Positions 1 through 64,000 of a stretch of DNA of 64,000 nt are shown piece by piece. The stretch comes from an uncultured virus (IMG/VR IMGVR_UViG_3300029305_011619) (lineage: Duplodnaviria > Heunggongvirae > Uroviricota > Caudoviricetes), in IMG/VR virus record IMGVR_UViG_3300029305_011619. One strand, given 5' to 3'. The first letter of the stretch is position 1. The number at the start of each line of letters is the position of its first letter. The position numbers were made by a program, and so were the translations under genes. The notes beneath the pieces are model-generated. The model was not told where the DNA came from. It saw nothing but the letters and a program-made list of their open reading frames with translations, and made no database searches.

Positions 1-1436
1 TAATAACTACCTCCAATCAGACTTGTGATAGCGTTTGAGATTTTAGTATCAATAAGAGATTCTACTTGTGTTCTGTTGTAGTAGTTAGATAAATCAATAT
101 TATTAGAGTTCTGTCTTATTAACTCAAGTACCTGAGATCTTACTAATACATCTTCTGCGTCATCTCGACTCGAACCCCCAATTTTTAGACCTCCGGCATA
201 CCAACCTACACCATTCCAGTCAAGAATATATGCATCTCTTCTCTTATCCCAACTAGTACCACTACCATAGACAACAATGACACCATCTTCGGTTAGATTA
301 CATTTCCCGCCGGCAACCATATTATCTCCTGTAGCTAATGTGCCATAGCCGTGTGCAAAAGAATTTTCACCCTTTGCAATAGTATAGTTATTAATAGCGA
401 CAGAGTATTCGCCTAGAGCTTTTGCGAAATATCCCGCTGAGAATGTATATCTTCCTTTGGCTTGTGTGTTTAACCCAAGAGCAGCAGCACAGTAGGATGC
501 TAAATTGTTTCTACCAGCAACAAAAGAGTAGTCGCCACCTGCAATATTGTTTCTGCCTCCGCCACAAGATGCTTTTCCAGCGGCTTTAGTTCCGATACCA
601 TTTGCAAAAGCAATTGTTACGATATCGACAACGCCCACATCAGGTTTTGACGGCACAAAGAAAATATGGTCATCAAAATCATTGGTTGTTTTGTCAACTT
701 TATTAAATGGTAAATCTTCTTCGTAATAAATCTTTTTACCTTCGATATTTGTAATGGTACCACAGAAATCATAATGAGCTCCGTTTACCATAGAGAACTC
801 GTCACCGACAGCATATCCTAAATCATAATTATCCTGAGAAGGGTCTTCAGGTTCATCAGATTCATTCTTAATCATATACATAAAATCTAAGGATGCATTC
901 GCACCTCTAAAATCCAGTCTACCGCAGTCAGTATCATCTAACTTAACTATGGAAGTTCCGATGTTAATGATACGAACTTTATTATCTCCCTCTTTCATAT
1001 ACAAAGGCATATCTTTGGGAGGTTCCATTCTGTTAGTCCATGTACCGCTTTGTGTTAATTCGTAGTCGGAGTAATACCCATCCTCAGTTATAACTCTAAC
1101 ATTTGCAACATCACCGCCAGTAATGCTTTCTATATATAGTTGGAATGCGTATACGCCTGTGTATGGCATATTTTCAACTGTAATTTCTACAGATTCTCCC
1201 GGAGCTAACTCATTATCTGTGTTAGTACCGCCAGCGTAGTTGTTAAAATATCTTTCCTGATTCTGAGCGGCATATACCCATTGTGCCGGAGAACCTATAT
1301 ACGGGTAATCTGGTTTTGTTTCAGAGTCCGACAATACAATACATTTTTCTTTAGTGTTGATCGAACTAATATAATATCCTTTATGACCCATAATAACATC
1401 GCTACCGATGTTTTTGATATTTAAGCTATCCGTTAT
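1..1436 (-). CDS. Tail fibre / receptor-binding protein with YadA-head-like (Hep_Hag) repeats; stop codon falls at the window edge
   Basis: Not in the ORF track because the stop is cut off. Frame read by hand: GGAGGTG RBS then ATA at 1436 (first ATG at 1391). Contains GTKAAGKASCGGGRNNIAGGDYSFVAGRNNLAS...TIAKGENSFAHGYGTLATG repeats. Confidence 0.65.
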   Translation of the reverse strand, partial: MTDSLNIKNIGSDVIMGHKGYYISSINTKEKCIVLSDSETKPDYPYIGSPAQWVYAAQNQERYFNNYAGGTNTDNELAPGESVEITVENMPYTGVYAFQLYIESITGGDVANVRVITEDGYYSDYELTQSGTWTNRMEPPKDMPLYMKEGDNKVRIINIGTSIVKLDDTDCGRLDFRGANASLDFMYMIKNESDEPEDPSQDNYDLGYAVGDEFSMVNGAHYDFCGTITNIEGKKIYYEEDLPFNKVDKTTNDFDDHIFFVPSKPDVGVVDIVTIAFANGIGTKAAGKASCGGGRNNIAGGDYSFVAGRNNLASYCAAALGLNTQAKGRYTFSAGYFAKALGEYSVAINNYTIAKGENSFAHGYGTLATGDNMVAGGKCNLTEDGVIVVYGSGTSWDKRRDAYILDWNGVGWYAGGLKIGGSSRDDAEDVLVRSQVLELIRQNSNNIDLSNYYNRTQVESLIDTKISNAITSLIGGSY

Positions 1437-1470
1437 AATCACCTCCAATATTATAAAAGTCGTATGGGCA

Positions 1471-1902
1471 TTACGCCCACACGACTTTCTCTACTTCTTC
1501 TATTGTAGTTGCCTTATCAACTTCTAATAATAATTTATTATATGTGTTCCAAATCGAAGTCTTATGTGCTTCCGCAGCGTTAACGACATCAAGAAACTCT
1601 TGAGATGTATACTCTTTCATTGTTCCAACGCCATAAGGTTTATAGAATACGGTCGGATTTGGAGTGCCTAATAATAATTTTGTATTTAACAATGTTAATG
1701 TTTCTAACATGTTTTGTTGGTCTGTTGCATTAAAACCATACTTTACTCCATTTGATTTAAACCCTAACTGAATTAATTGATCTCTTCTAGATGATATTTG
1801 TGATATTCTTTCTTCTTTTACAAAAGGTAAGTCTGTATACATAGACGGATTTGAATCCGTATCATCTATTACAACATACTTACCATTGATTAAAGACAAC
1901 AT
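1471..1902 (-). CDS. DUF4376-like tail fibre assembly/chaperone protein
   Basis: C-terminus ATTIEEVEKVVW is typical of this family; paralogous to 5578-6111; lies in the tail fibre region. Confidence 0.6.
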   Translation of the reverse strand: MLSLINGKYVVIDDTDSNPSMYTDLPFVKEERISQISSRRDQLIQLGFKSNGVKYGFNATDQQNMLETLTLLNTKLLLGTPNPTVFYKPYGVGTMKEYTSQEFLDVVNAAEAHKTSIWNTYNKLLLEVDKATTIEEVEKVVWA

Positions 1903-1903
1903 T

Positions 1904-3238
1904 CTATCTCACCTCCGTTACACGAATCACCGAACCGTTTCGGATAAATCCACGGTTTGTAGCTGCTGCAACCTGCACGTTCATTTTTTTCAGAAAAGTG
2001 TCTCCCTGCTGTATTTCACCGTGACCAAATTCATTACCTGATATTACTTTCGATGTACCATCCGCAAAGTTAATATACCGCAATGTTACAGTTCTTTGTG
2101 TCTTATAGCGGGTATCCGATATCCTTGTAATAGTAAATTCGTTGTAAAACTTGTTTGTTTTATATGCCTTTCCATTATTCAGTACAATATAAATCCCCAT
2201 ATTTTTGGAGGCGGAATCTGTTTGATACGCTGTTGAATCCACAGAATGATAATGGGAAACATTTTTATCTGTTTGGAATTGCGATATAAAATAGGCAGAG
2301 GAAGCTCGTTGGATAAACTGTCCGTCACAAACAAAACTCAAGCTTCCGTAATTACCGTTTAATTTCCATTCTGACGGATTGTATGCTGCTTCCCACACCC
2401 CTGCATCACGCATCTTGACGGTTGCTCCGATTTGGGTAAACTCAACGGGATAATCTTCAATCAGAGTTCCCGACCCCGTTTTCCGATCTGCAAGGGTAAA
2501 CACCGTGGAGTACACCGTTGCACCCTCTGCATAAAACTCCTTCAGCATAAACTGATTGTCGGGCAAGTCATTTCCGCTTGCATCTTTTAAGGTTACATAA
2601 TAGAAATCGTCTGTTTTGAATGCAGAATCCAATGTACCCTCATAAGTGGGTTGATTCGTCCATTCAAGTGTGTTTACTACCTCTTCGTAAAGAACGGTTT
2701 CTTCCATCTTTTTGGATAATTCTTGACCGTGTTCTTCTAAGGTTTCTTCAATATCACCTATAAGATTGTCAACCTCTGTTTTGATGTAGTCATCAATTTT
2801 ACCGATTTCCTTGTAAAGGTTATCAATCTCACCGTTGATGCCATTGAGTTGTTCTCCAAATGACTTTTTGGTCACAAATAAATCATTACATTCCTTAGAT
2901 AATGTTTCATATACATCGGTAATTTTTCTGTCAGCCTCGGGCTTGAAGTACACGTCCATCTTCTGAGCAAATGTTTCGAGAGCCTCCGAAAAATCAATTT
3001 TCTGAGCCAACTTTAAAGTCATATCCTTGACTGAACAAGCACCAACTTCATCAGCCGTATAAGTCGGCTTGTTCGGTTGTTTCGCCCAATCGGGAACAGT
3101 AGGGTCTGTTTCGGTAAATTCCACCGGATTTTCTTCCAAATATTTTTTCACAGATTCTTCAATTTGGCTATCTGAAACTCCACCGCTAGGAAGCTCAACA
3201 AACTTGCCATTTTTATTTCTAAAATAAATTGCTGCCAT
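1904..3238 (-). CDS. Tail fibre-related protein
   Basis: ETDPTVPDWAKQPNKPTYTADEVGA fibre motif, coiled-coil middle and beta-rich C-terminus. Confidence 0.6.
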   Translation of the reverse strand: MAAIYFRNKNGKFVELPSGGVSDSQIEESVKKYLEENPVEFTETDPTVPDWAKQPNKPTYTADEVGACSVKDMTLKLAQKIDFSEALETFAQKMDVYFKPEADRKITDVYETLSKECNDLFVTKKSFGEQLNGINGEIDNLYKEIGKIDDYIKTEVDNLIGDIEETLEEHGQELSKKMEETVLYEEVVNTLEWTNQPTYEGTLDSAFKTDDFYYVTLKDASGNDLPDNQFMLKEFYAEGATVYSTVFTLADRKTGSGTLIEDYPVEFTQIGATVKMRDAGVWEAAYNPSEWKLNGNYGSLSFVCDGQFIQRASSAYFISQFQTDKNVSHYHSVDSTAYQTDSASKNMGIYIVLNNGKAYKTNKFYNEFTITRISDTRYKTQRTVTLRYINFADGTSKVISGNEFGHGEIQQGDTFLKKMNVQVAAATNRGFIRNGSVIRVTEVR

Positions 3239-3241
3239 TTA

Positions 3242-5587
3242 TTAAACCTCCTGCTTTGTTAATATTAAATTTGTGTATGTTACCGTATCGTTTAATACGG
3301 TATCACCATTGTCACCCTGATATGCTACAGGGTTTAATACAGTCCAGTAAGCATTCTCAGGAACAGTAAATTCTATGGATAAGTTTGTTCCGCTACTACT
3401 ATTAACAGAACTAATATAAGTACCATCTTCATTTAAGAAGTTTACGTAAAGACGCCCTTTCCCGGAACCTTCACTTGTTGTACTTGCCTCACCAGAGAAC
3501 ACATAGGTTGCACCAACCTCTAATGGCATCGGTAAACCAATACCGACATTTTTATACGCCGTAAATGTCACATTATTACCTTCAACCACTACATCAGATG
3601 CATAAGATGGATGTATAGCGCCAGTCCCAGCAAAACCAACATAGTAAAACTTCCTGCTTAAATCCTTTTGGTCTCCGGCTCCGATACTAGAAGAGTAAAC
3701 TTTCTGTGTTCTACTACCAATATCCCAAGTAGGAACGTAGTTATCTATTGCAACAGCAGTAATTATAATATTGCCAGTTACATTTTCAATAGTAATCATT
3801 CCGTTGTTATATACAGAAGTTCCATCTGAGTTAATGTTATTTGTAATATCTATACCACCCATTGTAATTGATACTTCATCGGATAGAATGCACTCCGAAT
3901 CGGCTACAATAGTTGTAGTGTATACGGAACCTTCTATAACGGTATTATTTGTTGTACTGCTTGAGCAATTTGTTAAATTGTATACTACGTCATGCTCTTT
4001 CTTAGATACATCAATAGAAATCGATCTGTCAATATCTGCACCATAGCCAATAGAGTGGACTACTTGATTGTCCAAATCAATAAAATAGAAAGTAGCAGAA
4101 GTATCTTTTTCGGTACCTGATATTTTTACTATCTTATTTTTCTCCTCGGTAGAAATGCTGTAATATCCTTTATCTTCATATCTTGCGGCTGTTGGATCCT
4201 GAGTGGAACTTCCTGTAGATATTCTAACAATATCTAACTCCGTTTTATCATCGATAAATTTAAGTTTGCCGTAAATATTGTTATGTAAATGCCCGTGGAT
4301 ATTTACTATTTTTGGAGAATTTATTCCTGAATAACTCTTAGTTAAATAGCCGTTAAAATAAGTCTTGTATGATTGCACTGCGCTACTTTCATTTTGTGCA
4401 CTGCAATGCGCTTCGTCAACTTCGATGGAGACATCTCCTCCGTTTTTTTGGTTGTATGCGCTTAAAATCGCCTTTAAGTCATCGCCTTTATTATAATCTC
4501 CTTCTGCAAAATCGAGTGGTATATGGGATAATACAATAATAAGCCAATCCTCAAAGTTGCTTTTACTAGATAAATCAAGAGAACGCATAAACCAATCTTT
4601 TTGTTCATACGACATACCATTTCCGCCTTGCGCATCCCAGTAGTCGCAGGTATTTAAACAGATTACGCGGACTTTTTTATCTTCATAATCTTTATAACCA
4701 TACCCCCTGATTTTCGTTAAACCAGAATCATCAAAGCTCGTTTTTCCTTCTTGGTGGTTATACTTTCCAATAAAGTTGTATAATTCTTGTGTGCTATTGC
4801 CTTTATCATGATTACCAATCAAGTTATAGGAACTAACAGACGTTAGAGCATCTTTAGAGATAGACTCCATATAAACCATACTATCATACGCTGATTGCAC
4901 CAAATTTCCATTAAGATCATATAATCCTGAGTTTGCGATGTTATCACCAAGATTTGTAATAAAATCGCACTGAGCGGATAATCCGACAGATTTTAATGCG
5001 AATAAAGCATGGTTTGCGCTTGTTTTTACAGATTCATTATTGATATCAATATGGGTATCTGCAATAGCACCAAATAAGATATGATTCGGATATTTAGATT
5101 TAAGTTCTAATAATCTCTGAGTTACTCTTCCTGATTCAACATAATGATAATTCGGAATCGTTATAGTTGGAGTATTAGGATTTACAATAGGTTCATCTGT
5201 TTCGTCATCATTACTTCCGCCACCGCCATATGATGGGTTTACCGATGGATTTATCCAAATTAAAACATTAGGGTCTGTAGGCTCCGTGTTTCCTATGTAC
5301 ACCTCTTTAATTCCATTCAACACCATACGAAGCAACTCGTCTGTAAAATCATTTGTAGATAATCCCTTCCCGGCTATTTTATCTACTTTTTGATTCCATC
5401 TCGCTTTATCACTTTGTGTTACGTGTATATTTTTATCATTAATATGATTATCGATTTTTTCTTTTGTTTTATAGTAATCACCGGAAGGTGTACTATCTTT
5501 TTTGTTTAATATGTTTTGTAATTCTTCACCTGTGTTGCCAATTACAATATATTCTTTTGGAGCGTTATCCATATATTTCACCTCCAC
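3242..5587 (-). CDS. Tail-associated protein with a calcineurin-like metallophosphoesterase domain
   Basis: Motifs ADTH, GDN, GNHD, SH, HGHLH; N-terminal KVDKIAGKGLSTNDFT fibre motif; C-terminal beta-rich domains. Confidence 0.7.
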   Translation of the reverse strand: MEVKYMDNAPKEYIVIGNTGEELQNILNKKDSTPSGDYYKTKEKIDNHINDKNIHVTQSDKARWNQKVDKIAGKGLSTNDFTDELLRMVLNGIKEVYIGNTEPTDPNVLIWINPSVNPSYGGGGSNDDETDEPIVNPNTPTITIPNYHYVESGRVTQRLLELKSKYPNHILFGAIADTHIDINNESVKTSANHALFALKSVGLSAQCDFITNLGDNIANSGLYDLNGNLVQSAYDSMVYMESISKDALTSVSSYNLIGNHDKGNSTQELYNFIGKYNHQEGKTSFDDSGLTKIRGYGYKDYEDKKVRVICLNTCDYWDAQGGNGMSYEQKDWFMRSLDLSSKSNFEDWLIIVLSHIPLDFAEGDYNKGDDLKAILSAYNQKNGGDVSIEVDEAHCSAQNESSAVQSYKTYFNGYLTKSYSGINSPKIVNIHGHLHNNIYGKLKFIDDKTELDIVRISTGSSTQDPTAARYEDKGYYSISTEEKNKIVKISGTEKDTSATFYFIDLDNQVVHSIGYGADIDRSISIDVSKKEHDVVYNLTNCSSSTTNNTVIEGSVYTTTIVADSECILSDEVSITMGGIDITNNINSDGTSVYNNGMITIENVTGNIIITAVAIDNYVPTWDIGSRTQKVYSSSIGAGDQKDLSRKFYYVGFAGTGAIHPSYASDVVVEGNNVTFTAYKNVGIGLPMPLEVGATYVFSGEASTTSEGSGKGRLYVNFLNEDGTYISSVNSSSGTNLSIEFTVPENAYWTVLNPVAYQGDNGDTVLNDTVTYTNLILTKQEV

Positions 5588-6111
5588 TGAATATTTTCGA
5601 TTTCTTCTTTAGTTTGAGCTGAGTTTAACTGCGTCAGCAGGGGATAATATTTTATCACTCTGTTTTCTGTAATGTGTTTTTGACCTTGCAGCCAAAATGC
5701 TTTATACTGTTCATACGTAATGAATTTATAAGTGGCAGATTCACCTTTACCTTTAATACCTACCATACCTTCGGGATAACCCATAGCAGTAAAATAGGCG
5801 ATAACATCAGGATTGCCTTCTTCGGCTAATTTAACTGTTTCGTATTGGGTTGTCCAGTTCTGCTGGTCTGTAATATCAAATCCGTAAAGAATGTTTTCTC
5901 CCGTAATATTAGAATAAAAGCCCGTGACGATAGCTTCCTCACAGGCTTTTGATAACTCTTCTTTTTTCTGTTGTTTTAACACATCTAAGTCAATATACTC
6001 CTCAATTTCAATTGAGTATGTAGGGGAGGGGAACATCCGATGTGCAGTAGCTTTATCTCTGAATACATACGAACCTAATAAAATATCATTTTTATATACT
6101 TTAACATTCAT
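5578..6111 (-). CDS. DUF4376-like tail fibre assembly protein
   Basis: LKQQKKEELSKACEEAIVTGF...YGFDITDQQN...AQTKEEIENIQW. Confidence 0.6.
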   Translation of the reverse strand: MNVKVYKNDILLGSYVFRDKATAHRMFPSPTYSIEIEEYIDLDVLKQQKKEELSKACEEAIVTGFYSNITGENILYGFDITDQQNWTTQYETVKLAEEGNPDVIAYFTAMGYPEGMVGIKGKGESATYKFITYEQYKAFWLQGQKHITENRVIKYYPLLTQLNSAQTKEEIENIQWR

Positions 6112-6114
6112 ATT

Positions 6115-7179
6115 TTATACCTCCCATCTCATAATGACGATACCTTGGAATCCATATGAATCTTCACTTTTTACTCCGCATGCACCTGCTCCAAAAAACA
6201 TACCCGGGTAGAACCCGTAATTATTATATCCACCGCCTGTACTATATCTAACAGTGCTTGAGCTACCGCTAGCACCATACAGATCACCAAACGCATCTTC
6301 GTCGAACGGGAAAACCCCGTCGGACTTATCAGAATAATTTGTTGAATTCGCGGTAGTATATCCACCATTTCCAATTGTTACTGAAGAATCTGACCATGAA
6401 TTCATCCCTACAGTAACGCTTGCAATATCTCCGTTCCCATTAGCTGTAATTTTTTTTCTTTTGCCACCGAATCCATATCCAGCTCTATTGTTTGTAATTT
6501 TTGCATTTTGTCCTGCACTCATTATAAACATTTCTACATTTTTATTCGGTAAGATAATTCTATCACATGATGTTAGGAATATAGCATAATAATAATTGTT
6601 ATGAACACCGCCATTATGAGTAGTACTATACAATAGGCGCGACGCATCTCCATAATCACTTATTTCTACAACTCCATCCAAAGTTGCTACTGGAATTATA
6701 TCCATACTGTATACATTTGTATCAAAATCAAATTTTTTTAAATCAAGAATAGCTTCGTATACCGTTGTTGTTTTTGTGCTCTCATATTTAATTTTATATG
6801 TACCGTTTTTCGGCAGTTGAATTCCCTTGATTGAAGTTCTACTGCCAACCTTGCACTGATATAATCTATCATATTCTTTTGATTCAAAAGAATCTTCATT
6901 GTCGTGATAAAATTCAGTCGATTCGATTGTAAGTTCTGCATCTAAGTCGATATTATGCGGGATGCTAATATTTAAAGTCATATACGCATCAAATTTATCA
7001 TCAACATATTTCTGTGTAATGACCTGATTTTCATCTTGAACATCAATTGGAGTGCCGTCATCGTTCTTTATTTTTATGATACCATTGATAATTTGTTCTC
7101 CGGTATCGGATTTATCTAAGGCATTATCTAGCATTTGAGTGGCTTGTGCCATAGTTTTACCTTTTAAACTAAAAGCCAT
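6115..7179 (-). CDS. Putative tail fibre/baseplate protein with Gly-rich C-terminus
   Basis: Gly-rich C-terminal domain ending GFQGIVIMRW; lies in the tail module. Confidence 0.5.
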   Translation of the reverse strand: MAFSLKGKTMAQATQMLDNALDKSDTGEQIINGIIKIKNDDGTPIDVQDENQVITQKYVDDKFDAYMTLNISIPHNIDLDAELTIESTEFYHDNEDSFESKEYDRLYQCKVGSRTSIKGIQLPKNGTYKIKYESTKTTTVYEAILDLKKFDFDTNVYSMDIIPVATLDGVVEISDYGDASRLLYSTTHNGGVHNNYYYAIFLTSCDRIILPNKNVEMFIMSAGQNAKITNNRAGYGFGGKRKKITANGNGDIASVTVGMNSWSDSSVTIGNGGYTTANSTNYSDKSDGVFPFDEDAFGDLYGASGSSSTVRYSTGGGYNNYGFYPGMFFGAGACGVKSEDSYGFQGIVIMRWEV

Positions 7180-7196
7180 TTATCATTCCTCCTATC

Positions 7197-7520
7197 TTAA
7201 TTGGTAATACCGCATTTTAAACTAATATAAGAATTGCTCCAATTCCCGTTAACAGAGGTTACTCTTACTTTATCCCCGGCGACAAGAATATCATTTGTAT
7301 TATTCTTGATTTCTCCTGTTTGAATACCGTTTTTAAGAATTTCTACAACAGCGCTGATTGTTTTCGTATTATCTTCGTTGTTTGTTGCGGAAATTATAAC
7401 ACCGTATTCTGAAGACTCTCCGTTCTGCATTGCGTTTTCTATCTTACGGTCAACCATATCTTCAATCATCTTGTAAAACAAGTTAAATGTTTCATTTTCA
7501 AAGAAATTACCATTATTCAT
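7197..7520 (-). CDS. Small baseplate/spike-like hypothetical protein
   Basis: ORF with RBS; LVAGDKVRV motif; follows the hub-like gene. Confidence 0.4.
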   Translation of the reverse strand: MNNGNFFENETFNLFYKMIEDMVDRKIENAMQNGESSEYGVIISATNNEDNTKTISAVVEILKNGIQTGEIKNNTNDILVAGDKVRVTSVNGNWSNSYISLKCGITN

Positions 7521-8770
7521 ATAACTTCCTCCAAACTAACCATAGTTCCGCTGTATTTCCCTGTCTCGTTAAGTGGAATATTTAGTGAATTGATAATAAA
7601 TTTAGAATATAATAAGCCAAGGTATTCATCAGATACACCAACAATACGATTAACATCTAAATGTGGGATGCAAGTACAGTTGAAATTTTCCTTAATAGAT
7701 AGGATTCGTCCGTTCAATAATGTATAATCCGCCAAATCCTGAGCTAACTCATCTGAATAAATATTATCATTTGTGACATACTTAGATTTTGCGTCAGGGA
7801 AGTGATAGATATTGGTCTTAGAAGAAGGACTGTCATTAACAGCGGTAGCATTAAATATCATACCATTAATATTTCCACCCACAACAACAACCTTATTAAC
7901 TAAATCTGATACATTATACTCAATCGAAGTATCTGGAAAGTAATCTATTCCTGATTCAGTAAAATGATATATAACAGGCTTTGTTTTCGTGATGGTTGCA
8001 TTGTTGATTTCAAAGGTTAAATTCCCGTTTTCGTTGTAATACACATCACATTGCATTAGCTCTGCGAGTTTAAGAATAATATTCCCGATATTATCATCAG
8101 CAGAGAGGGTAATGCGGTACATGGTAGTCATACTGCTATATTTTTCAGGGAAAATAATAGGTTTGGTATCGTAAGCCTTACCGTTACCTTTATTAAATAG
8201 TAGTAATGACTCCACAATCGTCCTGATATTAGTGCCGTTTTCAAAGTATGTAGCTGTTGTTATTTTACCTCCGATAGTACCATTCAACAAAGCAAACTTG
8301 TCCTTAAGCTGAACCACTAAAGTTCCTTTATCCTTGTTAGGAGTAATACTCTCTACAATGAAAATTCCCTTCGGATTCCAATAAACAGATTGCCCGCAAA
8401 CAACACCAACATCGAAACTAAATTTGGTATTGTAGTAGATGCTCCCCGTATAAGGCGCCATTGTAAATTTACCATCAGTGTTATCCAGTTCGAAATTTAA
8501 ACTTGCACGTTGCCCACTTTTATGCTCTGCCGAATACGAACCACTGTCGGTAATGACATATTCGGAGATATCTTCTTTAACTCTCTCGTCGTCATTTAAG
8601 ATACAGATTCTATATACAGGTTCAACAATATGGTTTTGCAAGTCTTCGAAGTAAGCCTCTGAACCACCGACGATTTGAGCAGGGTCAGAAGATAAAATAT
8701 ATTCATTATTGATTGTTTTTAAAAACTTTCCGTCACTTGAAACGAGGGCTTTATTTCTAAAGTATTTCAC
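7517..8770 (-). CDS. Baseplate hub / Tal-like tail protein
   Basis: CDVYYNENGNLTF, NKVVVVG and IPHLDVNRIV motifs typical of hub proteins; located downstream of the tape measure gene. Confidence 0.55.
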   Translation of the reverse strand: MKYFRNKALVSSDGKFLKTINNEYILSSDPAQIVGGSEAYFEDLQNHIVEPVYRICILNDDERVKEDISEYVITDSGSYSAEHKSGQRASLNFELDNTDGKFTMAPYTGSIYYNTKFSFDVGVVCGQSVYWNPKGIFIVESITPNKDKGTLVVQLKDKFALLNGTIGGKITTATYFENGTNIRTIVESLLLFNKGNGKAYDTKPIIFPEKYSSMTTMYRITLSADDNIGNIILKLAELMQCDVYYNENGNLTFEINNATITKTKPVIYHFTESGIDYFPDTSIEYNVSDLVNKVVVVGGNINGMIFNATAVNDSPSSKTNIYHFPDAKSKYVTNDNIYSDELAQDLADYTLLNGRILSIKENFNCTCIPHLDVNRIVGVSDEYLGLLYSKFIINSLNIPLNETGKYSGTMVSLEEVI

Positions 8771-9642
8771 TATACCACCGCCTCACCCATCAAATATACT
8801 CTAATGTTGTTAGCGTCTTCAAGCTGCACATAGTCAAAGCTTAATTCAATCACTTCTCCTAGAACTTCATCCATAATATTGAATTTACTGTTGTAAATAT
8901 CAACGGGATATATCATCCCTTTTGTAGTCTTCAATAGTTTAAGTTCTCCATTGTTTACAAACTCCTCCCACTTGTCCATAAGGGCAGGGGAGTCATAGTA
9001 TTCACAGTCTGACTGTGATATATTTCCCAAAAGACAGCTAAGGCTTCCTTCTTTATATCTCCGTTTTCCATACATAACCTTGGGGAATCTTGAGTATGTC
9101 TCGTGTAATTGTCTGTTCACGGTATCTCCGATTGTTCCACTTTCGATATTTAATTGGAAATTCCAGATATTATTTTTATCAACGGTGTATTCGTTTTTAG
9201 ATTGCTTCTTTAAACCGATAACACTCCACCCATTCCAAGAAGGTGTGATATAATCGGATTTGATCGGTGAAGACAATATTGTTTTATCGTTTTCTCCTGT
9301 TATTTTAGGATAAATATAGAAAGATAGTTTTGTATTTGCTTTGGTGTTAAAATCATATAATGTTTTAATGTTTTTGCTGGTGTCAGATATGTAATAAAGA
9401 ACACCGTTTTCTTCTCTAAACACTTTATATCCGGTAATTAAACTATTGATATCGAAATTAGAAGCGGACAATAAATTTTCTATGTCAGGATACGAGGCGA
9501 GCATGACTGTGTTTAAACTCCAGTCAGGCTTTTTTAGTTTACCCTCTATAATAATATTTTCCGGGACATTCATATCAGTAGTTTTCTCAGCCATTACATA
9601 AGCATTGGTATGAGAACCTGTAATTCTAATGGAATTATACAT
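8770..9642 (-). CDS. Distal tail / baseplate-type structural protein
   Basis: Likely true start is ATG 9642 after AGAGGTG; the longer ORF call overlaps the upstream gene. Confidence 0.5.
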   Translation of the reverse strand: MYNSIRITGSHTNAYVMAEKTTDMNVPENIIIEGKLKKPDWSLNTVMLASYPDIENLLSASNFDINSLITGYKVFREENGVLYYISDTSKNIKTLYDFNTKANTKLSFYIYPKITGENDKTILSSPIKSDYITPSWNGWSVIGLKKQSKNEYTVDKNNIWNFQLNIESGTIGDTVNRQLHETYSRFPKVMYGKRRYKEGSLSCLLGNISQSDCEYYDSPALMDKWEEFVNNGELKLLKTTKGMIYPVDIYNSKFNIMDEVLGEVIELSFDYVQLEDANNIRVYLMGEAVV

Positions 9643-11422
9643 CACTATCACCTCTATTCTTTTTGTATTCTTTAAATGTAACCATTTTGCTATAGTCTTG
9701 TTCGTGTAAATTAATTTTAATAAGCCACCAATACATAGTTCCAACATCGTTGTAGTGCCATACGTAATCATCAGATGAATTCCATTCAGCATCTTCACTG
9801 TCATCCCACAGATAGAGGGTATGTGAGGGGGTAGTGTTGCCTTGGAGAACACCCACCTGAACAACAGTTCCTTCAGTATAAGGGTTATATGTATATTTCA
9901 TTCCGTTTACAGTCCACCAGAACTCTTTTGAGTTATATCCTACCTCTATCTTATCAGTTCCATTGCTATCAAAAACTTCAAGTATTTTACCGTCGTAATT
10001 ATAAATGTTTGTAACTAATGTGGAAACAACTGTTGGCTCTTCAAGATTTAACGGATGTGTTCCGTCAATGCTATCCCATAATACCGCCTGTTCGTCTTTT
10101 AATACAAGGAAATGATTGTCTGCGTCGTATGATTCCTTGCTTATTTCAAACGTGCTTTCGCCTAATATAGAACGAGAGGCACCCCAATCTATTTTAACAG
10201 CAGAATCATATTCAAGTTTAGTATTTGGAGCAAGCAGTGCATTGGCATCATTATATTGAACAGTAATATTAATTTTTTCCTCCAAAACTGTTCCGTCGTT
10301 ATTCTCCACAATAATCTCTAAAACATATTCCTGTGGAAGTAATGAGTCATACTGATACTCAATTTTGCTGTTATACACATTCCCTGTGCTATTTACTACA
10401 CGACCATTGCTTTTTAAAGTGATATTCCAGTATTTAATATTGGAACCTTGTTGTTTATACGAAGCTTTAATATCGATAGAAGAATGTGTGTTTGTAATCA
10501 TATTATTTGTAATTTCTTCGTTATTGTTATATACAGTCAGTTCGGGAGTAGTTCTTGCTTGAAAGAAGAAACCAACATCACATTCAACATAATTCGATAA
10601 CACAACATATTCTGTCCCTGCTGGGATTGCAGTAGAAATGGTTCCATGAAGTTTGGCAGTGGAATATAAACTTGGACTAATGTTTTGAACGTATGAGACT
10701 CCAGATACAGTATTTACGATTGAGCTATCAGATAAATCTACTTGGCCGAAATACGTCATATTGCTATTAAGTGTGCATGTTTTAGTTGTTTTATTATACG
10801 AATTTCCAAAACCACCTACAATCACATAGGTACCATATTTTAATCCGTCGGTTCCGTCAGCATTTGGGTCAACATAAATAACTCCAGATTCACTGCTTGA
10901 TTTATTAGCATAAATCTTAGGATACTGTAATACACAAGAGTTAACTGTATAATCTTGAGTTCCAATTCGTAAAACCATTCCTTCACGAACAGTATCTTCA
11001 ATATGAGGTCTAATTTTAATTCCGGAGTCACCAGAGGTTTCTTTGTCCACATGTTCATAAACCCTACCTCTAACAACCTCAATATCGTGCGTATTTTGCC
11101 ATAATTTAGCCTTCCATACATAATCTAAACCGTTTGTTAAAATAGTAATTTTATTTCCATTTTCGTCGGTAATGAAGTCGCCGTTTTCATCGGTTTTATA
11201 AACGGGAATAATCACCTCGATAAAACTATCATCTCCGTCATTCCCATATACACAGCAATCTTCCTTATTCCCTTCATACACTAACTCATTAGTAGAGGCG
11301 TTGTATATAAGAATCTGATATGCTATTACACAATCTCCGTTAACTTTGAATCTAAATGTGTTTTCTTTATTTGCGTCAATGGTGCTTAAATAAGGGCTTG
11401 GGAAACTTGGTTGATATAACAC
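9635..11422 (-). CDS. Minor tail structural protein (Ig/FN3-like beta domains)
   Basis: 595-aa beta-rich ORF in the tail module; GTG start with RBS. Confidence 0.5.
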   Translation of the reverse strand: MLYQPSFPSPYLSTIDANKENTFRFKVNGDCVIAYQILIYNASTNELVYEGNKEDCCVYGNDGDDSFIEVIIPVYKTDENGDFITDENGNKITILTNGLDYVWKAKLWQNTHDIEVVRGRVYEHVDKETSGDSGIKIRPHIEDTVREGMVLRIGTQDYTVNSCVLQYPKIYANKSSSESGVIYVDPNADGTDGLKYGTYVIVGGFGNSYNKTTKTCTLNSNMTYFGQVDLSDSSIVNTVSGVSYVQNISPSLYSTAKLHGTISTAIPAGTEYVVLSNYVECDVGFFFQARTTPELTVYNNNEEITNNMITNTHSSIDIKASYKQQGSNIKYWNITLKSNGRVVNSTGNVYNSKIEYQYDSLLPQEYVLEIIVENNDGTVLEEKINITVQYNDANALLAPNTKLEYDSAVKIDWGASRSILGESTFEISKESYDADNHFLVLKDEQAVLWDSIDGTHPLNLEEPTVVSTLVTNIYNYDGKILEVFDSNGTDKIEVGYNSKEFWWTVNGMKYTYNPYTEGTVVQVGVLQGNTTPSHTLYLWDDSEDAEWNSSDDYVWHYNDVGTMYWWLIKINLHEQDYSKMVTFKEYKKNRGDSDV

Positions 11423-11465
11423 TGTTTCACCCCTTTCTGATTAATATCTTCCATATTTCAATATC

Positions 11466-11987
11466 TTATTTGGAATTTACCATAAGAATCTGGCCTTGCT
11501 GTAATTTCTTATATAAATCATCAATTCTTTGATGAACATCGTCAACGGTTGCATTCATAGCGTTGATCTTTGTCAAGATTTCATATAATACAGGCAGGTC
11601 TTCATCAGGTAAATAATATACAATATCATCGTGATCCTGAATAACACAGGTAACTTGACCAGTTCTTGCTAATAAATCAGAATCAATAGAGTAGAATTCG
11701 ACCCATAACTTTAGAACACCAGGAGTGGATGTCATAACTCTACTCATGGGAATTTCAACAACATGATATTCATCGGAATAATCTGTTAGATGTTTCGTTA
11801 AATCAATAGGCTTTCCTTTACCATCCGAATTGATAAAGTTAAGCCATATAACGCAGTCACGGATATCAATGTCGTTGATTTTTCTATATAAAATAAATTT
11901 AATAATCTCGGCATTATTTTCATCTTCAAATGTATTACCCGGTTTAGTAATAACCAGATTTTTATCTTTTGACATCTTTAAAACCAA
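11466..11987 (-). CDS. BppU-N-like baseplate upper protein
   Basis: Size, EDENNAEIIKF/INSDGK pattern and position after the tape measure gene. Confidence 0.45.
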   Translation of the reverse strand: MVLKMSKDKNLVITKPGNTFEDENNAEIIKFILYRKINDIDIRDCVIWLNFINSDGKGKPIDLTKHLTDYSDEYHVVEIPMSRVMTSTPGVLKLWVEFYSIDSDLLARTGQVTCVIQDHDDIVYYLPDEDLPVLYEILTKINAMNATVDDVHQRIDDLYKKLQQGQILMVNSK

Positions 11988-12017
11988 GATAAAACACCTC
12001 CTATGATGTTTATAGTA

Positions 12018-12047
12018 AAACCAGCTACCGTAACAGGTAGCTGGTTT
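12018..12047. terminator. Intrinsic terminator after the tape measure gene
   Basis: AAACCAGCTACC-gtaaca-GGTAGCTGGTTT hairpin with T tracts. Confidence 0.7.
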
Positions 12048-12058
12048 ATCACGAATTA

Positions 12059-15000
12059 TTATTTAATTTTGTTGCCAATGTGTTTATTTAGCTGCCATAA
12101 GAAATCGTCATAATCTCTTGGGTTATTAATAATAATATCTCCAAAGGACTGGCTAGTTCCTGTTTGAGCTTCTTTATATGCAGGCATTATACCCGGAGAT
12201 AAATGCGTTCCTGTTAATGAGTCGAGAATATTTAATTTACTCAAGTTAAATAAATTTTTTGTTTGCTTATGAGAGAATACGGTTTCTCCTCCAGAGAAGT
12301 CATGAAGAATACCGTTTTGAGTCATATATGTCTCGTAGCCTAACTCATTAACTTTATGCCATCCTGCCAACGCATGTGGTGTTCCTGATGCATATCCGCT
12401 CTTTTTTGAGTAATCAATCTCATCAATCCGACCACTCTCATAGCTTCCGTCTGGATTTACTACATTAATACGATAAGCTCCTCCAGCGGTTAGAACAACA
12501 TCTCCTTCGTTTAATCCTTTTGGAGCATTACCATCTGGGTTTACCTTTACAACTTTGTTTCCGGGATTTAAACTGAAAGAATATTCCGAACCAGAGTTTA
12601 ACCGATGTTTTAGAGCACCTAATTCTTCATCTAATCCGGGAATATTGAATCCTGTAATAGTCTCAAATAATCTTGCCAAATCTCCAAGAGGCTCTATGAA
12701 GTCTTCAATAGCCCGTCTCATTTCCTCGGTCTGATCGTTAATCATTTTGATGCGATTTTCGATTGCAGCCTTTTCATTATTCAGTCCATCTATATGAGCA
12801 CGTTTTGTATCTAGCGCATACTGCTGTTCGTTTGTCAGTCTGATTTCTGCCAATTCACTCTCTAAATTAGCAACCTCTTCAGTAGCTTCCATCAGTTTTT
12901 GATAATCAGCAACTTGCTGTAACTGGCCACCAACAACCATTGTTACGTTCTTCTCAGCCAAGATGTTGTTAAGTTCAGATTGCTTTTTAGCTAAATTCAA
13001 TTCAGCTCTTGCAATTTCATATTCACGCTCTTTGGACGCAAGTCTTCTTTCATACTCTTTAGTGATAGCCGCTTCAAGATACCAGTTGTCTTCGGTAAGA
13101 CCATTGATTTGGTTTTGATACCAACTATAAATTTCTTGAGTATCTTTTTGAAGAGTTTTCAACTTATCAGATAATACATCGTAATCCTTTTCGTTGAATA
13201 GGAATTGTCTTGTATATTCATCCATCCACGTAGACAATTTCTTAGAAGCATTTAATTCATTGTTGATTTCACGTTGTGCTTCTCTGATTGTCTTTTGCGT
13301 TTCGTAAAACTTAGACTCACTATCAACTAACGCCTGATTTTTATTAATAAGGATATCGTATGCATCTGCTCTTTCTTGTAATGCTTCTGTTTGACGACCA
13401 ATTATTCGCTCAATCTCAGAAAATACTCGAGAAGTATAATCTTTAATAGCGTCTTCAGCATCCCACCATTGGTTCTGTAATTGCTGAATTTCATCCTTGT
13501 ATTTCTCAGGGTCTATTGATCTAAGACGTTCTGCTTCATTATGATAGAGCTCTTGCATTTGTCGATAGTAAGATGTCGGGTCAAATAACGGGTCTGCTTT
13601 GGTAGCTAAATCCAGTTCATGTTGCAGATCGCTAACCTGTTGCATAACTTCATCATGAATTCTTTCAATCTCAGAGTGTTTGGTTTCATATGCAGCTTCA
13701 TCCGCTTCTTTTGCCAAATCGAAGTACTTAGTATATTCGTCGAAATACATCTGTGCAACTTCGGAATCATAATCGATAACACCACTATCAACATCTTTCA
13801 TCCATGCAACAAAGGCATCCTGAATTGTTTTAGCTATATTATTAGCTGTAGTGCCTTGCATATCTATTAAGGTGTTTTTAAGACCCAATAATGCCTCATC
13901 GTATTCCTCGTCTGTTAATTCACCACTTTGATACTGAGACATAACATCAGAAACCATAGATAAATAATTGGCATTATCGCTCTCCATGGCACTTTCGTTT
14001 TGTTTTATAATATCACTAAGAATGTACTGATGTCTTCCAGATACGGTTTGACTATGACGCTTATTTACACTTTCTAATTTAGTTGGATTATTAAGTATTT
14101 CTTCAGATTCTTCATGAGTAAGAATTCTTGTTCCTGCTGGTAAATCTGCAAGTTCAACTCCGTCTCTACCTACGATATGAACAACCCCATCTGGTGTTAT
14201 AGCCAATTCATAACCTGACTCTCCGACAAACGCTAAACCAGCATCTGAGGATTCTGTACCGTCTGCATGACCCGGTAAGTAACCTTCGGGGTTTTCTTTA
14301 ACACCGTTTTTGATGGTTTCAAGGTGTAGGTGGTCACCCGTAACATTGCCTGTTGCTCCTACATACCCTATAATGCTATCTGTATCGACTTGTTTTCCAA
14401 CTTCAATACCTTCTCCGTATCTTGACATATGAGCATATAAGGATACAAGTCCATCGCCATGGTCTATCTTAACATAATAACCATATACGCCACTGTCAGA
14501 CACTGACTTCGCAATTATTTTTCCCGCTTTAATAGGTATAATAGGTGTTCCTTTGACCGCAGCAAAGTCCATTCCGTCATGCCCGTCGCTATCCCAATAT
14601 TCTCCCTGTTGTCGAAAAGTAGCACTTACTGCATAATCAAAAGCACTTTTACTATTGGCTTGTAATTTGGAAATATCGGCACTAGCCGAAGATGTGGCAC
14701 TGCCTAAAACTTCTTGCAGATTTTTTGTTAAAGATTCAATTTCTTTGATTTTCTCTTTATAATTCGTAGTGTCGATGCTATCTATTGTTTCTTGTATTTT
14801 TGAGAAACTACTTGTAAATGCATCAGAAACTGTGTTTGTTGTATCAATAGCAGAGTTGGAAATATCAGACATTTTTTCCTGAAAATCTTCTGTAGCATCT
14901 GCGATTTTTTCCGCCGCTTCTTGTTTTGCTTCTTCGAGCTTTTCCATAGCGTCTTGTCTGGTCTTTTCCATATCATCAATGAGGTTTTGACGCTCTTTTT

Positions 15001-18000
15001 CCCTTGCGGCTTTATTGTCTTCAATCTGCTGGTTTAAAGATTTTGTTACAATTTCGTTAATAGTTGCCTGAGTTTCTTCCTGCTGTTTAATTAACTCGTT
15101 ATCCTTTTTTTTGCGTTCTTTTAACTCTTTATTGTTGGTAGTCGTCAGAGACCCAAACATAACATCCGCAAATAACAAATCTTCAGTATACTTGCCGTAA
15201 TCATCATCGGTATTTCTAACTATGTCAATAAGTCTATCGATTCGATTAATCTCATGTTCTAGTGCAGAAATTTGCCCGTCAGCTAAAGATGTGATTTGTC
15301 CTAATTTAGCTTCATATAATGCGGTGGTTGTTTCACGGATTGTTGTTGCATTTTGACGAAGTTTTTCACCAATTTCTCCAATCGCATCTGCAACTTCTTG
15401 AGCTTCCTTACCGGTTTGAGGAGTTAATGAAGCCAATCTGTCAAACTCTTTTTTCAGTTTTGCAGAATACTCCATTGTTGTTTGGAGTTTTCTGTTTAGT
15501 AGACTTTCCTGAGTGTCGAAATCTTTGTCGTCAATCAAATCTAAACCGAAATCATAAGTATCGAGGTCTTTTTCGTATTTATCAAGTAAATCCCTACGCT
15601 TATCTAAGTCTTCTTTTAAGCTTTCATACCGTTCTTCTTCCCATGCTTCTTGCATGTTTTCAGCAAATTCGGCTTCTTTTTCTGCCAAATCTTCGTTGAT
15701 ATCTTCGATTTTTTCTGCTAGGTCTTTATTGATATCGGATACTTTCTCTGCGTAATCACGAGTGTTTTTAAGACGCTCTTTTTCGATGTCTTTTTGGCTT
15801 TTATCAGAACCAGAGTATTCTGGAGTGATGGGCTTCTGAAAATACTTGGATGTATCATTGTTTAAAGCATCACGGTAAGCTTCGTTCCAACTATTATACC
15901 ATTTGCCATTGTAGGAATATCCTTTCCCAACTGTACCTTGTTTTTCTACAATCCCAAGAGAAGATCCATCTACGTCTCCTTCCATCTTCATAGCTTCTCG
16001 AAGTTTTCTTATTTGCTCAATCTGCCCATAAAAGCTTAAGTTTGTGTTATTAAGCATTATCATTTTGAGCATCATGTCAACAATAGCATTTGTTGTTAAA
16101 CCACATTCATCCGCTACTTTTTCTAAGCTGTCCTGGAAGTCTTCTTCTCCAACTTTGGCTTGTAGTGCAGCAACTTTGGTTTCTGCTAACTTACGATTTC
16201 TGTACTCGTGTGCTACTGCTGAAGCATTAACTACGCCATTTTCACGAAGAATAGCTTCGATTTCAGCCTCAGTAACGTCAGTTAAATCCTTCCCGGCAAA
16301 TGCATTGTCTAAGATTTTGTACGTCAAATCAGACATCGTTTGATTGAATTCTTCAGAGTCTGCTTTGGCATTTAGCAATTTGTTTTTATACTCATTCCAA
16401 GCATCGCCTGATAAATTAGTAGCCTTTTGGATTTCTTCAAGAGTTTTTGTGGTGATATAACCGTCATCTGCAAGCTCCTTGGATGCTGAGCCAAGAACTT
16501 TAATATTGTCTGATACTTTAGCTAAATCTTCTGTTGAAAATGGGATTGGCTGATCTTCAACTTGATTCTGTGTGTTAGTCTTGGTATACTCAGAATATTT
16601 TCTAAAATTGCCAAAATACTCATTTACGGCAGCTTTGATATCTTCCTTTTTTAAATCTCCGTTAGCAATAGCATCTTTAACCGTTTCGTTTTCGGAAATA
16701 GCTTTTATAACTTCTTCTGTATATGCTTTGTATTCATCCTCTGAAGTTACATCTTTCCCTTCGCCAACTTTTGAAACAAGAAGCGTGTCCACTAGACTAT
16801 TTGCAGCATTTTTTTGCTTGGTAAGAAAGCCTTCCTCTCCAGTCATACTATTGTAAATTTCTACAAGCCTTTTCCAAAGTTTCGAATCGTTATAATCATA
16901 TCCTTCAGCTTTTTCCAATGCTTCAATTCCGACTCGAATAGCTTCTGCTCGTTCTGTATCATTCAGTTTTTCATCCAAAACTAGTCGGCTATAAGTATCT
17001 CCGGGAAGGAGTCCGCCGACATATTGGGCATTAGCGATACCAAGTCCTTTTTCTTTCCATGCCTTATCAATTATTTCCAAGCCTTTATCTCTTGATTTGT
17101 TATCACCCCAAAAGTCAAAGGTTATGACATTATACTTGCCCTCATCAGTAAGGTTGTGTTTCCAGTTACCCTCGTGTACTGTATTACTCTTCGTTTCATT
17201 TTGCGCGTCTTTATAAGCTTTTTCGTAGTCAGAGATAGTTTCGCCAGACTTGATTCCATAGTATTCTCTAAGTTTTCTAATATTGTCGTCTAAATTACCA
17301 TTGATTAAATCTAAGCCTTCTGCTTCGCTACCAACTAAACTAACGATATCTTCTTGAATTTGCTTAATCTCTTCTCTTGTCTGAGTGTCAAAATAATCAC
17401 TTTGAGCAATCTCTTCGTATCTGTTTATTAAAGTGCTTAATTGGTTTCTTTCTTCTGTGTGCGCTTCTGCAATCTCACGAGATGCATTAGCAGCTTCTTC
17501 TACTTGCCTTTTAGCCTCTGCTCGAATACTGGAGACTATATCGCTTACAAATGCAATAGCAGAAATCCCTGCAGTAATCCATCCGCCTACACCCATAGAT
17601 GCGAAGAATCCAGCCTTTAAACCTGATGCTTTCTTTTCTTCTGCATTAAGCTTCTTTTTAGCTTCAGTAAGGTTATATGTCTGCAGTATTTCTTCTACTC
17701 TGTTTTTAGCCTCTGCGTCATCAGCGGCATTATTAAGTAGTGTAGTTCGTAGCAATTTCTGCTGTGCTTTATTTAATTTCGATATTGATGCAGCCAGCGC
17801 TTCGTTTTTTACAATCTCACCGCTACCCGAGGCTAGTCCGGACAACGATGAAAATGTAGAGTTAAGCGTTCGTGTCTGCATAGCGGCCTTAATAGCCACA
17901 ATACCTGTAACTACGGCTGGTATCATTCCAGGTATCTTTGTTATAAAATTCAGACCTTTTGATAACAACAAGGTTACATCAAGTAAAAATTTTACAATTC

Positions 18001-19918
18001 CGCTATTTATGACAGTTCTTGAGATTTCATCAAATTCTGCTTTGATTAGCTGTAACTTACCGGAAATACCCTTTAGAAATTCATCATTTTCCTTCAGTGC
18101 GGATCCTGCAGACCCCTGAGACGCAGCTAATGCATCTTCTGCTATTTCAAAATTATTCAAAAGAGACGTTATTACGTTCGCGTTTCTTTTACCGCCGAGA
18201 AGCTCTACGATATTTGCTTGATCAATGTCCTCTATGTTATCCCATACTTCGGAGATCTCTTTTAAAATATCGTATGGGCTTTTGAAAGTTTTATCATCTA
18301 ACATGATGTCAACTTTATTACCTGTTAGTTTAAGAATATCGCTACGTAATTCTGATACGCTGTTGGCCATACCATCTGTAGCCTCGCCTGCTTCTTCTGC
18401 TTCTGTTTTAGCAGCTCGTAGGTACATACTGATAGTCTTTATCGCTGTACCAACTACTTCAGGGTTTTGAATAACAGAGTTTGCGGCGGTAATCAACGCA
18501 ATAGACTGGTCTAGACCGTTGTTAGCAGCAGCAAGAGCAGAAGCTGATTTCTGTAATGCAATACCGATACCTTCTGAGTCAATTGCGAATCTATTGCCAA
18601 CTTCATTAAACTTGTCTACGATCGACATAGCGTCTTTGGCTGCTAATCCTGTGTGTTCAAACGCCTTAATGGTTGAGATAATAGAAGATGTCGCTTCTTC
18701 TACGTCTTCAATCCCATCACCTACGTTTTTATATACTAGGGCTGCTTCTGCCAAGAACGAAGATTCTTCAGCGCTATATCCAATTTTAGCGAAATTAGCA
18801 GATGCCATTACAACATCTGCGGCGGATGCGCCTACTTCTTTTGAGATCGCGGTAGATTTTTCTATAAATCTCTCGTAGTCCTTTTCTGTTAGGTTTGTAA
18901 CTTTTCTTAGTTCAACCATAGCGTCATCTAACTCTTTGACGCTGTTAAACATAGTTTTAATTGTACGAACACCGAACATAAAGGTTTTAGAAACGGTAGC
19001 CCAGTTAGAGAATTTTTCCCATCCTTTTTTTAGTTTACCAAAGAATGTCTCCCCCATAATACCGGCTTCTCTTGATGCATTATTTATCGATAAGAAAGCC
19101 AGTCTTATACTTTCAAGGTGTGTTTTCGCTTCAGGACTATTTGCCTCAATAGCGTCTAATGACGATAAGATTCCATCAAGTTCATATTGATTGGCCTTAT
19201 AAGCTTTTGGGTTTGCAGATATAAATTTCTGCACTCTACCTTTTAATGCCTCGATCTTTGTCTGAATTTGCAATGAGTTCTCTTCGAGTTTTAACTGCTC
19301 TTTATATTTAAGAACATTTGCGTGTATTGCTTCTCCTTGTTTAAGAAACTCTGCATACTCATCAGCAGCCATAGGAGATTTAGAATTTTTTAGAGAGTAG
19401 TATTTCTTTAACCACTCAACTGATTCTTTAATGCTATTATTGAAAGCTTCATTATCATCTGCGTCTCCAAGTGCGGGTGCAACATTGCTAACATTTCTTG
19501 CTGTAGAACTTAATAGTTTCATCTGAGCATTAAATTCAGAAGTGGCTTTAGCAGCATCTTCTGCGCTCTTTTTGTCCTTTTTAAATCCGTCTGAGCCTTT
19601 GTACTCATCCCATTTGCCATCCATAAAGGCGCTCACGCCTCCAACTGTAAGTCCGGATAGCATTTTTGATATATCCTGCCGTAGCTTTTCTATTGCAGGT
19701 TTCGCATTAATCGACTTAACATCAACAGTAATACCACCGCCGGCTCTAATTCTGTCGTTTATATCTTTGGTTAATGCTTTTGGATCTATTTTAATTCTAA
19801 TATTCTTTATTTGAATCGGAGTTTTGGTTGCCTGTTCTACATATTTCTGAATCTCTGTTGCGAACGACGCCTTATTAGATGTGTCTACATGTAATGATAC
19901 TTTTGCTCCAAAAGCCAT
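12059..19918 (-). CDS. Tape measure protein (TP901-type core) with an M23 peptidase domain
   Basis: About 2,620 aa and helical; ELDDAMVELRKV/IVDKFNEVGNRFAI TP901 core; HDGMDF...YAHMS...GDHLHLE M23 motifs; GYASGT motif. Confidence 0.9.
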   Translation of the reverse strand: MAFGAKVSLHVDTSNKASFATEIQKYVEQATKTPIQIKNIRIKIDPKALTKDINDRIRAGGGITVDVKSINAKPAIEKLRQDISKMLSGLTVGGVSAFMDGKWDEYKGSDGFKKDKKSAEDAAKATSEFNAQMKLLSSTARNVSNVAPALGDADDNEAFNNSIKESVEWLKKYYSLKNSKSPMAADEYAEFLKQGEAIHANVLKYKEQLKLEENSLQIQTKIEALKGRVQKFISANPKAYKANQYELDGILSSLDAIEANSPEAKTHLESIRLAFLSINNASREAGIMGETFFGKLKKGWEKFSNWATVSKTFMFGVRTIKTMFNSVKELDDAMVELRKVTNLTEKDYERFIEKSTAISKEVGASAADVVMASANFAKIGYSAEESSFLAEAALVYKNVGDGIEDVEEATSSIISTIKAFEHTGLAAKDAMSIVDKFNEVGNRFAIDSEGIGIALQKSASALAAANNGLDQSIALITAANSVIQNPEVVGTAIKTISMYLRAAKTEAEEAGEATDGMANSVSELRSDILKLTGNKVDIMLDDKTFKSPYDILKEISEVWDNIEDIDQANIVELLGGKRNANVITSLLNNFEIAEDALAASQGSAGSALKENDEFLKGISGKLQLIKAEFDEISRTVINSGIVKFLLDVTLLLSKGLNFITKIPGMIPAVVTGIVAIKAAMQTRTLNSTFSSLSGLASGSGEIVKNEALAASISKLNKAQQKLLRTTLLNNAADDAEAKNRVEEILQTYNLTEAKKKLNAEEKKASGLKAGFFASMGVGGWITAGISAIAFVSDIVSSIRAEAKRQVEEAANASREIAEAHTEERNQLSTLINRYEEIAQSDYFDTQTREEIKQIQEDIVSLVGSEAEGLDLINGNLDDNIRKLREYYGIKSGETISDYEKAYKDAQNETKSNTVHEGNWKHNLTDEGKYNVITFDFWGDNKSRDKGLEIIDKAWKEKGLGIANAQYVGGLLPGDTYSRLVLDEKLNDTERAEAIRVGIEALEKAEGYDYNDSKLWKRLVEIYNSMTGEEGFLTKQKNAANSLVDTLLVSKVGEGKDVTSEDEYKAYTEEVIKAISENETVKDAIANGDLKKEDIKAAVNEYFGNFRKYSEYTKTNTQNQVEDQPIPFSTEDLAKVSDNIKVLGSASKELADDGYITTKTLEEIQKATNLSGDAWNEYKNKLLNAKADSEEFNQTMSDLTYKILDNAFAGKDLTDVTEAEIEAILRENGVVNASAVAHEYRNRKLAETKVAALQAKVGEEDFQDSLEKVADECGLTTNAIVDMMLKMIMLNNTNLSFYGQIEQIRKLREAMKMEGDVDGSSLGIVEKQGTVGKGYSYNGKWYNSWNEAYRDALNNDTSKYFQKPITPEYSGSDKSQKDIEKERLKNTRDYAEKVSDINKDLAEKIEDINEDLAEKEAEFAENMQEAWEEERYESLKEDLDKRRDLLDKYEKDLDTYDFGLDLIDDKDFDTQESLLNRKLQTTMEYSAKLKKEFDRLASLTPQTGKEAQEVADAIGEIGEKLRQNATTIRETTTALYEAKLGQITSLADGQISALEHEINRIDRLIDIVRNTDDDYGKYTEDLLFADVMFGSLTTTNNKELKERKKKDNELIKQQEETQATINEIVTKSLNQQIEDNKAAREKERQNLIDDMEKTRQDAMEKLEEAKQEAAEKIADATEDFQEKMSDISNSAIDTTNTVSDAFTSSFSKIQETIDSIDTTNYKEKIKEIESLTKNLQEVLGSATSSASADISKLQANSKSAFDYAVSATFRQQGEYWDSDGHDGMDFAAVKGTPIIPIKAGKIIAKSVSDSGVYGYYVKIDHGDGLVSLYAHMSRYGEGIEVGKQVDTDSIIGYVGATGNVTGDHLHLETIKNGVKENPEGYLPGHADGTESSDAGLAFVGESGYELAITPDGVVHIVGRDGVELADLPAGTRILTHEESEEILNNPTKLESVNKRHSQTVSGRHQYILSDIIKQNESAMESDNANYLSMVSDVMSQYQSGELTDEEYDEALLGLKNTLIDMQGTTANNIAKTIQDAFVAWMKDVDSGVIDYDSEVAQMYFDEYTKYFDLAKEADEAAYETKHSEIERIHDEVMQQVSDLQHELDLATKADPLFDPTSYYRQMQELYHNEAERLRSIDPEKYKDEIQQLQNQWWDAEDAIKDYTSRVFSEIERIIGRQTEALQERADAYDILINKNQALVDSESKFYETQKTIREAQREINNELNASKKLSTWMDEYTRQFLFNEKDYDVLSDKLKTLQKDTQEIYSWYQNQINGLTEDNWYLEAAITKEYERRLASKEREYEIARAELNLAKKQSELNNILAEKNVTMVVGGQLQQVADYQKLMEATEEVANLESELAEIRLTNEQQYALDTKRAHIDGLNNEKAAIENRIKMINDQTEEMRRAIEDFIEPLGDLARLFETITGFNIPGLDEELGALKHRLNSGSEYSFSLNPGNKVVKVNPDGNAPKGLNEGDVVLTAGGAYRINVVNPDGSYESGRIDEIDYSKKSGYASGTPHALAGWHKVNELGYETYMTQNGILHDFSGGETVFSHKQTKNLFNLSKLNILDSLTGTHLSPGIMPAYKEAQTGTSQSFGDIIINNPRDYDDFLWQLNKHIGNKIK

Positions 19919-19953
19919 AGTGATCACCACCCTTATTTATACCGTGTAGGTAT

Positions 19954-20442
19954 TTAATAAAATTCCCTTTTTATTCCTCTATTGATTGCATCTGAAACTC
20001 TGCTACCAACCCTGCCACTTGCTGTCATTATTTCTTTTTGAGCCAAATTAACAGCAGGGCGGGGAAAACCTTTGCGCCAGATACCTCTAGCCTTTTTTCT
20101 TTTTGTTCCTAACATTTTTAAAAAGGAACCGGGCTCCTCTGGCACAAACGTATATCCTTTAACAACAGGCGTATTTGGAGTTTCAATGCTCGTAATAATA
20201 ATCTCGTTTGGCTGTTCTGATATACATACCAACTCGTCTAACAACGAGAATCTTCTTTGGTAGGTTGTATGATTCACCCAACCGTTTGGAATAGGTTGGT
20301 GTGCGTCATATATATCCTTTTTTATATGTTCACGAAGAATTTTTTCAACTTCTTCAGCAACTTCGTTTTTTAAAATGCGCTCTATTGCTCGGTTAGCGCC
20401 GGATATTAACTGTTCCCAGTTGACATAGTAAGAATTTGCCAA
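19954..20442 (-). CDS. Putative tail completion/neck protein
   Basis: ORF directly upstream of the tape measure gene; YQRR and FPRP motifs. Confidence 0.4.
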   Translation of the reverse strand: MANSYYVNWEQLISGANRAIERILKNEVAEEVEKILREHIKKDIYDAHQPIPNGWVNHTTYQRRFSLLDELVCISEQPNEIIITSIETPNTPVVKGYTFVPEEPGSFLKMLGTKRKKARGIWRKGFPRPAVNLAQKEIMTASGRVGSRVSDAINRGIKREFY

Positions 20443-20448
20443 ATTTCA

Positions 20449-21051
20449 TCACTTCTCCAATACAATGGTATCCTGCTTGTCAGATGCATCACCGTAAGCA
20501 GTAGTATTATTTTTGTTTTTCAAGCTAAGATAAGATACTACATCTGCTAGTGCATCTGGGTCTATGCTTGATAACATACCTTCGTCAGCCTTAGTCATAT
20601 CGTTAAACGAATCAATCATTTCGTTGACTTTAGAAGACATAGTTGACAGCATAATATTTGTCATATACGATATTTTCTTATCGATAGCATCGATTATTGC
20701 TTTATATTGACTATAGTTAATATATTGTAAAATCTGATCATAAGCAGAAGTTCCATAAACCAAAGTGTACTGATCTTTAGCACTTGTTGGTAACTTTAAA
20801 TTTGAATAATAACTTAATACACCAACTCTGATTGCGAAATCATATACTTCCGGTATGTATTCTAAGCTAACCCCATCAACACATGAGTCAACAACTTCAG
20901 AAACAAACGACATCGCTTCGTTTAAAGAAATTGTTTTCTCTACATTAAACGCAACGTCTGTTGTTCCGTCTAAAATTAACTCTACGGTATTATTTCTGTT
21001 CAAAGCCTTCTCAAATTGATTGATTGACACTCTTTTTGTTTTATTATTCAT
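20449..21051 (-). CDS. Hypothetical protein, possible tail assembly chaperone
   Basis: ORF with AAGGAG RBS in the tail module. Confidence 0.4.
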   Translation of the reverse strand: MNNKTKRVSINQFEKALNRNNTVELILDGTTDVAFNVEKTISLNEAMSFVSEVVDSCVDGVSLEYIPEVYDFAIRVGVLSYYSNLKLPTSAKDQYTLVYGTSAYDQILQYINYSQYKAIIDAIDKKISYMTNIMLSTMSSKVNEMIDSFNDMTKADEGMLSSIDPDALADVVSYLSLKNKNNTTAYGDASDKQDTIVLEK

Positions 21052-21063
21052 AACATTCTCCTT

Positions 21064-21630
21064 TTAATTCTTAACTGGCGTGTATTTACAACATACTACA
21101 CCATTGATTTCACGTTGAATTTTACCAAGCTTCGCTTGTTTTAATAAACTACAGTTTCGCTTATACCTAGTACACCCGATGCAATTATCTTCAAATTCAG
21201 ATAATTGTGATGCATTTTTAAATACACCTATGTAGTCTGTTTTTTTTATTTCGATTTCAACTCTTGGTTTTTCAGAATCATAAAATATACCATGTACTCT
21301 TTCGCAAACAACATTATCATCTTCCCATATACATTTTGTATTTGTGATAGCGTCAAGCATACATTTAAAATAATTATTGCAATCCATATTTGTTTTAGGG
21401 AAATAAAACACACAATCAAAGTAAAAATGTTGATTTTTGCTAACAGGAATATCCCATCCTTGTTTTTTAACTTCGCTTTTTACATATCTTTCAAAGTCGG
21501 ATTGATAATTTTTAGCACTTTTTGTTTTATAACTCATAGCCATTGGCTTTCCGTTTTGCATAATAGTTCTATATGCGAGATAATGGTTAACGCTTGGTGG
21601 AATTTCTGATGTTAATTTTAAAACTTTAAT
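21064..21630 (-). CDS. rusA: RusA-like Holliday junction resolvase
   Basis: DCNNYFKCMLDAI...WEDD and EKPRVEIEI motifs. The N-terminal PPSVNHY motif lies upstream of the first ATG, implying an ATT/ATA start at 21630/21633. Confidence 0.75.
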   Translation of the reverse strand: MKVLKLTSEIPPSVNHYLAYRTIMQNGKPMAMSYKTKSAKNYQSDFERYVKSEVKKQGWDIPVSKNQHFYFDCVFYFPKTNMDCNNYFKCMLDAITNTKCIWEDDNVVCERVHGIFYDSEKPRVEIEIKKTDYIGVFKNASQLSEFEDNCIGCTRYKRNCSLLKQAKLGKIQREINGVVCCKYTPVKN

Positions 21631-21706
21631 TATATATCACCGTCCTATAAAAGAAAGGGGAGTAGAACATATACTACTCTGTTCTTACCCCCCTAATGAT
21701 AAATAA

Positions 21707-22015
21707 CTACTCTCCGAATAGATCTAGTGATTCTTCGTCTTCTTCGTCATCTTCCTCATCTTCGTCTTCATAATCATCAATTATATCCACTTCATCATAA
21801 ATATCCTCGTTGGAAGCATGATGAATATGAATGGTATCAGTAACAGAATCGATGTTTCGAGACTCACGAATCCTCTCTATGTATTCTTTATAACATTCTG
21901 TAGAGCAAGCAATAGCTTTCCATTTATTGGCGACTCCTATAGCAGATTTGCACCCTTCATAATGCTTCCCGCATACTCTACAAACAAGTTTCTTATTACT
22001 CATAATTAATACCAA
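21707..22015 (-). CDS. Small Cys-rich (CxxC...C...CSTEC) protein with an acidic tail
   Basis: CRVCGKHYEGC...ACSTECY and a D/E-rich C-terminus. Confidence 0.55.
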   Translation of the reverse strand: MVLIMSNKKLVCRVCGKHYEGCKSAIGVANKWKAIACSTECYKEYIERIRESRNIDSVTDTIHIHHASNEDIYDEVDIIDDYEDEDEEDDEEDEESLDLFGE

Positions 22016-22795
22016 TTATTCTGCGAATACGGTATAAGTCCACAGAGAGCCGTTGGAGCCGCAAGTTCCTGCTAAGGACTCTGCTTCAAATGCATGAACA
22101 GTCTGGTTATCACCCATATCGATATCATAGTTGCCGCTGAAATCAGCTTTCGGGATATAGAATTGGATGCGGTATACGTTGTTACATTCGTCTTCACCAA
22201 ACGCATCTATGTATAAAGCGCATTTTTCAGAATAAACGTCAGATACGTTATCCAGAACATCACCTTTTACATTTCTGGTATAGTACACAACAATTTCAGT
22301 ACCATCGTCATATTTGCCTTCTTCAAAGGAAATTTCTTTGCTCTCAGGATTATATGCAAATTTCTTATCTGCTGCAGCGGCATCCTGAGTTAATAACTCT
22401 CCGAGAGTACCGTCGGTATTTTTGATGTACAATTCGGAGATTTCATCGCCTTCGGTGCCGATTGCTTCATATAAAGTGGTAGCTTTGTTTCCTGTAATAG
22501 TCAGATAATCAACCCATTTAACGGGAGCATCTTCCATTCTTTTGAATTCGCTACCTGTCTGAACTTCCAGTAATCCGCCGGATACAAGACCGTTGGTACC
22601 GGAAACAACAACGCCTTTATTTTTCTTTAAAGAATTTAATTTTCTACCGCCTTTACCGGTGATATCTTGTTTTTCCTGAGTGTTTGCGATTTTTGCATTC
22701 TGCAACTCATCCAGGGTAAAGCGATAAGCACCTGTAGTAATATTAAACGCGGTAATAGTTTCCAAACTAGTAATAGTAATATCGTTAGGTTTCAT
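22016..22795 (-). CDS. Major tail (tube) protein
   Basis: Size, position, strong RBS (GGAGG) and high-expression codon usage. Confidence 0.65.
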   Translation of the reverse strand: MKPNDITITSLETITAFNITTGAYRFTLDELQNAKIANTQEKQDITGKGGRKLNSLKKNKGVVVSGTNGLVSGGLLEVQTGSEFKRMEDAPVKWVDYLTITGNKATTLYEAIGTEGDEISELYIKNTDGTLGELLTQDAAAADKKFAYNPESKEISFEEGKYDDGTEIVVYYTRNVKGDVLDNVSDVYSEKCALYIDAFGEDECNNVYRIQFYIPKADFSGNYDIDMGDNQTVHAFEAESLAGTCGSNGSLWTYTVFAE

Positions 22796-22806
22796 ATATT
22801 TTCCTC

Positions 22807-23529
22807 CTATTTTTTATTTGAATTTGCCATCCAGATTAATTCTTGATGGTCTATCTCTTTCGTATTTACTGTACCAGCATATATGCCAATCATTAGGTTG
22901 TCATAGCTTATTTTTTTGTTGGTTTGACGTAGGCTTGAGTATAGCTGGTAAATATTAATGTCTAACACAGACTTATAGTCATAAGGGAATTCTGGAGTAT
23001 TAACAAGAGATATAATAACATCCTCTATCTGAGAATGAAATTGATCACGTCTTCTTCTGTTTTGCTTCTTACGTGCTCTTTCAATCATAAACTTCTTAGC
23101 TTCTTCGTTAGCAGGCTTTTTATCTTGCTTGTCCAACTGAAGTAGCTTTCTCAAAAAAATGCATATTTTTTTATAAATCTCTTTATCTATGATAGCATTT
23201 GTCTTCTCATTGTATAATACAACCATACCGTTCTGTGGATTTACTATTCTGTGAAAGTCTTCGATGTTAATGTTGTTAAAAATCAAAGATAGATCTTTAT
23301 TCTTTAACTCTTCGAATAAGCTTAAAAATATATCCCAATCGGTAACAGTCGTGAAGTCTATCCCGATATCATCTAACTGTACCATCATATCATACGGTGT
23401 AGCTATAATAGCAGACACAAGAGAAAAATACTCTTCTTCATTATGTACAATCTCTCTTACGGTAGGAATTTGGATTGTGATATATTTGTTTATTTCATAC
23501 GAGCTCTTGTACAATAAACTACTTATCAT
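22807..23529 (-). CDS. Hypothetical virion morphogenesis protein
   Basis: ORF in the head-tail module. Confidence 0.45.
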   Translation of the reverse strand: MISSLLYKSSYEINKYITIQIPTVREIVHNEEEYFSLVSAIIATPYDMMVQLDDIGIDFTTVTDWDIFLSLFEELKNKDLSLIFNNINIEDFHRIVNPQNGMVVLYNEKTNAIIDKEIYKKICIFLRKLLQLDKQDKKPANEEAKKFMIERARKKQNRRRRDQFHSQIEDVIISLVNTPEFPYDYKSVLDINIYQLYSSLRQTNKKISYDNLMIGIYAGTVNTKEIDHQELIWMANSNKK

Positions 23530-23546
23530 ATTTTACTACTCCCATA

Positions 23547-24050
23547 CTATCTGTATTTACGACTTGATGGGGGGTGTTTTGAGCCTAAATTATTAAAATC
23601 TTTTGCATAATACACAGACGCTCTTCCCTGGTAGTCTGTGATCGGAGAAAATCTAGAAACAGATTTTAAGTTGAGCTCTCCGAGACCATAATATCGACTG
23701 CCGTTTAATATCTTTGAAAGTTCGGACGTTATCTTGTCGATCCTAACTCCACCTTCTAGCAATCTTAGTTTGCTTTTATGCGTAAAAACCCATATGTACA
23801 CCACTGGTATGTAAAATGTTTTATTTACAACATCAGCAATATCAACATCGAAACAAATAAATGTTTGTCCATCATCTACAGTTTCAGGCACGAATTCATA
23901 AGGGAATACTCTTGAGTATGGTAGACTCTTATTTGGAACAGGGCTGTTTTCGTTATCGGTAATTAATTTAACAATTTCTGCATTACTACAGATATCTTCC
24001 ATCAACTTGTTTTTGTAATCAAAAAGCTCATTTAGTTCCACTAAATCCAC
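23547..24050 (-). CDS. Putative tail terminator protein
   Basis: Position between head-tail adaptor and tube genes; RVFPYEFVPET pattern. Confidence 0.45.
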   Translation of the reverse strand: MDLVELNELFDYKNKLMEDICSNAEIVKLITDNENSPVPNKSLPYSRVFPYEFVPETVDDGQTFICFDVDIADVVNKTFYIPVVYIWVFTHKSKLRLLEGGVRIDKITSELSKILNGSRYYGLGELNLKSVSRFSPITDYQGRASVYYAKDFNNLGSKHPPSSRKYR

Positions 24051-24826
24051 CTGCCTTCCTCTGTTGCGTCTTTTTTATTTGTTGCACTTTCGATGATTTC
24101 TTCTAATGTTTTATCTTTGTCTTTATGACCGTTATCATGATTTGGTTTACTCCAATTAAAGAAGTCTGCTATACGAAGTTCAATATTATCGTCATCCGTT
24201 AGGTTAACTTCGTTAAGGATAAAACGAAATACACCATTTCCGTTATACACATTGTATAACTTGTTAGGTTTCGTAATTTGGTATGCCAAAACACGGTCTG
24301 AATCTAAATCGTCAACTAAAAACCGTTTACCTCTATTTAATTTATTGGTATCTTCATCTTTAGCCAATGTAATAGCGATTCTAGCATCACCAATCGACAT
24401 TAAATCGGACGATTTCTCTCCAATTAAGTATTTTGTTCCGTCTTCAACAACACACCATTTCTCAATCACTTTTCCGCTGTCATCAATCCATTTTAAAAGA
24501 TAATTGCATCGATGCATTCTACCTTCGGTGTATACCTCGTTGTTTGGATTGATTTCTGTGATTAGCCAATGCGAGCTGGCAAACTCTACGATACCACCAT
24601 GAGCAATATCCTCTCCGGGTAAAGAGAATATTTTTTTTACAGCCATATCTTCTGTAGTATCGGTAATAGTCAATCCTTGTGAAACTCCGTTGATCATAAC
24701 ACTATAAAACGATAAAGAGTCTTTGACCTTGCGTGCAATATACTCTTGAGTCCGTTTAAGGGCTCTATCGCGTTTTGTTGATCCGGTAGTACATATACGT
24801 TCTTCGTAACAATCCCAAACACTCAT
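24041..24826 (-). CDS. Putative head closure/adaptor protein
   Basis: HWLITE...RCNYLLKW motif; position in the module. Confidence 0.45.
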   Translation of the reverse strand: MSVWDCYEERICTTGSTKRDRALKRTQEYIARKVKDSLSFYSVMINGVSQGLTITDTTEDMAVKKIFSLPGEDIAHGGIVEFASSHWLITEINPNNEVYTEGRMHRCNYLLKWIDDSGKVIEKWCVVEDGTKYLIGEKSSDLMSIGDARIAITLAKDEDTNKLNRGKRFLVDDLDSDRVLAYQITKPNKLYNVYNGNGVFRFILNEVNLTDDDNIELRIADFFNWSKPNHDNGHKDKDKTLEEIIESATNKKDATEEGRWI

Positions 24827-24829
24827 AAG

Positions 24830-25159
24830 CTACACCTCCTCGTTGAAGTATCGCTTAATAATTTTTTTGCAAATATTGATTGCTTTAAAAATTTCACATT
24901 TAACCACACTGACGTCGCACTCGTTATTGCTTAAGAATTCTAAAATTGATAACAATCCTATAACTGCTCCGTCGTTTTTGGTAGCAGTCATTAAATCATG
25001 GAATCCAATAATCTCTCTCTGAAGACTATCGATATATTTATTTAATGACGGCTCTCCACTTTCTTTAATCGGAAGAATCTTGTAAAATTGACCTATTAAA
25101 GATACAAGATATTTCTTTACAGTGTTATCAGGCATATCAGCCCCTTTGGATGTCATCAT
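24830..25159 (-). CDS. Hypothetical protein (head-tail region)
   Basis: ORF translationally coupled to its neighbours. Confidence 0.45.
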   Translation of the reverse strand: MMTSKGADMPDNTVKKYLVSLIGQFYKILPIKESGEPSLNKYIDSLQREIIGFHDLMTATKNDGAVIGLLSILEFLSNNECDVSVVKCEIFKAINICKKIIKRYFNEEV

Positions 25160-25602
25160 AAATGTAGCTCGCTTAGATCACCGTGATTATACGAATAATC
25201 TTTCATCATATTAGAAAAATCACGTTTACACATCTTATACGCGGATGTAATTCTATTCAACAATTCTGCCGGAGAATACCCAGAGTAATCGGTTGTGTTG
25301 ATCATATTCTCGTAGTTTTCTTGCTTGTACATATACGGTTTCATCCATTGTACCAACATTCCCTCTGATATAATATCAGCAATTTCATCCAATTCTTCAT
25401 CAGGAATATCGGTCATGATAACTCGCTCTTCGTCATTATATGTAGTTAGGTCGTATTTACATATTTGATTAAACTGTGCACAAGCCCGTTTCATATATCC
25501 ATCTACTATCATAGTGCGGTCTGCGTCCGTTAATTTAATAAATTTATACTCTTCAACCTTATTTAAAAAGTAACTTGTAAGAATATCATAGGAAACGCCC
25601 AT
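25156..25602 (-). CDS. Putative head-tail connector protein
   Basis: Size, position after the capsid gene, DYSGYSPAELL motif. Confidence 0.5.
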   Translation of the reverse strand: MGVSYDILTSYFLNKVEEYKFIKLTDADRTMIVDGYMKRACAQFNQICKYDLTTYNDEERVIMTDIPDEELDEIADIISEGMLVQWMKPYMYKQENYENMINTTDYSGYSPAELLNRITSAYKMCKRDFSNMMKDYSYNHGDLSELHL

Positions 25603-25615
25603 TTATACGCCCCCT

Positions 25616-26179
25616 TTATCTTTCAATCAACTCAAGACCAAGACTCTCTTCTAATGCGTTAATCACACGAATTGAGTCAATAACACCTTCTGTAATAAGT
25701 TGTTTTGCTCGATACGCAACAGATTTCTTCTGTCCTTTTGATAAATTGCTGATAATTTCTTTAATCTCATCAGACGATTTAGTAAATAATTCATCGAATG
25801 TTTTAAAGCTCAATGCAAACTTATAGTATTGAGATACGCCTAAGTACTCAAGAACTTCCGGGTCGTCAATTAAAAACCAGTTGTTTTCAAAAAATGCCTT
25901 AGACGAATTCTTTGCGTTTTTAAGTTCCTGCAATTCCATATCTTGTTCGTTGCCGAATGACTCCCATACGAATCTTTCCTGCGTTTTTCTGCTTTTATAT
26001 ACCAAAGGCCCATGGAATCCGTTTTTCACCGTAATAATCATATTCGGGTCTAAAGAAACCTTTACACGGTATGTTTTTTGTTTAGGTTCTACAGTTTTTC
26101 CCTGGGTCACCGCTTCAGCATTAGAACTGTTTGTTTTTTGAGGTGTTTTCTTAATTGTTGTTTTTGGTTTAGTAGCCAT
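25616..26179 (-). CDS. Hypothetical protein downstream of the major capsid gene
   Basis: ORF with AAGGAG RBS. Confidence 0.5.
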   Translation of the reverse strand: MATKPKTTIKKTPQKTNSSNAEAVTQGKTVEPKQKTYRVKVSLDPNMIITVKNGFHGPLVYKSRKTQERFVWESFGNEQDMELQELKNAKNSSKAFFENNWFLIDDPEVLEYLGVSQYYKFALSFKTFDELFTKSSDEIKEIISNLSKGQKKSVAYRAKQLITEGVIDSIRVINALEESLGLELIER

Positions 26180-26265
26180 AATTTCTCCTTTAATTCTAAT
26201 AAATATAAGAGGGGATAACTATCGCTAACTATCCCCATAGTGTTACTCTTGCATGTATCGTCAGA

Positions 26266-27282
26266 TTATGCGATTACTTCATATCTACCAATGCCTGCGT
26301 TACCGCCAGCAAGAACGATACCCATACCGTATTTTTCACCATACAGATATTCCTGAGTGAAATCTTTATTTGCGGTAGGATCGCCCATTAATACAGTAGA
26401 CTGACCTTCGTATACACATTTGATCGGTTTATCATCACCAGCGATAATGGTGATTACGTTATCGTCGAATACGAAGTCGGTGCTACCCAGTTTGTGTCTC
26501 TGGGGAGTTGCAACCACAGGACTACCATAGAATTTACCGTAGTAACCAAGATTATACAGGTCGTTTTCGGAATCATGTCCCTGAATAGAGGGAGCAAGAT
26601 TACGCAGTGCTTTCTTAGTACCAATAATAGTTGCTGTTTTGCCACCTGCAGCGGATTCTACGTGTGCAATTATATCCAGTAATTCGTCTTCGTCGTAGTT
26701 ACCTGCAGCGGGGAAGTACACTGCACCACCAAAATCGGTTTCAGATGCAGAGTTCCATAATGCATATACATCATCCAGTAATTTTTTACGGAAAGATTCG
26801 GATACTTTTTTGATAAATTTGTTAAAGTCAACCTGTCCGGATAAAACTCTGTTTAATTCTTCGTAAATTTTCACAACCTTAAAGCTGGTCGGGATAGGAG
26901 CTTTGGTTACGCCGCCTAATCTCTGTCTTCTAACACCCTGAGTGCCATCAGCAGCATCAGAGATTACAAATAAGTTGCTGTCTTCTACTTCAAACTCATT
27001 TAAGTCACCAAGAGCTACGTTTCTGAAATCAACCAGTGCATTAAAGTATTCGTCGCCCTGGAAACCTTCAACGATAGTTCTGGATAAAATTTCTTCTACA
27101 ATAGCAAACAAGCCGTTACATTTACCGTCTCTGATTGCTTTATAATCTAAAGTGGTTTTACCACCGTTAATGTCTACCAGAGCTTGTCTTAAAACATCTA
27201 AAGATTCATTAACAGAATATTTAGTGGGTGTTCCATGATATGCGTCAAGAGCAAGTCTTACAATTTCATTATAATCAGTCAT
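26266..27282 (-). CDS. Major capsid protein
   Basis: 338 aa, strong RBS, biased codon usage, followed by a hairpin at about 26210-26236; follows the protease and decoration genes. Confidence 0.75.
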   Translation of the reverse strand: MTDYNEIVRLALDAYHGTPTKYSVNESLDVLRQALVDINGGKTTLDYKAIRDGKCNGLFAIVEEILSRTIVEGFQGDEYFNALVDFRNVALGDLNEFEVEDSNLFVISDAADGTQGVRRQRLGGVTKAPIPTSFKVVKIYEELNRVLSGQVDFNKFIKKVSESFRKKLLDDVYALWNSASETDFGGAVYFPAAGNYDEDELLDIIAHVESAAGGKTATIIGTKKALRNLAPSIQGHDSENDLYNLGYYGKFYGSPVVATPQRHKLGSTDFVFDDNVITIIAGDDKPIKCVYEGQSTVLMGDPTANKDFTQEYLYGEKYGMGIVLAGGNAGIGRYEVIA

Positions 27283-27306
27283 GTCTATATCCTCCTTATG
27301 TAAATA

Positions 27307-27795
27307 TTAGGCAATTTTAATAACGTAGTAAGTATATCTACCTGCTACTTCAATAGCCATAATTGTACCGTAACCGGTGCCGGATGCATTAATTTTACCG
27401 TTTGCGCCGATACCAACTTCGGTACCTACGCTTGCAGGAGCAGCGCCACCAACAAATCCTTCTTTGGTGATGGAATACATATTTCTGCTTCTTAAAACAT
27501 ATCCTCTACAGATAGAACCTGCGGGATTGATAAATTCATCAAGATTTTTCTTGGTTGCATCGTACATTACTTCTACGGAAGCAACAACTGCACAATCCTC
27601 CATTTTGCTTTCTGCGGTTGCGAGAACAGCTTTCATAACTTCTCTCTGACCGTCTTCATAACCCTGCAGTTCAACGACAGTGCCGTTTTCAACCGCGATG
27701 GTTTCACCTTCTGCGTCGTAAACTCTTAAAGAAACGAGGTCTGCTGCAACATTGGTGCCGGACATCGCGTCTGTTCTAATTACAGTATAAGCCAT
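27307..27795 (-). CDS. Head decoration/cement-like protein
   Basis: AVENGTVV motif; lies between protease and capsid genes. Confidence 0.55.
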   Translation of the reverse strand: MAYTVIRTDAMSGTNVAADLVSLRVYDAEGETIAVENGTVVELQGYEDGQREVMKAVLATAESKMEDCAVVASVEVMYDATKKNLDEFINPAGSICRGYVLRSRNMYSITKEGFVGGAAPASVGTEVGIGANGKINASGTGYGTIMAIEVAGRYTYYVIKIA

Positions 27796-27810
27796 ACTAA
27801 TATATCCTCC

Positions 27811-29406
27811 TTATTTGTTTCTCGGCTGGTATTTAACAAAGATACCGCCGTATGGTTCGTTAGTTAAATTTTTATCTTCTACAACTACTCTTGTAGAGGT
27901 TGGTTTGTTAGCAGAGAAGTTAACAACAACTTGTCTGCCCTGGATTTCGTAGCATTTATTTTCAATCTCATTGAGTTCCATCGATGCGTAGTTTACTTTT
28001 AAGTCTTCAAACGCTTCGGTGCCATCTAAATTAGAAAACCGACTAAAAATATCTGCAACAGCATTTTGTCTTTCCTGAGCATTCTTATCTGCTTTGTACT
28101 GTCTCAATTCTTTTAATTCTGACTCCATATTCGTAATGGACTGAGACTGTTTATTGTATCTCTCTTCAGAAACGGATTTCATGCCCAAAATCAATTTTTC
28201 AAATGTGTATTGATAATTGGTGTCATTGCTTCCCTCATCGAAGTCTACAATAGAAAACTTCTTACGTTTTTTGGTCTCAAAGTCAACCAAAACATTGTCT
28301 CCGTCTACAGAATATTGGAACCCGTATAATTTCCAGTCTTCGCAGTCGTAGCAGTATACTTCTGTACTCTCAAAACTATAGTCTACATATAAATACTTGT
28401 AGGTTTCGCCCCAATACGGATCGCTATATTTAATAGCGTATAACGCTTCGCATAATCCACTTCTGAGTTGTTCGCCGGACAGCGCAAAATTTGCGTCCGT
28501 ACCAGAAGAATCTCCAGTGGAATCGTCGTCTGCGTTCGCAGTGGGTTCTGTGTCGTCTGTAGTTTGAGCGCTCTGTGTTTCGTATTCAACTTGATTAGTG
28601 TTAGTGTTCTGTAGTTCATCAAGCTTTTCTTTTAATTCTTCGTATGTTAAATCTTCAATATCAAAGCTTAAATTTTCTACACTTAACCCATAAGTTGATA
28701 AAAGTTCCATCTTATCCAAAGATGCGGCTCCTCCTTTCAGTTTTTTTTGTAGATTTATATCATCCTCCGACGAGGAAGTGATAGCAGAAAAATGCTTCTT
28801 GTAGTCCGTCATCATTTCATTAAATTGTTTTTTGTATTGCTGTAAGCTAAACATTTCTAAGGACGCTGACTCAAAACAAGGCTCAATATCATCCCCTAAT
28901 AAACAAAAAGCCGTAAAGATAAAATCGTAGATTTCATAATAATCATCCACAGACTTTCCATTCTTTACGGTTATTTCCATTGATTGTGATGTAATGCCGT
29001 CACGTTTAATTTTTGAATACGCAGCAGCTCTTTTCCATAATATCGCCTCTACGCATAGATAATCATGGTTGACTCCGTTATCAGATACTGTCTCCCAGTA
29101 ATAATTACAATTTGATGGTATAACACCCACGGCATCCGTTAAGTTGATAATACGGTATCCGTTATTAGTTTGTACGATATCTATATCGTGTCCGCCAATC
29201 GTGTCATCGTGCACGTTGTAATTACAAACAATAGGGCAGTTATACATAGTTGGAATCGCTTTTTCTATTGCTTCTTTTGAAATCTTTGATCTGTTTCTGT
29301 TTGCGCCCGAATAGCATATTTTAATAATAGCTGCATCGAATGATTCATTAATTTCAACAATTTTTTCGACGGATGATGGATACTGTATCCACATACATTT
29401 ATCCAT
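27811..29406 (-). CDS. Prohead protease / scaffold protein
   Basis: GANRNRSKIS, IGGHD, QSMEI and FTAFCLLG...EPCFE motifs with a coiled-coil scaffold C-terminus; RBS before ATG 29406. Confidence 0.75.
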   Translation of the reverse strand: MDKCMWIQYPSSVEKIVEINESFDAAIIKICYSGANRNRSKISKEAIEKAIPTMYNCPIVCNYNVHDDTIGGHDIDIVQTNNGYRIINLTDAVGVIPSNCNYYWETVSDNGVNHDYLCVEAILWKRAAAYSKIKRDGITSQSMEITVKNGKSVDDYYEIYDFIFTAFCLLGDDIEPCFESASLEMFSLQQYKKQFNEMMTDYKKHFSAITSSSEDDINLQKKLKGGAASLDKMELLSTYGLSVENLSFDIEDLTYEELKEKLDELQNTNTNQVEYETQSAQTTDDTEPTANADDDSTGDSSGTDANFALSGEQLRSGLCEALYAIKYSDPYWGETYKYLYVDYSFESTEVYCYDCEDWKLYGFQYSVDGDNVLVDFETKKRKKFSIVDFDEGSNDTNYQYTFEKLILGMKSVSEERYNKQSQSITNMESELKELRQYKADKNAQERQNAVADIFSRFSNLDGTEAFEDLKVNYASMELNEIENKCYEIQGRQVVVNFSANKPTSTRVVVEDKNLTNEPYGGIFVKYQPRNK

Positions 29407-29454
29407 ATTGATCCACCTCATATCTTTCATGCGTTATGTTAATATTAATGCATA

Positions 29455-29631
29455 CTAAAAAGTCATAACATTTGATGCTACATGAGGGATATCAAGATTT
29501 TCGAAAGCCATATCAGCTTTATTTTCAAAAATCCATACAGGTCTATCTTTGTTTTTATTATACTTTAATAGTTTATACCCGCGTGATATCAGCAAATCTT
29601 TGCTTTTAGCATCCATAACATAAATGAACAT
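29455..29631 (-). CDS. Small hypothetical protein (58 aa)
   Basis: Read by hand: AAAGGAG RBS, MFIYVMDAKSKDLLISRGYKLLK... Confidence 0.55.
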   Translation of the reverse strand: MFIYVMDAKSKDLLISRGYKLLKYNKNKDRPVWIFENKADMAFENLDIPHVASNVMTF

Positions 29632-29660
29632 AGTATTTTCTCCTTTATTTCTGTATTGTC

Positions 29661-31169
29661 CTACTCATCTTCTCTTGTTTGAACACCAGACTCTGTTAGG
29701 TCATCGTCGTCTTTTATAGGACGACCAGGTTCACTATTAGCAGACTGTGTGGAAGAACTTTGCAATGGTATAAATCTTCCTTTAATGCCTAACACATCAT
29801 CTTCTAGGAAGTTCATATAATCCATTTCATCTTGAGACAATCCTTGTGACGCACAGTAGTAAGAAACCATCGGCATACCGTACTGGCAAGCTTTAATATA
29901 CGCATCACCAAGCTCTTTGCGATTAAATGCACTGCAGTTTAAGAATGTTACTTTAAAGTTTTTACCGTATGACTGAGCGTGTATGAATCGATTTAATGCA
30001 CCTTCAATACTTTTTACAATACCATATGTAAGGGCTTGGTCTGCCTTAATCGAGGTAGATAAGGCATTAGCAGATGCCTTTTCATTATTAAATAACAAGC
30101 TGGATACACCAGCAGCGGTAAATAAGTTCTGCTCTGCTTTAGATATTGTGTCTGTGTCTCCGGCTGTATTTCTCTCAAAACTAATCTTCTCAATAGGCAT
30201 CGGAGTTAAAACAGAGCCTATTTCTTCCGGTAAGACGTTATCAAGATTTCTCCAAAAATCCTTCGCTTTGTCGAAATCCATCTCCCACTCGCCATCTTCA
30301 TTGATACCGAGCTTCATAACTAACATAGCGTAATTTTCCAGTGTTGTTTTGCTTAATTTTAGCTGTCTGTAATCCTCTAAGTCATAAATTTCTCTTAGAA
30401 TCCCAACGAATGGTGGTAGGGCATAGTTTAAAATATCAGTATTGCATTTTACGGCAAATGACGTCGGAGCGTCTAATTCCTGCCATTGTTTTCCCATTCT
30501 GTCCTCTTGATATAGTTTGTATTTCTGTTGAAACTCAGTAGGATACATTTCCAAATACTGGCTATTAGTATCGAAGTAAGAGAAATTAAATGACACGTTT
30601 AATACATTATCCTCAATAACAGCAACACTGCAGTAGTCAGATGGTAGTTGTTGGATAATCACGCTATTAGGAGTAACCCACATAGTTCCATAAAAAACAT
30701 CTTCTCTTAAGCATACGGTTACGACTTTAGAAAACTGGTTTTTGATATCCATCGATGACAATAAGTTAATGACCTTATTGTAGTTTTTTCTTGTAGTTTT
30801 TGCCTTAGCTGTTGCTGTATCTATTTTGTACGGGGATACAACATAGGAAAGATCTGACAAACTTGTAAAATACTGAATAAGTCTTCTAAAATGAGAGCTG
30901 GCTCCATATATATATGTAATAGCCTTTCTGATATTTTGCTCGTTTGTCGCCGGGTTCTTAAGGAATGATGTGATATCATCTTTGGTATACAAAGAGAAAG
31001 AAGTTGAAGACATTGAGCTGTTCAAGTCACGTAAGATCAACTTGTTGATTCCTGCAAAATTTCTCGGTAAACGCATCATAGAATCCAAATTCATAGATTT
31101 GCTGTATACTGAGTTATCATTTGTACCTGATATATCAGTTACAACAACTTCTTTTTCATTTTTGCTCAT
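29661..31169 (-). CDS. Portal protein
   Basis: 502 aa directly after the terminase; AAGVSSLLFN and PLQSSSTQS...GRP C-terminus. Confidence 0.75.
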   Translation of the reverse strand: MSKNEKEVVVTDISGTNDNSVYSKSMNLDSMMRLPRNFAGINKLILRDLNSSMSSTSFSLYTKDDITSFLKNPATNEQNIRKAITYIYGASSHFRRLIQYFTSLSDLSYVVSPYKIDTATAKAKTTRKNYNKVINLLSSMDIKNQFSKVVTVCLREDVFYGTMWVTPNSVIIQQLPSDYCSVAVIEDNVLNVSFNFSYFDTNSQYLEMYPTEFQQKYKLYQEDRMGKQWQELDAPTSFAVKCNTDILNYALPPFVGILREIYDLEDYRQLKLSKTTLENYAMLVMKLGINEDGEWEMDFDKAKDFWRNLDNVLPEEIGSVLTPMPIEKISFERNTAGDTDTISKAEQNLFTAAGVSSLLFNNEKASANALSTSIKADQALTYGIVKSIEGALNRFIHAQSYGKNFKVTFLNCSAFNRKELGDAYIKACQYGMPMVSYYCASQGLSQDEMDYMNFLEDDVLGIKGRFIPLQSSSTQSANSEPGRPIKDDDDLTESGVQTREDE

Positions 31170-31187
31170 CTTTCTGTATCACCACCT

Positions 31188-32951
31188 TTATTTAACTTTC
31201 GGAGCTCTAAACATAAACAATTCATTTGTACTTTGTTGAGAGCTGGTCTTTTTCTTAATATTTTTTTCAAGTTGACATGCAACATAGTAATTGTAACTCA
31301 AACTTGAATATCTATCTTTTCTTGCACCGCTTTTTTCGATTATTTTTACAAGACCGCCTGATTCTTCGTGTTTAAGATTGATTAGCTCGCTAATAAGCAG
31401 AGTTGTATTAATATACGGCATAGTTAGTAAAACTTTATCAGAAGCAGATAAATTACTGAATCCTTTTATCCCATTCATAGCTTCTTCGCCATCATACTCA
31501 GTTGCCAATAGACGGATTTTATTTGTTTTAAATCCTTCTCTAAGTAAAATGGCACAGTCTGAATTGAATTTAGCGGCACCGTTGATAGCCCAAATTACTT
31601 TTGCTGCACTCTTATCTGCGCATCTTGCGGCCATATCTGCGTTATTACAACACGAAAGAGGAGGGTAACACTCTCCGGTTTCAGGGTCTGTAAGAACCCT
31701 TGCGAGTGCATCGTACACACCAAGACCAACGCCCTTAACATCAAGCACTATGTAATCACATTGGTATTCTTCGTATAATTTGCGAATACGCAATGCTTGG
31801 TCTTCCGTATGTGCGCCCTCTGATGTCTCTGTATAAACAATATTATTAGAATAACGCAATGCTTTTGTTGGAATTAACTGGTTGATAAAAATCGCAGATG
31901 CGTCATTTTTATGCTTCTTGCTAGACATCAACGCAATATCAGCTGATAGTATTCTTTTTTCTCCGTTTTGTTTTGGCTGTATTTTTATTTTTGTATTAGC
32001 TTGTAATTTGATAGCTAATTCTTGTGGTAACATCGGGTATTGAATCTTTCTGTTTTTAGATATCGATTCAAAATTAAAAAATGCACCTTCTGAGTCTCCC
32101 CAGAACTCTGCACACATCTCCATAGTCCACTTGATTTCACTGAAGTCAGATTCTGTCATCTGCTCAATAACCGTTTCCTCCATCAACAATCCGTCTTTTA
32201 ACGCTAATTGATAGGGGAATCCACATACAAAGTCTGTTCTTTTGTCATCGAGCATAAATTTACATGCATCTCTAGCTTTTGTGAAAGCCCAGTGGTCTTT
32301 ATAATACGCAGAGGATAAATACATTGTTTTATTTGGCTCTTTGAGCTCTTTATTTTTCTTATATTCAGGCTTATCAAGATATTTCGGATGTCTTGGAGCA
32401 GCAAGGAATTTTCTCAAAATTGTATCAATAATATCCTTTTTAACCATTCTGAATTCATCGATAATCAATACATGAGCTCTGTTACCTCTACTGCTATCTC
32501 CGGCTGTTACAACCTTGATAAATGACCCGTTCTTGAACATAATCTGTGCATTATTTCCGTTGATATGCGTTTCCTTATCATCAATTTCGTATGCAAGTTC
32601 GGGTGAATTTGGCTTAAGTTCTGTCATAATTTTCTCTAAAACATTTAAGCTCTGACCTCTTGTCCCTGAGGCAATACAAACTTTTGATCCTGGATACAAC
32701 ACACATCTAATACAACAAAAAATTGCACATAGATATGTTTTACCGATACCACGGCATGCAATGAACACAAATAAATTGCTAATGTTCATCATAAATAGTA
32801 GTATTTTTTGAAATAAGTGTAGTTCTAAATGAAGGAAATCTTTTGCAAAACGATGAGGATTCTTACGGTAATAACCCGCCCAGGCTGCAACTCCGTCTAA
32901 TATTCGTTGCTGTCTGGCAGCTTTTGCACTTGTATTATCCATAGGCATCAC
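31188..32951 (-). CDS. Terminase large subunit
   Basis: Walker A ACRGIGKT, Walker B LIIDE, YLSSA coupling motif, nuclease SADIA...ND and RKDRYSS motifs. Confidence 0.9.
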   Translation of the reverse strand: MMPMDNTSAKAARQQRILDGVAAWAGYYRKNPHRFAKDFLHLELHLFQKILLFMMNISNLFVFIACRGIGKTYLCAIFCCIRCVLYPGSKVCIASGTRGQSLNVLEKIMTELKPNSPELAYEIDDKETHINGNNAQIMFKNGSFIKVVTAGDSSRGNRAHVLIIDEFRMVKKDIIDTILRKFLAAPRHPKYLDKPEYKKNKELKEPNKTMYLSSAYYKDHWAFTKARDACKFMLDDKRTDFVCGFPYQLALKDGLLMEETVIEQMTESDFSEIKWTMEMCAEFWGDSEGAFFNFESISKNRKIQYPMLPQELAIKLQANTKIKIQPKQNGEKRILSADIALMSSKKHKNDASAIFINQLIPTKALRYSNNIVYTETSEGAHTEDQALRIRKLYEEYQCDYIVLDVKGVGLGVYDALARVLTDPETGECYPPLSCCNNADMAARCADKSAAKVIWAINGAAKFNSDCAILLREGFKTNKIRLLATEYDGEEAMNGIKGFSNLSASDKVLLTMPYINTTLLISELINLKHEESGGLVKIIEKSGARKDRYSSLSYNYYVACQLEKNIKKKTSSQQSTNELFMFRAPKVK

Positions 32952-33973
32952 TGACTTTCTTCACCGAATATATCATTAAATAAGGCCTCATCATCCTCGT
33001 CTTCAAGGTCAGGTCTGTCAACTCGCAGTTTTTCTAACTCCTGCTCATACAGCTTACAGTATGTGTTTTTAATACCTAACATCTTGCATAAGTGACCTAA
33101 GAACCACACAGAGATATATTTGATAATATTATCAACATCTTTAAACTCCGGATCAGGTTCCGGAATAGGTTTAGAGTTTTCAAAATATCGTATACCGAGA
33201 CCAAATGGTGTTTTATCAAACGCAGTATCAACTGCGTCATCCTGCTTTTTCTGGCTCGGTTTTAGATTTGCACTTCCAAGTAGACTGTTAAGTGCATTAA
33301 CATTTTTCTCAATAGGTTTACCAGCAGCACTGTCCCTGTTAATCGTTGCCTCTAAAATACAAATTTGTTTATAGATAGCCTCCTCGCTTTCTTCGAGAGG
33401 AAGTTGTAGATTTTTAGTCCAATGTTTGTACTTTCTATCTAATTCCAAATAAAAAAGAGGCTCGAATCCAGCGCCCCAAAATTCTATAATGTCGTTTGGT
33501 ACGGTAATGTTATCTCCATCACACTGTGTTTCTACGCTGTTATTTGTGTATAACACAACAGAATTCATTTCATCTAAAGTATCATCAAATGTTTTTCCGA
33601 TATACTTATATAGGTTACTCTTGCTTATATAAGCACGAATCCTTGCGTTTGTAGGACTGCTTTTGCAGGCAATATCATATATTTCTTTATTCCAGTAAAT
33701 ATCAAACTTCAGGCATATTCTTTTGATGGCTTCTTCTTCGCTATTTAATGCGTCTTCATAATGTTCAAACAATTCTTCTATACAGTTATAACAATGGGTT
33801 AGATACCCACCATTACCCTTATACAAGGGACTTTGTGATGCTGGGAAGTTATTCTTTTGCTTCTTATATTTCTTCTTGCATCTGCTGCAATAAAACTCTT
33901 CCGGAGAATCATCTTGCATAGATGGTTTTTTAGGCTTCGTACTTGCAGGCTGAACCTTGCTTATTCTTGGCAT
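32948..33973 (-). CDS. Cys-rich protein upstream of terminase (possible small terminase subunit)
   Basis: CSRC...HCYNC motif; overlaps the large terminase start. Confidence 0.45.
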   Translation of the reverse strand: MPRISKVQPASTKPKKPSMQDDSPEEFYCSRCKKKYKKQKNNFPASQSPLYKGNGGYLTHCYNCIEELFEHYEDALNSEEEAIKRICLKFDIYWNKEIYDIACKSSPTNARIRAYISKSNLYKYIGKTFDDTLDEMNSVVLYTNNSVETQCDGDNITVPNDIIEFWGAGFEPLFYLELDRKYKHWTKNLQLPLEESEEAIYKQICILEATINRDSAAGKPIEKNVNALNSLLGSANLKPSQKKQDDAVDTAFDKTPFGLGIRYFENSKPIPEPDPEFKDVDNIIKYISVWFLGHLCKMLGIKNTYCKLYEQELEKLRVDRPDLEDEDDEALFNDIFGEESQ

Positions 33974-33982
33974 TTAACCACC

Positions 33983-34291
33983 TTACTCTCTGATCAAGCC
34001 TTCTTTAACAGCTCGTTTTAGTAACTTTCCTGCCGTAAATTTCGGAGCTTTATATGCCGGAACAGTTATTTTTTCCTGTGTATGCATATCTACTACTTCG
34101 CGCTCTACGTGCTCTTTTACAGAAAAGGTTCCAAATCCGTGCAACTGAACGGATTCTCCTTCGACCAACGCCTCCGTTAAAACTTTCTTAACATCTTCTA
34201 AAATAATTGCTGCTGCGCTTTTGGTATATCCTAATTGTGTAAATCTTTCGATTAAATCATTTCTTTTTAACATTCTTATGTATCCTTTCAT
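33983..34291 (-). CDS. hup: HU/IHF-family DNA-binding protein
   Basis: GESVQLHGFGTFSV...PAYKAPKFTAGKLLKRAV signature. Confidence 0.9.
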   Translation of the reverse strand: MKGYIRMLKRNDLIERFTQLGYTKSAAAIILEDVKKVLTEALVEGESVQLHGFGTFSVKEHVEREVVDMHTQEKITVPAYKAPKFTAGKLLKRAVKEGLIRE

Positions 34292-34306
34292 TCCTTAAGT
34301 AGTTTA

Positions 34307-35344
34307 TTACAAGTCATTTAATGACTTTTTATTTGATATTTGTATATCTCCGTCTTTAAAATAGTTAGCAAACTGTTCTTCTGCCTCGCAGTCGTTATAT
34401 ATAGATACCATATCCAGATTAGACCACTGTGCTAATTCCTTAATTACAGTCTCTGGTAGTCCGGCTCTAATCAGTCCGGTAGTCCAGCTATGTCTTAATG
34501 AATGCATATAAAAATCTACATTCAATATTCTTCCAAATGTATTAGCCCAGCTTGTCAATGTTGCTGTTTTAATATGTTCTTTTGGATTGTTTTTGTCTGG
34601 GAAAAGCCATTCGCTTTCTATTCCGTTATTTTCTCTATATTCCATCCATAAATCAAAATATGGTTTGAATTTCTTGGCTAATGTGTAGCAGTAAATCTGT
34701 TTACCGTTAACACCTCGTCCTTTTGTTTTAATTTTCTCACTTGTTTTATATAACGCTCCGTCACAGATTAAATTATCATCCTTAAAATAATCTGTCTTAA
34801 ATAAAATGAGCTCCGCTTTTCTTCTTCCGGAGCATACAGCGAGTGCAACAAGACACGCTTTATCATATTTTTTCTTCTGAACAAGATATTCTAATAATTG
34901 GTCTATCTGATTATCTTCCAGCACTGTTTTTTCTCTAACAGGCTGATTTACGGGATTTTCTATTTTATGTATTATATTTTTAAAATTTGGGAACTCATCG
35001 TCCATAACAGATTCGATGTAATTTGATAAGCTGGATAATGTAGCCTTAATTCTTCTAACACGAGCAGGGCTGTTTTTATTATCGTTAATCAGCCAGTTTT
35101 GAAAAGCTACTATATCTCTTTTACTCCAATTAATAAAGAATTTATTACTATTATTCTTTAATCCCCAAACCATAGCTATATCTAAATCGTTTTTATATAC
35201 AGAGATTGTGGTTTCGCTTCTTTGTATTGACTTTAAATAACTAATATAGTCTTCGATCAGCCTTTTGTTTTCAGGGTTTACCTGTGATAATAGGGTGGGG
35301 TTTGTAATATTGTTTTTCTGTGTTTTTCTTGGCAACAGTCTCAT
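34307..35344 (-). CDS. Tyrosine recombinase (XerC/D-like)
   Basis: SGRRKAEL, HSLRH, W in place of the last His, and catalytic Y (MVSIY). Confidence 0.85.
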   Translation of the reverse strand: MRLLPRKTQKNNITNPTLLSQVNPENKRLIEDYISYLKSIQRSETTISVYKNDLDIAMVWGLKNNSNKFFINWSKRDIVAFQNWLINDNKNSPARVRRIKATLSSLSNYIESVMDDEFPNFKNIIHKIENPVNQPVREKTVLEDNQIDQLLEYLVQKKKYDKACLVALAVCSGRRKAELILFKTDYFKDDNLICDGALYKTSEKIKTKGRGVNGKQIYCYTLAKKFKPYFDLWMEYRENNGIESEWLFPDKNNPKEHIKTATLTSWANTFGRILNVDFYMHSLRHSWTTGLIRAGLPETVIKELAQWSNLDMVSIYNDCEAEEQFANYFKDGDIQISNKKSLNDL

Positions 35345-35358
35345 CCTCTCGTTATTAA

Positions 35359-36558
35359 TTACTCAAGACCGATGTCATAGTTACATACAATACCCGTATC
35401 GTTTACAATGGATACTAGTTGCTCTGGTCGTCCAAATATACGCTTTGCAATGCAGTGACTATCAACTCCCTGCATAGAGCCAGCCATAATCATTTTGATG
35501 CCCTGATAAATGTCTGTGCAATTATGATGCATATGTCCATACAAAACTGCGTAAATCGGTTTGCGAATCATCGCCTGTAAATCTAAAATTTTACCTTTGC
35601 CGATATCGTAATCTCCGTGACTTCCAACATAATTAAGACCTCTAACATTCACAACATACATACTTGTATCAATCTTATCAGAAGTATCAAATAATATATT
35701 ATCAATATGATTAAGTCTTGCCTTACAATACCACTCTACGAGATCATCAAGTCTTTCATCTTTTAAGGCGTTATCTTTTTTGTCGATTCTTGAATGATTC
35801 CCGGATACAGAAACGAATCTGACTGTTTTAAAATACTTTGAAAGCTCCGCAAGGAATCCTGATATTAGTTCTGAAACACCCATTATCTGCTCGATAACAT
35901 TTTCTTTATTGGTTATTGTAATTTCATTATGTATATTTCCAGATATCTCATCTCCGTTACACCAAACGACTGCATTTTCTGTCTGGTGGCGACTCTGTAT
36001 GTCGATAATAGCATTTAGATATTTCACAAATCTTTCTCTACAAACATCAGAATTATAAACATTCCAAGCGTTTTTAATATTTGCTCCATAATGAATATCT
36101 GTAAGTGATATCAACATATCGCAATCTGAAATGACAAATTGCTCTTCTCTCGTGAAATTGAGCGCAGGAAGATTACCGCTGTTAACAACATCATCAATAA
36201 TTTCATTGATTTCCTCTTGTCGAGCACGAGTCCTTAGTAGTTTGTTGTATGCATTACGTTCATCAAAAAATTTATATCTTTCTTTTTGTAACTCCTGCTG
36301 TCTCTTTGCAATCTGCTGGTGGTATTCATCTGATATCATTTTAGAGAATACTTCATCATAGAATGCCTTTGCTTGCTGATATTTTTTTCTATATGCAGAT
36401 TCTCCCAACCACTCTGTTTCGTCTGGGTATAAAGAGTTATTCATAATTATAGCTAATTCTTCCCATGTTACATCAAGCAATCCACTATCCTTAGCGGAAC
36501 AAATACGCCAGATATACTGTAATTCAGACTCATTGCTTGCTTTTTTTATATCTACCAT
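35359..36558 (-). CDS. Metallophosphoesterase (calcineurin-like) phage protein
   Basis: DIHYG, GDEISG, GNHSR, HGD and GHMHH motifs. Confidence 0.8.
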   Translation of the reverse strand: MVDIKKASNESELQYIWRICSAKDSGLLDVTWEELAIIMNNSLYPDETEWLGESAYRKKYQQAKAFYDEVFSKMISDEYHQQIAKRQQELQKERYKFFDERNAYNKLLRTRARQEEINEIIDDVVNSGNLPALNFTREEQFVISDCDMLISLTDIHYGANIKNAWNVYNSDVCRERFVKYLNAIIDIQSRHQTENAVVWCNGDEISGNIHNEITITNKENVIEQIMGVSELISGFLAELSKYFKTVRFVSVSGNHSRIDKKDNALKDERLDDLVEWYCKARLNHIDNILFDTSDKIDTSMYVVNVRGLNYVGSHGDYDIGKGKILDLQAMIRKPIYAVLYGHMHHNCTDIYQGIKMIMAGSMQGVDSHCIAKRIFGRPEQLVSIVNDTGIVCNYDIGLE

Positions 36559-36563
36559 ATATC

Positions 36564-36710
36564 CTACTCCTTACCACTATTGTAGTTGCTTAAGAATTTG
36601 ACTGCCTTCGGATTTTCATTCATATAGTACTTATGTGTAGTTCTATGAATGTGCACATACGGGAAATATTTGCGTACCATTTTAGCTTCGTCTTTTGTAA
36701 TTCTGATCAT
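36564..36710 (-). CDS. Small hypothetical protein (48 aa)
   Basis: Read by hand: AAAGGA RBS, MIRITKDEAKMVRKYFP... Confidence 0.5.
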   Translation of the reverse strand: MIRITKDEAKMVRKYFPYVHIHRTTHKYYMNENPKAVKFLSNYNSGKE

Positions 36711-36778
36711 AAAAAATTCCTTTCGTTCCTAAATATTGATGCTTTTTGCATGCACAAATAAGAAATTTTCATGCATTA

Positions 36779-36805
36779 AAAAAAGCCCGAAATCTCGGGC
36801 TTTTT
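36779..36805. terminator. Intrinsic terminator (bidirectional shape)
   Basis: AAAAAGCCCGA-aatc-TCGGGCTTTTT. Confidence 0.7.
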
Positions 36806-36830
36806 GAGGTAGTCATAAATCAAAAATTTT

Positions 36831-37586
36831 CTATATTGTTATAATATGCTTATTGTAATATCTCTCGATTGTTTTATTTCTGTTCATATCCACGGCACAA
36901 TCTTTGCAGTATTTTTGAGTTCTTCCTGTTCTTTTTATAACCAGTCCGCAGCAACTGCACTCCATATAGTCGCCGCCTATATATCTCATGTATTGGTTTC
37001 CTAAGTTTCTAAAATCTGTTATGAATATAGCTTCTTCTCCGTCATAGTCAACATTTTCAATACGGATATTCATATTATCTATGATATGACTAAACTTTAT
37101 ATATCCGTTTGTATATAAATCGTTTAATATTAAAGATTGATTATTTGTTGATATCATAGTGTTTGATAGTTTGAAAATTTCTTTATCTGTTTTATTTACC
37201 CAGTTGTTATTTTTCTTGTTTATCGCATTACTGTATTTTGCGAGACACAGTAGTGTAAACATTACTCTTCGTGCCCGGATACTCTTTATATTCTGGATAT
37301 AATGTATTTCATTATGAGTAATTGAAACTCCGTCGATTTGTATTAATTCATATTTTCCGGCATTTGCTACTATTTTATCGATTAACGGTTGAAATCTTAC
37401 GATATTAATCATAGGGTCGCTTTTTATTAAAAAGTCTTTCAACAGTTCTTCTATTTTAGATTTGTTGTATCCATGATGATGGTAATACCTTGCGACTCTG
37501 CTTAATAATTCCGATGGTTTATTGGGAAGATATGGATCTCTTAAAATATCTTCTATATAATTCTTCTCATTTAATATAACATTCAT
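36831..37586 (-). CDS. Hypothetical protein with a C-terminal zinc ribbon
   Basis: CSCCG...QKYCKDC; coupled to the RNAP gene. Confidence 0.55.
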   Translation of the reverse strand: MNVILNEKNYIEDILRDPYLPNKPSELLSRVARYYHHHGYNKSKIEELLKDFLIKSDPMINIVRFQPLIDKIVANAGKYELIQIDGVSITHNEIHYIQNIKSIRARRVMFTLLCLAKYSNAINKKNNNWVNKTDKEIFKLSNTMISTNNQSLILNDLYTNGYIKFSHIIDNMNIRIENVDYDGEEAIFITDFRNLGNQYMRYIGGDYMECSCCGLVIKRTGRTQKYCKDCAVDMNRNKTIERYYNKHIITI

Positions 37587-40500
37587 TGCTGTATAACCTC
37601 CTTACAAAACATTGAAAATTTTAATCCCTTAAATTCTATATCGCCATTTTCATCTTTGATAGGGAAGGCTATGCATTTATTTTTATTGATTAAATTTTGT
37701 ACAATTTCTTCTCCACAGATATCCCAGCAAAATTGTTTTGAGTTATTGTTGTTATAACATATATCTAAAACGATATCGCACAACTGCTCTCCGTTTGAGC
37801 ATACAAATTCACAATCTCTTATAAAATTTTCGCGCAACATCATTCGTTTGTGCTTTCTTACCTCGTCATCTATTCTTTCTTTGCGAGATATACATGAAAA
37901 TTCACGCAACCTTTTTGTATACCCCTCGTAAAGCTTCTGTATCGTCCTGTATTGAGTTAAAGAGTAACCGACGTCACTTTTCATTATGGAATAATCAAAG
38001 TCATTTCTAGAGGCGTTTTTGAGCAAAATTTGGTCGAATTCATCCTCGAATCTTTTACATATCTTATTCATAATGCAATCGTTAGTGCCTACCGGCATAC
38101 GTATATGGTAATACTTTATAAATTCAGCTTCTCTTTCGGTTAAATCAGTCACATCTTTTGCTAAAAGCTCTTCTATCGGTATCCTAAACTCTCTGTAGCA
38201 TTTTTTATTTGTATTTTTTATATATGTATCATATATAGCGGATAGCTTTGGATATATGTATTTCATAAAGTATGGTTTCTTATCAGCTATAATTCTTATA
38301 TTTAATTCATATGATTCATTTTCCGATGGTGTCGTTTCTTGATTTGGTTTATTTGAGAATTTGTTATACCAGTATTTAGGCATCGGTTTTGCTATAATTC
38401 CTTTGGCTTTATCTCCTTATTACCCTCGGTTTCCCGATATTTATTAGGGGAGTAGACTATATCTTCATCCTGCGTATCGCAGGAGCACGGCGCTTCCCAT
38501 CGCGGATTTTCACCGTAATGGTACAGACTTCATAGTCTCAATGAGACTGTATGTCTTAGTCGTTTCACCTTCCAAACCGTCACCGGTTTAGCTTGGCACA
38601 GAGTTTACATATATGTTGTTTATTATGCGTTAGCCCATCTTCTATATGTAGCGATATTGTACACAGTGTGACGTGGAATATTCAATTCCTGGCTAATTTC
38701 TTTATATGATTTGTTTTCTTGTTCGTGTAACCGTCGTATTTCATAAACCGTTTCGATTGTTAATTTAGAGCCGTTCGGTCGTGTTCGCTGTAATTCCGAA
38801 AAATTACGCTTAGATTCATCACTCCATTTATAACCCGACGCGCACTCCGCCATCTTTTTACCATGTTTCATTCTATCTTCGACAGTCCATGATTTATATC
38901 TATTTCTATGAGACTCTGACATTTTAGCTCTAGTTTCATCAGAAGTTTTTCTACCAGTCATACTCACTCTATTCTTTTCTCCGATCTTGCGCTTAGTTTC
39001 TTCACTTAAATGACTTCCTAAAAGAAACCCGCCATCTCCGCCGTCAAGTATATTGTATGACTTGTCTTGATCTCTATATTGTTTAATATATTTTCTTTCC
39101 AGATTATCTAGGCACGAAACATCACTAGCGGATTCTATGACCCGGAATTCAAAAGCGTCTTTACCATATTTCTTCCACGCGTGTTGTAAATGCGGATTGT
39201 CGTGATATCCTCTATTAAGTTGCGAACGATGGCAGTCCCATCTGTCACCGAAGTTCATACCGGTTTTACCGATATATGATTTACCATTTACAAGGTTGGT
39301 TATTCTATAAATACCAAACTCTTTATATATATTCATAACAAGCACTCCTTTCGGAGATATATTTTTTCGTTAATATTTTAATTTTAAACAACATACTTAG
39401 TATTTCTCTGTTAGCACCCATACGGGCACACCCTGTATTTACAGGTTCACCGTGTTTAGCATACACATTACTGTGTAAGGCGACTAATGTTTAATCGCAT
39501 TTTGCTGATATAGCTGACCACACATGATACGGTAGCTTAATTCTTTATACTCTATAGATTCTGGTTCAAACTTCGACCTAACCTCAAACATCGATGTAAT
39601 CCGGTTTGTTGTCTTGCCAATTTCATCCCCAAAACTATCTATATTCGATTGTATTAGGTTGTTCTCCGTAGGAATCACCTTAACTGCGTTTCGCTGCACA
39701 CACATAATTGTAGGTAGTTGTTTATGATTTTCAACCAATACTTTATTGTCTGTTAGTAAAACCAAATCTCCATCTTTATCCATTCCATTCATAGCATGGG
39801 CTGTGCTATCCCAGGAGTTGAGTATTGTACAGGTAGTCATGTATCTATACCAGTACTGCATTTCTTCGGTGTTTGATACATTCATAACCCTAATATTATT
39901 ATGGCAAGTCATCGGTGCCCTAAAACATGCAACTCTATCTGTATTCAAGTCTGACCAGTATTTATTGTATAACTCTCCGGCAGATAGTAGTCCTGTTACT
40001 TCAAGACCGAACACGCTTTGGCATAATGAGTACGGGTCTCCAGAAACAATCGAGTAGTTTCCGTGGATGTTTAATACACCGATTTTTGCATCATTGATAA
40101 TCTTTCGTATCATTTGATATATTCTTTTCTTAACGAACGGATCGTCAAATATTCTTTTATCAGCCATCATCGCTTTGGTGAAATCTGAATCGCCATGCAT
40201 AGCATTTTCTTCTGTTAGATTTTTACCTCTTAAAAATATAATAGATTTTCGGTAATCCCCAACCAAAATGTCATTAATATAGTCTACAGTAGGCTGTATC
40301 AACTCGTTTATCTGTTCGTCGTTTAAGTCATAGCTTTGAATAAACTGATAGTTTAATTGCCGTTCAGACTCAAGATACTTTGGACAAGTCTTAGAGATAC
40401 CGAAAGTATATTTATTCTCTTTACAGCACGCCATATAGTGTTCAATGCTATCATATGAGCTCCACAGCTTCAACATTGAGGCTGTAAGTATTAATTCGAC

Positions 40501-41403
40501 ATTTGAAATATCTATCTTATTTCCCCATACGTCTGTCACAATTCTTGTTCCAGCTACATTGTCAGCGAAGTCTATAAAATCAAATGTGTAAGCCATACCT
40601 TTTTCCCAGGAGCATCGCGTGTTGGCACCACTCATAATATAATCAAGACCAAGCTCGTTTGACCATCGCTCAGCGAGGGAGGGGAGCATTAACCCATATC
40701 CGTCTGATTCTGTGAGTTTTATTTTAGCGTTTTTAATATACGTAAGTATCGGCTCATCAGAATCTTCATCTGTTAAATTGATAATATCTTCTTCAAATTC
40801 TGTCTCGCAGTCGTTCACGACTAAAATTCCATTTGGTATTGATACCGGAATCGACCCGCTGCATGTGAGAGCGCGGTATGCCTCTAATTTAGCAGGTATT
40901 AATTTTGTCTCCGGGTTTCTACCGTTGTCAATTCGTTTCTTTAACTCCGGAGCTAGCCTACTACTAACAAATACAATGGTAGAATTTTTGACTCCTCCGT
41001 TTGTTCCAAGCAACCTAGTGTATGATACGTCGTTTATCTTAAATCCCTTGCAAGCACGCTTGTAATCAGACTTGTTATCTATTATTAAACATAAATAGTC
41101 CTTTTTGAACTGGATTTCATCAAGTTTTTCGTATAAACTGCGTATTTCTCGCCTATTTGCTAGTGAATTTTCCTGTTTTTTGATGTGTTTTATACGGCTT
41201 CTTATTTCTCTTCCTTTAGTATCGCTATCTTCTACGCCATTTAACTCATCAATCCATCTTATCATCTGGCTATCATTTAATGATACCACCTCTTCATTCT
41301 TCCTCGCCTGTATTAAAGGAAGTGTCAGATTCCATTTTGCTTTTCGTAATCTCGAACTGTGTATTTTATATATGTATCGTTGTAATGTGAGTTGTTTAGA
41401 AAT
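37583..41403 (-). CDS. YonO-like single-subunit (RdRP-fold) phage RNA polymerase; exons 41403-39494 and 38414-37583, 913 aa when spliced
   Basis: Catalytic GMDKDGD (DxDGD), FRAP and SDGYG motifs. Splicing restores QQNAI-DKAKGIIAKPMPK in frame (1910+832=2742 nt). Probable ATT start at 41403, 8 nt after GGAG. Confidence 0.85.
38415..39493 (-). mobile_element. Group I self-splicing intron in the RNAP gene
   Basis: P1 helix GCGAU/GUCGC with a U-G wobble at the 5' splice site; terminal omega-G; core elements GAAACGACUAA (R) and GAAGAUAUAGUCUA (S); encloses a homing endonuclease ORF. Confidence 0.9.
38623..39336 (-). CDS. Intron-encoded GIY-YIG homing endonuclease with NUMOD3-like repeats and a C-terminal HTH
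   Basis: GIYRITNLVNGKSYIG, R...H, E, YNI; HLSEETKRKIG/KTSDETRAKMSE repeats; RBS before ATG 39336. Confidence 0.92.
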   Translation of the reverse strand: MNIYKEFGIYRITNLVNGKSYIGKTGMNFGDRWDCHRSQLNRGYHDNPHLQHAWKKYGKDAFEFRVIESASDVSCLDNLERKYIKQYRDQDKSYNILDGGDGGFLLGSHLSEETKRKIGEKNRVSMTGRKTSDETRAKMSESHRNRYKSWTVEDRMKHGKKMAECASGYKWSDESKRNFSELQRTRPNGSKLTIETVYEIRRLHEQENKSYKEISQELNIPRHTVYNIATYRRWANA

Positions 41404-41436
41404 AACGCATTCTCCTTTCTGTAATATGCTATTGTG

Positions 41437-41733
41437 TTAATTAACGGATATGCATTCATCGTCATCATAATAACCCAGACTGATAAATCTATCATCTTGC
41501 CTTGATTTTATTGCAATCATTTTACTATACATAGCCATATATGCGTATTTCCTAAATTTCACGCCTTTTTTTGGATCGAACTTTATGGCAGCCCTGCATA
41601 AACAAACAGCGGCTTCTCCGTACCAATCTATCACATCGTTTTCTGTCAAACCGTTAACATTCATAAAGTAATATATCAAATCGTGATGATCTTCAACTAA
41701 TTTTCGTTGGTCGTCTGTTAATCTTTCTGTCAT
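41437..41733 (-). CDS. Short sigma-factor region-2-like protein
   Basis: LVEDHHDLIY...EAAVCLCRAAIKFDPKKGVKFRKYAY resembles sigma70 region 2.2-2.3; no region 4. Confidence 0.65.
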   Translation of the reverse strand: MTERLTDDQRKLVEDHHDLIYYFMNVNGLTENDVIDWYGEAAVCLCRAAIKFDPKKGVKFRKYAYMAMYSKMIAIKSRQDDRFISLGYYDDDECISVN

Positions 41734-41772
41734 TTGTGTGTATCTCCTTATGTATTATATAATAACAGGACG

Positions 41773-43050
41773 CTATGCAGCGGCCTTCCATAAATTCTCT
41801 ACTTCGTTTATCCAGTTAATCAATAAATTTCTCATTCGTTTACTGGGAATATATATCCATATTTCTTTCCCGTCTCTAATAGCAGATCTCCAGATCCATT
41901 GAATTAAAACCGACAGAGCATATCTATCTTCTAAGACGATAACTTTATTTTTAGTTAAATATATTTTTTCGTTTGGATGGATAAAAATATTTACGCAATA
42001 TGCTAACACATCTCTATCTTTATAATCGTTAGTTGCTTTGATGTTGAACGCTATATTGTTATAATAATACCCCTTGCCTCGTATAAATGATTCTCCAGTT
42101 TTATACGTAGCCCATAGTCTCCTTGATCCTGATTTATCTCCGTTATAATTTATAAAATAATTTTTTACATTTTTTCTTAATTCATCTATTTTTTTGCTCT
42201 TTCCAGAAGATGCCTTCTTAAACCACGTAGATGATAGCGAATGATTACTATCTCCAACGGCATTCATTTTTCTATTGTCAAATATATGTATTTTATTTGA
42301 TAGCGTTTTCGTGTACTCTGGAATATAATCAATAGTATCACTAAAGCTATACACGCCATCATTATACGAAACGCCGATTATACTAAAATCCATTTTGTTT
42401 AAATCGAAATAATATTTCATTGATTGAGCTTCAAACATATATGTTAACACATACACATCGCTGAACGCATCAAATATCTCTTTTGATAAAACCCAGTAGT
42501 AGTAGTTACAGAATTTATCTCTCTGAACACTCTCGTCTGTCTCTATATTAATAATTCTATTTCCTTTTGAGAGATTGACTATATCACCGACTAGGTTGCC
42601 ATCGTACTCTCCAGGAGGATTGATCTCGATGTAACCGTCTGCGTTCTCTGTAGCCCAACCTGCATCTTTTAATAACTGTATATCAGACTTCTTTAAATCA
42701 GAAGATCTTAAAACATCTACCGCTTCGTCAATAATGAGAGTGTATTTACCAGCCTTAATTATATCAAGCATCTCATCAGAATACCGTAAAAACATATTAT
42801 GAGTGCTGGTAATATTCTCTCCGTTTTTTAATAACTCCATCGTGTGGTTATACTTCTTAAACTCGTACTCCGGCAGTTTATTGCTCGGCTCTTTAAATCT
42901 TAGCTCTGGACAAGCACGCTTTATCCTATCTGATTCCTCCAAATACGGTGTGATGTAAATATACCGTTTATTTGGGTTGCTATTCATGTAGGTGATGGCT
43001 GCACTTGATTTACCAGAACCCATAATGGCATCACATACTTTTATGGCCAT
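41773..43050 (-). CDS. SF2 helicase-like P-loop ATPase
   Basis: DAIMGSGKS Walker A, IIDEA Walker B, QWIWRSAIR motif VI-like. Confidence 0.7.
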   Translation of the reverse strand: MAIKVCDAIMGSGKSSAAITYMNSNPNKRYIYITPYLEESDRIKRACPELRFKEPSNKLPEYEFKKYNHTMELLKNGENITSTHNMFLRYSDEMLDIIKAGKYTLIIDEAVDVLRSSDLKKSDIQLLKDAGWATENADGYIEINPPGEYDGNLVGDIVNLSKGNRIINIETDESVQRDKFCNYYYWVLSKEIFDAFSDVYVLTYMFEAQSMKYYFDLNKMDFSIIGVSYNDGVYSFSDTIDYIPEYTKTLSNKIHIFDNRKMNAVGDSNHSLSSTWFKKASSGKSKKIDELRKNVKNYFINYNGDKSGSRRLWATYKTGESFIRGKGYYYNNIAFNIKATNDYKDRDVLAYCVNIFIHPNEKIYLTKNKVIVLEDRYALSVLIQWIWRSAIRDGKEIWIYIPSKRMRNLLINWINEVENLWKAAA

Positions 43051-43074
43051 TTTATACCCCCTTTTTTGTGTTGA

Positions 43075-43267
43075 AAAAATATTTTTAGAACCAAACCGGT
43101 TCTAAAATTGAAAAAATACACCCCTAGAACCCTTGAAAACACTGGATTCTTAAAAGTGCTCCCCTAAAGGAAAAATACACTTTTCGTTATTCTTTCAGAT
43201 TACATATTTAGCTACATGCAGTAGTGACAAGTGATAGTTTTATTTATTCGTAGAGGATAGTGTTATT
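43075..43267 (-). repeat. Dispersed inverted repeat, copy A (partner 59334-59502)
   Basis: Reverse complement aligns to 59334-59502 in two blocks, including AGAATcCAGTGTTTTCAAGGG and the palindrome TTTTAGAACC-n-GGTTCTAAAA. Confidence 0.85.
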
Positions 43268-43305
43268 GGATATCTTATTCAGTTGTCAAGGTGCTATGTT
43301 TTTAT

Positions 43306-44133
43306 CTAACCAACGGTGACTGTTTTTTCATGCAGTACACTGTTGATTAAATAGTGTTTGTCGCTGCCAAGATTCAAATTAAGGTAAGCATCCTCAATCT
43401 CTTCTCCGGTTAATCCGATGTAGTCAAGGGTTACCACTGAACTCGCGTGTCCAAACATTTTCTGTAATATTAATAATTTTCTAGGATCGTTGTTGGACAT
43501 CATCATCTGGTGGTACCCGAATGTCTTACGAAGAGAGTGAGTCGCCATTTTAATATTTAAGTTTAAATCTTTAGCCAGCGTTCTCAGAATTAGGTCTACT
43601 GCCTGTCGGGTCATCGGTTTATTTTTATTATTGTTATTATTACTTTCACTCCGGAACATATAGTCATCTAACTTACATTGATTATGCTGGAGATATAACG
43701 TAATCGCATCCATTACAGAATCGTTGATTGTTATGTATCTGTTCCGTCGTACCTTCCTTGTATCCTTTGTCTTCTTCTCCAGAATAGGAAAGGTGGTTTT
43801 AAAAGTGAGATCTTCGTTGATAAGTTGGATGAACCGTAACTGTAGTAGGTCACTGATACGTAGTCCAAAGTTTATCCCTAAGATGAATAGCATATTATCT
43901 CTATACCTACCATTGGCTATTAAATATTTAGATATTCTATCTATATCATCTAATCGTTTGATTGGTTCTGATGTATGTTCTGCTGCTATCTCAATTCCTA
44001 CCTTATCTTCAGCAGGTAGTATTAACCCTGACTGTAACTGTCTTCTTGAACTGGTTACCTTACTTACATCAATTACCTTATTTCTAATATCCAGAGATTG
44101 AGATTTAAAATCTACTGATATGATTGTAGCCAT
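43306..44133 (-). CDS. Tyrosine recombinase/integrase (catalytic domain only)
   Basis: GLRISDL, EKKT, HSLRKTFGY, FGHAS...TLDYIG. Confidence 0.9.
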   Translation of the reverse strand: MATIISVDFKSQSLDIRNKVIDVSKVTSSRRQLQSGLILPAEDKVGIEIAAEHTSEPIKRLDDIDRISKYLIANGRYRDNMLFILGINFGLRISDLLQLRFIQLINEDLTFKTTFPILEKKTKDTRKVRRNRYITINDSVMDAITLYLQHNQCKLDDYMFRSESNNNNNKNKPMTRQAVDLILRTLAKDLNLNIKMATHSLRKTFGYHQMMMSNNDPRKLLILQKMFGHASSVVTLDYIGLTGEEIEDAYLNLNLGSDKHYLINSVLHEKTVTVG

Positions 44134-44186
44134 CGGTATTTCTCCTTTCTTTATGCTATACTGTTGGTTACCTTTGAGCTACTATA

Positions 44187-44215
44187 ATTATAGCATATTT
44201 CAATTAGCATGTCAA
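44187..44215 (-). promoter_or_regulatory. Sigma-A promoter for the recombinase gene
   Basis: TTGACA-17 nt-TATAAT on the minus strand, with TG extension. Confidence 0.8.
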
Positions 44216-44715
44216 TAGAAAAAGAATAGAAAAATACTATTGATAACAATATTTTTCGATACTCTTTAGTTGGATGGTATTTGAGGGATTTTAGTTTCAT
44301 AATATGAACTATTCTTCTGGTTAATATTTATACTTAACATCTTAATGAAGGAACTTTCTCTGAAGAAAATGAGCTCGGTGAGTGATAGGAGAGAGGTGTG
44401 GGTGAGATGAAACAACTTGCAGTCGGGTGGGGGTTCGTTTTGGTCGAAAAAATGGAAAATACCCCGTTATACTTGCTAAAGGTGTATTTTGACAAGTAAA
44501 ATTTTTTTTGCTTATATATGTATTATTTTTACTATATTGATTTTAAAAAATGATTTTTTGATTTTCTGTTTTTGTGTTGCTGCTTTTCGTCCATTGTTAG
44601 GAAAAACTGTTTCCCCGGTTCAAACTTTCAATTTACACCATACCAAAAAATCCTACTTTTTTCTCACATTTTTATAACCTTTTTTGTCAAATTGAAAAAA
44701 TGTTGAAAATTTATA

Positions 44716-44744
44716 TTGACAATTCAAAAGCATTATGTTACACT
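44716..44744 (+). promoter_or_regulatory. Sigma-A promoter starting the plus-strand arm
   Basis: TTGACA-17 nt-TACACT with TG extension. Confidence 0.65.
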
Positions 44745-44849
44745 ATTGATAAGATACAGACGGAAAACCTATGTATCAAATAAGAGTTTCCCAGTTTAGC
44801 CGTATAAAAACTGTGGCGGTTAACTTTGCCGTAAGAAAGGGGTTATACT

Positions 44850-45881
44850 ATGAAAAAATTGTATTGTGCATTTTATTATGCAAACAGCGAAAAGGTCGAA
44901 ACCAAAACCATTTTTACAGACAGCTTGAAAAAGGCAAGAGAAAAGGCGAACTCTTACAAAGTCGCTACAACTTGTGATACTGTTCGAGTATGCGAAAGTC
45001 TAAAAGACAAAGACGGAAACATTTTGACAGACACACTACAAAAAACAGCTTTGTTTATTGCTAAATGTTCCGCGGAAAAAAGCATACTAAGAACAGGCGG
45101 AAATGAAACACAAAATCGAATTGCAGACAATTTGAAAAAAGCAAGTGCTATCATCATTAACTTTGAAAATGTAATGGAAGAAAAAAACAGTTTCAAAGTA
45201 TTCGCTTTTACTGGATACAAAGAAGATAAAAACGGAGACGTGCAGAAAGTCAAAACTTGCGACATTATAGCAGAAAATAAGACAAAAGCGGAAGAGCATA
45301 GACCAAGCGGAAACTATGATACATTTACCATTACAGAACAGACATTCACAGACAAAATGACCCAAGCGTTAGAAACGCTTTGCCCCGACTCCATGGAATA
45401 TTACGGGCAAGCACAAGCGGCGTTATATCAAGCAATATCGGACGGGTTAGAAACGGACGAACAATATCGAAAAGCGTATCTTTCCATAAACCAATATATT
45501 ATGTCACTTAGAACAGCAACCGCGAAAGAATGTTCGACGGAATATATCAAAGACAATAACGGCGACATTGTTTCAGTTGGGAATTATTACGGAAAAATTT
45601 TGAAAGGAAAAGCGGAATACATACCAACGGAAACTGCAGAAATGACAGACGGAATAGAAACAGAAAAAGCACTTTTCCAAGCAATTAAAAATTGTGGACT
45701 TACACCACGGCAAATGCAAATAGTGCTATTATCCATAAAAGGGTATAGCTGGCGACAAATTTCCGAAAAATTGAAAATCAAGAGTAACGGAACAATAGGG
45801 AAACACTTTCAATATATTAGGGAAAAGGCTCTTGCATATCTTATGGAACATAATCCAGAAATAGCTAAAAAAATCAAATAA
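44850..45881 (+). CDS. Protein with a C-terminal sigma-region-4/LuxR-type HTH
   Basis: LTPRQMQIVLLSIKGYSWRQISEKLKIKSNGTIGKHFQYIREK. Confidence 0.65.
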   Translation: MKKLYCAFYYANSEKVETKTIFTDSLKKAREKANSYKVATTCDTVRVCESLKDKDGNILTDTLQKTALFIAKCSAEKSILRTGGNETQNRIADNLKKASAIIINFENVMEEKNSFKVFAFTGYKEDKNGDVQKVKTCDIIAENKTKAEEHRPSGNYDTFTITEQTFTDKMTQALETLCPDSMEYYGQAQAALYQAISDGLETDEQYRKAYLSINQYIMSLRTATAKECSTEYIKDNNGDIVSVGNYYGKILKGKAEYIPTETAEMTDGIETEKALFQAIKNCGLTPRQMQIVLLSIKGYSWRQISEKLKIKSNGTIGKHFQYIREKALAYLMEHNPEIAKKIK

Positions 45882-45904
45882 ACAATACACAAACACACAA
45901 ATAT

Positions 45905-45934
45905 GGACGGCGTAAAAAAAGCGCCGTCCTTTTT
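45905..45934 (+). terminator. Intrinsic terminator
   Basis: GGACGGCG-taaaaaaag-CGCCGTCC-TTTTT. Confidence 0.8.
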
Positions 45935-45954
45935 GTTTCCGTTGGAAATATTAT

Positions 45955-46116
45955 GCCCAGGGACGGACGGCGACCGCCTTTACTATATAGACGGACGGAC
46001 AGACCGAACCGAACCCAGGGCAACACACAACACAGCCCAGGGACGGACGGCGACCGCCTTTACTATATAGACGGACGGACAGACTGAACCGAACCCAGGG
46101 CAACACACAACACAGC
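45955..46116. repeat. Tandem direct repeat, 2 x 80 bp, one mismatch
   Basis: Unit GCCCAGGGACGGACGGCGACCGCCTTTACTATATAGACGGACGGACAGAC(C/T)GAACCGAACCCAGGGCAACACACAACACA at 45955 and 46035. Confidence 0.95.
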
Positions 46117-46199
46117 AAAAATCAAATCTGTATAAATGCACATTGAGGCTGGTTCTTAATGTGTTTTTATATGGGTTTATTTGCACGCATAATATGACC

Positions 46200-46740
46200 A
46201 TTACTGCACTAACCTACATAGCAGATGGATATTATGGGCGAAAAACGCCATAGCGTGAGCCACCACGCAAAAGGATGGCTGGGCTGGTATCAATCTTTCA
46301 AAGAGTATGCCCGTACCGCACGATGGAAGTAATCGTGTGATTGAGCCGCCGTCTGGATGGCGGTATTAGGGGTAGTGTCCGACATAAACACGAATTGCAC
46401 TAGGTCGCACTTAGACCTAGGGAGCATGCACCAATGCATGCAGGTAACTCTGTCCTAAAATCCAGAGTCGTCGCTTAAGCTATGAGGAATTAAGCCCATA
46501 GCGTGTCAGATAGTGAAAATGGCAAGAGGTATCAGCAAAACCTAAACTCGGCTTGTGAAACTGCTGGTAGGTATGAAATAACTTTTGATGATGTATGTGA
46601 TAGGCAACTGATAAAAATTCGTATAAATACCAGATGGTTCAAGTAACGCAGATGGTATGAGTTTGTATCTTTCGATAATAATTCCCAAGGGAAATATTCT
46701 CAGCTGAACGCATGCGTGTGATGGGTTATGTAATACTTAT
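46200..46740 (+). ncRNA. Candidate large structured non-coding RNA, family unassigned
   Basis: ORF-free and GC-enriched with many consecutive hairpins (GCGTG/CACGC, GCCGCCGTC/GATGGCGGT, CTAGGTC/GACCTAG, GCATGCA/TGCATGC, ACTCTG/CAGAGT); boundaries approximate. Confidence 0.5.
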
Positions 46741-46856
46741 TGAAATAAAATGAATTGAATAAATTTGTATATCAAACACACCCTTAATGCAAGTTTTGGG
46801 TGTGTTTTCATATGGATTTATCCAGAAAATAAATCAAATGAAAAGGAGAGTTTGCA

Positions 46857-47738
46857 ATGAGTATGTTAAAAAGAGAAATTGCAACTATCGCAGAGCAAAT
46901 CAATGCAAAAATCAAGGAATATAACGAGTCCTTGAAGAAAAATGACTTGAAAAAGGTTTCAAAAGCTGAGTCTGAATTGAGAGAGCTTGAAAAAGAATAC
47001 TCCAGCTCTATGATGGCTAAGGTTTGCGATGAGATTGCAGAAAAGTCTGAGAAAACAGGCGAAAATCCTGTGAAGCTCGCTATCGAAAAGTATCAGTATG
47101 AGGTTTTATCTCATAAGACAAATCGTGATGATAACGGTGCTGTCGAAAGTATTGAGTTGGCTTATCGTATGCGTCAGATTGACCTTGTAAAATTCTGCAA
47201 AAGATGCAGACTTGATACCGCTTGGCAGTACGCCGTTGAAAGCTTTAATCAGCTTCTCGCTTTGCGTGTTGCAACTGAGCTGAAGCTTTCTAAGAAGAAA
47301 ATCCTTGAAATCTGCAATTCGTTCAATATGAACAAACTTGCGGAAAGAGCTGAAGCTGGCGATACGCCTGCGTCTACTACCCAAATCTGCAAGAAGCTCC
47401 AGTCTATCATTGATAAGATTTTGTATGTGGATAATGGTAAGGGCAAGAACAAGTTTTCAGCAAACTCTCACGACGTGGCGTATATCTTGCACACTTACTG
47501 CAAGCGTGGCAAGAAAACTTTATCGGTTGCTGTCGCGAAGAACAGTTTTATGCACACTTTGTTGGTAGACGTAATGCATCGTATTGTTACCGGTAAGGTT
47601 TATGACCTTGAGTATGCTATGGTGAAAAATTCAGAAGAGCCTGCTGAGAAAACCGCTAAGGAAAATGTTGCAGAGGTTGCAGAGCCTATTTTAGAAGCTG
47701 ACACTGTTGTTGTAGAAAAGGGTGAAAAGTCCGAGTAG
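46857..47738 (+). CDS. Hypothetical protein (likely highly expressed early protein)
   Basis: AAAGGAG RBS; followed by the hairpin GAAAAGTCCGA/TCGGACTTTTC. Confidence 0.7.
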   Translation: MSMLKREIATIAEQINAKIKEYNESLKKNDLKKVSKAESELRELEKEYSSSMMAKVCDEIAEKSEKTGENPVKLAIEKYQYEVLSHKTNRDDNGAVESIELAYRMRQIDLVKFCKRCRLDTAWQYAVESFNQLLALRVATELKLSKKKILEICNSFNMNKLAERAEAGDTPASTTQICKKLQSIIDKILYVDNGKGKNKFSANSHDVAYILHTYCKRGKKTLSVAVAKNSFMHTLLVDVMHRIVTGKVYDLEYAMVKNSEEPAEKTAKENVAEVAEPILEADTVVVEKGEKSE

Positions 47739-47793
47739 TCGGACTTTTCCTCAAGGTTTTATAATTATATGAGGTTTTGGAGGGCTTTTTAAA

Positions 47794-48021
47794 ATGGCAT
47801 TAACTAAATTTGAAAATATAGGAGTTGAGCTCCAGAAAAGTAGTGAGTCTAAAGATGAGGCTCTCCTCAACTTCAGAAATTCTTGCAATATCTGTTGTTA
47901 TAGAGGCATGCATATTCAGTGCGATAAATGTTATATTAAGTCTGCTCATCAGCAGGTTTTGGCTTGCTTTGCTGAGTATCAAAGAATCAAAAGGAATAGG
48001 GGGATGCGTGATGCGACATAA
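47794..48021 (+). CDS. Small Cys-rich hypothetical protein
   Basis: CNICC...CDKC..H; GGAGG RBS. Confidence 0.55.
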   Translation: MALTKFENIGVELQKSSESKDEALLNFRNSCNICCYRGMHIQCDKCYIKSAHQQVLACFAEYQRIKRNRGMRDAT

Positions 48022-48235
48022 ACTTACCCTAAAGGGTGTATTGATATTAGTTTGTATTTCGTTATTAGTGATGGCGTATCCACTAAAGCTTTGTTTTCAT
48101 ACTGTAATGTTCCCTGAATTACACAGTCAGATGCTGAGGAATAAGCTTGAATATAATATAAATTCAGGCGATGAGCTTGCAATCGAATATTATCAATCAA
48201 AATACCTTGATAATGGTATTGTTTTGTTTGATTAA
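48011..48235 (+). CDS. Small membrane-anchored hypothetical protein
   Basis: Likely start ATG 48011 after AGGGGG; hydrophobic N-terminal helix. Confidence 0.5.
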   Translation: MRHKLTLKGVLILVCISLLVMAYPLKLCFHTVMFPELHSQMLRNKLEYNINSGDELAIEYYQSKYLDNGIVLFD

Positions 48236-48249
48236 AATTTGAAAATATA

Positions 48250-48278
48250 TTGACATTTTCCTTTATTTATCATATAAT
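48250..48278 (+). promoter_or_regulatory. Consensus sigma-A promoter
   Basis: TTGACA-17 nt-TATAAT. Confidence 0.8.
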
Positions 48279-48301
48279 GAAAAGAAAAATATGGTGATAT
48301 A

Positions 48302-48865
48302 ATGGCTATACCAAAAGAACAAACAAATAACGATTTAGCTATCTTGTATAAGGTTTTAAGTAAAATCAAACCATATACAATTCTTTCGATATCGGCTGTT
48401 CCGGAGTATGTCGATGCAATACTGAATAGTAAACAACCATATACAGATATCGGCATTTATAATATGATAAAATCTACATATATAAAAATGTTGACTAGAG
48501 GTGCAGGAAATGGCGCTTCGTTAAGGGCGTTAACTCGTGTATCGAAAGATGTTTTTGGGGATGCAGATATATGGAAAAAAGACATCAGTACTGATGGGCT
48601 GTTTTTTATGAATGGCTTAGAAAAAATTAACGAAATTCTCGCTATTAGAATAGGGAATATTCCTGATTTTGTATCTGCATTGCGTAATCATAATTCTACA
48701 ATATATACCGATGAGGATATTTATAAAATCCTAAAGTCTGTATGTGTTATGAAAAAAATGAATGATAATCTTTCTGTTGATGAATTGAAAGTAATGAACG
48801 GGATATCGAGAGTAATTACAGGAAGCCCAGTCACTTGGAAAAAAGAAAGGAATATATATGGATAA
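48302..48865 (+). CDS. Hypothetical protein
   Basis: ORF directly behind the promoter. Confidence 0.6.
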   Translation: MAIPKEQTNNDLAILYKVLSKIKPYTILSISAVPEYVDAILNSKQPYTDIGIYNMIKSTYIKMLTRGAGNGASLRALTRVSKDVFGDADIWKKDISTDGLFFMNGLEKINEILAIRIGNIPDFVSALRNHNSTIYTDEDIYKILKSVCVMKKMNDNLSVDELKVMNGISRVITGSPVTWKKERNIYG

Positions 48866-49217
48866 AACTGAAAAATTTGTTCGAAAAATCGGACATATTT
48901 ACGAAAAAGTTATGAACTTAAGAGATAATGATGATTTTGTTGTTAATCAGGAGCAGATGGACAAATTCGTTGAGGTTTTAAACTTTTTCTACGATACGGC
49001 AAATAATCTAAACGGAGAATTAGAACCGATAAGATTAGAGCCTAAGGAAGAAAATGGCGGTGTTACAGCTACTTTCTTATTATTTGATATTTACGGAGAA
49101 AACATTCAGAGGTTTAGTAAAATTATCGGGTATACTTCTGGTATTACAATCGAAAGCACAGTAGATGGAGTATGTATCTCTGTGACCGTTCCCGGGGTTT
49201 TCATTCCTAAAAAATAA
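48858..49217 (+). CDS. Hypothetical protein
   Basis: Coupled ORF with RBS; followed by a terminator-like hairpin at 49235-49271. Confidence 0.6.
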   Translation: MDKTEKFVRKIGHIYEKVMNLRDNDDFVVNQEQMDKFVEVLNFFYDTANNLNGELEPIRLEPKEENGGVTATFLLFDIYGENIQRFSKIIGYTSGITIESTVDGVCISVTVPGVFIPKK

Positions 49218-49544
49218 AAACTGAATAAAACACTAAAAACACTATTGATATTGATTGATAGTGTTTTTTTTGTGCCAAATTTTAATTAGTTAAGGTTTGT
49301 TAAATGAATTTCAAATGGCTTATATCTGATGGTATAACCAGAGAATGAGATAGCTAAACGTAATGCTGGAGGGAAATATGATTATAAAAAAATGCTGGAC
49401 TACACGTAAGTATAAATCAAATAAAAAAACTGTTAAGAGGTATGAAGGATGGTTTCTGTTAGGAATTATACCTTTATATCTTAAAGTATCATATTGCGAT
49501 CAATAATTCTATAAATCATAGTTTTATAGGTAAGTGAGGGAAAT

Positions 49545-50042
49545 ATGGAAAAGTTTGTTAAAGAGGTTTTTGTCGAACCCAAAGATGTCTGGAAGTATTT
49601 CCAGAGTAGACAAAAAGAATTGGAAAAAAGCAGCGTTGATATCATTGCTCAATGTCAGTTCGACGGCATTTCACTTCAGGTTTGCATCACTGATTGCAAA
49701 GGTTTTCCTGAAATCACCCTCGAACTTGATGATTCAATACTTGAAAAAGACTACGCATTAAATGAGTTATCGTGTAACACTATTTCTCAAAATATGTTCA
49801 GTAAGTTTGATGACTACTGTAAATTCCCTGAGACGCTTGGAATCAACGAAGATGTTAGTGAAGACGACGATGAATATGATGCTGTGCGAGAGATGGAAAT
49901 CCTGGAAGCAACTAAAAATTTCTTAAGTGTTTTGTTTAATATACCTGACGAAGAGCTAGAAGATATGGAAATGTTGATTTTATTACTGAATGATATTGAG
50001 TCTATGCTTTATGATGAGTATGGGTTAATCTCAGAAAGATGA
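49545..50042 (+). CDS. Acidic hypothetical protein
   Basis: GAGGG RBS; D/E-rich. Confidence 0.6.
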   Translation: MEKFVKEVFVEPKDVWKYFQSRQKELEKSSVDIIAQCQFDGISLQVCITDCKGFPEITLELDDSILEKDYALNELSCNTISQNMFSKFDDYCKFPETLGINEDVSEDDDEYDAVREMEILEATKNFLSVLFNIPDEELEDMEMLILLLNDIESMLYDEYGLISER

Positions 50043-50051
50043 GGTGTATCT

Positions 50052-50192
50052 ATGAAAGTTACATTTATTGTTAATAAAACAGGTCAAACCGTAGAAAAAG
50101 TCTTTCCGTCTCCGTATATTGCTGAAAAGTTTATCAGAAAAATCAAACATTCAAAAAAAGTAAGATATGTGGGGTATAGCAATGGCGTATGA
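50052..50192 (+). CDS. Small basic hypothetical protein (46 aa)
   Basis: Read by hand: GAGGTG RBS, MKVTFIVNKTGQTVEKVFPSPY... Confidence 0.55.
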   Translation: MKVTFIVNKTGQTVEKVFPSPYIAEKFIRKIKHSKKVRYVGYSNGV

Positions 50193-50487
50193 ATACTTTG
50201 ACGGCTTTAAATTCCAACCATCCGATATTGTTGTAGGAATTGACGGCGCTTATATGGACGAAGAACCGATTGGCGGAAGGGTTGGAGTCATTTCAAATGG
50301 AGCCACTCCAATGGACGACCCCGACCCTATATATCTTGTTGTGTTCGATGAGCCACTTCCAAAATTCGGTAGACGTGAGTGGTTTGTCCATGAAAGCAAA
50401 CTACGTTTTGAAGAAGAGCCAAAAGAAGTCGAACAGTTTGAGTATTCGATTTGCATAGATGACTTAGAAAAGCTTATATCTTCGTAA
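50182..50487 (+). CDS. Hypothetical SH3-like phage protein
   Basis: KFQPSDIVV...GRVGVI...YLVVFD...WFVHESKL. Confidence 0.5.
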   Translation: MAYEYFDGFKFQPSDIVVGIDGAYMDEEPIGGRVGVISNGATPMDDPDPIYLVVFDEPLPKFGRREWFVHESKLRFEEEPKEVEQFEYSICIDDLEKLISS

Positions 50488-50586
50488 GTCCGACGTCTTA
50501 AATCACAAGTTTGGTTCAATCTCTGCTTTGCGGAGTTGGATACATAATTTTTTATACGAGCTAAGCTCGAGAAAGGAGCCACGATT

Positions 50587-50979
50587 ATGGCACAAATTAA
50601 AGTAGTAGGCGACGCAGTTGTCGTTGAGTCCTCAGCAACCTTAGAAACTTTGAAAAAAGTTGAAAAGTATCGCCCGAAAAAACTGTATCTGTACGCAGAA
50701 GATGGCAAAACTCCTACATTTAGAGTAGCCACAACCAAAGGCGTTGGTTGTATCAACGCAAATGGTGCAAGTTTTGGTGGTACTTCCAGAGATGGGTCTG
50801 GTAAAGCAACCATCACTTTAGGAATTCCTTCTGATGTAACCGATGTAACCGACTATATTGAAGATGTAATTGGTGCTTCTATCATCAGACTGAATGAGGT
50901 TGAAGCTGGTTTAGATTCTGTTGTTGCAGAAATCGAAGCCGAAAGAGAAGCTGTTCGTTCAGCTATCACTTTAGCGTAG
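50587..50979 (+). CDS. Hypothetical protein heading the Ubl operon
   Basis: AAAGGAG RBS, 130 aa. Confidence 0.65.
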   Translation: MAQIKVVGDAVVVESSATLETLKKVEKYRPKKLYLYAEDGKTPTFRVATTKGVGCINANGASFGGTSRDGSGKATITLGIPSDVTDVTDYIEDVIGASIIRLNEVEAGLDSVVAEIEAEREAVRSAITLA

Positions 50980-51091
50980 TCTTTCGTAATTGTCCTGATC
51001 TTTAGCCAGACAATTAAATGTGTGCCGGGATAAACGCCCGGCGCACCACCACTAAAATAAAAATAATAAAAATACAAAGGAGATTAAAATT

Positions 51092-51328
51092 ATGTTAAAA
51101 GTTACTATCGGAAATAATGCAGGTAGAGAAACCTATCTTATCGATGAAAACACCACTTTAAGAACAGCTCTGGAAGAAAACGGAGTTGATTATTCCTCTG
51201 GTGTTATGACCCTTGACGGCTCCACCTTAAAGCCCGGAGATTTAGACAAAACCTTTGCGCAGTTCGGCATTCATGAGAAATGTTATCTTCTGAATGTTGT
51301 AAAAACCGATAACGCAACCAGTAAATAA
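51092..51328 (+). CDS. Ubiquitin-like (beta-grasp) small protein
   Basis: 78 aa with a beta-beta-alpha-beta pattern (KVTIG...TTLRTALEE...TLDGSTL...DLDKTFAQFGI...CYLLNVV); adjacent to E2/JAB/E1 genes; ends KTDNA-TSK. Confidence 0.7.
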   Translation: MLKVTIGNNAGRETYLIDENTTLRTALEENGVDYSSGVMTLDGSTLKPGDLDKTFAQFGIHEKCYLLNVVKTDNATSK

Positions 51329-51362
51329 CGATAAGTAAACGAAGTATAATACAGAGCAGTAG

Positions 51363-51398
51363 GTTAACGGCGACGCATTTTACGGCGTCGCCGTTAAC
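51363..51398 (+). other. Strong GC-rich hairpin between the Ubl and E2-like genes (attenuator or mRNA stabiliser)
   Basis: GTTAACGGCGACGC-attttacg-GCGTCGCCGTTAAC, 14-bp perfect stem. Confidence 0.65.
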
Positions 51399-51420
51399 AA
51401 TTTAAAATGGAGGTAATGAG

Positions 51421-52932
51421 GTGTTTAGTAAATATATTAGTTCATTGTCGTTAACAGGTGAGGTTGCCGATTCTGTTTTCACAAATATTATTGATTATGG
51501 GTCTTCTGTAGATTGTGGTTTTGACACTTCATTTCTGGCAACCTTAAGATGTCTTTTATACAATCGAATCCCTGAGAATGACGTCGTTATATTAAAAGTA
51601 AGAAACAGAGCAATTCCATCATCAAGATTCAGTACATATACTGATAAGGAAATATTTCATGATATTGCAAGGTATGCTCTTGATGGTAATTGTTTATGTG
51701 TAGTAAGCTTTACAAATCAAACATCTAAAAAATGTATGGAGTTTATCGAGAAAAACTTCTTGGCTCATACGAGTGGATATAGAGAGATTAAAGAGTTGCA
51801 CGTATTTATGGCTTCTGCTGTTAAATCATCGACTGGAAGTATAAATGTGCGATTCTTTATTAACAAAGAAACAAAAAGTACAGTAATTTTTGGCGAAAAA
51901 ATCAGCAGTAAAACATGGCATTTGATACAGTCGCTTACATCAAAGTTGTTACCTTGGTACTTTGAAGAATCTCCTCTAACAGAAGAAGAAAAAGAGCTTG
52001 TTCGATCTTTAACGAAGCATGACCCGCCTGTTAAAGAGGATGGTTCCCAGCCATTAACCACTTATGAAATGTTGATTGAAAAAATGTCAGCAAAATTTGA
52101 TTTAAGAAAACATTTAATTCAGAATGTATTGACAGGTTTTGAAGTGTCTGCAAAAAAAGAACAATTACGTATGATTTTGGCAGAAATCGACCGTTTACAC
52201 AGAGATATTGAATTAAATAGTAGAAAATATCTTGAGTTAATCACTTTCTTGGATGAGAAGAATACTACAAAAGACGGTTTGCAGTATCAGATTGATAATA
52301 ACGAAAGCGATTCTGAATTATTAGAATATTTTATGTGTAATAAGCACTTACATCCCATTAGAACATCTGGTTCGACACTTGAATTTATCGTCAAATGTTT
52401 TTTAGATGGTTTTGACCCAGATATGTTCGAATCATTCGCAAAAAATCCAGACAGCTATCTATATAGCGCGTATGACGATCAGGAAGATGTCTGGTATGAT
52501 ATGAATAATAGAAAATTGTTACTTAATGCGATTTTCTCCGATACTCCCGTATTAAAAGTTAAGATGTGCGCCGTCTATATTTTAGACTTAAGAGGTGAAA
52601 TCTCCACAATCAGACACTATGCATATCCTCATAATGAGTTTGTAAATTGTATCCCTAATCCGCATTTAGATACACACGCTTGCTTCGGTAATTACAAAAG
52701 GTATATTCAGGAAGCAATCAGAAAGGGTGATAATATTCATGCAATTGAGCAATGCATATGTTCCGCTGGTAGCATCAATATTGGAGAGTCTGCTACGTTC
52801 CCGAAATTTTTGGCTAAAATTTTCAGTCGATATTGTAAAAGTGTAATTGAATTGCCCGACGGAACAGAAGTAACACCTGTAGAAGCGTTAAATTGGTTAA
52901 AAAATAAAGAAAACAGTAATCAGGAGGAATAG
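51421..52932 (+). CDS. Large protein with a coiled coil and a C-terminal prokaryotic E2-like domain
   Basis: IPNPHLDTHACFGNY resembles the HPH/HPN...C catalytic motif of bacterial E2 families; operon context. Confidence 0.6.
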   Translation: MFSKYISSLSLTGEVADSVFTNIIDYGSSVDCGFDTSFLATLRCLLYNRIPENDVVILKVRNRAIPSSRFSTYTDKEIFHDIARYALDGNCLCVVSFTNQTSKKCMEFIEKNFLAHTSGYREIKELHVFMASAVKSSTGSINVRFFINKETKSTVIFGEKISSKTWHLIQSLTSKLLPWYFEESPLTEEEKELVRSLTKHDPPVKEDGSQPLTTYEMLIEKMSAKFDLRKHLIQNVLTGFEVSAKKEQLRMILAEIDRLHRDIELNSRKYLELITFLDEKNTTKDGLQYQIDNNESDSELLEYFMCNKHLHPIRTSGSTLEFIVKCFLDGFDPDMFESFAKNPDSYLYSAYDDQEDVWYDMNNRKLLLNAIFSDTPVLKVKMCAVYILDLRGEISTIRHYAYPHNEFVNCIPNPHLDTHACFGNYKRYIQEAIRKGDNIHAIEQCICSAGSINIGESATFPKFLAKIFSRYCKSVIELPDGTEVTPVEALNWLKNKENSNQEE

Positions 52933-52934
52933 TT

Positions 52935-53810
52935 ATGCCAAAACCGATTTTTTTAACAAAAGAGCTGAAGGAGCAAGCCATTGAGGAATTTAGACTCGCC
53001 GTAGAATCTGCAAAAATGAGCGACGGGAAATTTAGTTACAACAAGAATTTTACCTACAAGGAATCCGAAAAGGCTAAAATCTTATTCACATCAACAGCTT
53101 ATGCAAAAATGATTCAGTTATTGATGTCGTTTGATTCTGAGGTTGCTTGGCACGGAGTTGGATGTCGCTTGTCAGGATCTACATTTGTAATCAGTGATAT
53201 TCTTGTTTATCCACAGACTGTCACCGGCACAACAGTTACTATGGACGAAGAAGAATACTCAAAATGGATTTACGAAAATATCGAAGATGAGCGATTTAAT
53301 AACATCGTAATGCAGGGTCATAGCCACGTAAAAATGCATACTAGTCCTTCTGCTACTGATATACAACATCAAGAGGTAATTCTAAACCAATTAAAACCAG
53401 ACAAGTTTTACATTTTCATGATTTGGAATCAAAGAATGGAAAACAATACAAAGATTTATGATTTATTCAATAATAGTTTGTATGAAACGTCTGAGATTAC
53501 ATACGGTATCTACGACGAAGAGTGCGACATCAATGAGTTTATCAGCGAAGCAAAATCAGTTGTTAAGAGTCAGACGTATACTTCTCAAACATATACCAGT
53601 GGGAACAGCTACTACCGTAGCAACTTTTACTCTGGACAGCAATACACGCACGGCGATAACACCTACCAAAAAGACCAAGCTCAAAAAAACGAAAAGAAAA
53701 AGGAAAAGGCTAAAAAAAACGCAATCGGCGGAGGATGGGCAGGTAGGGGCTCAGAGGATATGGTAGATTTGAAAGGCGGACATTACTCTTTCGATAGGTT
53801 TGACACATAA
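52935..53810 (+). CDS. JAB/MPN+ metalloprotease (deubiquitinase-like)
   Basis: SEVAW...YPQ...QGHSHVKMHTSPSATD (E...HxH...S..D). Confidence 0.88.
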   Translation: MPKPIFLTKELKEQAIEEFRLAVESAKMSDGKFSYNKNFTYKESEKAKILFTSTAYAKMIQLLMSFDSEVAWHGVGCRLSGSTFVISDILVYPQTVTGTTVTMDEEEYSKWIYENIEDERFNNIVMQGHSHVKMHTSPSATDIQHQEVILNQLKPDKFYIFMIWNQRMENNTKIYDLFNNSLYETSEITYGIYDEECDINEFISEAKSVVKSQTYTSQTYTSGNSYYRSNFYSGQQYTHGDNTYQKDQAQKNEKKKEKAKKNAIGGGWAGRGSEDMVDLKGGHYSFDRFDT

Positions 53811-53846
53811 TTATAAAATAGTACTTTTATAAAGGAGAAAAATAAG

Positions 53847-54518
53847 ATGAATATTGCAAAATCATACGATTTCTTTCAGCCTGAAAAGTTAGACGGAAGA
53901 ATTCATATTCTTGGATGTGGAGCCATTGGTTCAACGGTAGCAGAAAATCTAGTGAGATTCGGTATTACCAAAATCACGCTGTACGATTTTGATATAGTAG
54001 AATCACACAATATTGCAAATCAGATGTTCCGTCAGCAAGATATCGGAAAATATAAAGTTGATGCACTTGCGGACATCCTCTACGAAATTAACCCTGAAAT
54101 CAAGAACGACATCAAACTTGTTAAAGAGGGCTATACCGGACAGAAGCTTTCAGGATATGTCTTCTTATGTGTTGATAGTATTGATATTAGAAGAGAAGTG
54201 GCTGAGAAATACCAGAGCAACCAATTTATTAAAGCAATGTTCGATTTTCGTATGAGATTGACAGACGCACAGCATTATGCAGCGGACTGGAAAAACAAGA
54301 AAATGATTGAGGATTTTCTTGCATCTATGCAATTCTCCCACGAAGAAGCTATGGCTGAAACCCCGGTATCAGCTTGTAATATGACGTTATCGGTAGTTCC
54401 AACTGTTCGTCATATCGTCGCAGAGGGTGTAGCAAACTTTATAAATTTTGTTAAAACAAGAGACCTTAAAAAATTAATTCTTGTAGACACATTCACTCAC
54501 ACCGTAGATGCGTTTTAA
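53847..54518 (+). CDS. ThiF/E1-like adenylating enzyme
   Basis: ILGCGAIGS, YDFDIVESHNIANQ, GKYKVDAL, CVDSIDIR; candidate catalytic Cys in PVSAC. Confidence 0.9.
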   Translation: MNIAKSYDFFQPEKLDGRIHILGCGAIGSTVAENLVRFGITKITLYDFDIVESHNIANQMFRQQDIGKYKVDALADILYEINPEIKNDIKLVKEGYTGQKLSGYVFLCVDSIDIRREVAEKYQSNQFIKAMFDFRMRLTDAQHYAADWKNKKMIEDFLASMQFSHEEAMAETPVSACNMTLSVVPTVRHIVAEGVANFINFVKTRDLKKLILVDTFTHTVDAF

Positions 54519-54533
54519 TAATTAATAAAAATA

Positions 54534-54840
54534 TTTTTTCACTTAGCAATGTATTATTTAGCGAAAGCTAAATACTTCATGTTGTAAGCTGAAGTAAAAT
54601 TTTGATTAGGAAATAGGATGGAAGGAAGGATACGGATCCAGGAAGCAGGCCGAGCGTTAATGATCCAAGGAACGACATCTACCTGTCGAGTACCTCCAAA
54701 TAATTGACAACTACTGTACCGATAGCACCGCTTCCCGTCACAATCCGCCGGTTGCCCAGTCACAGCCCTGCAATGTTACAACTTCGCCTCCTATACCTCC
54801 GGAAGACAATACAAATTTAGATTGCAAGTAATCGAAAGGA
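54534..54840 (+). ncRNA. Retron-like msr-msd ncRNA, unit 1 (upstream of RT)
   Basis: ACTTAGCAAT|G(54551) pairs with ATTGCAAGT (54821-54829); SL1 TATTTAGC-gaaa-GCTAAATA; SL2 CTTC-ATGTTGTAAGCT-GAAG; long imperfect msd-like arm. Confidence 0.8.
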
Positions 54841-54848
54841 GTTATATT

Positions 54849-55988
54849 ATGCCTTTTATAACTATTAAACAAAGCCCTATATACTACCAAATGTCCCTTG
54901 ATGATATTTTAGATGGAACTTTCGATATATCAAAAATGGTAGTTCAAAATATTACAAATACAAGAACAACATTTCGTGAATATTTCAAATCAAGTTTTTT
55001 AGAAAAGTTTGATTTTGGTGCAATGATAAATTCGTTGGAAATGTTTAATCAAAGAAATTCAGAGTTATTTTCCGTTGATAGAAAGACTCTTTACCATACG
55101 TTTAGCATCCCAAAAAAATCTGGCGGACTAAGAAAGATTAGTGCGCCGAACAAACCTCTTATGGATAATTTAAGATACCTTAAGGAATTATTGGAGTCTA
55201 TGATGCCTGCCACACATCATACATCTGCTTTTGCTTATGTGAATGGAAGATGTACCGTGGATGCAGTAAAGCGTCACCAGCAGAACGGGAGCAAATGGTT
55301 TGCAAAATTGGATTTCTCAGACTTTTTTGGTAGCACCACAGAAGAATTTGTACTGAAAATGTTTAGTATGATTTTCCCCTTTAGCGAGATTGTAAAGACA
55401 GAATCAGGATACAATGCATTAAAGACAGCATTAAGCTTATGCTTCTTAGATGGCGGGCTCCCTCAAGGAACACCAATCTCTCCGTTTATTACCAATGTTA
55501 TGATGATTCCTATTGATCACCATTTATACAACCAGTTACGTAAGTCTGACGATAAATTGATATACACAAGATACGCTGATGATATTCTTGTGTCCTCAAG
55601 AAAAACATTTGATCATAAAAAAATTTCGAGTATTATTGTTGATACATTGCGTAAATTTGACGCCCCATTTTCTATCAATCATAAAAAAACCAGATACGGC
55701 TCTTCTTCTGGAAGAAATTGGAATCTTGGATTGATGTTAAATAAAGATAATAATATCACTATCGGTTATAGAAACAAGAAATTTTTCAAAGCTATGTGTA
55801 ATAACTATTTGCAAGATAAAGCAAATAATATAAATTGGGATTTACATGATGTGCAAGTTTTTTCTGGTAAAATCTCATACTATCGTAGCATAGAGCCAGA
55901 ATACATCGACTATTTAATTGGTCATTATAATCATAAGTTTAATGCAGATATTCTTAGTCTTATTCATAACGATATTGTAAATTTGTAA
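54849..55988 (+). CDS. Retron-type reverse transcriptase
   Basis: IPKKSGGLRKISAP, region-X-like DAVKRH, LDFSDFF, LPQGTPISP, YTRYADD; NLG at the usual VTG position. AAAGGAG RBS before ATG 54849. No maturase, endonuclease or Cas1 domain. Confidence 0.9.
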   Translation: MPFITIKQSPIYYQMSLDDILDGTFDISKMVVQNITNTRTTFREYFKSSFLEKFDFGAMINSLEMFNQRNSELFSVDRKTLYHTFSIPKKSGGLRKISAPNKPLMDNLRYLKELLESMMPATHHTSAFAYVNGRCTVDAVKRHQQNGSKWFAKLDFSDFFGSTTEEFVLKMFSMIFPFSEIVKTESGYNALKTALSLCFLDGGLPQGTPISPFITNVMMIPIDHHLYNQLRKSDDKLIYTRYADDILVSSRKTFDHKKISSIIVDTLRKFDAPFSINHKKTRYGSSSGRNWNLGLMLNKDNNITIGYRNKKFFKAMCNNYLQDKANNINWDLHDVQVFSGKISYYRSIEPEYIDYLIGHYNHKFNADILSLIHNDIVNL

Positions 55989-55995
55989 TTTTTTT

Positions 55996-56279
55996 TATGG
56001 TGTTTATAAAAAAGAATGCGATGAAGATTTATAATAGTACTTCTGTATTGTTATATCTTTGTGTTTTTAGCCAAAGAAATACTAAGTCGAATACTCATTC
56101 TCAAACTGAGGTTAATCCTAGCTACCTCCATACCAGCGAAGACTCCATCAAAGATGGAAGTCGATGCTGGTACAGGAGGATGCTAGATTAACCCTCATCA
56201 GCGAATACACCTCAGGCATTAAAATAAAAAGCAGGACGATTTTTATTTTTAATAGATTGCATTCTTTGCAAACACCATA
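55996..56279 (+). ncRNA. Retron-like msr-msd ncRNA, unit 2 (downstream of RT)
   Basis: TATGGTGTTT..AAAGAATGCGAT|G(56023) pairs with ATTGCATTCTTT..AAACACCATA; SL2 CTTT-GTGTTTTTAGCC-AAAG; about 90-nt hairpin at 56107-56197. Confidence 0.85.
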
Positions 56280-56285
56280 CAATAT

Positions 56286-56361
56286 TGGGATATCGCCAAG
56301 TCGGTAAGGCACAGGACTTTGACTCCTGCATTCGCTGGTTCGAGTCCAGCTATCCCAGCCA
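56286..56361 (+). tRNA. tRNA-Gln(TTG)
   Basis: Cloverleaf TGGGATA/TATCCCA, anticodon arm CAGGA-ctTTGac-TCCTG, encoded CCA. Confidence 0.95.
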
Positions 56362-56615
56362 ATAATATACAATGTAGATTCCCTATAATACATAAGTAAA
56401 ATAAAAGGGGCTTCGTGTTACAAGCCGAAGTATAAAAATGTTAAGAGTCTCCGCCTTTGCCAGACGCTTTCAGGCTCCCGAGCCTGAAAAGCTCTTCGCC
56501 AAGGCTTCCTGCTTAACGCATTTTTAATATAAATTAAATTTGCTAATCCATGCGGCGGAATCCGCCGCTTGTATAGCAATTTCTAATTTAGTATTAATAA
56601 CAGATTGTATATTAT
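56362..56615 (+). ncRNA. Retron-like msr-msd ncRNA, unit 3 (between tRNA-Gln and tRNA-Leu)
   Basis: Perfect 12-bp ATAATATACAAT|G(56374) / ATTGTATATTAT; SL2 CTTC-GTGTTACAAGCC-GAAG; two msd-like hairpins. Confidence 0.85.
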
Positions 56616-56620
56616 ATTAT

Positions 56621-56703
<83 letters not shown>

Positions 56704-56804
56704 CAAATTCAGTAGTGAGTACAAAGCCTTACTGATTATGCCACAACGTACACCCTTTGCTTAAATCGTCTGTACAACGATGAGCTTAGGAGTGGCAGAG
56801 ATTA

Positions 56805-56878
56805 GGAATGGTGGTGTAAAGGTAGCATACCCTCGACATATAGGGAGGTTTCGGGTTCAAGTCCCAACCATCCGACCA
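56805..56878 (+). tRNA. Degenerate tRNA-like gene (anticodon unresolved)
   Basis: D arm, GGGTTCAAGTCCC T arm and ACCA end are present, but the acceptor stem has mismatches and the anticodon loop is 8 nt. Confidence 0.5.
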
Positions 56879-57050
56879 AAAAGAAAATCTCTTAAAAGTA
56901 TGAAGTATGAAAAAACGGATTAAATAATAGGATGACGACGTGGTTTTGGTTCCACCGAACAAGATAAAAAACCAAGCGAGTAACGATACTGCAGGTCAAA
57001 CCTCGCATCCGTTCCTATAGGTGAAAGTCCTATGGCTGAATTTCTAATAC

Positions 57051-57127
57051 GGGCATTTAGCTGAGTTGGTTACAGCACCCGGCTCATAACCGGTAGATCC
57101 AAGGTTCGAGTCCTTGAATGCCCACCA
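57051..57127 (+). tRNA. tRNA with CAT anticodon (Ile2-like, or Met)
   Basis: GGGCATT/AATGCCC, CCGG-ctCATaa-CCGG, CCA. Confidence 0.9.
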
Positions 57128-57287
57128 CTATACGACAATACACTGTCGTGTAAACACCTCTCTTTAGGAGCACCGGTTATTTGTAGTTAGTGTATCAATG
57201 CTACAAGAAAGAAACTCCAGGGATAGTGCCGCCCTATGTGTGAGCTCGCACACAGCTTTTGCTGGGAAATTCAAGAGAGGTCAATAT

Positions 57288-57530
57288 GCGCCACTAACTC
57301 AGTTGGTTAGAGTACCTGGATTTATTAAGGGGGTGTACCCAAGTGGTGATGGGGCTGGTCTTATACACCAGTTGCCGACTGTTCGATTCAGTCCACCCCT
57401 ACCAAATTATTTTTAGGAGAATGCCTATGAAATACGAATAAGACATAGAGAAGAGTTCTTAATAGACAATGTGTTGTCTAAAAATACTAAATCCAGTTAG
57501 TGCGAGGTTCGAGTCCTCGGTGGCGTACCA
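57288..57530 (+). tRNA. Split/interrupted tRNA: 5' half 57288-57324, 3' half 57488-57530, with an insert of about 160 nt in the anticodon arm
   Basis: Acceptor GCGCCAC/GTGGCGT-ACCA, D arm ACTC/GAGT, T arm CGAGG-TTCGAGT-CCTCG, extended stem CTGGATTTA/TAAATCCAG. Confidence 0.75.
57329..57404 (+). tRNA. tRNA-Ile(TAT), nested inside the split tRNA
   Basis: 76-nt cloverleaf GGGGGTG/CACCCCT, CTGGT-ctTATac-ACCAG, GACTG-TTCGATT-CAGTC, CCA. Confidence 0.85.
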
Positions 57531-57752
57531 GTTGGAGAGATGGTAGCATCCCTGACTTCACTCCGTAGGGTGACTCCTACATCAAAGATTATCGGATGCG
57601 CATTTTTGGTTTAGAATAAGACTTTTTACGTTGTTAGGGAAGAAAGGAAATTCAGATTGCAATCGAGTTGGTAAGCTTCACGTTTTAGGTGAAGATTCCA
57701 CTCAGGTTCCGATACGCCTCTTCACAATGCGTACCAGATCGGAGCCGCCTCT

Positions 57753-57829
57753 CGAGGTGTAGAACAACTTGGTAGTTCGCTACATTTGGGATGTAGAAGT
57801 CGCAGGTTCGAATCCTGTCACCTCGACCA
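57753..57829 (+). tRNA. tRNA-Pro(TGG)
   Basis: CGAGGTG/CACCTCG, CTACA-ttTGGga-TGTAG, CCA. Confidence 0.93.
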
Positions 57830-57973
57830 TTGGGTTTGACTGTACCCTGCCACACAGTTGGGTTTCCTCAGCCATATAAGAGAGGTGCGGCAGCGCGCAG
57901 GAGGTTATGCGAGCTAAGCGTCGGTGCTACAGCGATGTGATACCAAGTACTGGCAATACACTGTAGTAAATAC

Positions 57974-58060
57974 GGAGAGATGTCCGAGTGGTTTAAGGAG
58001 CTAGTCTTGAAAACTAGTGACTCGAAAGAGCCCAGAGTTCGAATCTCTGTCTCTCCGCCA
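57974..58060 (+). tRNA. tRNA-Ser(TGA)
   Basis: GGAGAGA/TCTCTCC, CTAGT-ctTGAaa-ACTAG, long variable arm, GCCA end. Confidence 0.95.
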
Positions 58061-58120
58061 TTGCCGGCTTGAGACTCCTCGAGGAGCATCGGCTTCATGA
58101 ACCGATATGCCGGCCACCAT

Positions 58121-58196
58121 GCTATCGTAGCTCAATCGGTAGAGCGACGTATTTGTAATGCGTATGTAGTGAGTTCGAATCTCACCGATAGCTCCA
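58121..58196 (+). tRNA. tRNA-Thr(TGT)
   Basis: GCTATCG/CGATAGC, ACGTA-ttTGTaa-TGCGT, CCA. Confidence 0.93.
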
Positions 58197-58197
58197 A

Positions 58198-58400
58198 TTT
58201 ACAATGCATTCGTTTGATTTTTTCAAACACTTTGTGTTTTTAGCCAAAGAAACGATTTGATGAGGGAATAGTAACGAGATGAGGCGATGCATGACAGCCG
58301 GAAGACGCGGACTCAAGAGACAAAAATATACTGCCACGACGCCCACGGCCCCTGTACAGCCTTCTCCAGAAGCCCGCTCGAAATATATTTAGATTGTAGA
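58198..58400 (+). ncRNA. Retron-like msr-msd ncRNA, unit 4 (after tRNA-Thr)
   Basis: TTTACAAT|G(58206) / ATTGTAGA; SL1 GTTTGA/TCAAAC; 23-nt CTTTGTGTTTTTAGCCAAAGAAA identical to unit 2; imperfect GC-rich msd arm. Confidence 0.8.
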
Positions 58401-58417
58401 AAGGAGAATACATATTT

Positions 58418-58768
58418 ATGAGAAGTAGAAATGAATTAATACGCTCACTATCAAGGTATTCGTTTACAAATGAGTGTGGAGGAATTTTATTATGGATTCC
58501 AAAGTTTGAAGAATTTCTATCCGTATCTTTTGGAGATGGTTCTAATTGTGATGATGAGTTTAACGATTATTTACTCATAACAACGTACTCGTTCTGCGAT
58601 AGCGTAGTATCGCCAGACCATTTTTTAGAAAAGGATGGGGGACAACTCGATTTTAAAGAATCTGAAGCTATGTACAAGAATGATATAACGAATACCGTAT
58701 TTGATGCGTTAGATTTTATGTACGGAGAAGTTTGTGATTTTATACCACTAAAAACATATTTGCATTAA
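58418..58768 (+). CDS. Hypothetical protein
   Basis: AAAGGAG RBS. Confidence 0.6.
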   Translation: MRSRNELIRSLSRYSFTNECGGILLWIPKFEEFLSVSFGDGSNCDDEFNDYLLITTYSFCDSVVSPDHFLEKDGGQLDFKESEAMYKNDITNTVFDALDFMYGEVCDFIPLKTYLH

Positions 58769-58780
58769 TCGGAGGATTTT

Positions 58781-59335
58781 ATGATTAAACTTAATATCAC
58801 CGTTGAAGATTTTGATACTCATGCAACATACTATATTCAATTACCGTGTCAAATAAAAGATGTTTTGAATTTATCGCATGATTTACAGATTACTGAATGG
58901 GATTCATCTATGATGCTTGATTATTGCTCAGATATCGAATCTCTTAATAAGGTAATCGAAGACATTAACTGCGAAAACCCAAATATGACATTAGAAATTT
59001 TAGAAGATATTCTTAAAGCTACATGTTGCAAACTTAGTGATAAGTTTTTTATAGATAAACTATGTAGTAATGACTTCATGTTGGAGGAAGTCGATACGTC
59101 AGGTTATGATATTGATTTAATTTCAGACTCTGAGAGATGCGCTCATTATATGGTAACTGAACTTGAGATTCCGTTTGCCAAAAACCTCGGAGGTAAGATG
59201 AGCGAAATGAAAATTCGTCCAAAATCTTTTTATGACTGGAGAGTTGTTTGGGGTTTATACTCCAAGATGGGATTTCAGTTGTTGAGAATAGGCAGAAACT
59301 TATATGTCTTCAACTGGAGAAATGCTTGTGTTTAA
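58781..59335 (+). CDS. Hypothetical protein
   Basis: GGAGG RBS. Confidence 0.6.
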   Translation: MIKLNITVEDFDTHATYYIQLPCQIKDVLNLSHDLQITEWDSSMMLDYCSDIESLNKVIEDINCENPNMTLEILEDILKATCCKLSDKFFIDKLCSNDFMLEEVDTSGYDIDLISDSERCAHYMVTELEIPFAKNLGGKMSEMKIRPKSFYDWRVVWGLYSKMGFQLLRIGRNLYVFNWRNACV

Positions 59336-59502
59336 TAACACTATCATCTACGGTACAAATAGACAACAATTCATCTTGTTATTACTACATGTAAAAAAAT
59401 GGTAAATCTCTCTTTGGGAAGCATTTTGAAGAATTCAGTGTTTTCAAGGGCTCTAAGGGGGTAAATTTTTAATTTTAGTACCGGGTTGGTACTAAAAATA
59501 TT
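59334..59502 (+). repeat. Dispersed inverted repeat, copy B (partner 43075-43267)
   Basis: AATAACACTATCATCTACG...CTTGTTATTACTACATGTA...AGAATTCAGTGTTTTCAAGGG...TTTTAGTACC-n-GGTACTAAAA. Confidence 0.85.
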
Positions 59503-59585
59503 ATTTTATTAATGAAATTTGAAGGTTTTGTGATGGAAAAATTTTTACCAACCAGAATTAAAATATCTTTAAAAGGAAGTAGATT

Positions 59586-60017
59586 ATGAGACACTTTTCA
59601 AAAGAAGAATGGTACTTTAATGGGTATACATGGTGTGGATTGGATAAAAATGCAAATTATTGGTATCCATTCTCTTACGACGACTACGGAACAGCGTATC
59701 GTATGACTTTAAATATTAATGATTGTTTAAATCATATGACAATAAAAAGAGCTAAAGACCAGATTAAATCAGAGATTAAAAAGAGCCCGTTTTTCAAATA
59801 TAGATATGAAAAAATCTATATAGTAAATATAAAAGAGTACCCGACCTTCTATTTTGATTATCTCACCATCGCAAGGAAACATAGAATTAATATAAATCAC
59901 TTACATAACCAAGACGAAATCGTTAGCCGTTTAGAAAAGTATGGGTTTACTCCAATTTCTGATAATCAAAAAATTATAGAAATTAGTAAAGAAGAAATTA
60001 ATCTAGATAATCTATAA
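59586..60017 (+). CDS. Hypothetical protein
   Basis: AAAGGA RBS. Confidence 0.55.
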   Translation: MRHFSKEEWYFNGYTWCGLDKNANYWYPFSYDDYGTAYRMTLNINDCLNHMTIKRAKDQIKSEIKKSPFFKYRYEKIYIVNIKEYPTFYFDYLTIARKHRININHLHNQDEIVSRLEKYGFTPISDNQKIIEISKEEINLDNL

Positions 60018-60027
60018 GGACAATTCA

Positions 60028-60381
60028 ATGAACGGATATTCTTATATAGGAGGTATTATAATGATAATTCAAATTTGGAATAGCGAAGACGAAATAGGAT
60101 ATAAGCAGATAACCACATTTTATTCAGATTTTTCAATAGCAGATATTTTTGGTGTTGACGGTGTAAAAGACACATTTAACAGAGCGTTTGAGAATTGGAA
60201 AGATGACTATAAATATCTAACAGAGCTTATTTTAGTTCTTAACAGAAAAAGCTGGTATTATGTAGATGATAATAAGGAGTTGTCGTCGTTGTACACCGAG
60301 TTGTATTATAAGGCTTCTGAATATGCGATAGCAACATTAAAGGGAGAAGAATTAAAATACTATCTTGATATTACAGATTAA
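60028..60381 (+). CDS. Hypothetical phage protein (start may be 60061)
   Basis: TTFYSDFSIADIFGVDGVKDTFNRAF...YLTEL motif; AGGAGG before 60061. Confidence 0.6.
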   Translation: MNGYSYIGGIIMIIQIWNSEDEIGYKQITTFYSDFSIADIFGVDGVKDTFNRAFENWKDDYKYLTELILVLNRKSWYYVDDNKELSSLYTELYYKASEYAIATLKGEELKYYLDITD

Positions 60382-60407
60382 GAGTTTTATACTAGGAGGT
60401 TTAAGGA

Positions 60408-60650
60408 ATGAGCTCACCAAAAAAGTCAAACGGTAGAAAAAATAAATTATGTTTCACAATAGAATCTCTATATGATAATGGCTCTGGTATGAGATATACA
60501 AGTAAAGAGGATTTTCTAAACGAATTATCACTAATGATTGACGACTGTATTAATAATGGGGGGTCATTTTTTGACGCTGTTATAGATTCAAACGCTAGTT
60601 GCTTTTGCACAGTAGGCGAATATGAACAAAAGATAGGATTTGACGACTAA
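60408..60650 (+). CDS. Hypothetical protein
   Basis: AGGAGG RBS. Confidence 0.55.
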   Translation: MSSPKKSNGRKNKLCFTIESLYDNGSGMRYTSKEDFLNELSLMIDDCINNGGSFFDAVIDSNASCFCTVGEYEQKIGFDD

Positions 60651-60703
60651 GAGGAATACGAATTTGATATAGATAACGAGATATTTATGAATGTAATACA
60701 ATA

Positions 60704-60917
60704 ACATACAATGTATATTTCTGGTAATAGATACATATTTTCAGAGCTTTATGTGTTTCGCTAAAGTAAGTGCTTGGTATTTTAATAAAACTAGAGCCTC
60801 GCTCGCCGCACTACCACAATATAACAAGTGCAACCCACGATGCGTCCAGAGCTCCTAGAAGGAGCTCACGGACGACTGCAGGGTTGCACTGTTCTATTAT
60901 AGTAGCAGATTGTATGT
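60704..60917 (+). ncRNA. Retron-like msr-msd ncRNA, unit 5 (4.7 kb downstream of RT)
   Basis: ACATACAAT|G(60713) / ATTGTATGT perfect 9 bp; SL2 CTTT-ATGTGTTTCGCT-AAAG; hairpin AGTGCAACCC...GAGCTCCT-aga-AGGAGCTC...GGGTTGCACT. Confidence 0.85.
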
Positions 60918-60946
60918 AAAATAAGATAATAATAAAGGAGAAAATT

Positions 60947-61495
60947 ATGAAAAAAGTTTTAGTAGTTGTTGATATGCAACACGATTTTATCGATGGGGCA
61001 TTAGGAAGTGAAGACGCTCGTCAGATTGTAGATAATGTTGCAGAAAAAATCAAAGGATTTGACGGAGATATCGTATTCACAATGGATACACATTCAGAAA
61101 AATACTTAACTACACAAGAAGGATATAAACTTCCTGTTCCGCATTGCATTAAAGATACTGACGGATGGGCTTTAAATGATGTTGTTTGTGTAGCAACCAA
61201 ACAAAAGAGAGTTGGCTATAAAGTATTTATGAAAGATACATTTGGTTCTATGGAGCTTGCAAAGTTTTTAGCCGACCATCAGTATTGCTATGTTGAATTT
61301 GTAGGTTTATGCACAGACATTTGTGTTATCTCAAACGCTATGTTAGCCAAAGCCTCTGTTCCGGAAGCACAAATTGTAGTAGATGCTTCTTGTTGTGCCG
61401 GAGTGACTCAAGAGAGCCATAAAAATGCATTAGCCGCTATGAGTCAATGTCAAATTGAGATTGTTAATTATAATATCTTAAATAAAGATAATTAA
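60947..61495 (+). CDS. pncA: Nicotinamidase / isochorismatase-family cysteine hydrolase
   Basis: VVVDMQHDF, DTH, HC...GW, K, VGLCTDICV catalytic motifs. Confidence 0.85.
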   Translation: MKKVLVVVDMQHDFIDGALGSEDARQIVDNVAEKIKGFDGDIVFTMDTHSEKYLTTQEGYKLPVPHCIKDTDGWALNDVVCVATKQKRVGYKVFMKDTFGSMELAKFLADHQYCYVEFVGLCTDICVISNAMLAKASVPEAQIVVDASCCAGVTQESHKNALAAMSQCQIEIVNYNILNKDN

Positions 61496-61530
61496 AATTC
61501 TTATTTTATTGACAAAAAGGAGGTCGTGAG

Positions 61531-62100
61531 ATGGGCAAATGGGGATTGTATTGCGAATTTGAACAGAATCCAACATTAAAAATTAAATCAATTAAAGATA
61601 GGTGGGTAAAAGCAAAACATGATTTAGAAGATGCTAAATATGTCGAAGATCTAATTCATTTAGACTTTATCAAGACTATCAAAAATTATCAGACTACCTG
61701 GGATTATCGTTTGCCAACAATTAAATCCGCAGTTGATGAATTGAAGATAACAGATGGTCGCAAGAAAAAGCCTTCTCTTAATTGCCTTAATACTTGGATA
61801 AAAAAAGATTTTTTCCCGGAAGTCAATGTTGATATTAAAGTAAACAACATAATCTCATATGGTTACGAAGGCTATCATTGGCAAATGGATTTTGATGTAA
61901 GTGGTGAGACGTATTCTATAAGCATCCCAGATAAAAAATTAATCAATTCAGAAAATTTATCTCATGCTTATGAGGGTAAGTTTGCTTTTATGCACAGAAC
62001 AGGTAAAAGTTCTATAAGTGTAGAACACACCGACTACACTGAAGAAGGCATGGCTAAATTTATAAAAGCGTATTTTGATGAATTATTTAAAGGGGTATGA
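61531..62100 (+). CDS. Hypothetical protein
   Basis: AGGAGG RBS. Confidence 0.6.
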   Translation: MGKWGLYCEFEQNPTLKIKSIKDRWVKAKHDLEDAKYVEDLIHLDFIKTIKNYQTTWDYRLPTIKSAVDELKITDGRKKKPSLNCLNTWIKKDFFPEVNVDIKVNNIISYGYEGYHWQMDFDVSGETYSISIPDKKLINSENLSHAYEGKFAFMHRTGKSSISVEHTDYTEEGMAKFIKAYFDELFKGV

Positions 62101-62104
62101 AATT

Positions 62105-62776
62105 ATGACAAGTAAATGGGATATGAAACAGTATATCAAGAAAAATCCTGACAAGTTCCCCTACTTATACAAGGAAGATGAAGATGCTTTGTATGGTAAA
62201 GATGATAATAATTATATCTGTTCATTAGATACATTTCTTGAAGTTTTTCGTAAAAAAGCAGGGGAATCTTTTGAGTGTATATACGACGAACATGCTTCCC
62301 TATTTTCTGTTATTAGATGTACTGAGTGTGGTACGGTTATCTTTACGCACGATGACGAAAGGTATGAGCTTCATCTGAGGTGTCCGACTTGCACTGATTA
62401 TAAGACTGCATTTACATACTGGACAAAAGAAGATATTGAATCTGACGAAGCCAAAAAGTCACAAGTTGAACTTTATGAGTCGATGGGTAAAGCGCAAGAC
62501 GAAGCTTATGAGCGCCGAAAGAAAAGAAACGGAAAATACGACTGGGAAATTGGAAGTTTCAAAATCAAGTTCAAACTGCTTACTGCGAAATTTTCTTTGG
62601 AATGTAACGACATTACTGAATCTTATATAAAGGGCTTAAGATTGGATGTTAATATCTGGAAAAAAGAAACTCCAGATGATCCCTGTAGCACGTTTTATAA
62701 AGGTTTTGTTATTCCTTTAAGTTGGTCACAGTTGAAACTTAGATTTAGGATATGGGACGAAAGGAGAAAAAAATGA
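62105..62776 (+). CDS. Hypothetical protein with a zinc ribbon
   Basis: CTECG...CPTC; likely start ATG 62105. Confidence 0.55.
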   Translation: MTSKWDMKQYIKKNPDKFPYLYKEDEDALYGKDDNNYICSLDTFLEVFRKKAGESFECIYDEHASLFSVIRCTECGTVIFTHDDERYELHLRCPTCTDYKTAFTYWTKEDIESDEAKKSQVELYESMGKAQDEAYERRKKRNGKYDWEIGSFKIKFKLLTAKFSLECNDITESYIKGLRLDVNIWKKETPDDPCSTFYKGFVIPLSWSQLKLRFRIWDERRKK

Positions 62777-63051
62777 AGCCAGTATTTAAGTGTGATTATT
62801 GCTCTATGATGGGTACTGAAGAAAAAATTAGAGAGCACGAGCCTAAGTGTACGGATAATTATGACAGGAAAAGTTGTTATACCTGTCAACATAAAAAATT
62901 AAGCTCAAAAGATAAGAAATGGATTTACAAATGTAAAGCAGGTAAGGAAATCCCAGAAGGAAAAATCTTTGAATTTTGTGACTTATATATAAGAAAAAAC
63001 AAATCTGAGGATCAGATAACAGATTTGTTTAAAGATATGTTTAGTCTTTAA
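62773..63051 (+). CDS. Small Cys-rich hypothetical protein
   Basis: CDYC...HEPKC...CYTCQH; AAGGAG RBS. Confidence 0.55.
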   Translation: MKPVFKCDYCSMMGTEEKIREHEPKCTDNYDRKSCYTCQHKKLSSKDKKWIYKCKAGKEIPEGKIFEFCDLYIRKNKSEDQITDLFKDMFSL

Positions 63052-63072
63052 AGAAAGGTTTTATGGTGATTT

Positions 63073-63498
63073 ATGAAGATAGATAAGATAGAAATAACAA
63101 AAGATCAGGCGGAAGCACTTAAAGATTTGATAGATATTTGGTTCTTTCGAGAAGTTAGAGAAAATGAGGATATAGATAATACGATGTGGGCTTGGAATAT
63201 TCTTGATATTTATAAACAATGTCAGGAAATCATTGACGGCTATAATACGAAAGCACAACCATCCAATCCCGAAAACAATATTGCAGAAAATAGCGATGAC
63301 ATTATCGACGAATTATTAGAAGTTCATCTCAAGGTAAAAACAAAGTCTTGTAAAAACAAAATGCTTTCTTGGTTTAATTTTAAAAATTCGGAAGATACAT
63401 TTGTTGAATTGTTTGGGGACGATAAAGAAAATCCAAAGAAGAAACTATCGTTCTCTATGAAGTGTGATGGTTATGATACATGTATTAGTGATGTGTAA
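63073..63498 (+). CDS. Hypothetical protein
   Basis: ORF in the co-oriented gene run. Confidence 0.5.
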   Translation: MKIDKIEITKDQAEALKDLIDIWFFREVRENEDIDNTMWAWNILDIYKQCQEIIDGYNTKAQPSNPENNIAENSDDIIDELLEVHLKVKTKSCKNKMLSWFNFKNSEDTFVELFGDDKENPKKKLSFSMKCDGYDTCISDV

Positions 63499-63510
63499 AA
63501 GGGTGGTTTT

Positions 63511-63891
63511 ATGAATAAAACATTTATATTTTTACTGATGATATTTTGCCATATCGTAGATGACTATTATCTACAGGGTTGGCTTGCATCAGCAAAACAA
63601 AAGAAGTATTGGGCAGAAAATGCTCCTGATAAGATGTATAGGTACGATTACATATGTGCTTTGATTATTCATAGTTTTAGTTGGGCGTTTATGATTATGC
63701 TTCCGGTTGCATTCTTTATAAACTTTAATATCAATTTGGGGTTTGTAGCGATGTTTGTATGGAATGTTATGATTCATGGCGTTACAGATGATGCTAAAGC
63801 AAACAAAAAGAAGATTAATTTAATCCAAGATCAAATAATTCATCTTGCTCAGATTGTTTTAACATTTTTATTTTTAGTTGTTGGATTTTAA
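63511..63891 (+). CDS. DUF3307-like membrane protein
   Basis: HIVDDYYLQ...H...HGVTD..K...QDQIIH motif with hydrophobic helices. Confidence 0.75.
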   Translation: MNKTFIFLLMIFCHIVDDYYLQGWLASAKQKKYWAENAPDKMYRYDYICALIIHSFSWAFMIMLPVAFFINFNINLGFVAMFVWNVMIHGVTDDAKANKKKINLIQDQIIHLAQIVLTFLFLVVGF

Positions 63892-63905
63892 AGGAGAATA
63901 ATTAT

Positions 63906-64000
63906 ATGAAAGTATCAGAAATGATTAAAAACTTGCAGGATTTTATGGAAGAAAACGGCGATACTGATTGTTATTATGCTTTCGATGATGAGGGTAATGG
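63906..64000 (+). CDS. Hypothetical protein, partial at the window end
   Basis: AAGGAG RBS, MKVSEMIKNLQDFMEENGD...DDEGN. Confidence 0.55.
   Translation, partial: MKVSEMIKNLQDFMEENGDTDCYYAFDDEGN

Follow-up and report, generated by a model that had tools for sequence, protein, structure and literature searches.

The stretches at positions 57288-57324 and 57489-57530 are the two halves of one canonical cloverleaf tRNA gene, which is split by a 164-bp insert that itself carries a complete tRNA-Ile(UAU). The locus belongs to a gut tailed phage and lies in a 64-kb stretch of DNA (36% G+C) that was analyzed as a whole and is called the window below. An earlier note, made from the letters of the DNA, had described a complete tRNA nested within the anticodon arm of another tRNA gene; the sequence at these positions matches that description, and the nesting was borne out by ARAGORN after masking of the inner tRNA and by a shuffled control. 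The parts of the locus are as follows.

57288..57324, + strand: 5' half of the outer tRNA, with the acceptor 5' strand, D arm, anticodon-stem 5' strand and loop TTTA
57325..57328, + strand: linker TTAA, the start of the insert (sequence; ARAGORN i(37,164))
57329..57404, + strand: complete inner tRNA-Ile(UAU) with encoded CCA (ARAGORN; Rfam RF00005, 64.4 bits)
57405..57488, + strand: 84-nt 3' part of the insert, with a hairpin AGACAA/TTGTCT, AGGAG and a four-codon mini-ORF
57489..57530, + strand: 3' half of the outer tRNA, with loop AAA, anticodon-stem 3' strand, 6-nt variable loop, T arm, acceptor 3' strand, A73 and CCA (sequence, pair table, masked ARAGORN)

Anatomy of the nested tRNA genes

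Both genes are intact. In the outer gene, the pair table shows the pairing of the halves in the acceptor, D and T arms that had been reported earlier, and all 21 stem pairs are formed (acceptor stem, 7/7, including G1:U72; D stem, 4/4; anticodon stem, 5/5; T stem, 5/5). The conserved bases A73, CCA, G18G19 in the D loop and TTCGA in the T loop are also present. What is missing is a contiguous 7-nt anticodon loop, which is split by the 164 bp. The 5' half was delimited from the sequence, the pair table, ARAGORN after inner-tRNA masking and a junction scan.

Run on the window with introns allowed (-i0,400), ARAGORN did not report the outer gene, and none of its seven calls carried an intron; likewise, Rfam gave no match on the outer halves at E≤10. 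When the inner tRNA was masked with N, a shuffle or poly-A, ARAGORN called 57288-57530 as one tRNA with a 164-nt intron, i(37,164), for all three fillers. Standard tools therefore miss the outer gene for the sole reason that it overlaps a better-scoring inner gene. In the junction scan, performed in silico, a tRNA was called at 108 of 238 artificial junctions, and all 108 calls start at 57288. As a control for chance, 30 shuffled copies of the 64-kb window (1.92 Mb) gave no ARAGORN call. The same mask-and-rescan procedure over 76 sequences (716 kb) yielded nine calls, five of them copies of the nested locus; the remaining four are odd but real-looking tRNA genes of relatives.

The insert (57325-57488) consists of 4 nt, the tRNA-Ile(UAU) and 84 nt, and ends in ATACT; the linker 5' of the inner tRNA is 4 nt long because G57329 is the first base of that tRNA. 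The completeness of the inner tRNA, also claimed earlier, was confirmed by both ARAGORN and Rfam, and only 88 nt of the insert lie outside it. As seen in the 3' part, the AGGAG and the mini-ORF pointed out by the earlier note are present in the sequence, whereas nothing supports a function for them, and the proposed closure of this domain by TATTTTTAG/CTAAAAATA is absent from both minimum-energy folds. The fold of 57405-57487 (83 nt, the last base being omitted) has ordinary stability, with 16 of 200 shuffles as good, and at a z score of -1.60 the 3' domain was rejected as a folded unit. This part matches no Rfam family and has no BLAST relative in phage records or in the fetched loci. The insert as a whole has no relatives in 50,697 phage records, IMG/VR or 75 related loci; BLAST against the phage records returned only six weak matches, all of them to the T arms of tRNA-Leu. 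No other copy of the cassette was found in the same collections, and the insert has neither terminal repeats nor a target duplication.

Folding of the 243-nt locus gives both cloverleaf frames, with an energy of -73.9 kcal/mol (z -3.04), a result equaled by none of 200 shuffles. The 9-bp extended anticodon stem noticed earlier, CTGGATTTA/TAAATCCAG, does form. Five of its pairs are the anticodon stem itself, one is an A-U pair contributed by the last base of the insert, and the other three (32-38, 33-37 and 34-36) are available in any UUUAAAA loop opened in the middle. Since eight of the nine pairs need no insert and would occur in any such tRNA split mid-loop, the helix is no evidence of an evolved intron helix and no sign of design.

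The insert shows no recognizable self-splicing features. A group I intron was rejected given the lack of an RF00028 match in Rfam (E≤10), the 88 nt available outside the inner tRNA and the lack of a G before the 3' junction, and a group II intron was rejected in the absence of any Rfam match at E≤10; the earlier view that the insert is neither kind thus held. Archaeal introns of the bulge-helix-bulge (BHB) type are marked by two 3-nt bulges with a 4-bp helix between them at the junctions. Here both junctions flank an unbroken, continuous 9-bp helix and have no 3-nt bulges, and the insert is therefore not a BHB intron. No HDV-like element was matched by Rfam in the window (E≤10). The HDV-like theta ribozymes form a double pseudoknot starting at the 3' end of a phage tRNA, and the tRNAs associated with them in PMC10879173 mostly have no CCA, whereas all tRNAs here encode it. 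The suggestion of a tmRNA-like scaffold found no support, no tmRNA being detected in the window by either ARAGORN or Rfam. The seven nucleotides next to the two stem arms differ (TTTATTA versus TACTAAA); integrase-type att cores were therefore rejected, and the insert is not a simple integrase product. The spacers, having no second copy in the window, were rejected as a template/variable repeat (TR/VR) pair of a diversity-generating retroelement (DGR). Regarding proteins, no RNA ligase or RtcB family member was found among the 59 ORFs of the window or the 19 ORFs of the next 11 kb, PF09414 had no match in the two IMG/VR pieces described below, and no splicing endonuclease was seen among the scanned ORFs (59 plus 19).

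Identity of the outer tRNA and its setting in the phage

Only two junctions yield a canonical 7-nt loop, namely 57324|57489 (UUUAAAA, anticodon UAA) and 57325|57490 (UUUAUAA, anticodon UAU), the latter loop keeping A37 and A38. In the junction scan, UUA and CUA anticodons arise only in other stem registers. Among the anticodons left open by the earlier note (CTA, TTA, TAA or TAT), TAA is favored, TAT gives the second canonical loop, and CTA and TTA fit poorly. From its likeness to uninterrupted tRNAs in two related loci, L023 and L090, we consider that the outer tRNA most likely has a UAA anticodon, with the junction at 57324|57489.

Uninterrupted counterparts in related phages, which the earlier note had suggested looking for, were found in these two loci. 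L023, whose reverse transcriptase is 51% identical to that of the window, has an uninterrupted 77-nt tRNA located 470 nt 3' of the reverse transcriptase gene; its 15-nt anticodon arm is identical to that of the outer gene, and the two also share the 2 bases between the D and anticodon stems, A73 and CCA. The second, in L090, came from an IMG/VR pattern scan and is likewise an uninterrupted phage tRNA of 77 nt with loop UUUAAAA, the same geometry, A73 and CCA. The outer gene agrees with L023 at 59/79 positions and with L090 at 56/80, and these two agree with each other at 57/80; compensatory changes are seen among the three in the acceptor, anticodon and T stems. The lowest likeness is to the inner tRNA-Ile (47/81 positions), whose anticodon stem shares 4/5 pairs with the outer one.

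Phage records annotate short tRNAs like the outer gene as tRNA-Leu (74 and 77 nt; the kind spans 74-77 nt). Without its insert, the outer gene has the length class, the short variable loop and the A73 of two such genes, those of Synechococcus phage Sf-FR1 and Pseudomonas phage Amme-3; the UAA anticodon is common to the Sf-FR1 tRNA, whereas that of Amme-3 is UAG. Nevertheless, the short phage tRNA-Leu genes have a D loop of the AATNGGCAGAG type and the outer gene has the general AGTTGGTTAGAG type, and therefore leucine is only a candidate identity for the outer tRNA.

A role as a stop suppressor was also considered and had no support, since such an anticodon arises only in other stem registers and the standard code suits the genome well. 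Coding is dense in that code, with the ends of greedily chosen ORFs being TAA in 41/68, TAG in 16/68 and TGA in 11/68. Because TAA is the main stop and genetic-code tests gave no sign of TAA, TAG or TGA recoding within the window, a UUA or CUA suppressor fits poorly. Neighboring genes in the same frame each have their own start codon in the window, and the large terminase (TerL) has no internal stop.

The window has Pfam matches to a large terminase, a 2,623-amino-acid tape-measure protein, two tyrosine recombinases, a reverse transcriptase, a GIY-YIG endonuclease, HU and RusA. Two IMG/VR pieces of the same assembly, 100% identical, cover it and extend it: G001 (window 1-45881) and G002 (window 28733-64000 plus 11 kb). 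CheckV rates each of them at 39% of a genome, which gives an estimated genome size of about 118 kb; about 75 kb of this was examined. The tRNA array lies on the + strand at 56286-58196, 3' of the reverse transcriptase (54822-55988), and its seven called tRNAs are, in order, Gln UUG, Leu UAG, Met CAU, Ile UAU, Pro UGG, Ser UGA and Thr UGU, separated by spacers of 60-348 nt and each with an encoded CCA. All seven, except the ATG reader, decode A-ending codons, and therefore a UAA tRNA would fit the set. UUA accounts for 571/17,364 codons and for 43% of Leu codons, being the commonest Leu codon of the phage, and ARAGORN called no second UAA-anticodon tRNA in the window.

Several further elements were observed around the array. 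The reverse transcriptase (RVT_1, E 1e-24) adjoins a ThiF-family gene (53847-54518), both directly 5' of the tRNAs; no TR/VR pair for it was found within the window, and a DGR role is only putative. Inverted repeats of 94 bp (43074-43167 and 59413-59506; 84% identical, ungapped, with mismatches that are not adenine-specific) enclose a 16-kb segment with an integrase, the reverse transcriptase and the tRNA array. An 81-bp tandem duplication (45955-46116, 98.8% identical) sits beside an ORF-free stretch of 655 bp (46202-46856). Within the array, positions 56790-56880, in the spacer between tRNA-Leu and tRNA-Met, contain an orphan T-loop-like motif, GTTCAAGTC (56855-56863), with GACCA after it, and at 57708-57744, in the spacer 5' of tRNA-Pro, there is a sub-threshold match to the abiF RNA (30.7 bits versus 37). 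Genes related to NAD or ADP-ribose (isochorismatase-family, NADAR, Macro and NAD synthase) follow 3' of the tRNAs and are candidates for acting against defense systems that deplete NAD or add ADP-ribose:

60947-61495 of the window: NAD/ADP-ribose-related group
4144-4587, 9021-9560 and 9541-10287 of locus L080: NAD/ADP-ribose-related group

Assembly, relatives and other tRNA-like RNAs

To judge whether the locus was assembled correctly, contigs of public sequencing runs are informative. A 332-nt contig of run X1, which may be the source sample, agrees with 57269-57600 at every position, across both junctions; two stretches, 57056-57322 and 57375-57822, are matched with 0 differences by contigs of run X3. 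In addition, the window has no repeat able to mislead assembly at the junctions. The assembly chimera that the earlier note had to allow for has left no sign, and we hold it to be very improbable, even though a single strain is known and the IMG/VR contig, being 100% identical to the window over 13,164 nt, is not independent support. No contig skipping the insert, as an empty-site allele would, was found in four runs. No RNA data set containing the locus was listed among 20 sequencing runs. Runs X1, X3 and X6 contain a diverged variant that matches only 57125-57254 and 57527-57612 (15 and 12 differences).

Close relatives were not found in IMG/VR, metagenome contigs or GTDB genomes. Exact-pattern scans of IMG/VR with either outer half, with the inner tRNA or with the left flank returned only the window's own contig; a scan with a conserved-flank 24-mer returned that contig and the related genome G004 only, and a metagenome scan with a 22-mer of the left spacer had no match. 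BLAST of the outer halves gave generic tRNA matches only. Through the neighboring reverse transcriptase, relatives with at most 59% identity and other tRNA sets were reached (15 viral, 51 metagenome and 6 genome loci). Since tRNA sets differ widely between these relatives, tRNA genes are frequently gained and lost. Among the 106 tRNA calls in the relatives' loci, which were not de-duplicated, tRNA-Ile is absent (0/106) and tRNAs with a UAA anticodon are the commonest (17/106).

Unusual tRNA-like genes occur in this lineage. G004, the closest relative (TerL 63% identical), has three tRNA-like genes of 117-123 nt whose acceptor, D and T arms are perfect, while the anticodon arm is replaced by 54-58 nt with a common hairpin and a CAGCAAU-like motif. 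One of them has a weak match to YrlA, a Y RNA-like family (28.6 bits versus a cut-off of 69). These genes have no evident anticodon loop, which suggests, as judged from their sequences, that the lineage may have non-decoding tRNA-like RNAs. No sequence likeness was found between the insert of the nested locus and the G004 inserts. In locus L047 there is a tRNA gene whose acceptor, D and T arms are all perfect and whose loop reads CTTCAAA (opal-suppressor-like UCA anticodon); near position 37/38 it is interrupted by a GC-rich insert of about 120 nt that matches no Rfam family. The 10.9 kb of L047 read well in the standard code. Separately, a 108-nt tRNA-like gene with a GAA-anticodon-like loop and a long extra segment 3' of the anticodon arm was observed immediately 5' of tRNA-Gln in three loci. 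Their positions are as follows.

L088 (G004:C1:61600-62700), - strand, 251-373, 499-615, 712-830 and perhaps 388-481: G004 tRNA-like cluster
L047, 1088-1299: tRNA gene with an insert near position 37/38
L007, 9560-9668; L030, 8558-8665; L032, 8527-8634: 108-nt tRNA-like gene (Rfam tRNA, 34.4 bits)

The 160-nt spacer at 57128-57287, which separates tRNA-Met from the outer tRNA, is a structured and conserved RNA (50 predicted pairs, 5 compensatory) that is full-length 78-79% identical to the spacer between tRNA-Gln and tRNA-Pro in L007, L030 and L032; it has no Rfam match. The TerL genes of G003 and G005 (L085, L086 and L087) contain in-frame TAG codons (one and two), the G003 match being in pieces, which suggests TAG recoding and perhaps an intervening element, whereas the TerL of G004, as that of the window, has no in-frame TAG.

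Origin and processing of the locus, and comparison with known systems

To explain the locus, we give an even chance to a DNA-level insertion in which a cassette carrying tRNA-Ile entered a short tRNA(UAA) gene already present, with the outer gene probably silenced. A resident UAA tRNA gene of class I length would have been struck in the middle of its anticodon loop by the 164-bp cassette, which would have brought in a new, complete tRNA-Ile(UAU). The + strand transcript would span the whole array; from it, the inner tRNA-Ile, the reader of AUA, would be freed by RNase P and ordinary 3' end nucleases, and the outer halves would become its leader and trailer. These halves could remain paired via the acceptor stem and the 9-bp helix; they would probably stay unjoined, and outer decoding would be lost. 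We infer this DNA-level origin, processing route and loss of function from several observations. The outer halves make up a true tRNA gene, and the split falls exactly in its loop; L023 and L090 have uninterrupted tRNAs with an identical 15-nt anticodon arm; tRNA-Ile(UAU) is a newcomer to the lineage, in which UAA tRNAs are common and tRNA genes are often gained and lost. Moreover, no known splicing apparatus fits, no ligase or RtcB gene lies in the 75 kb seen, and the extended helix takes only one pair from the insert. However, the outer stems and conserved bases are all perfect, which a dead gene would lose with time, and the phage, with UUA as its top Leu codon, has no other UAA tRNA. Inserts in anticodon arms also recur in related phages (three in G004 and one in L047), and they therefore look more tolerated or processed than random damage. 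The cassette, in addition, has no terminal repeats, target duplication or copy elsewhere, and no empty-site allele appeared in the four runs.

The same intactness and codon demand would be expected if the outer gene had a true intron and a single precursor gave rise to two tRNAs, a reading that we find doubtful, albeit one to be taken seriously. RNase P together with 3' nucleases would excise the tRNA-Ile, the 5' exon would lose its 4-nt tail by trimming and the 3' exon its 84-nt leader, and an RNA ligase, of the host or encoded by the phage outside the part covered, would seal the tRNA(UAA); such a ligase gene could lie elsewhere in the phage, because only about 75 of about 118 kb were covered. 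The insert would then be a tRNA-shaped intron that needs protein enzymes, such as is suspected in the Lak megaphages. Cuts of the RNase P and RNase Z type leave 3'-OH and 5'-phosphate ends, which ATP-dependent RNA ligases can join. The precursor folds with both cloverleaf frames, and the recurrence of anticodon-arm inserts in related phages counts on this side as well. Against it, we know of no two-tRNA splicing pathway in bacteria, the covered 75 kb has no ligase gene, the 3' junction lies within a helix and has no obvious cleavage signal, and the 3' domain of the insert has no significant fold. The introns of Lak phage tRNAs, as reported by Devoto et al. (2019, PMC6784885), do hold a tRNA or mini-tRNA, whereas the build here departs from their rule, the inner tRNA abutting the 5' exon with 84 nt after it. 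The specific proposal that one gene yields two tRNAs, with excision of the tRNA-Ile by end-processing enzymes starting the splicing of the outer tRNA and an RNA ligase sealing it, we regard as unlikely.

It is also conceivable, though improbable, that the outer RNA has a role that needs no anticodon: its halves, still paired, would form a nicked tRNA-like particle that serves as a scaffold to stabilize or display the insert, or as a decoy or substrate for tRNA-binding enzymes. The 7-bp acceptor stem and the 9-bp helix could keep its halves together, and the three G004 genes with a replaced anticodon arm, one of them with its weak YrlA match, point in this direction. Nevertheless, the insert is unlike those of G004 in sequence, nothing ties the locus to an anticodon nuclease, for which a decoy role had been suggested earlier, or to Rsr/Ro, and the tmRNA form of the proposal fails. 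We find it still harder to credit an in-place replacement, in which an older tRNA-Ile(UAU), read across 57325|57490 with the loop UUUAUAA, was overwritten by a newer copy. The canonical 7-nt loop with A37 and A38 at that junction and the 4/5 pairs common to the two anticodon stems agree with it. The overall likeness does not, as the outer gene resembles the inner one least and the UAA tRNA of L023 most; full identity of the anticodon arm to L023 and L090 is obtained only with the UAA junction, and no tRNA-Ile occurs among the calls in the relatives' loci. Whichever of insertion and splicing holds, the locus offers a simple system in which an RNA-level route for maturing two tRNAs can be set against mobile DNA that carries a tRNA and targets anticodon loops, and either answer bears on the turnover of phage tRNA sets.

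In bacteria and their phages, tRNA genes are not known to have introns other than self-splicing ones. Group I introns do occur in the anticodon loops of bacterial tRNAs, for example in cyanobacterial tRNA-Leu(UAA), and the nested locus likewise has its insert in the anticodon loop of a tRNA that most likely has a UAA anticodon. The position differs, being 35|36 here and 34|35 in the group I case, and the insert has neither an RF00028 match nor a G before the 3' junction. With archaeal BHB-type and split tRNAs, as presented in PMC10714607, the locus shares an interruption in or near the anticodon loop and halves held by a helix; it differs in having no bulges, in belonging to a bacterial phage, in its encoded CCA and in the lack of a splicing endonuclease among the scanned ORFs.

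In the literature outside subscription journals, we found no description of a tRNA inside a phage tRNA intron other than that of Devoto et al. (2019, Nat Microbiol, PMC6784885), who noted "enigmatic" introns in the tRNAs of Lak megaphages, one of which "itself may encode a tRNA". As far as the account in that paper goes, these introns are the closest precedent of the nested locus, the principle being common to both and the build not. In both, an insert in the anticodon loop that belongs to no known intron class ("no hit in rfam" for Lak) carries a tRNA; the Lak inserts measure about 80-140 nt, the content being a tRNA in the Thr(UGU) case and otherwise a mini-tRNA that includes a T arm (PMC6784885). 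According to Table S6 of the same paper, the Lak introns begin with a hairpin, continue with an A/T-rich linker and close with a tRNA-like element that runs up to the 3' exon, whereas here a full, CCA-bearing tRNA comes first, 4 nt after the 5' exon, with 84 nt behind it. This inner tRNA is also canonical (64.4 bits), with an anticodon other than that predicted for the outer one. Lak genomes have alleles with and without the intron (PMC6784885), in contrast to the nested locus, for which the contigs of four runs contain no intron-less allele. The phage itself is not a Lak megaphage, given its size of about 118 kb (CheckV estimate), its integrases and its standard code. Overall, the nested locus is a cleaner case than those of Lak, with a complete and canonical inner tRNA, a flawless outer tRNA and anticodons that most likely differ, and it sits in a much smaller phage of temperate type. 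Should one gene indeed give two tRNAs, it would represent a class of protein-dependent, tRNA-shaped introns in bacterial viruses, which would explain the Lak introns as well.
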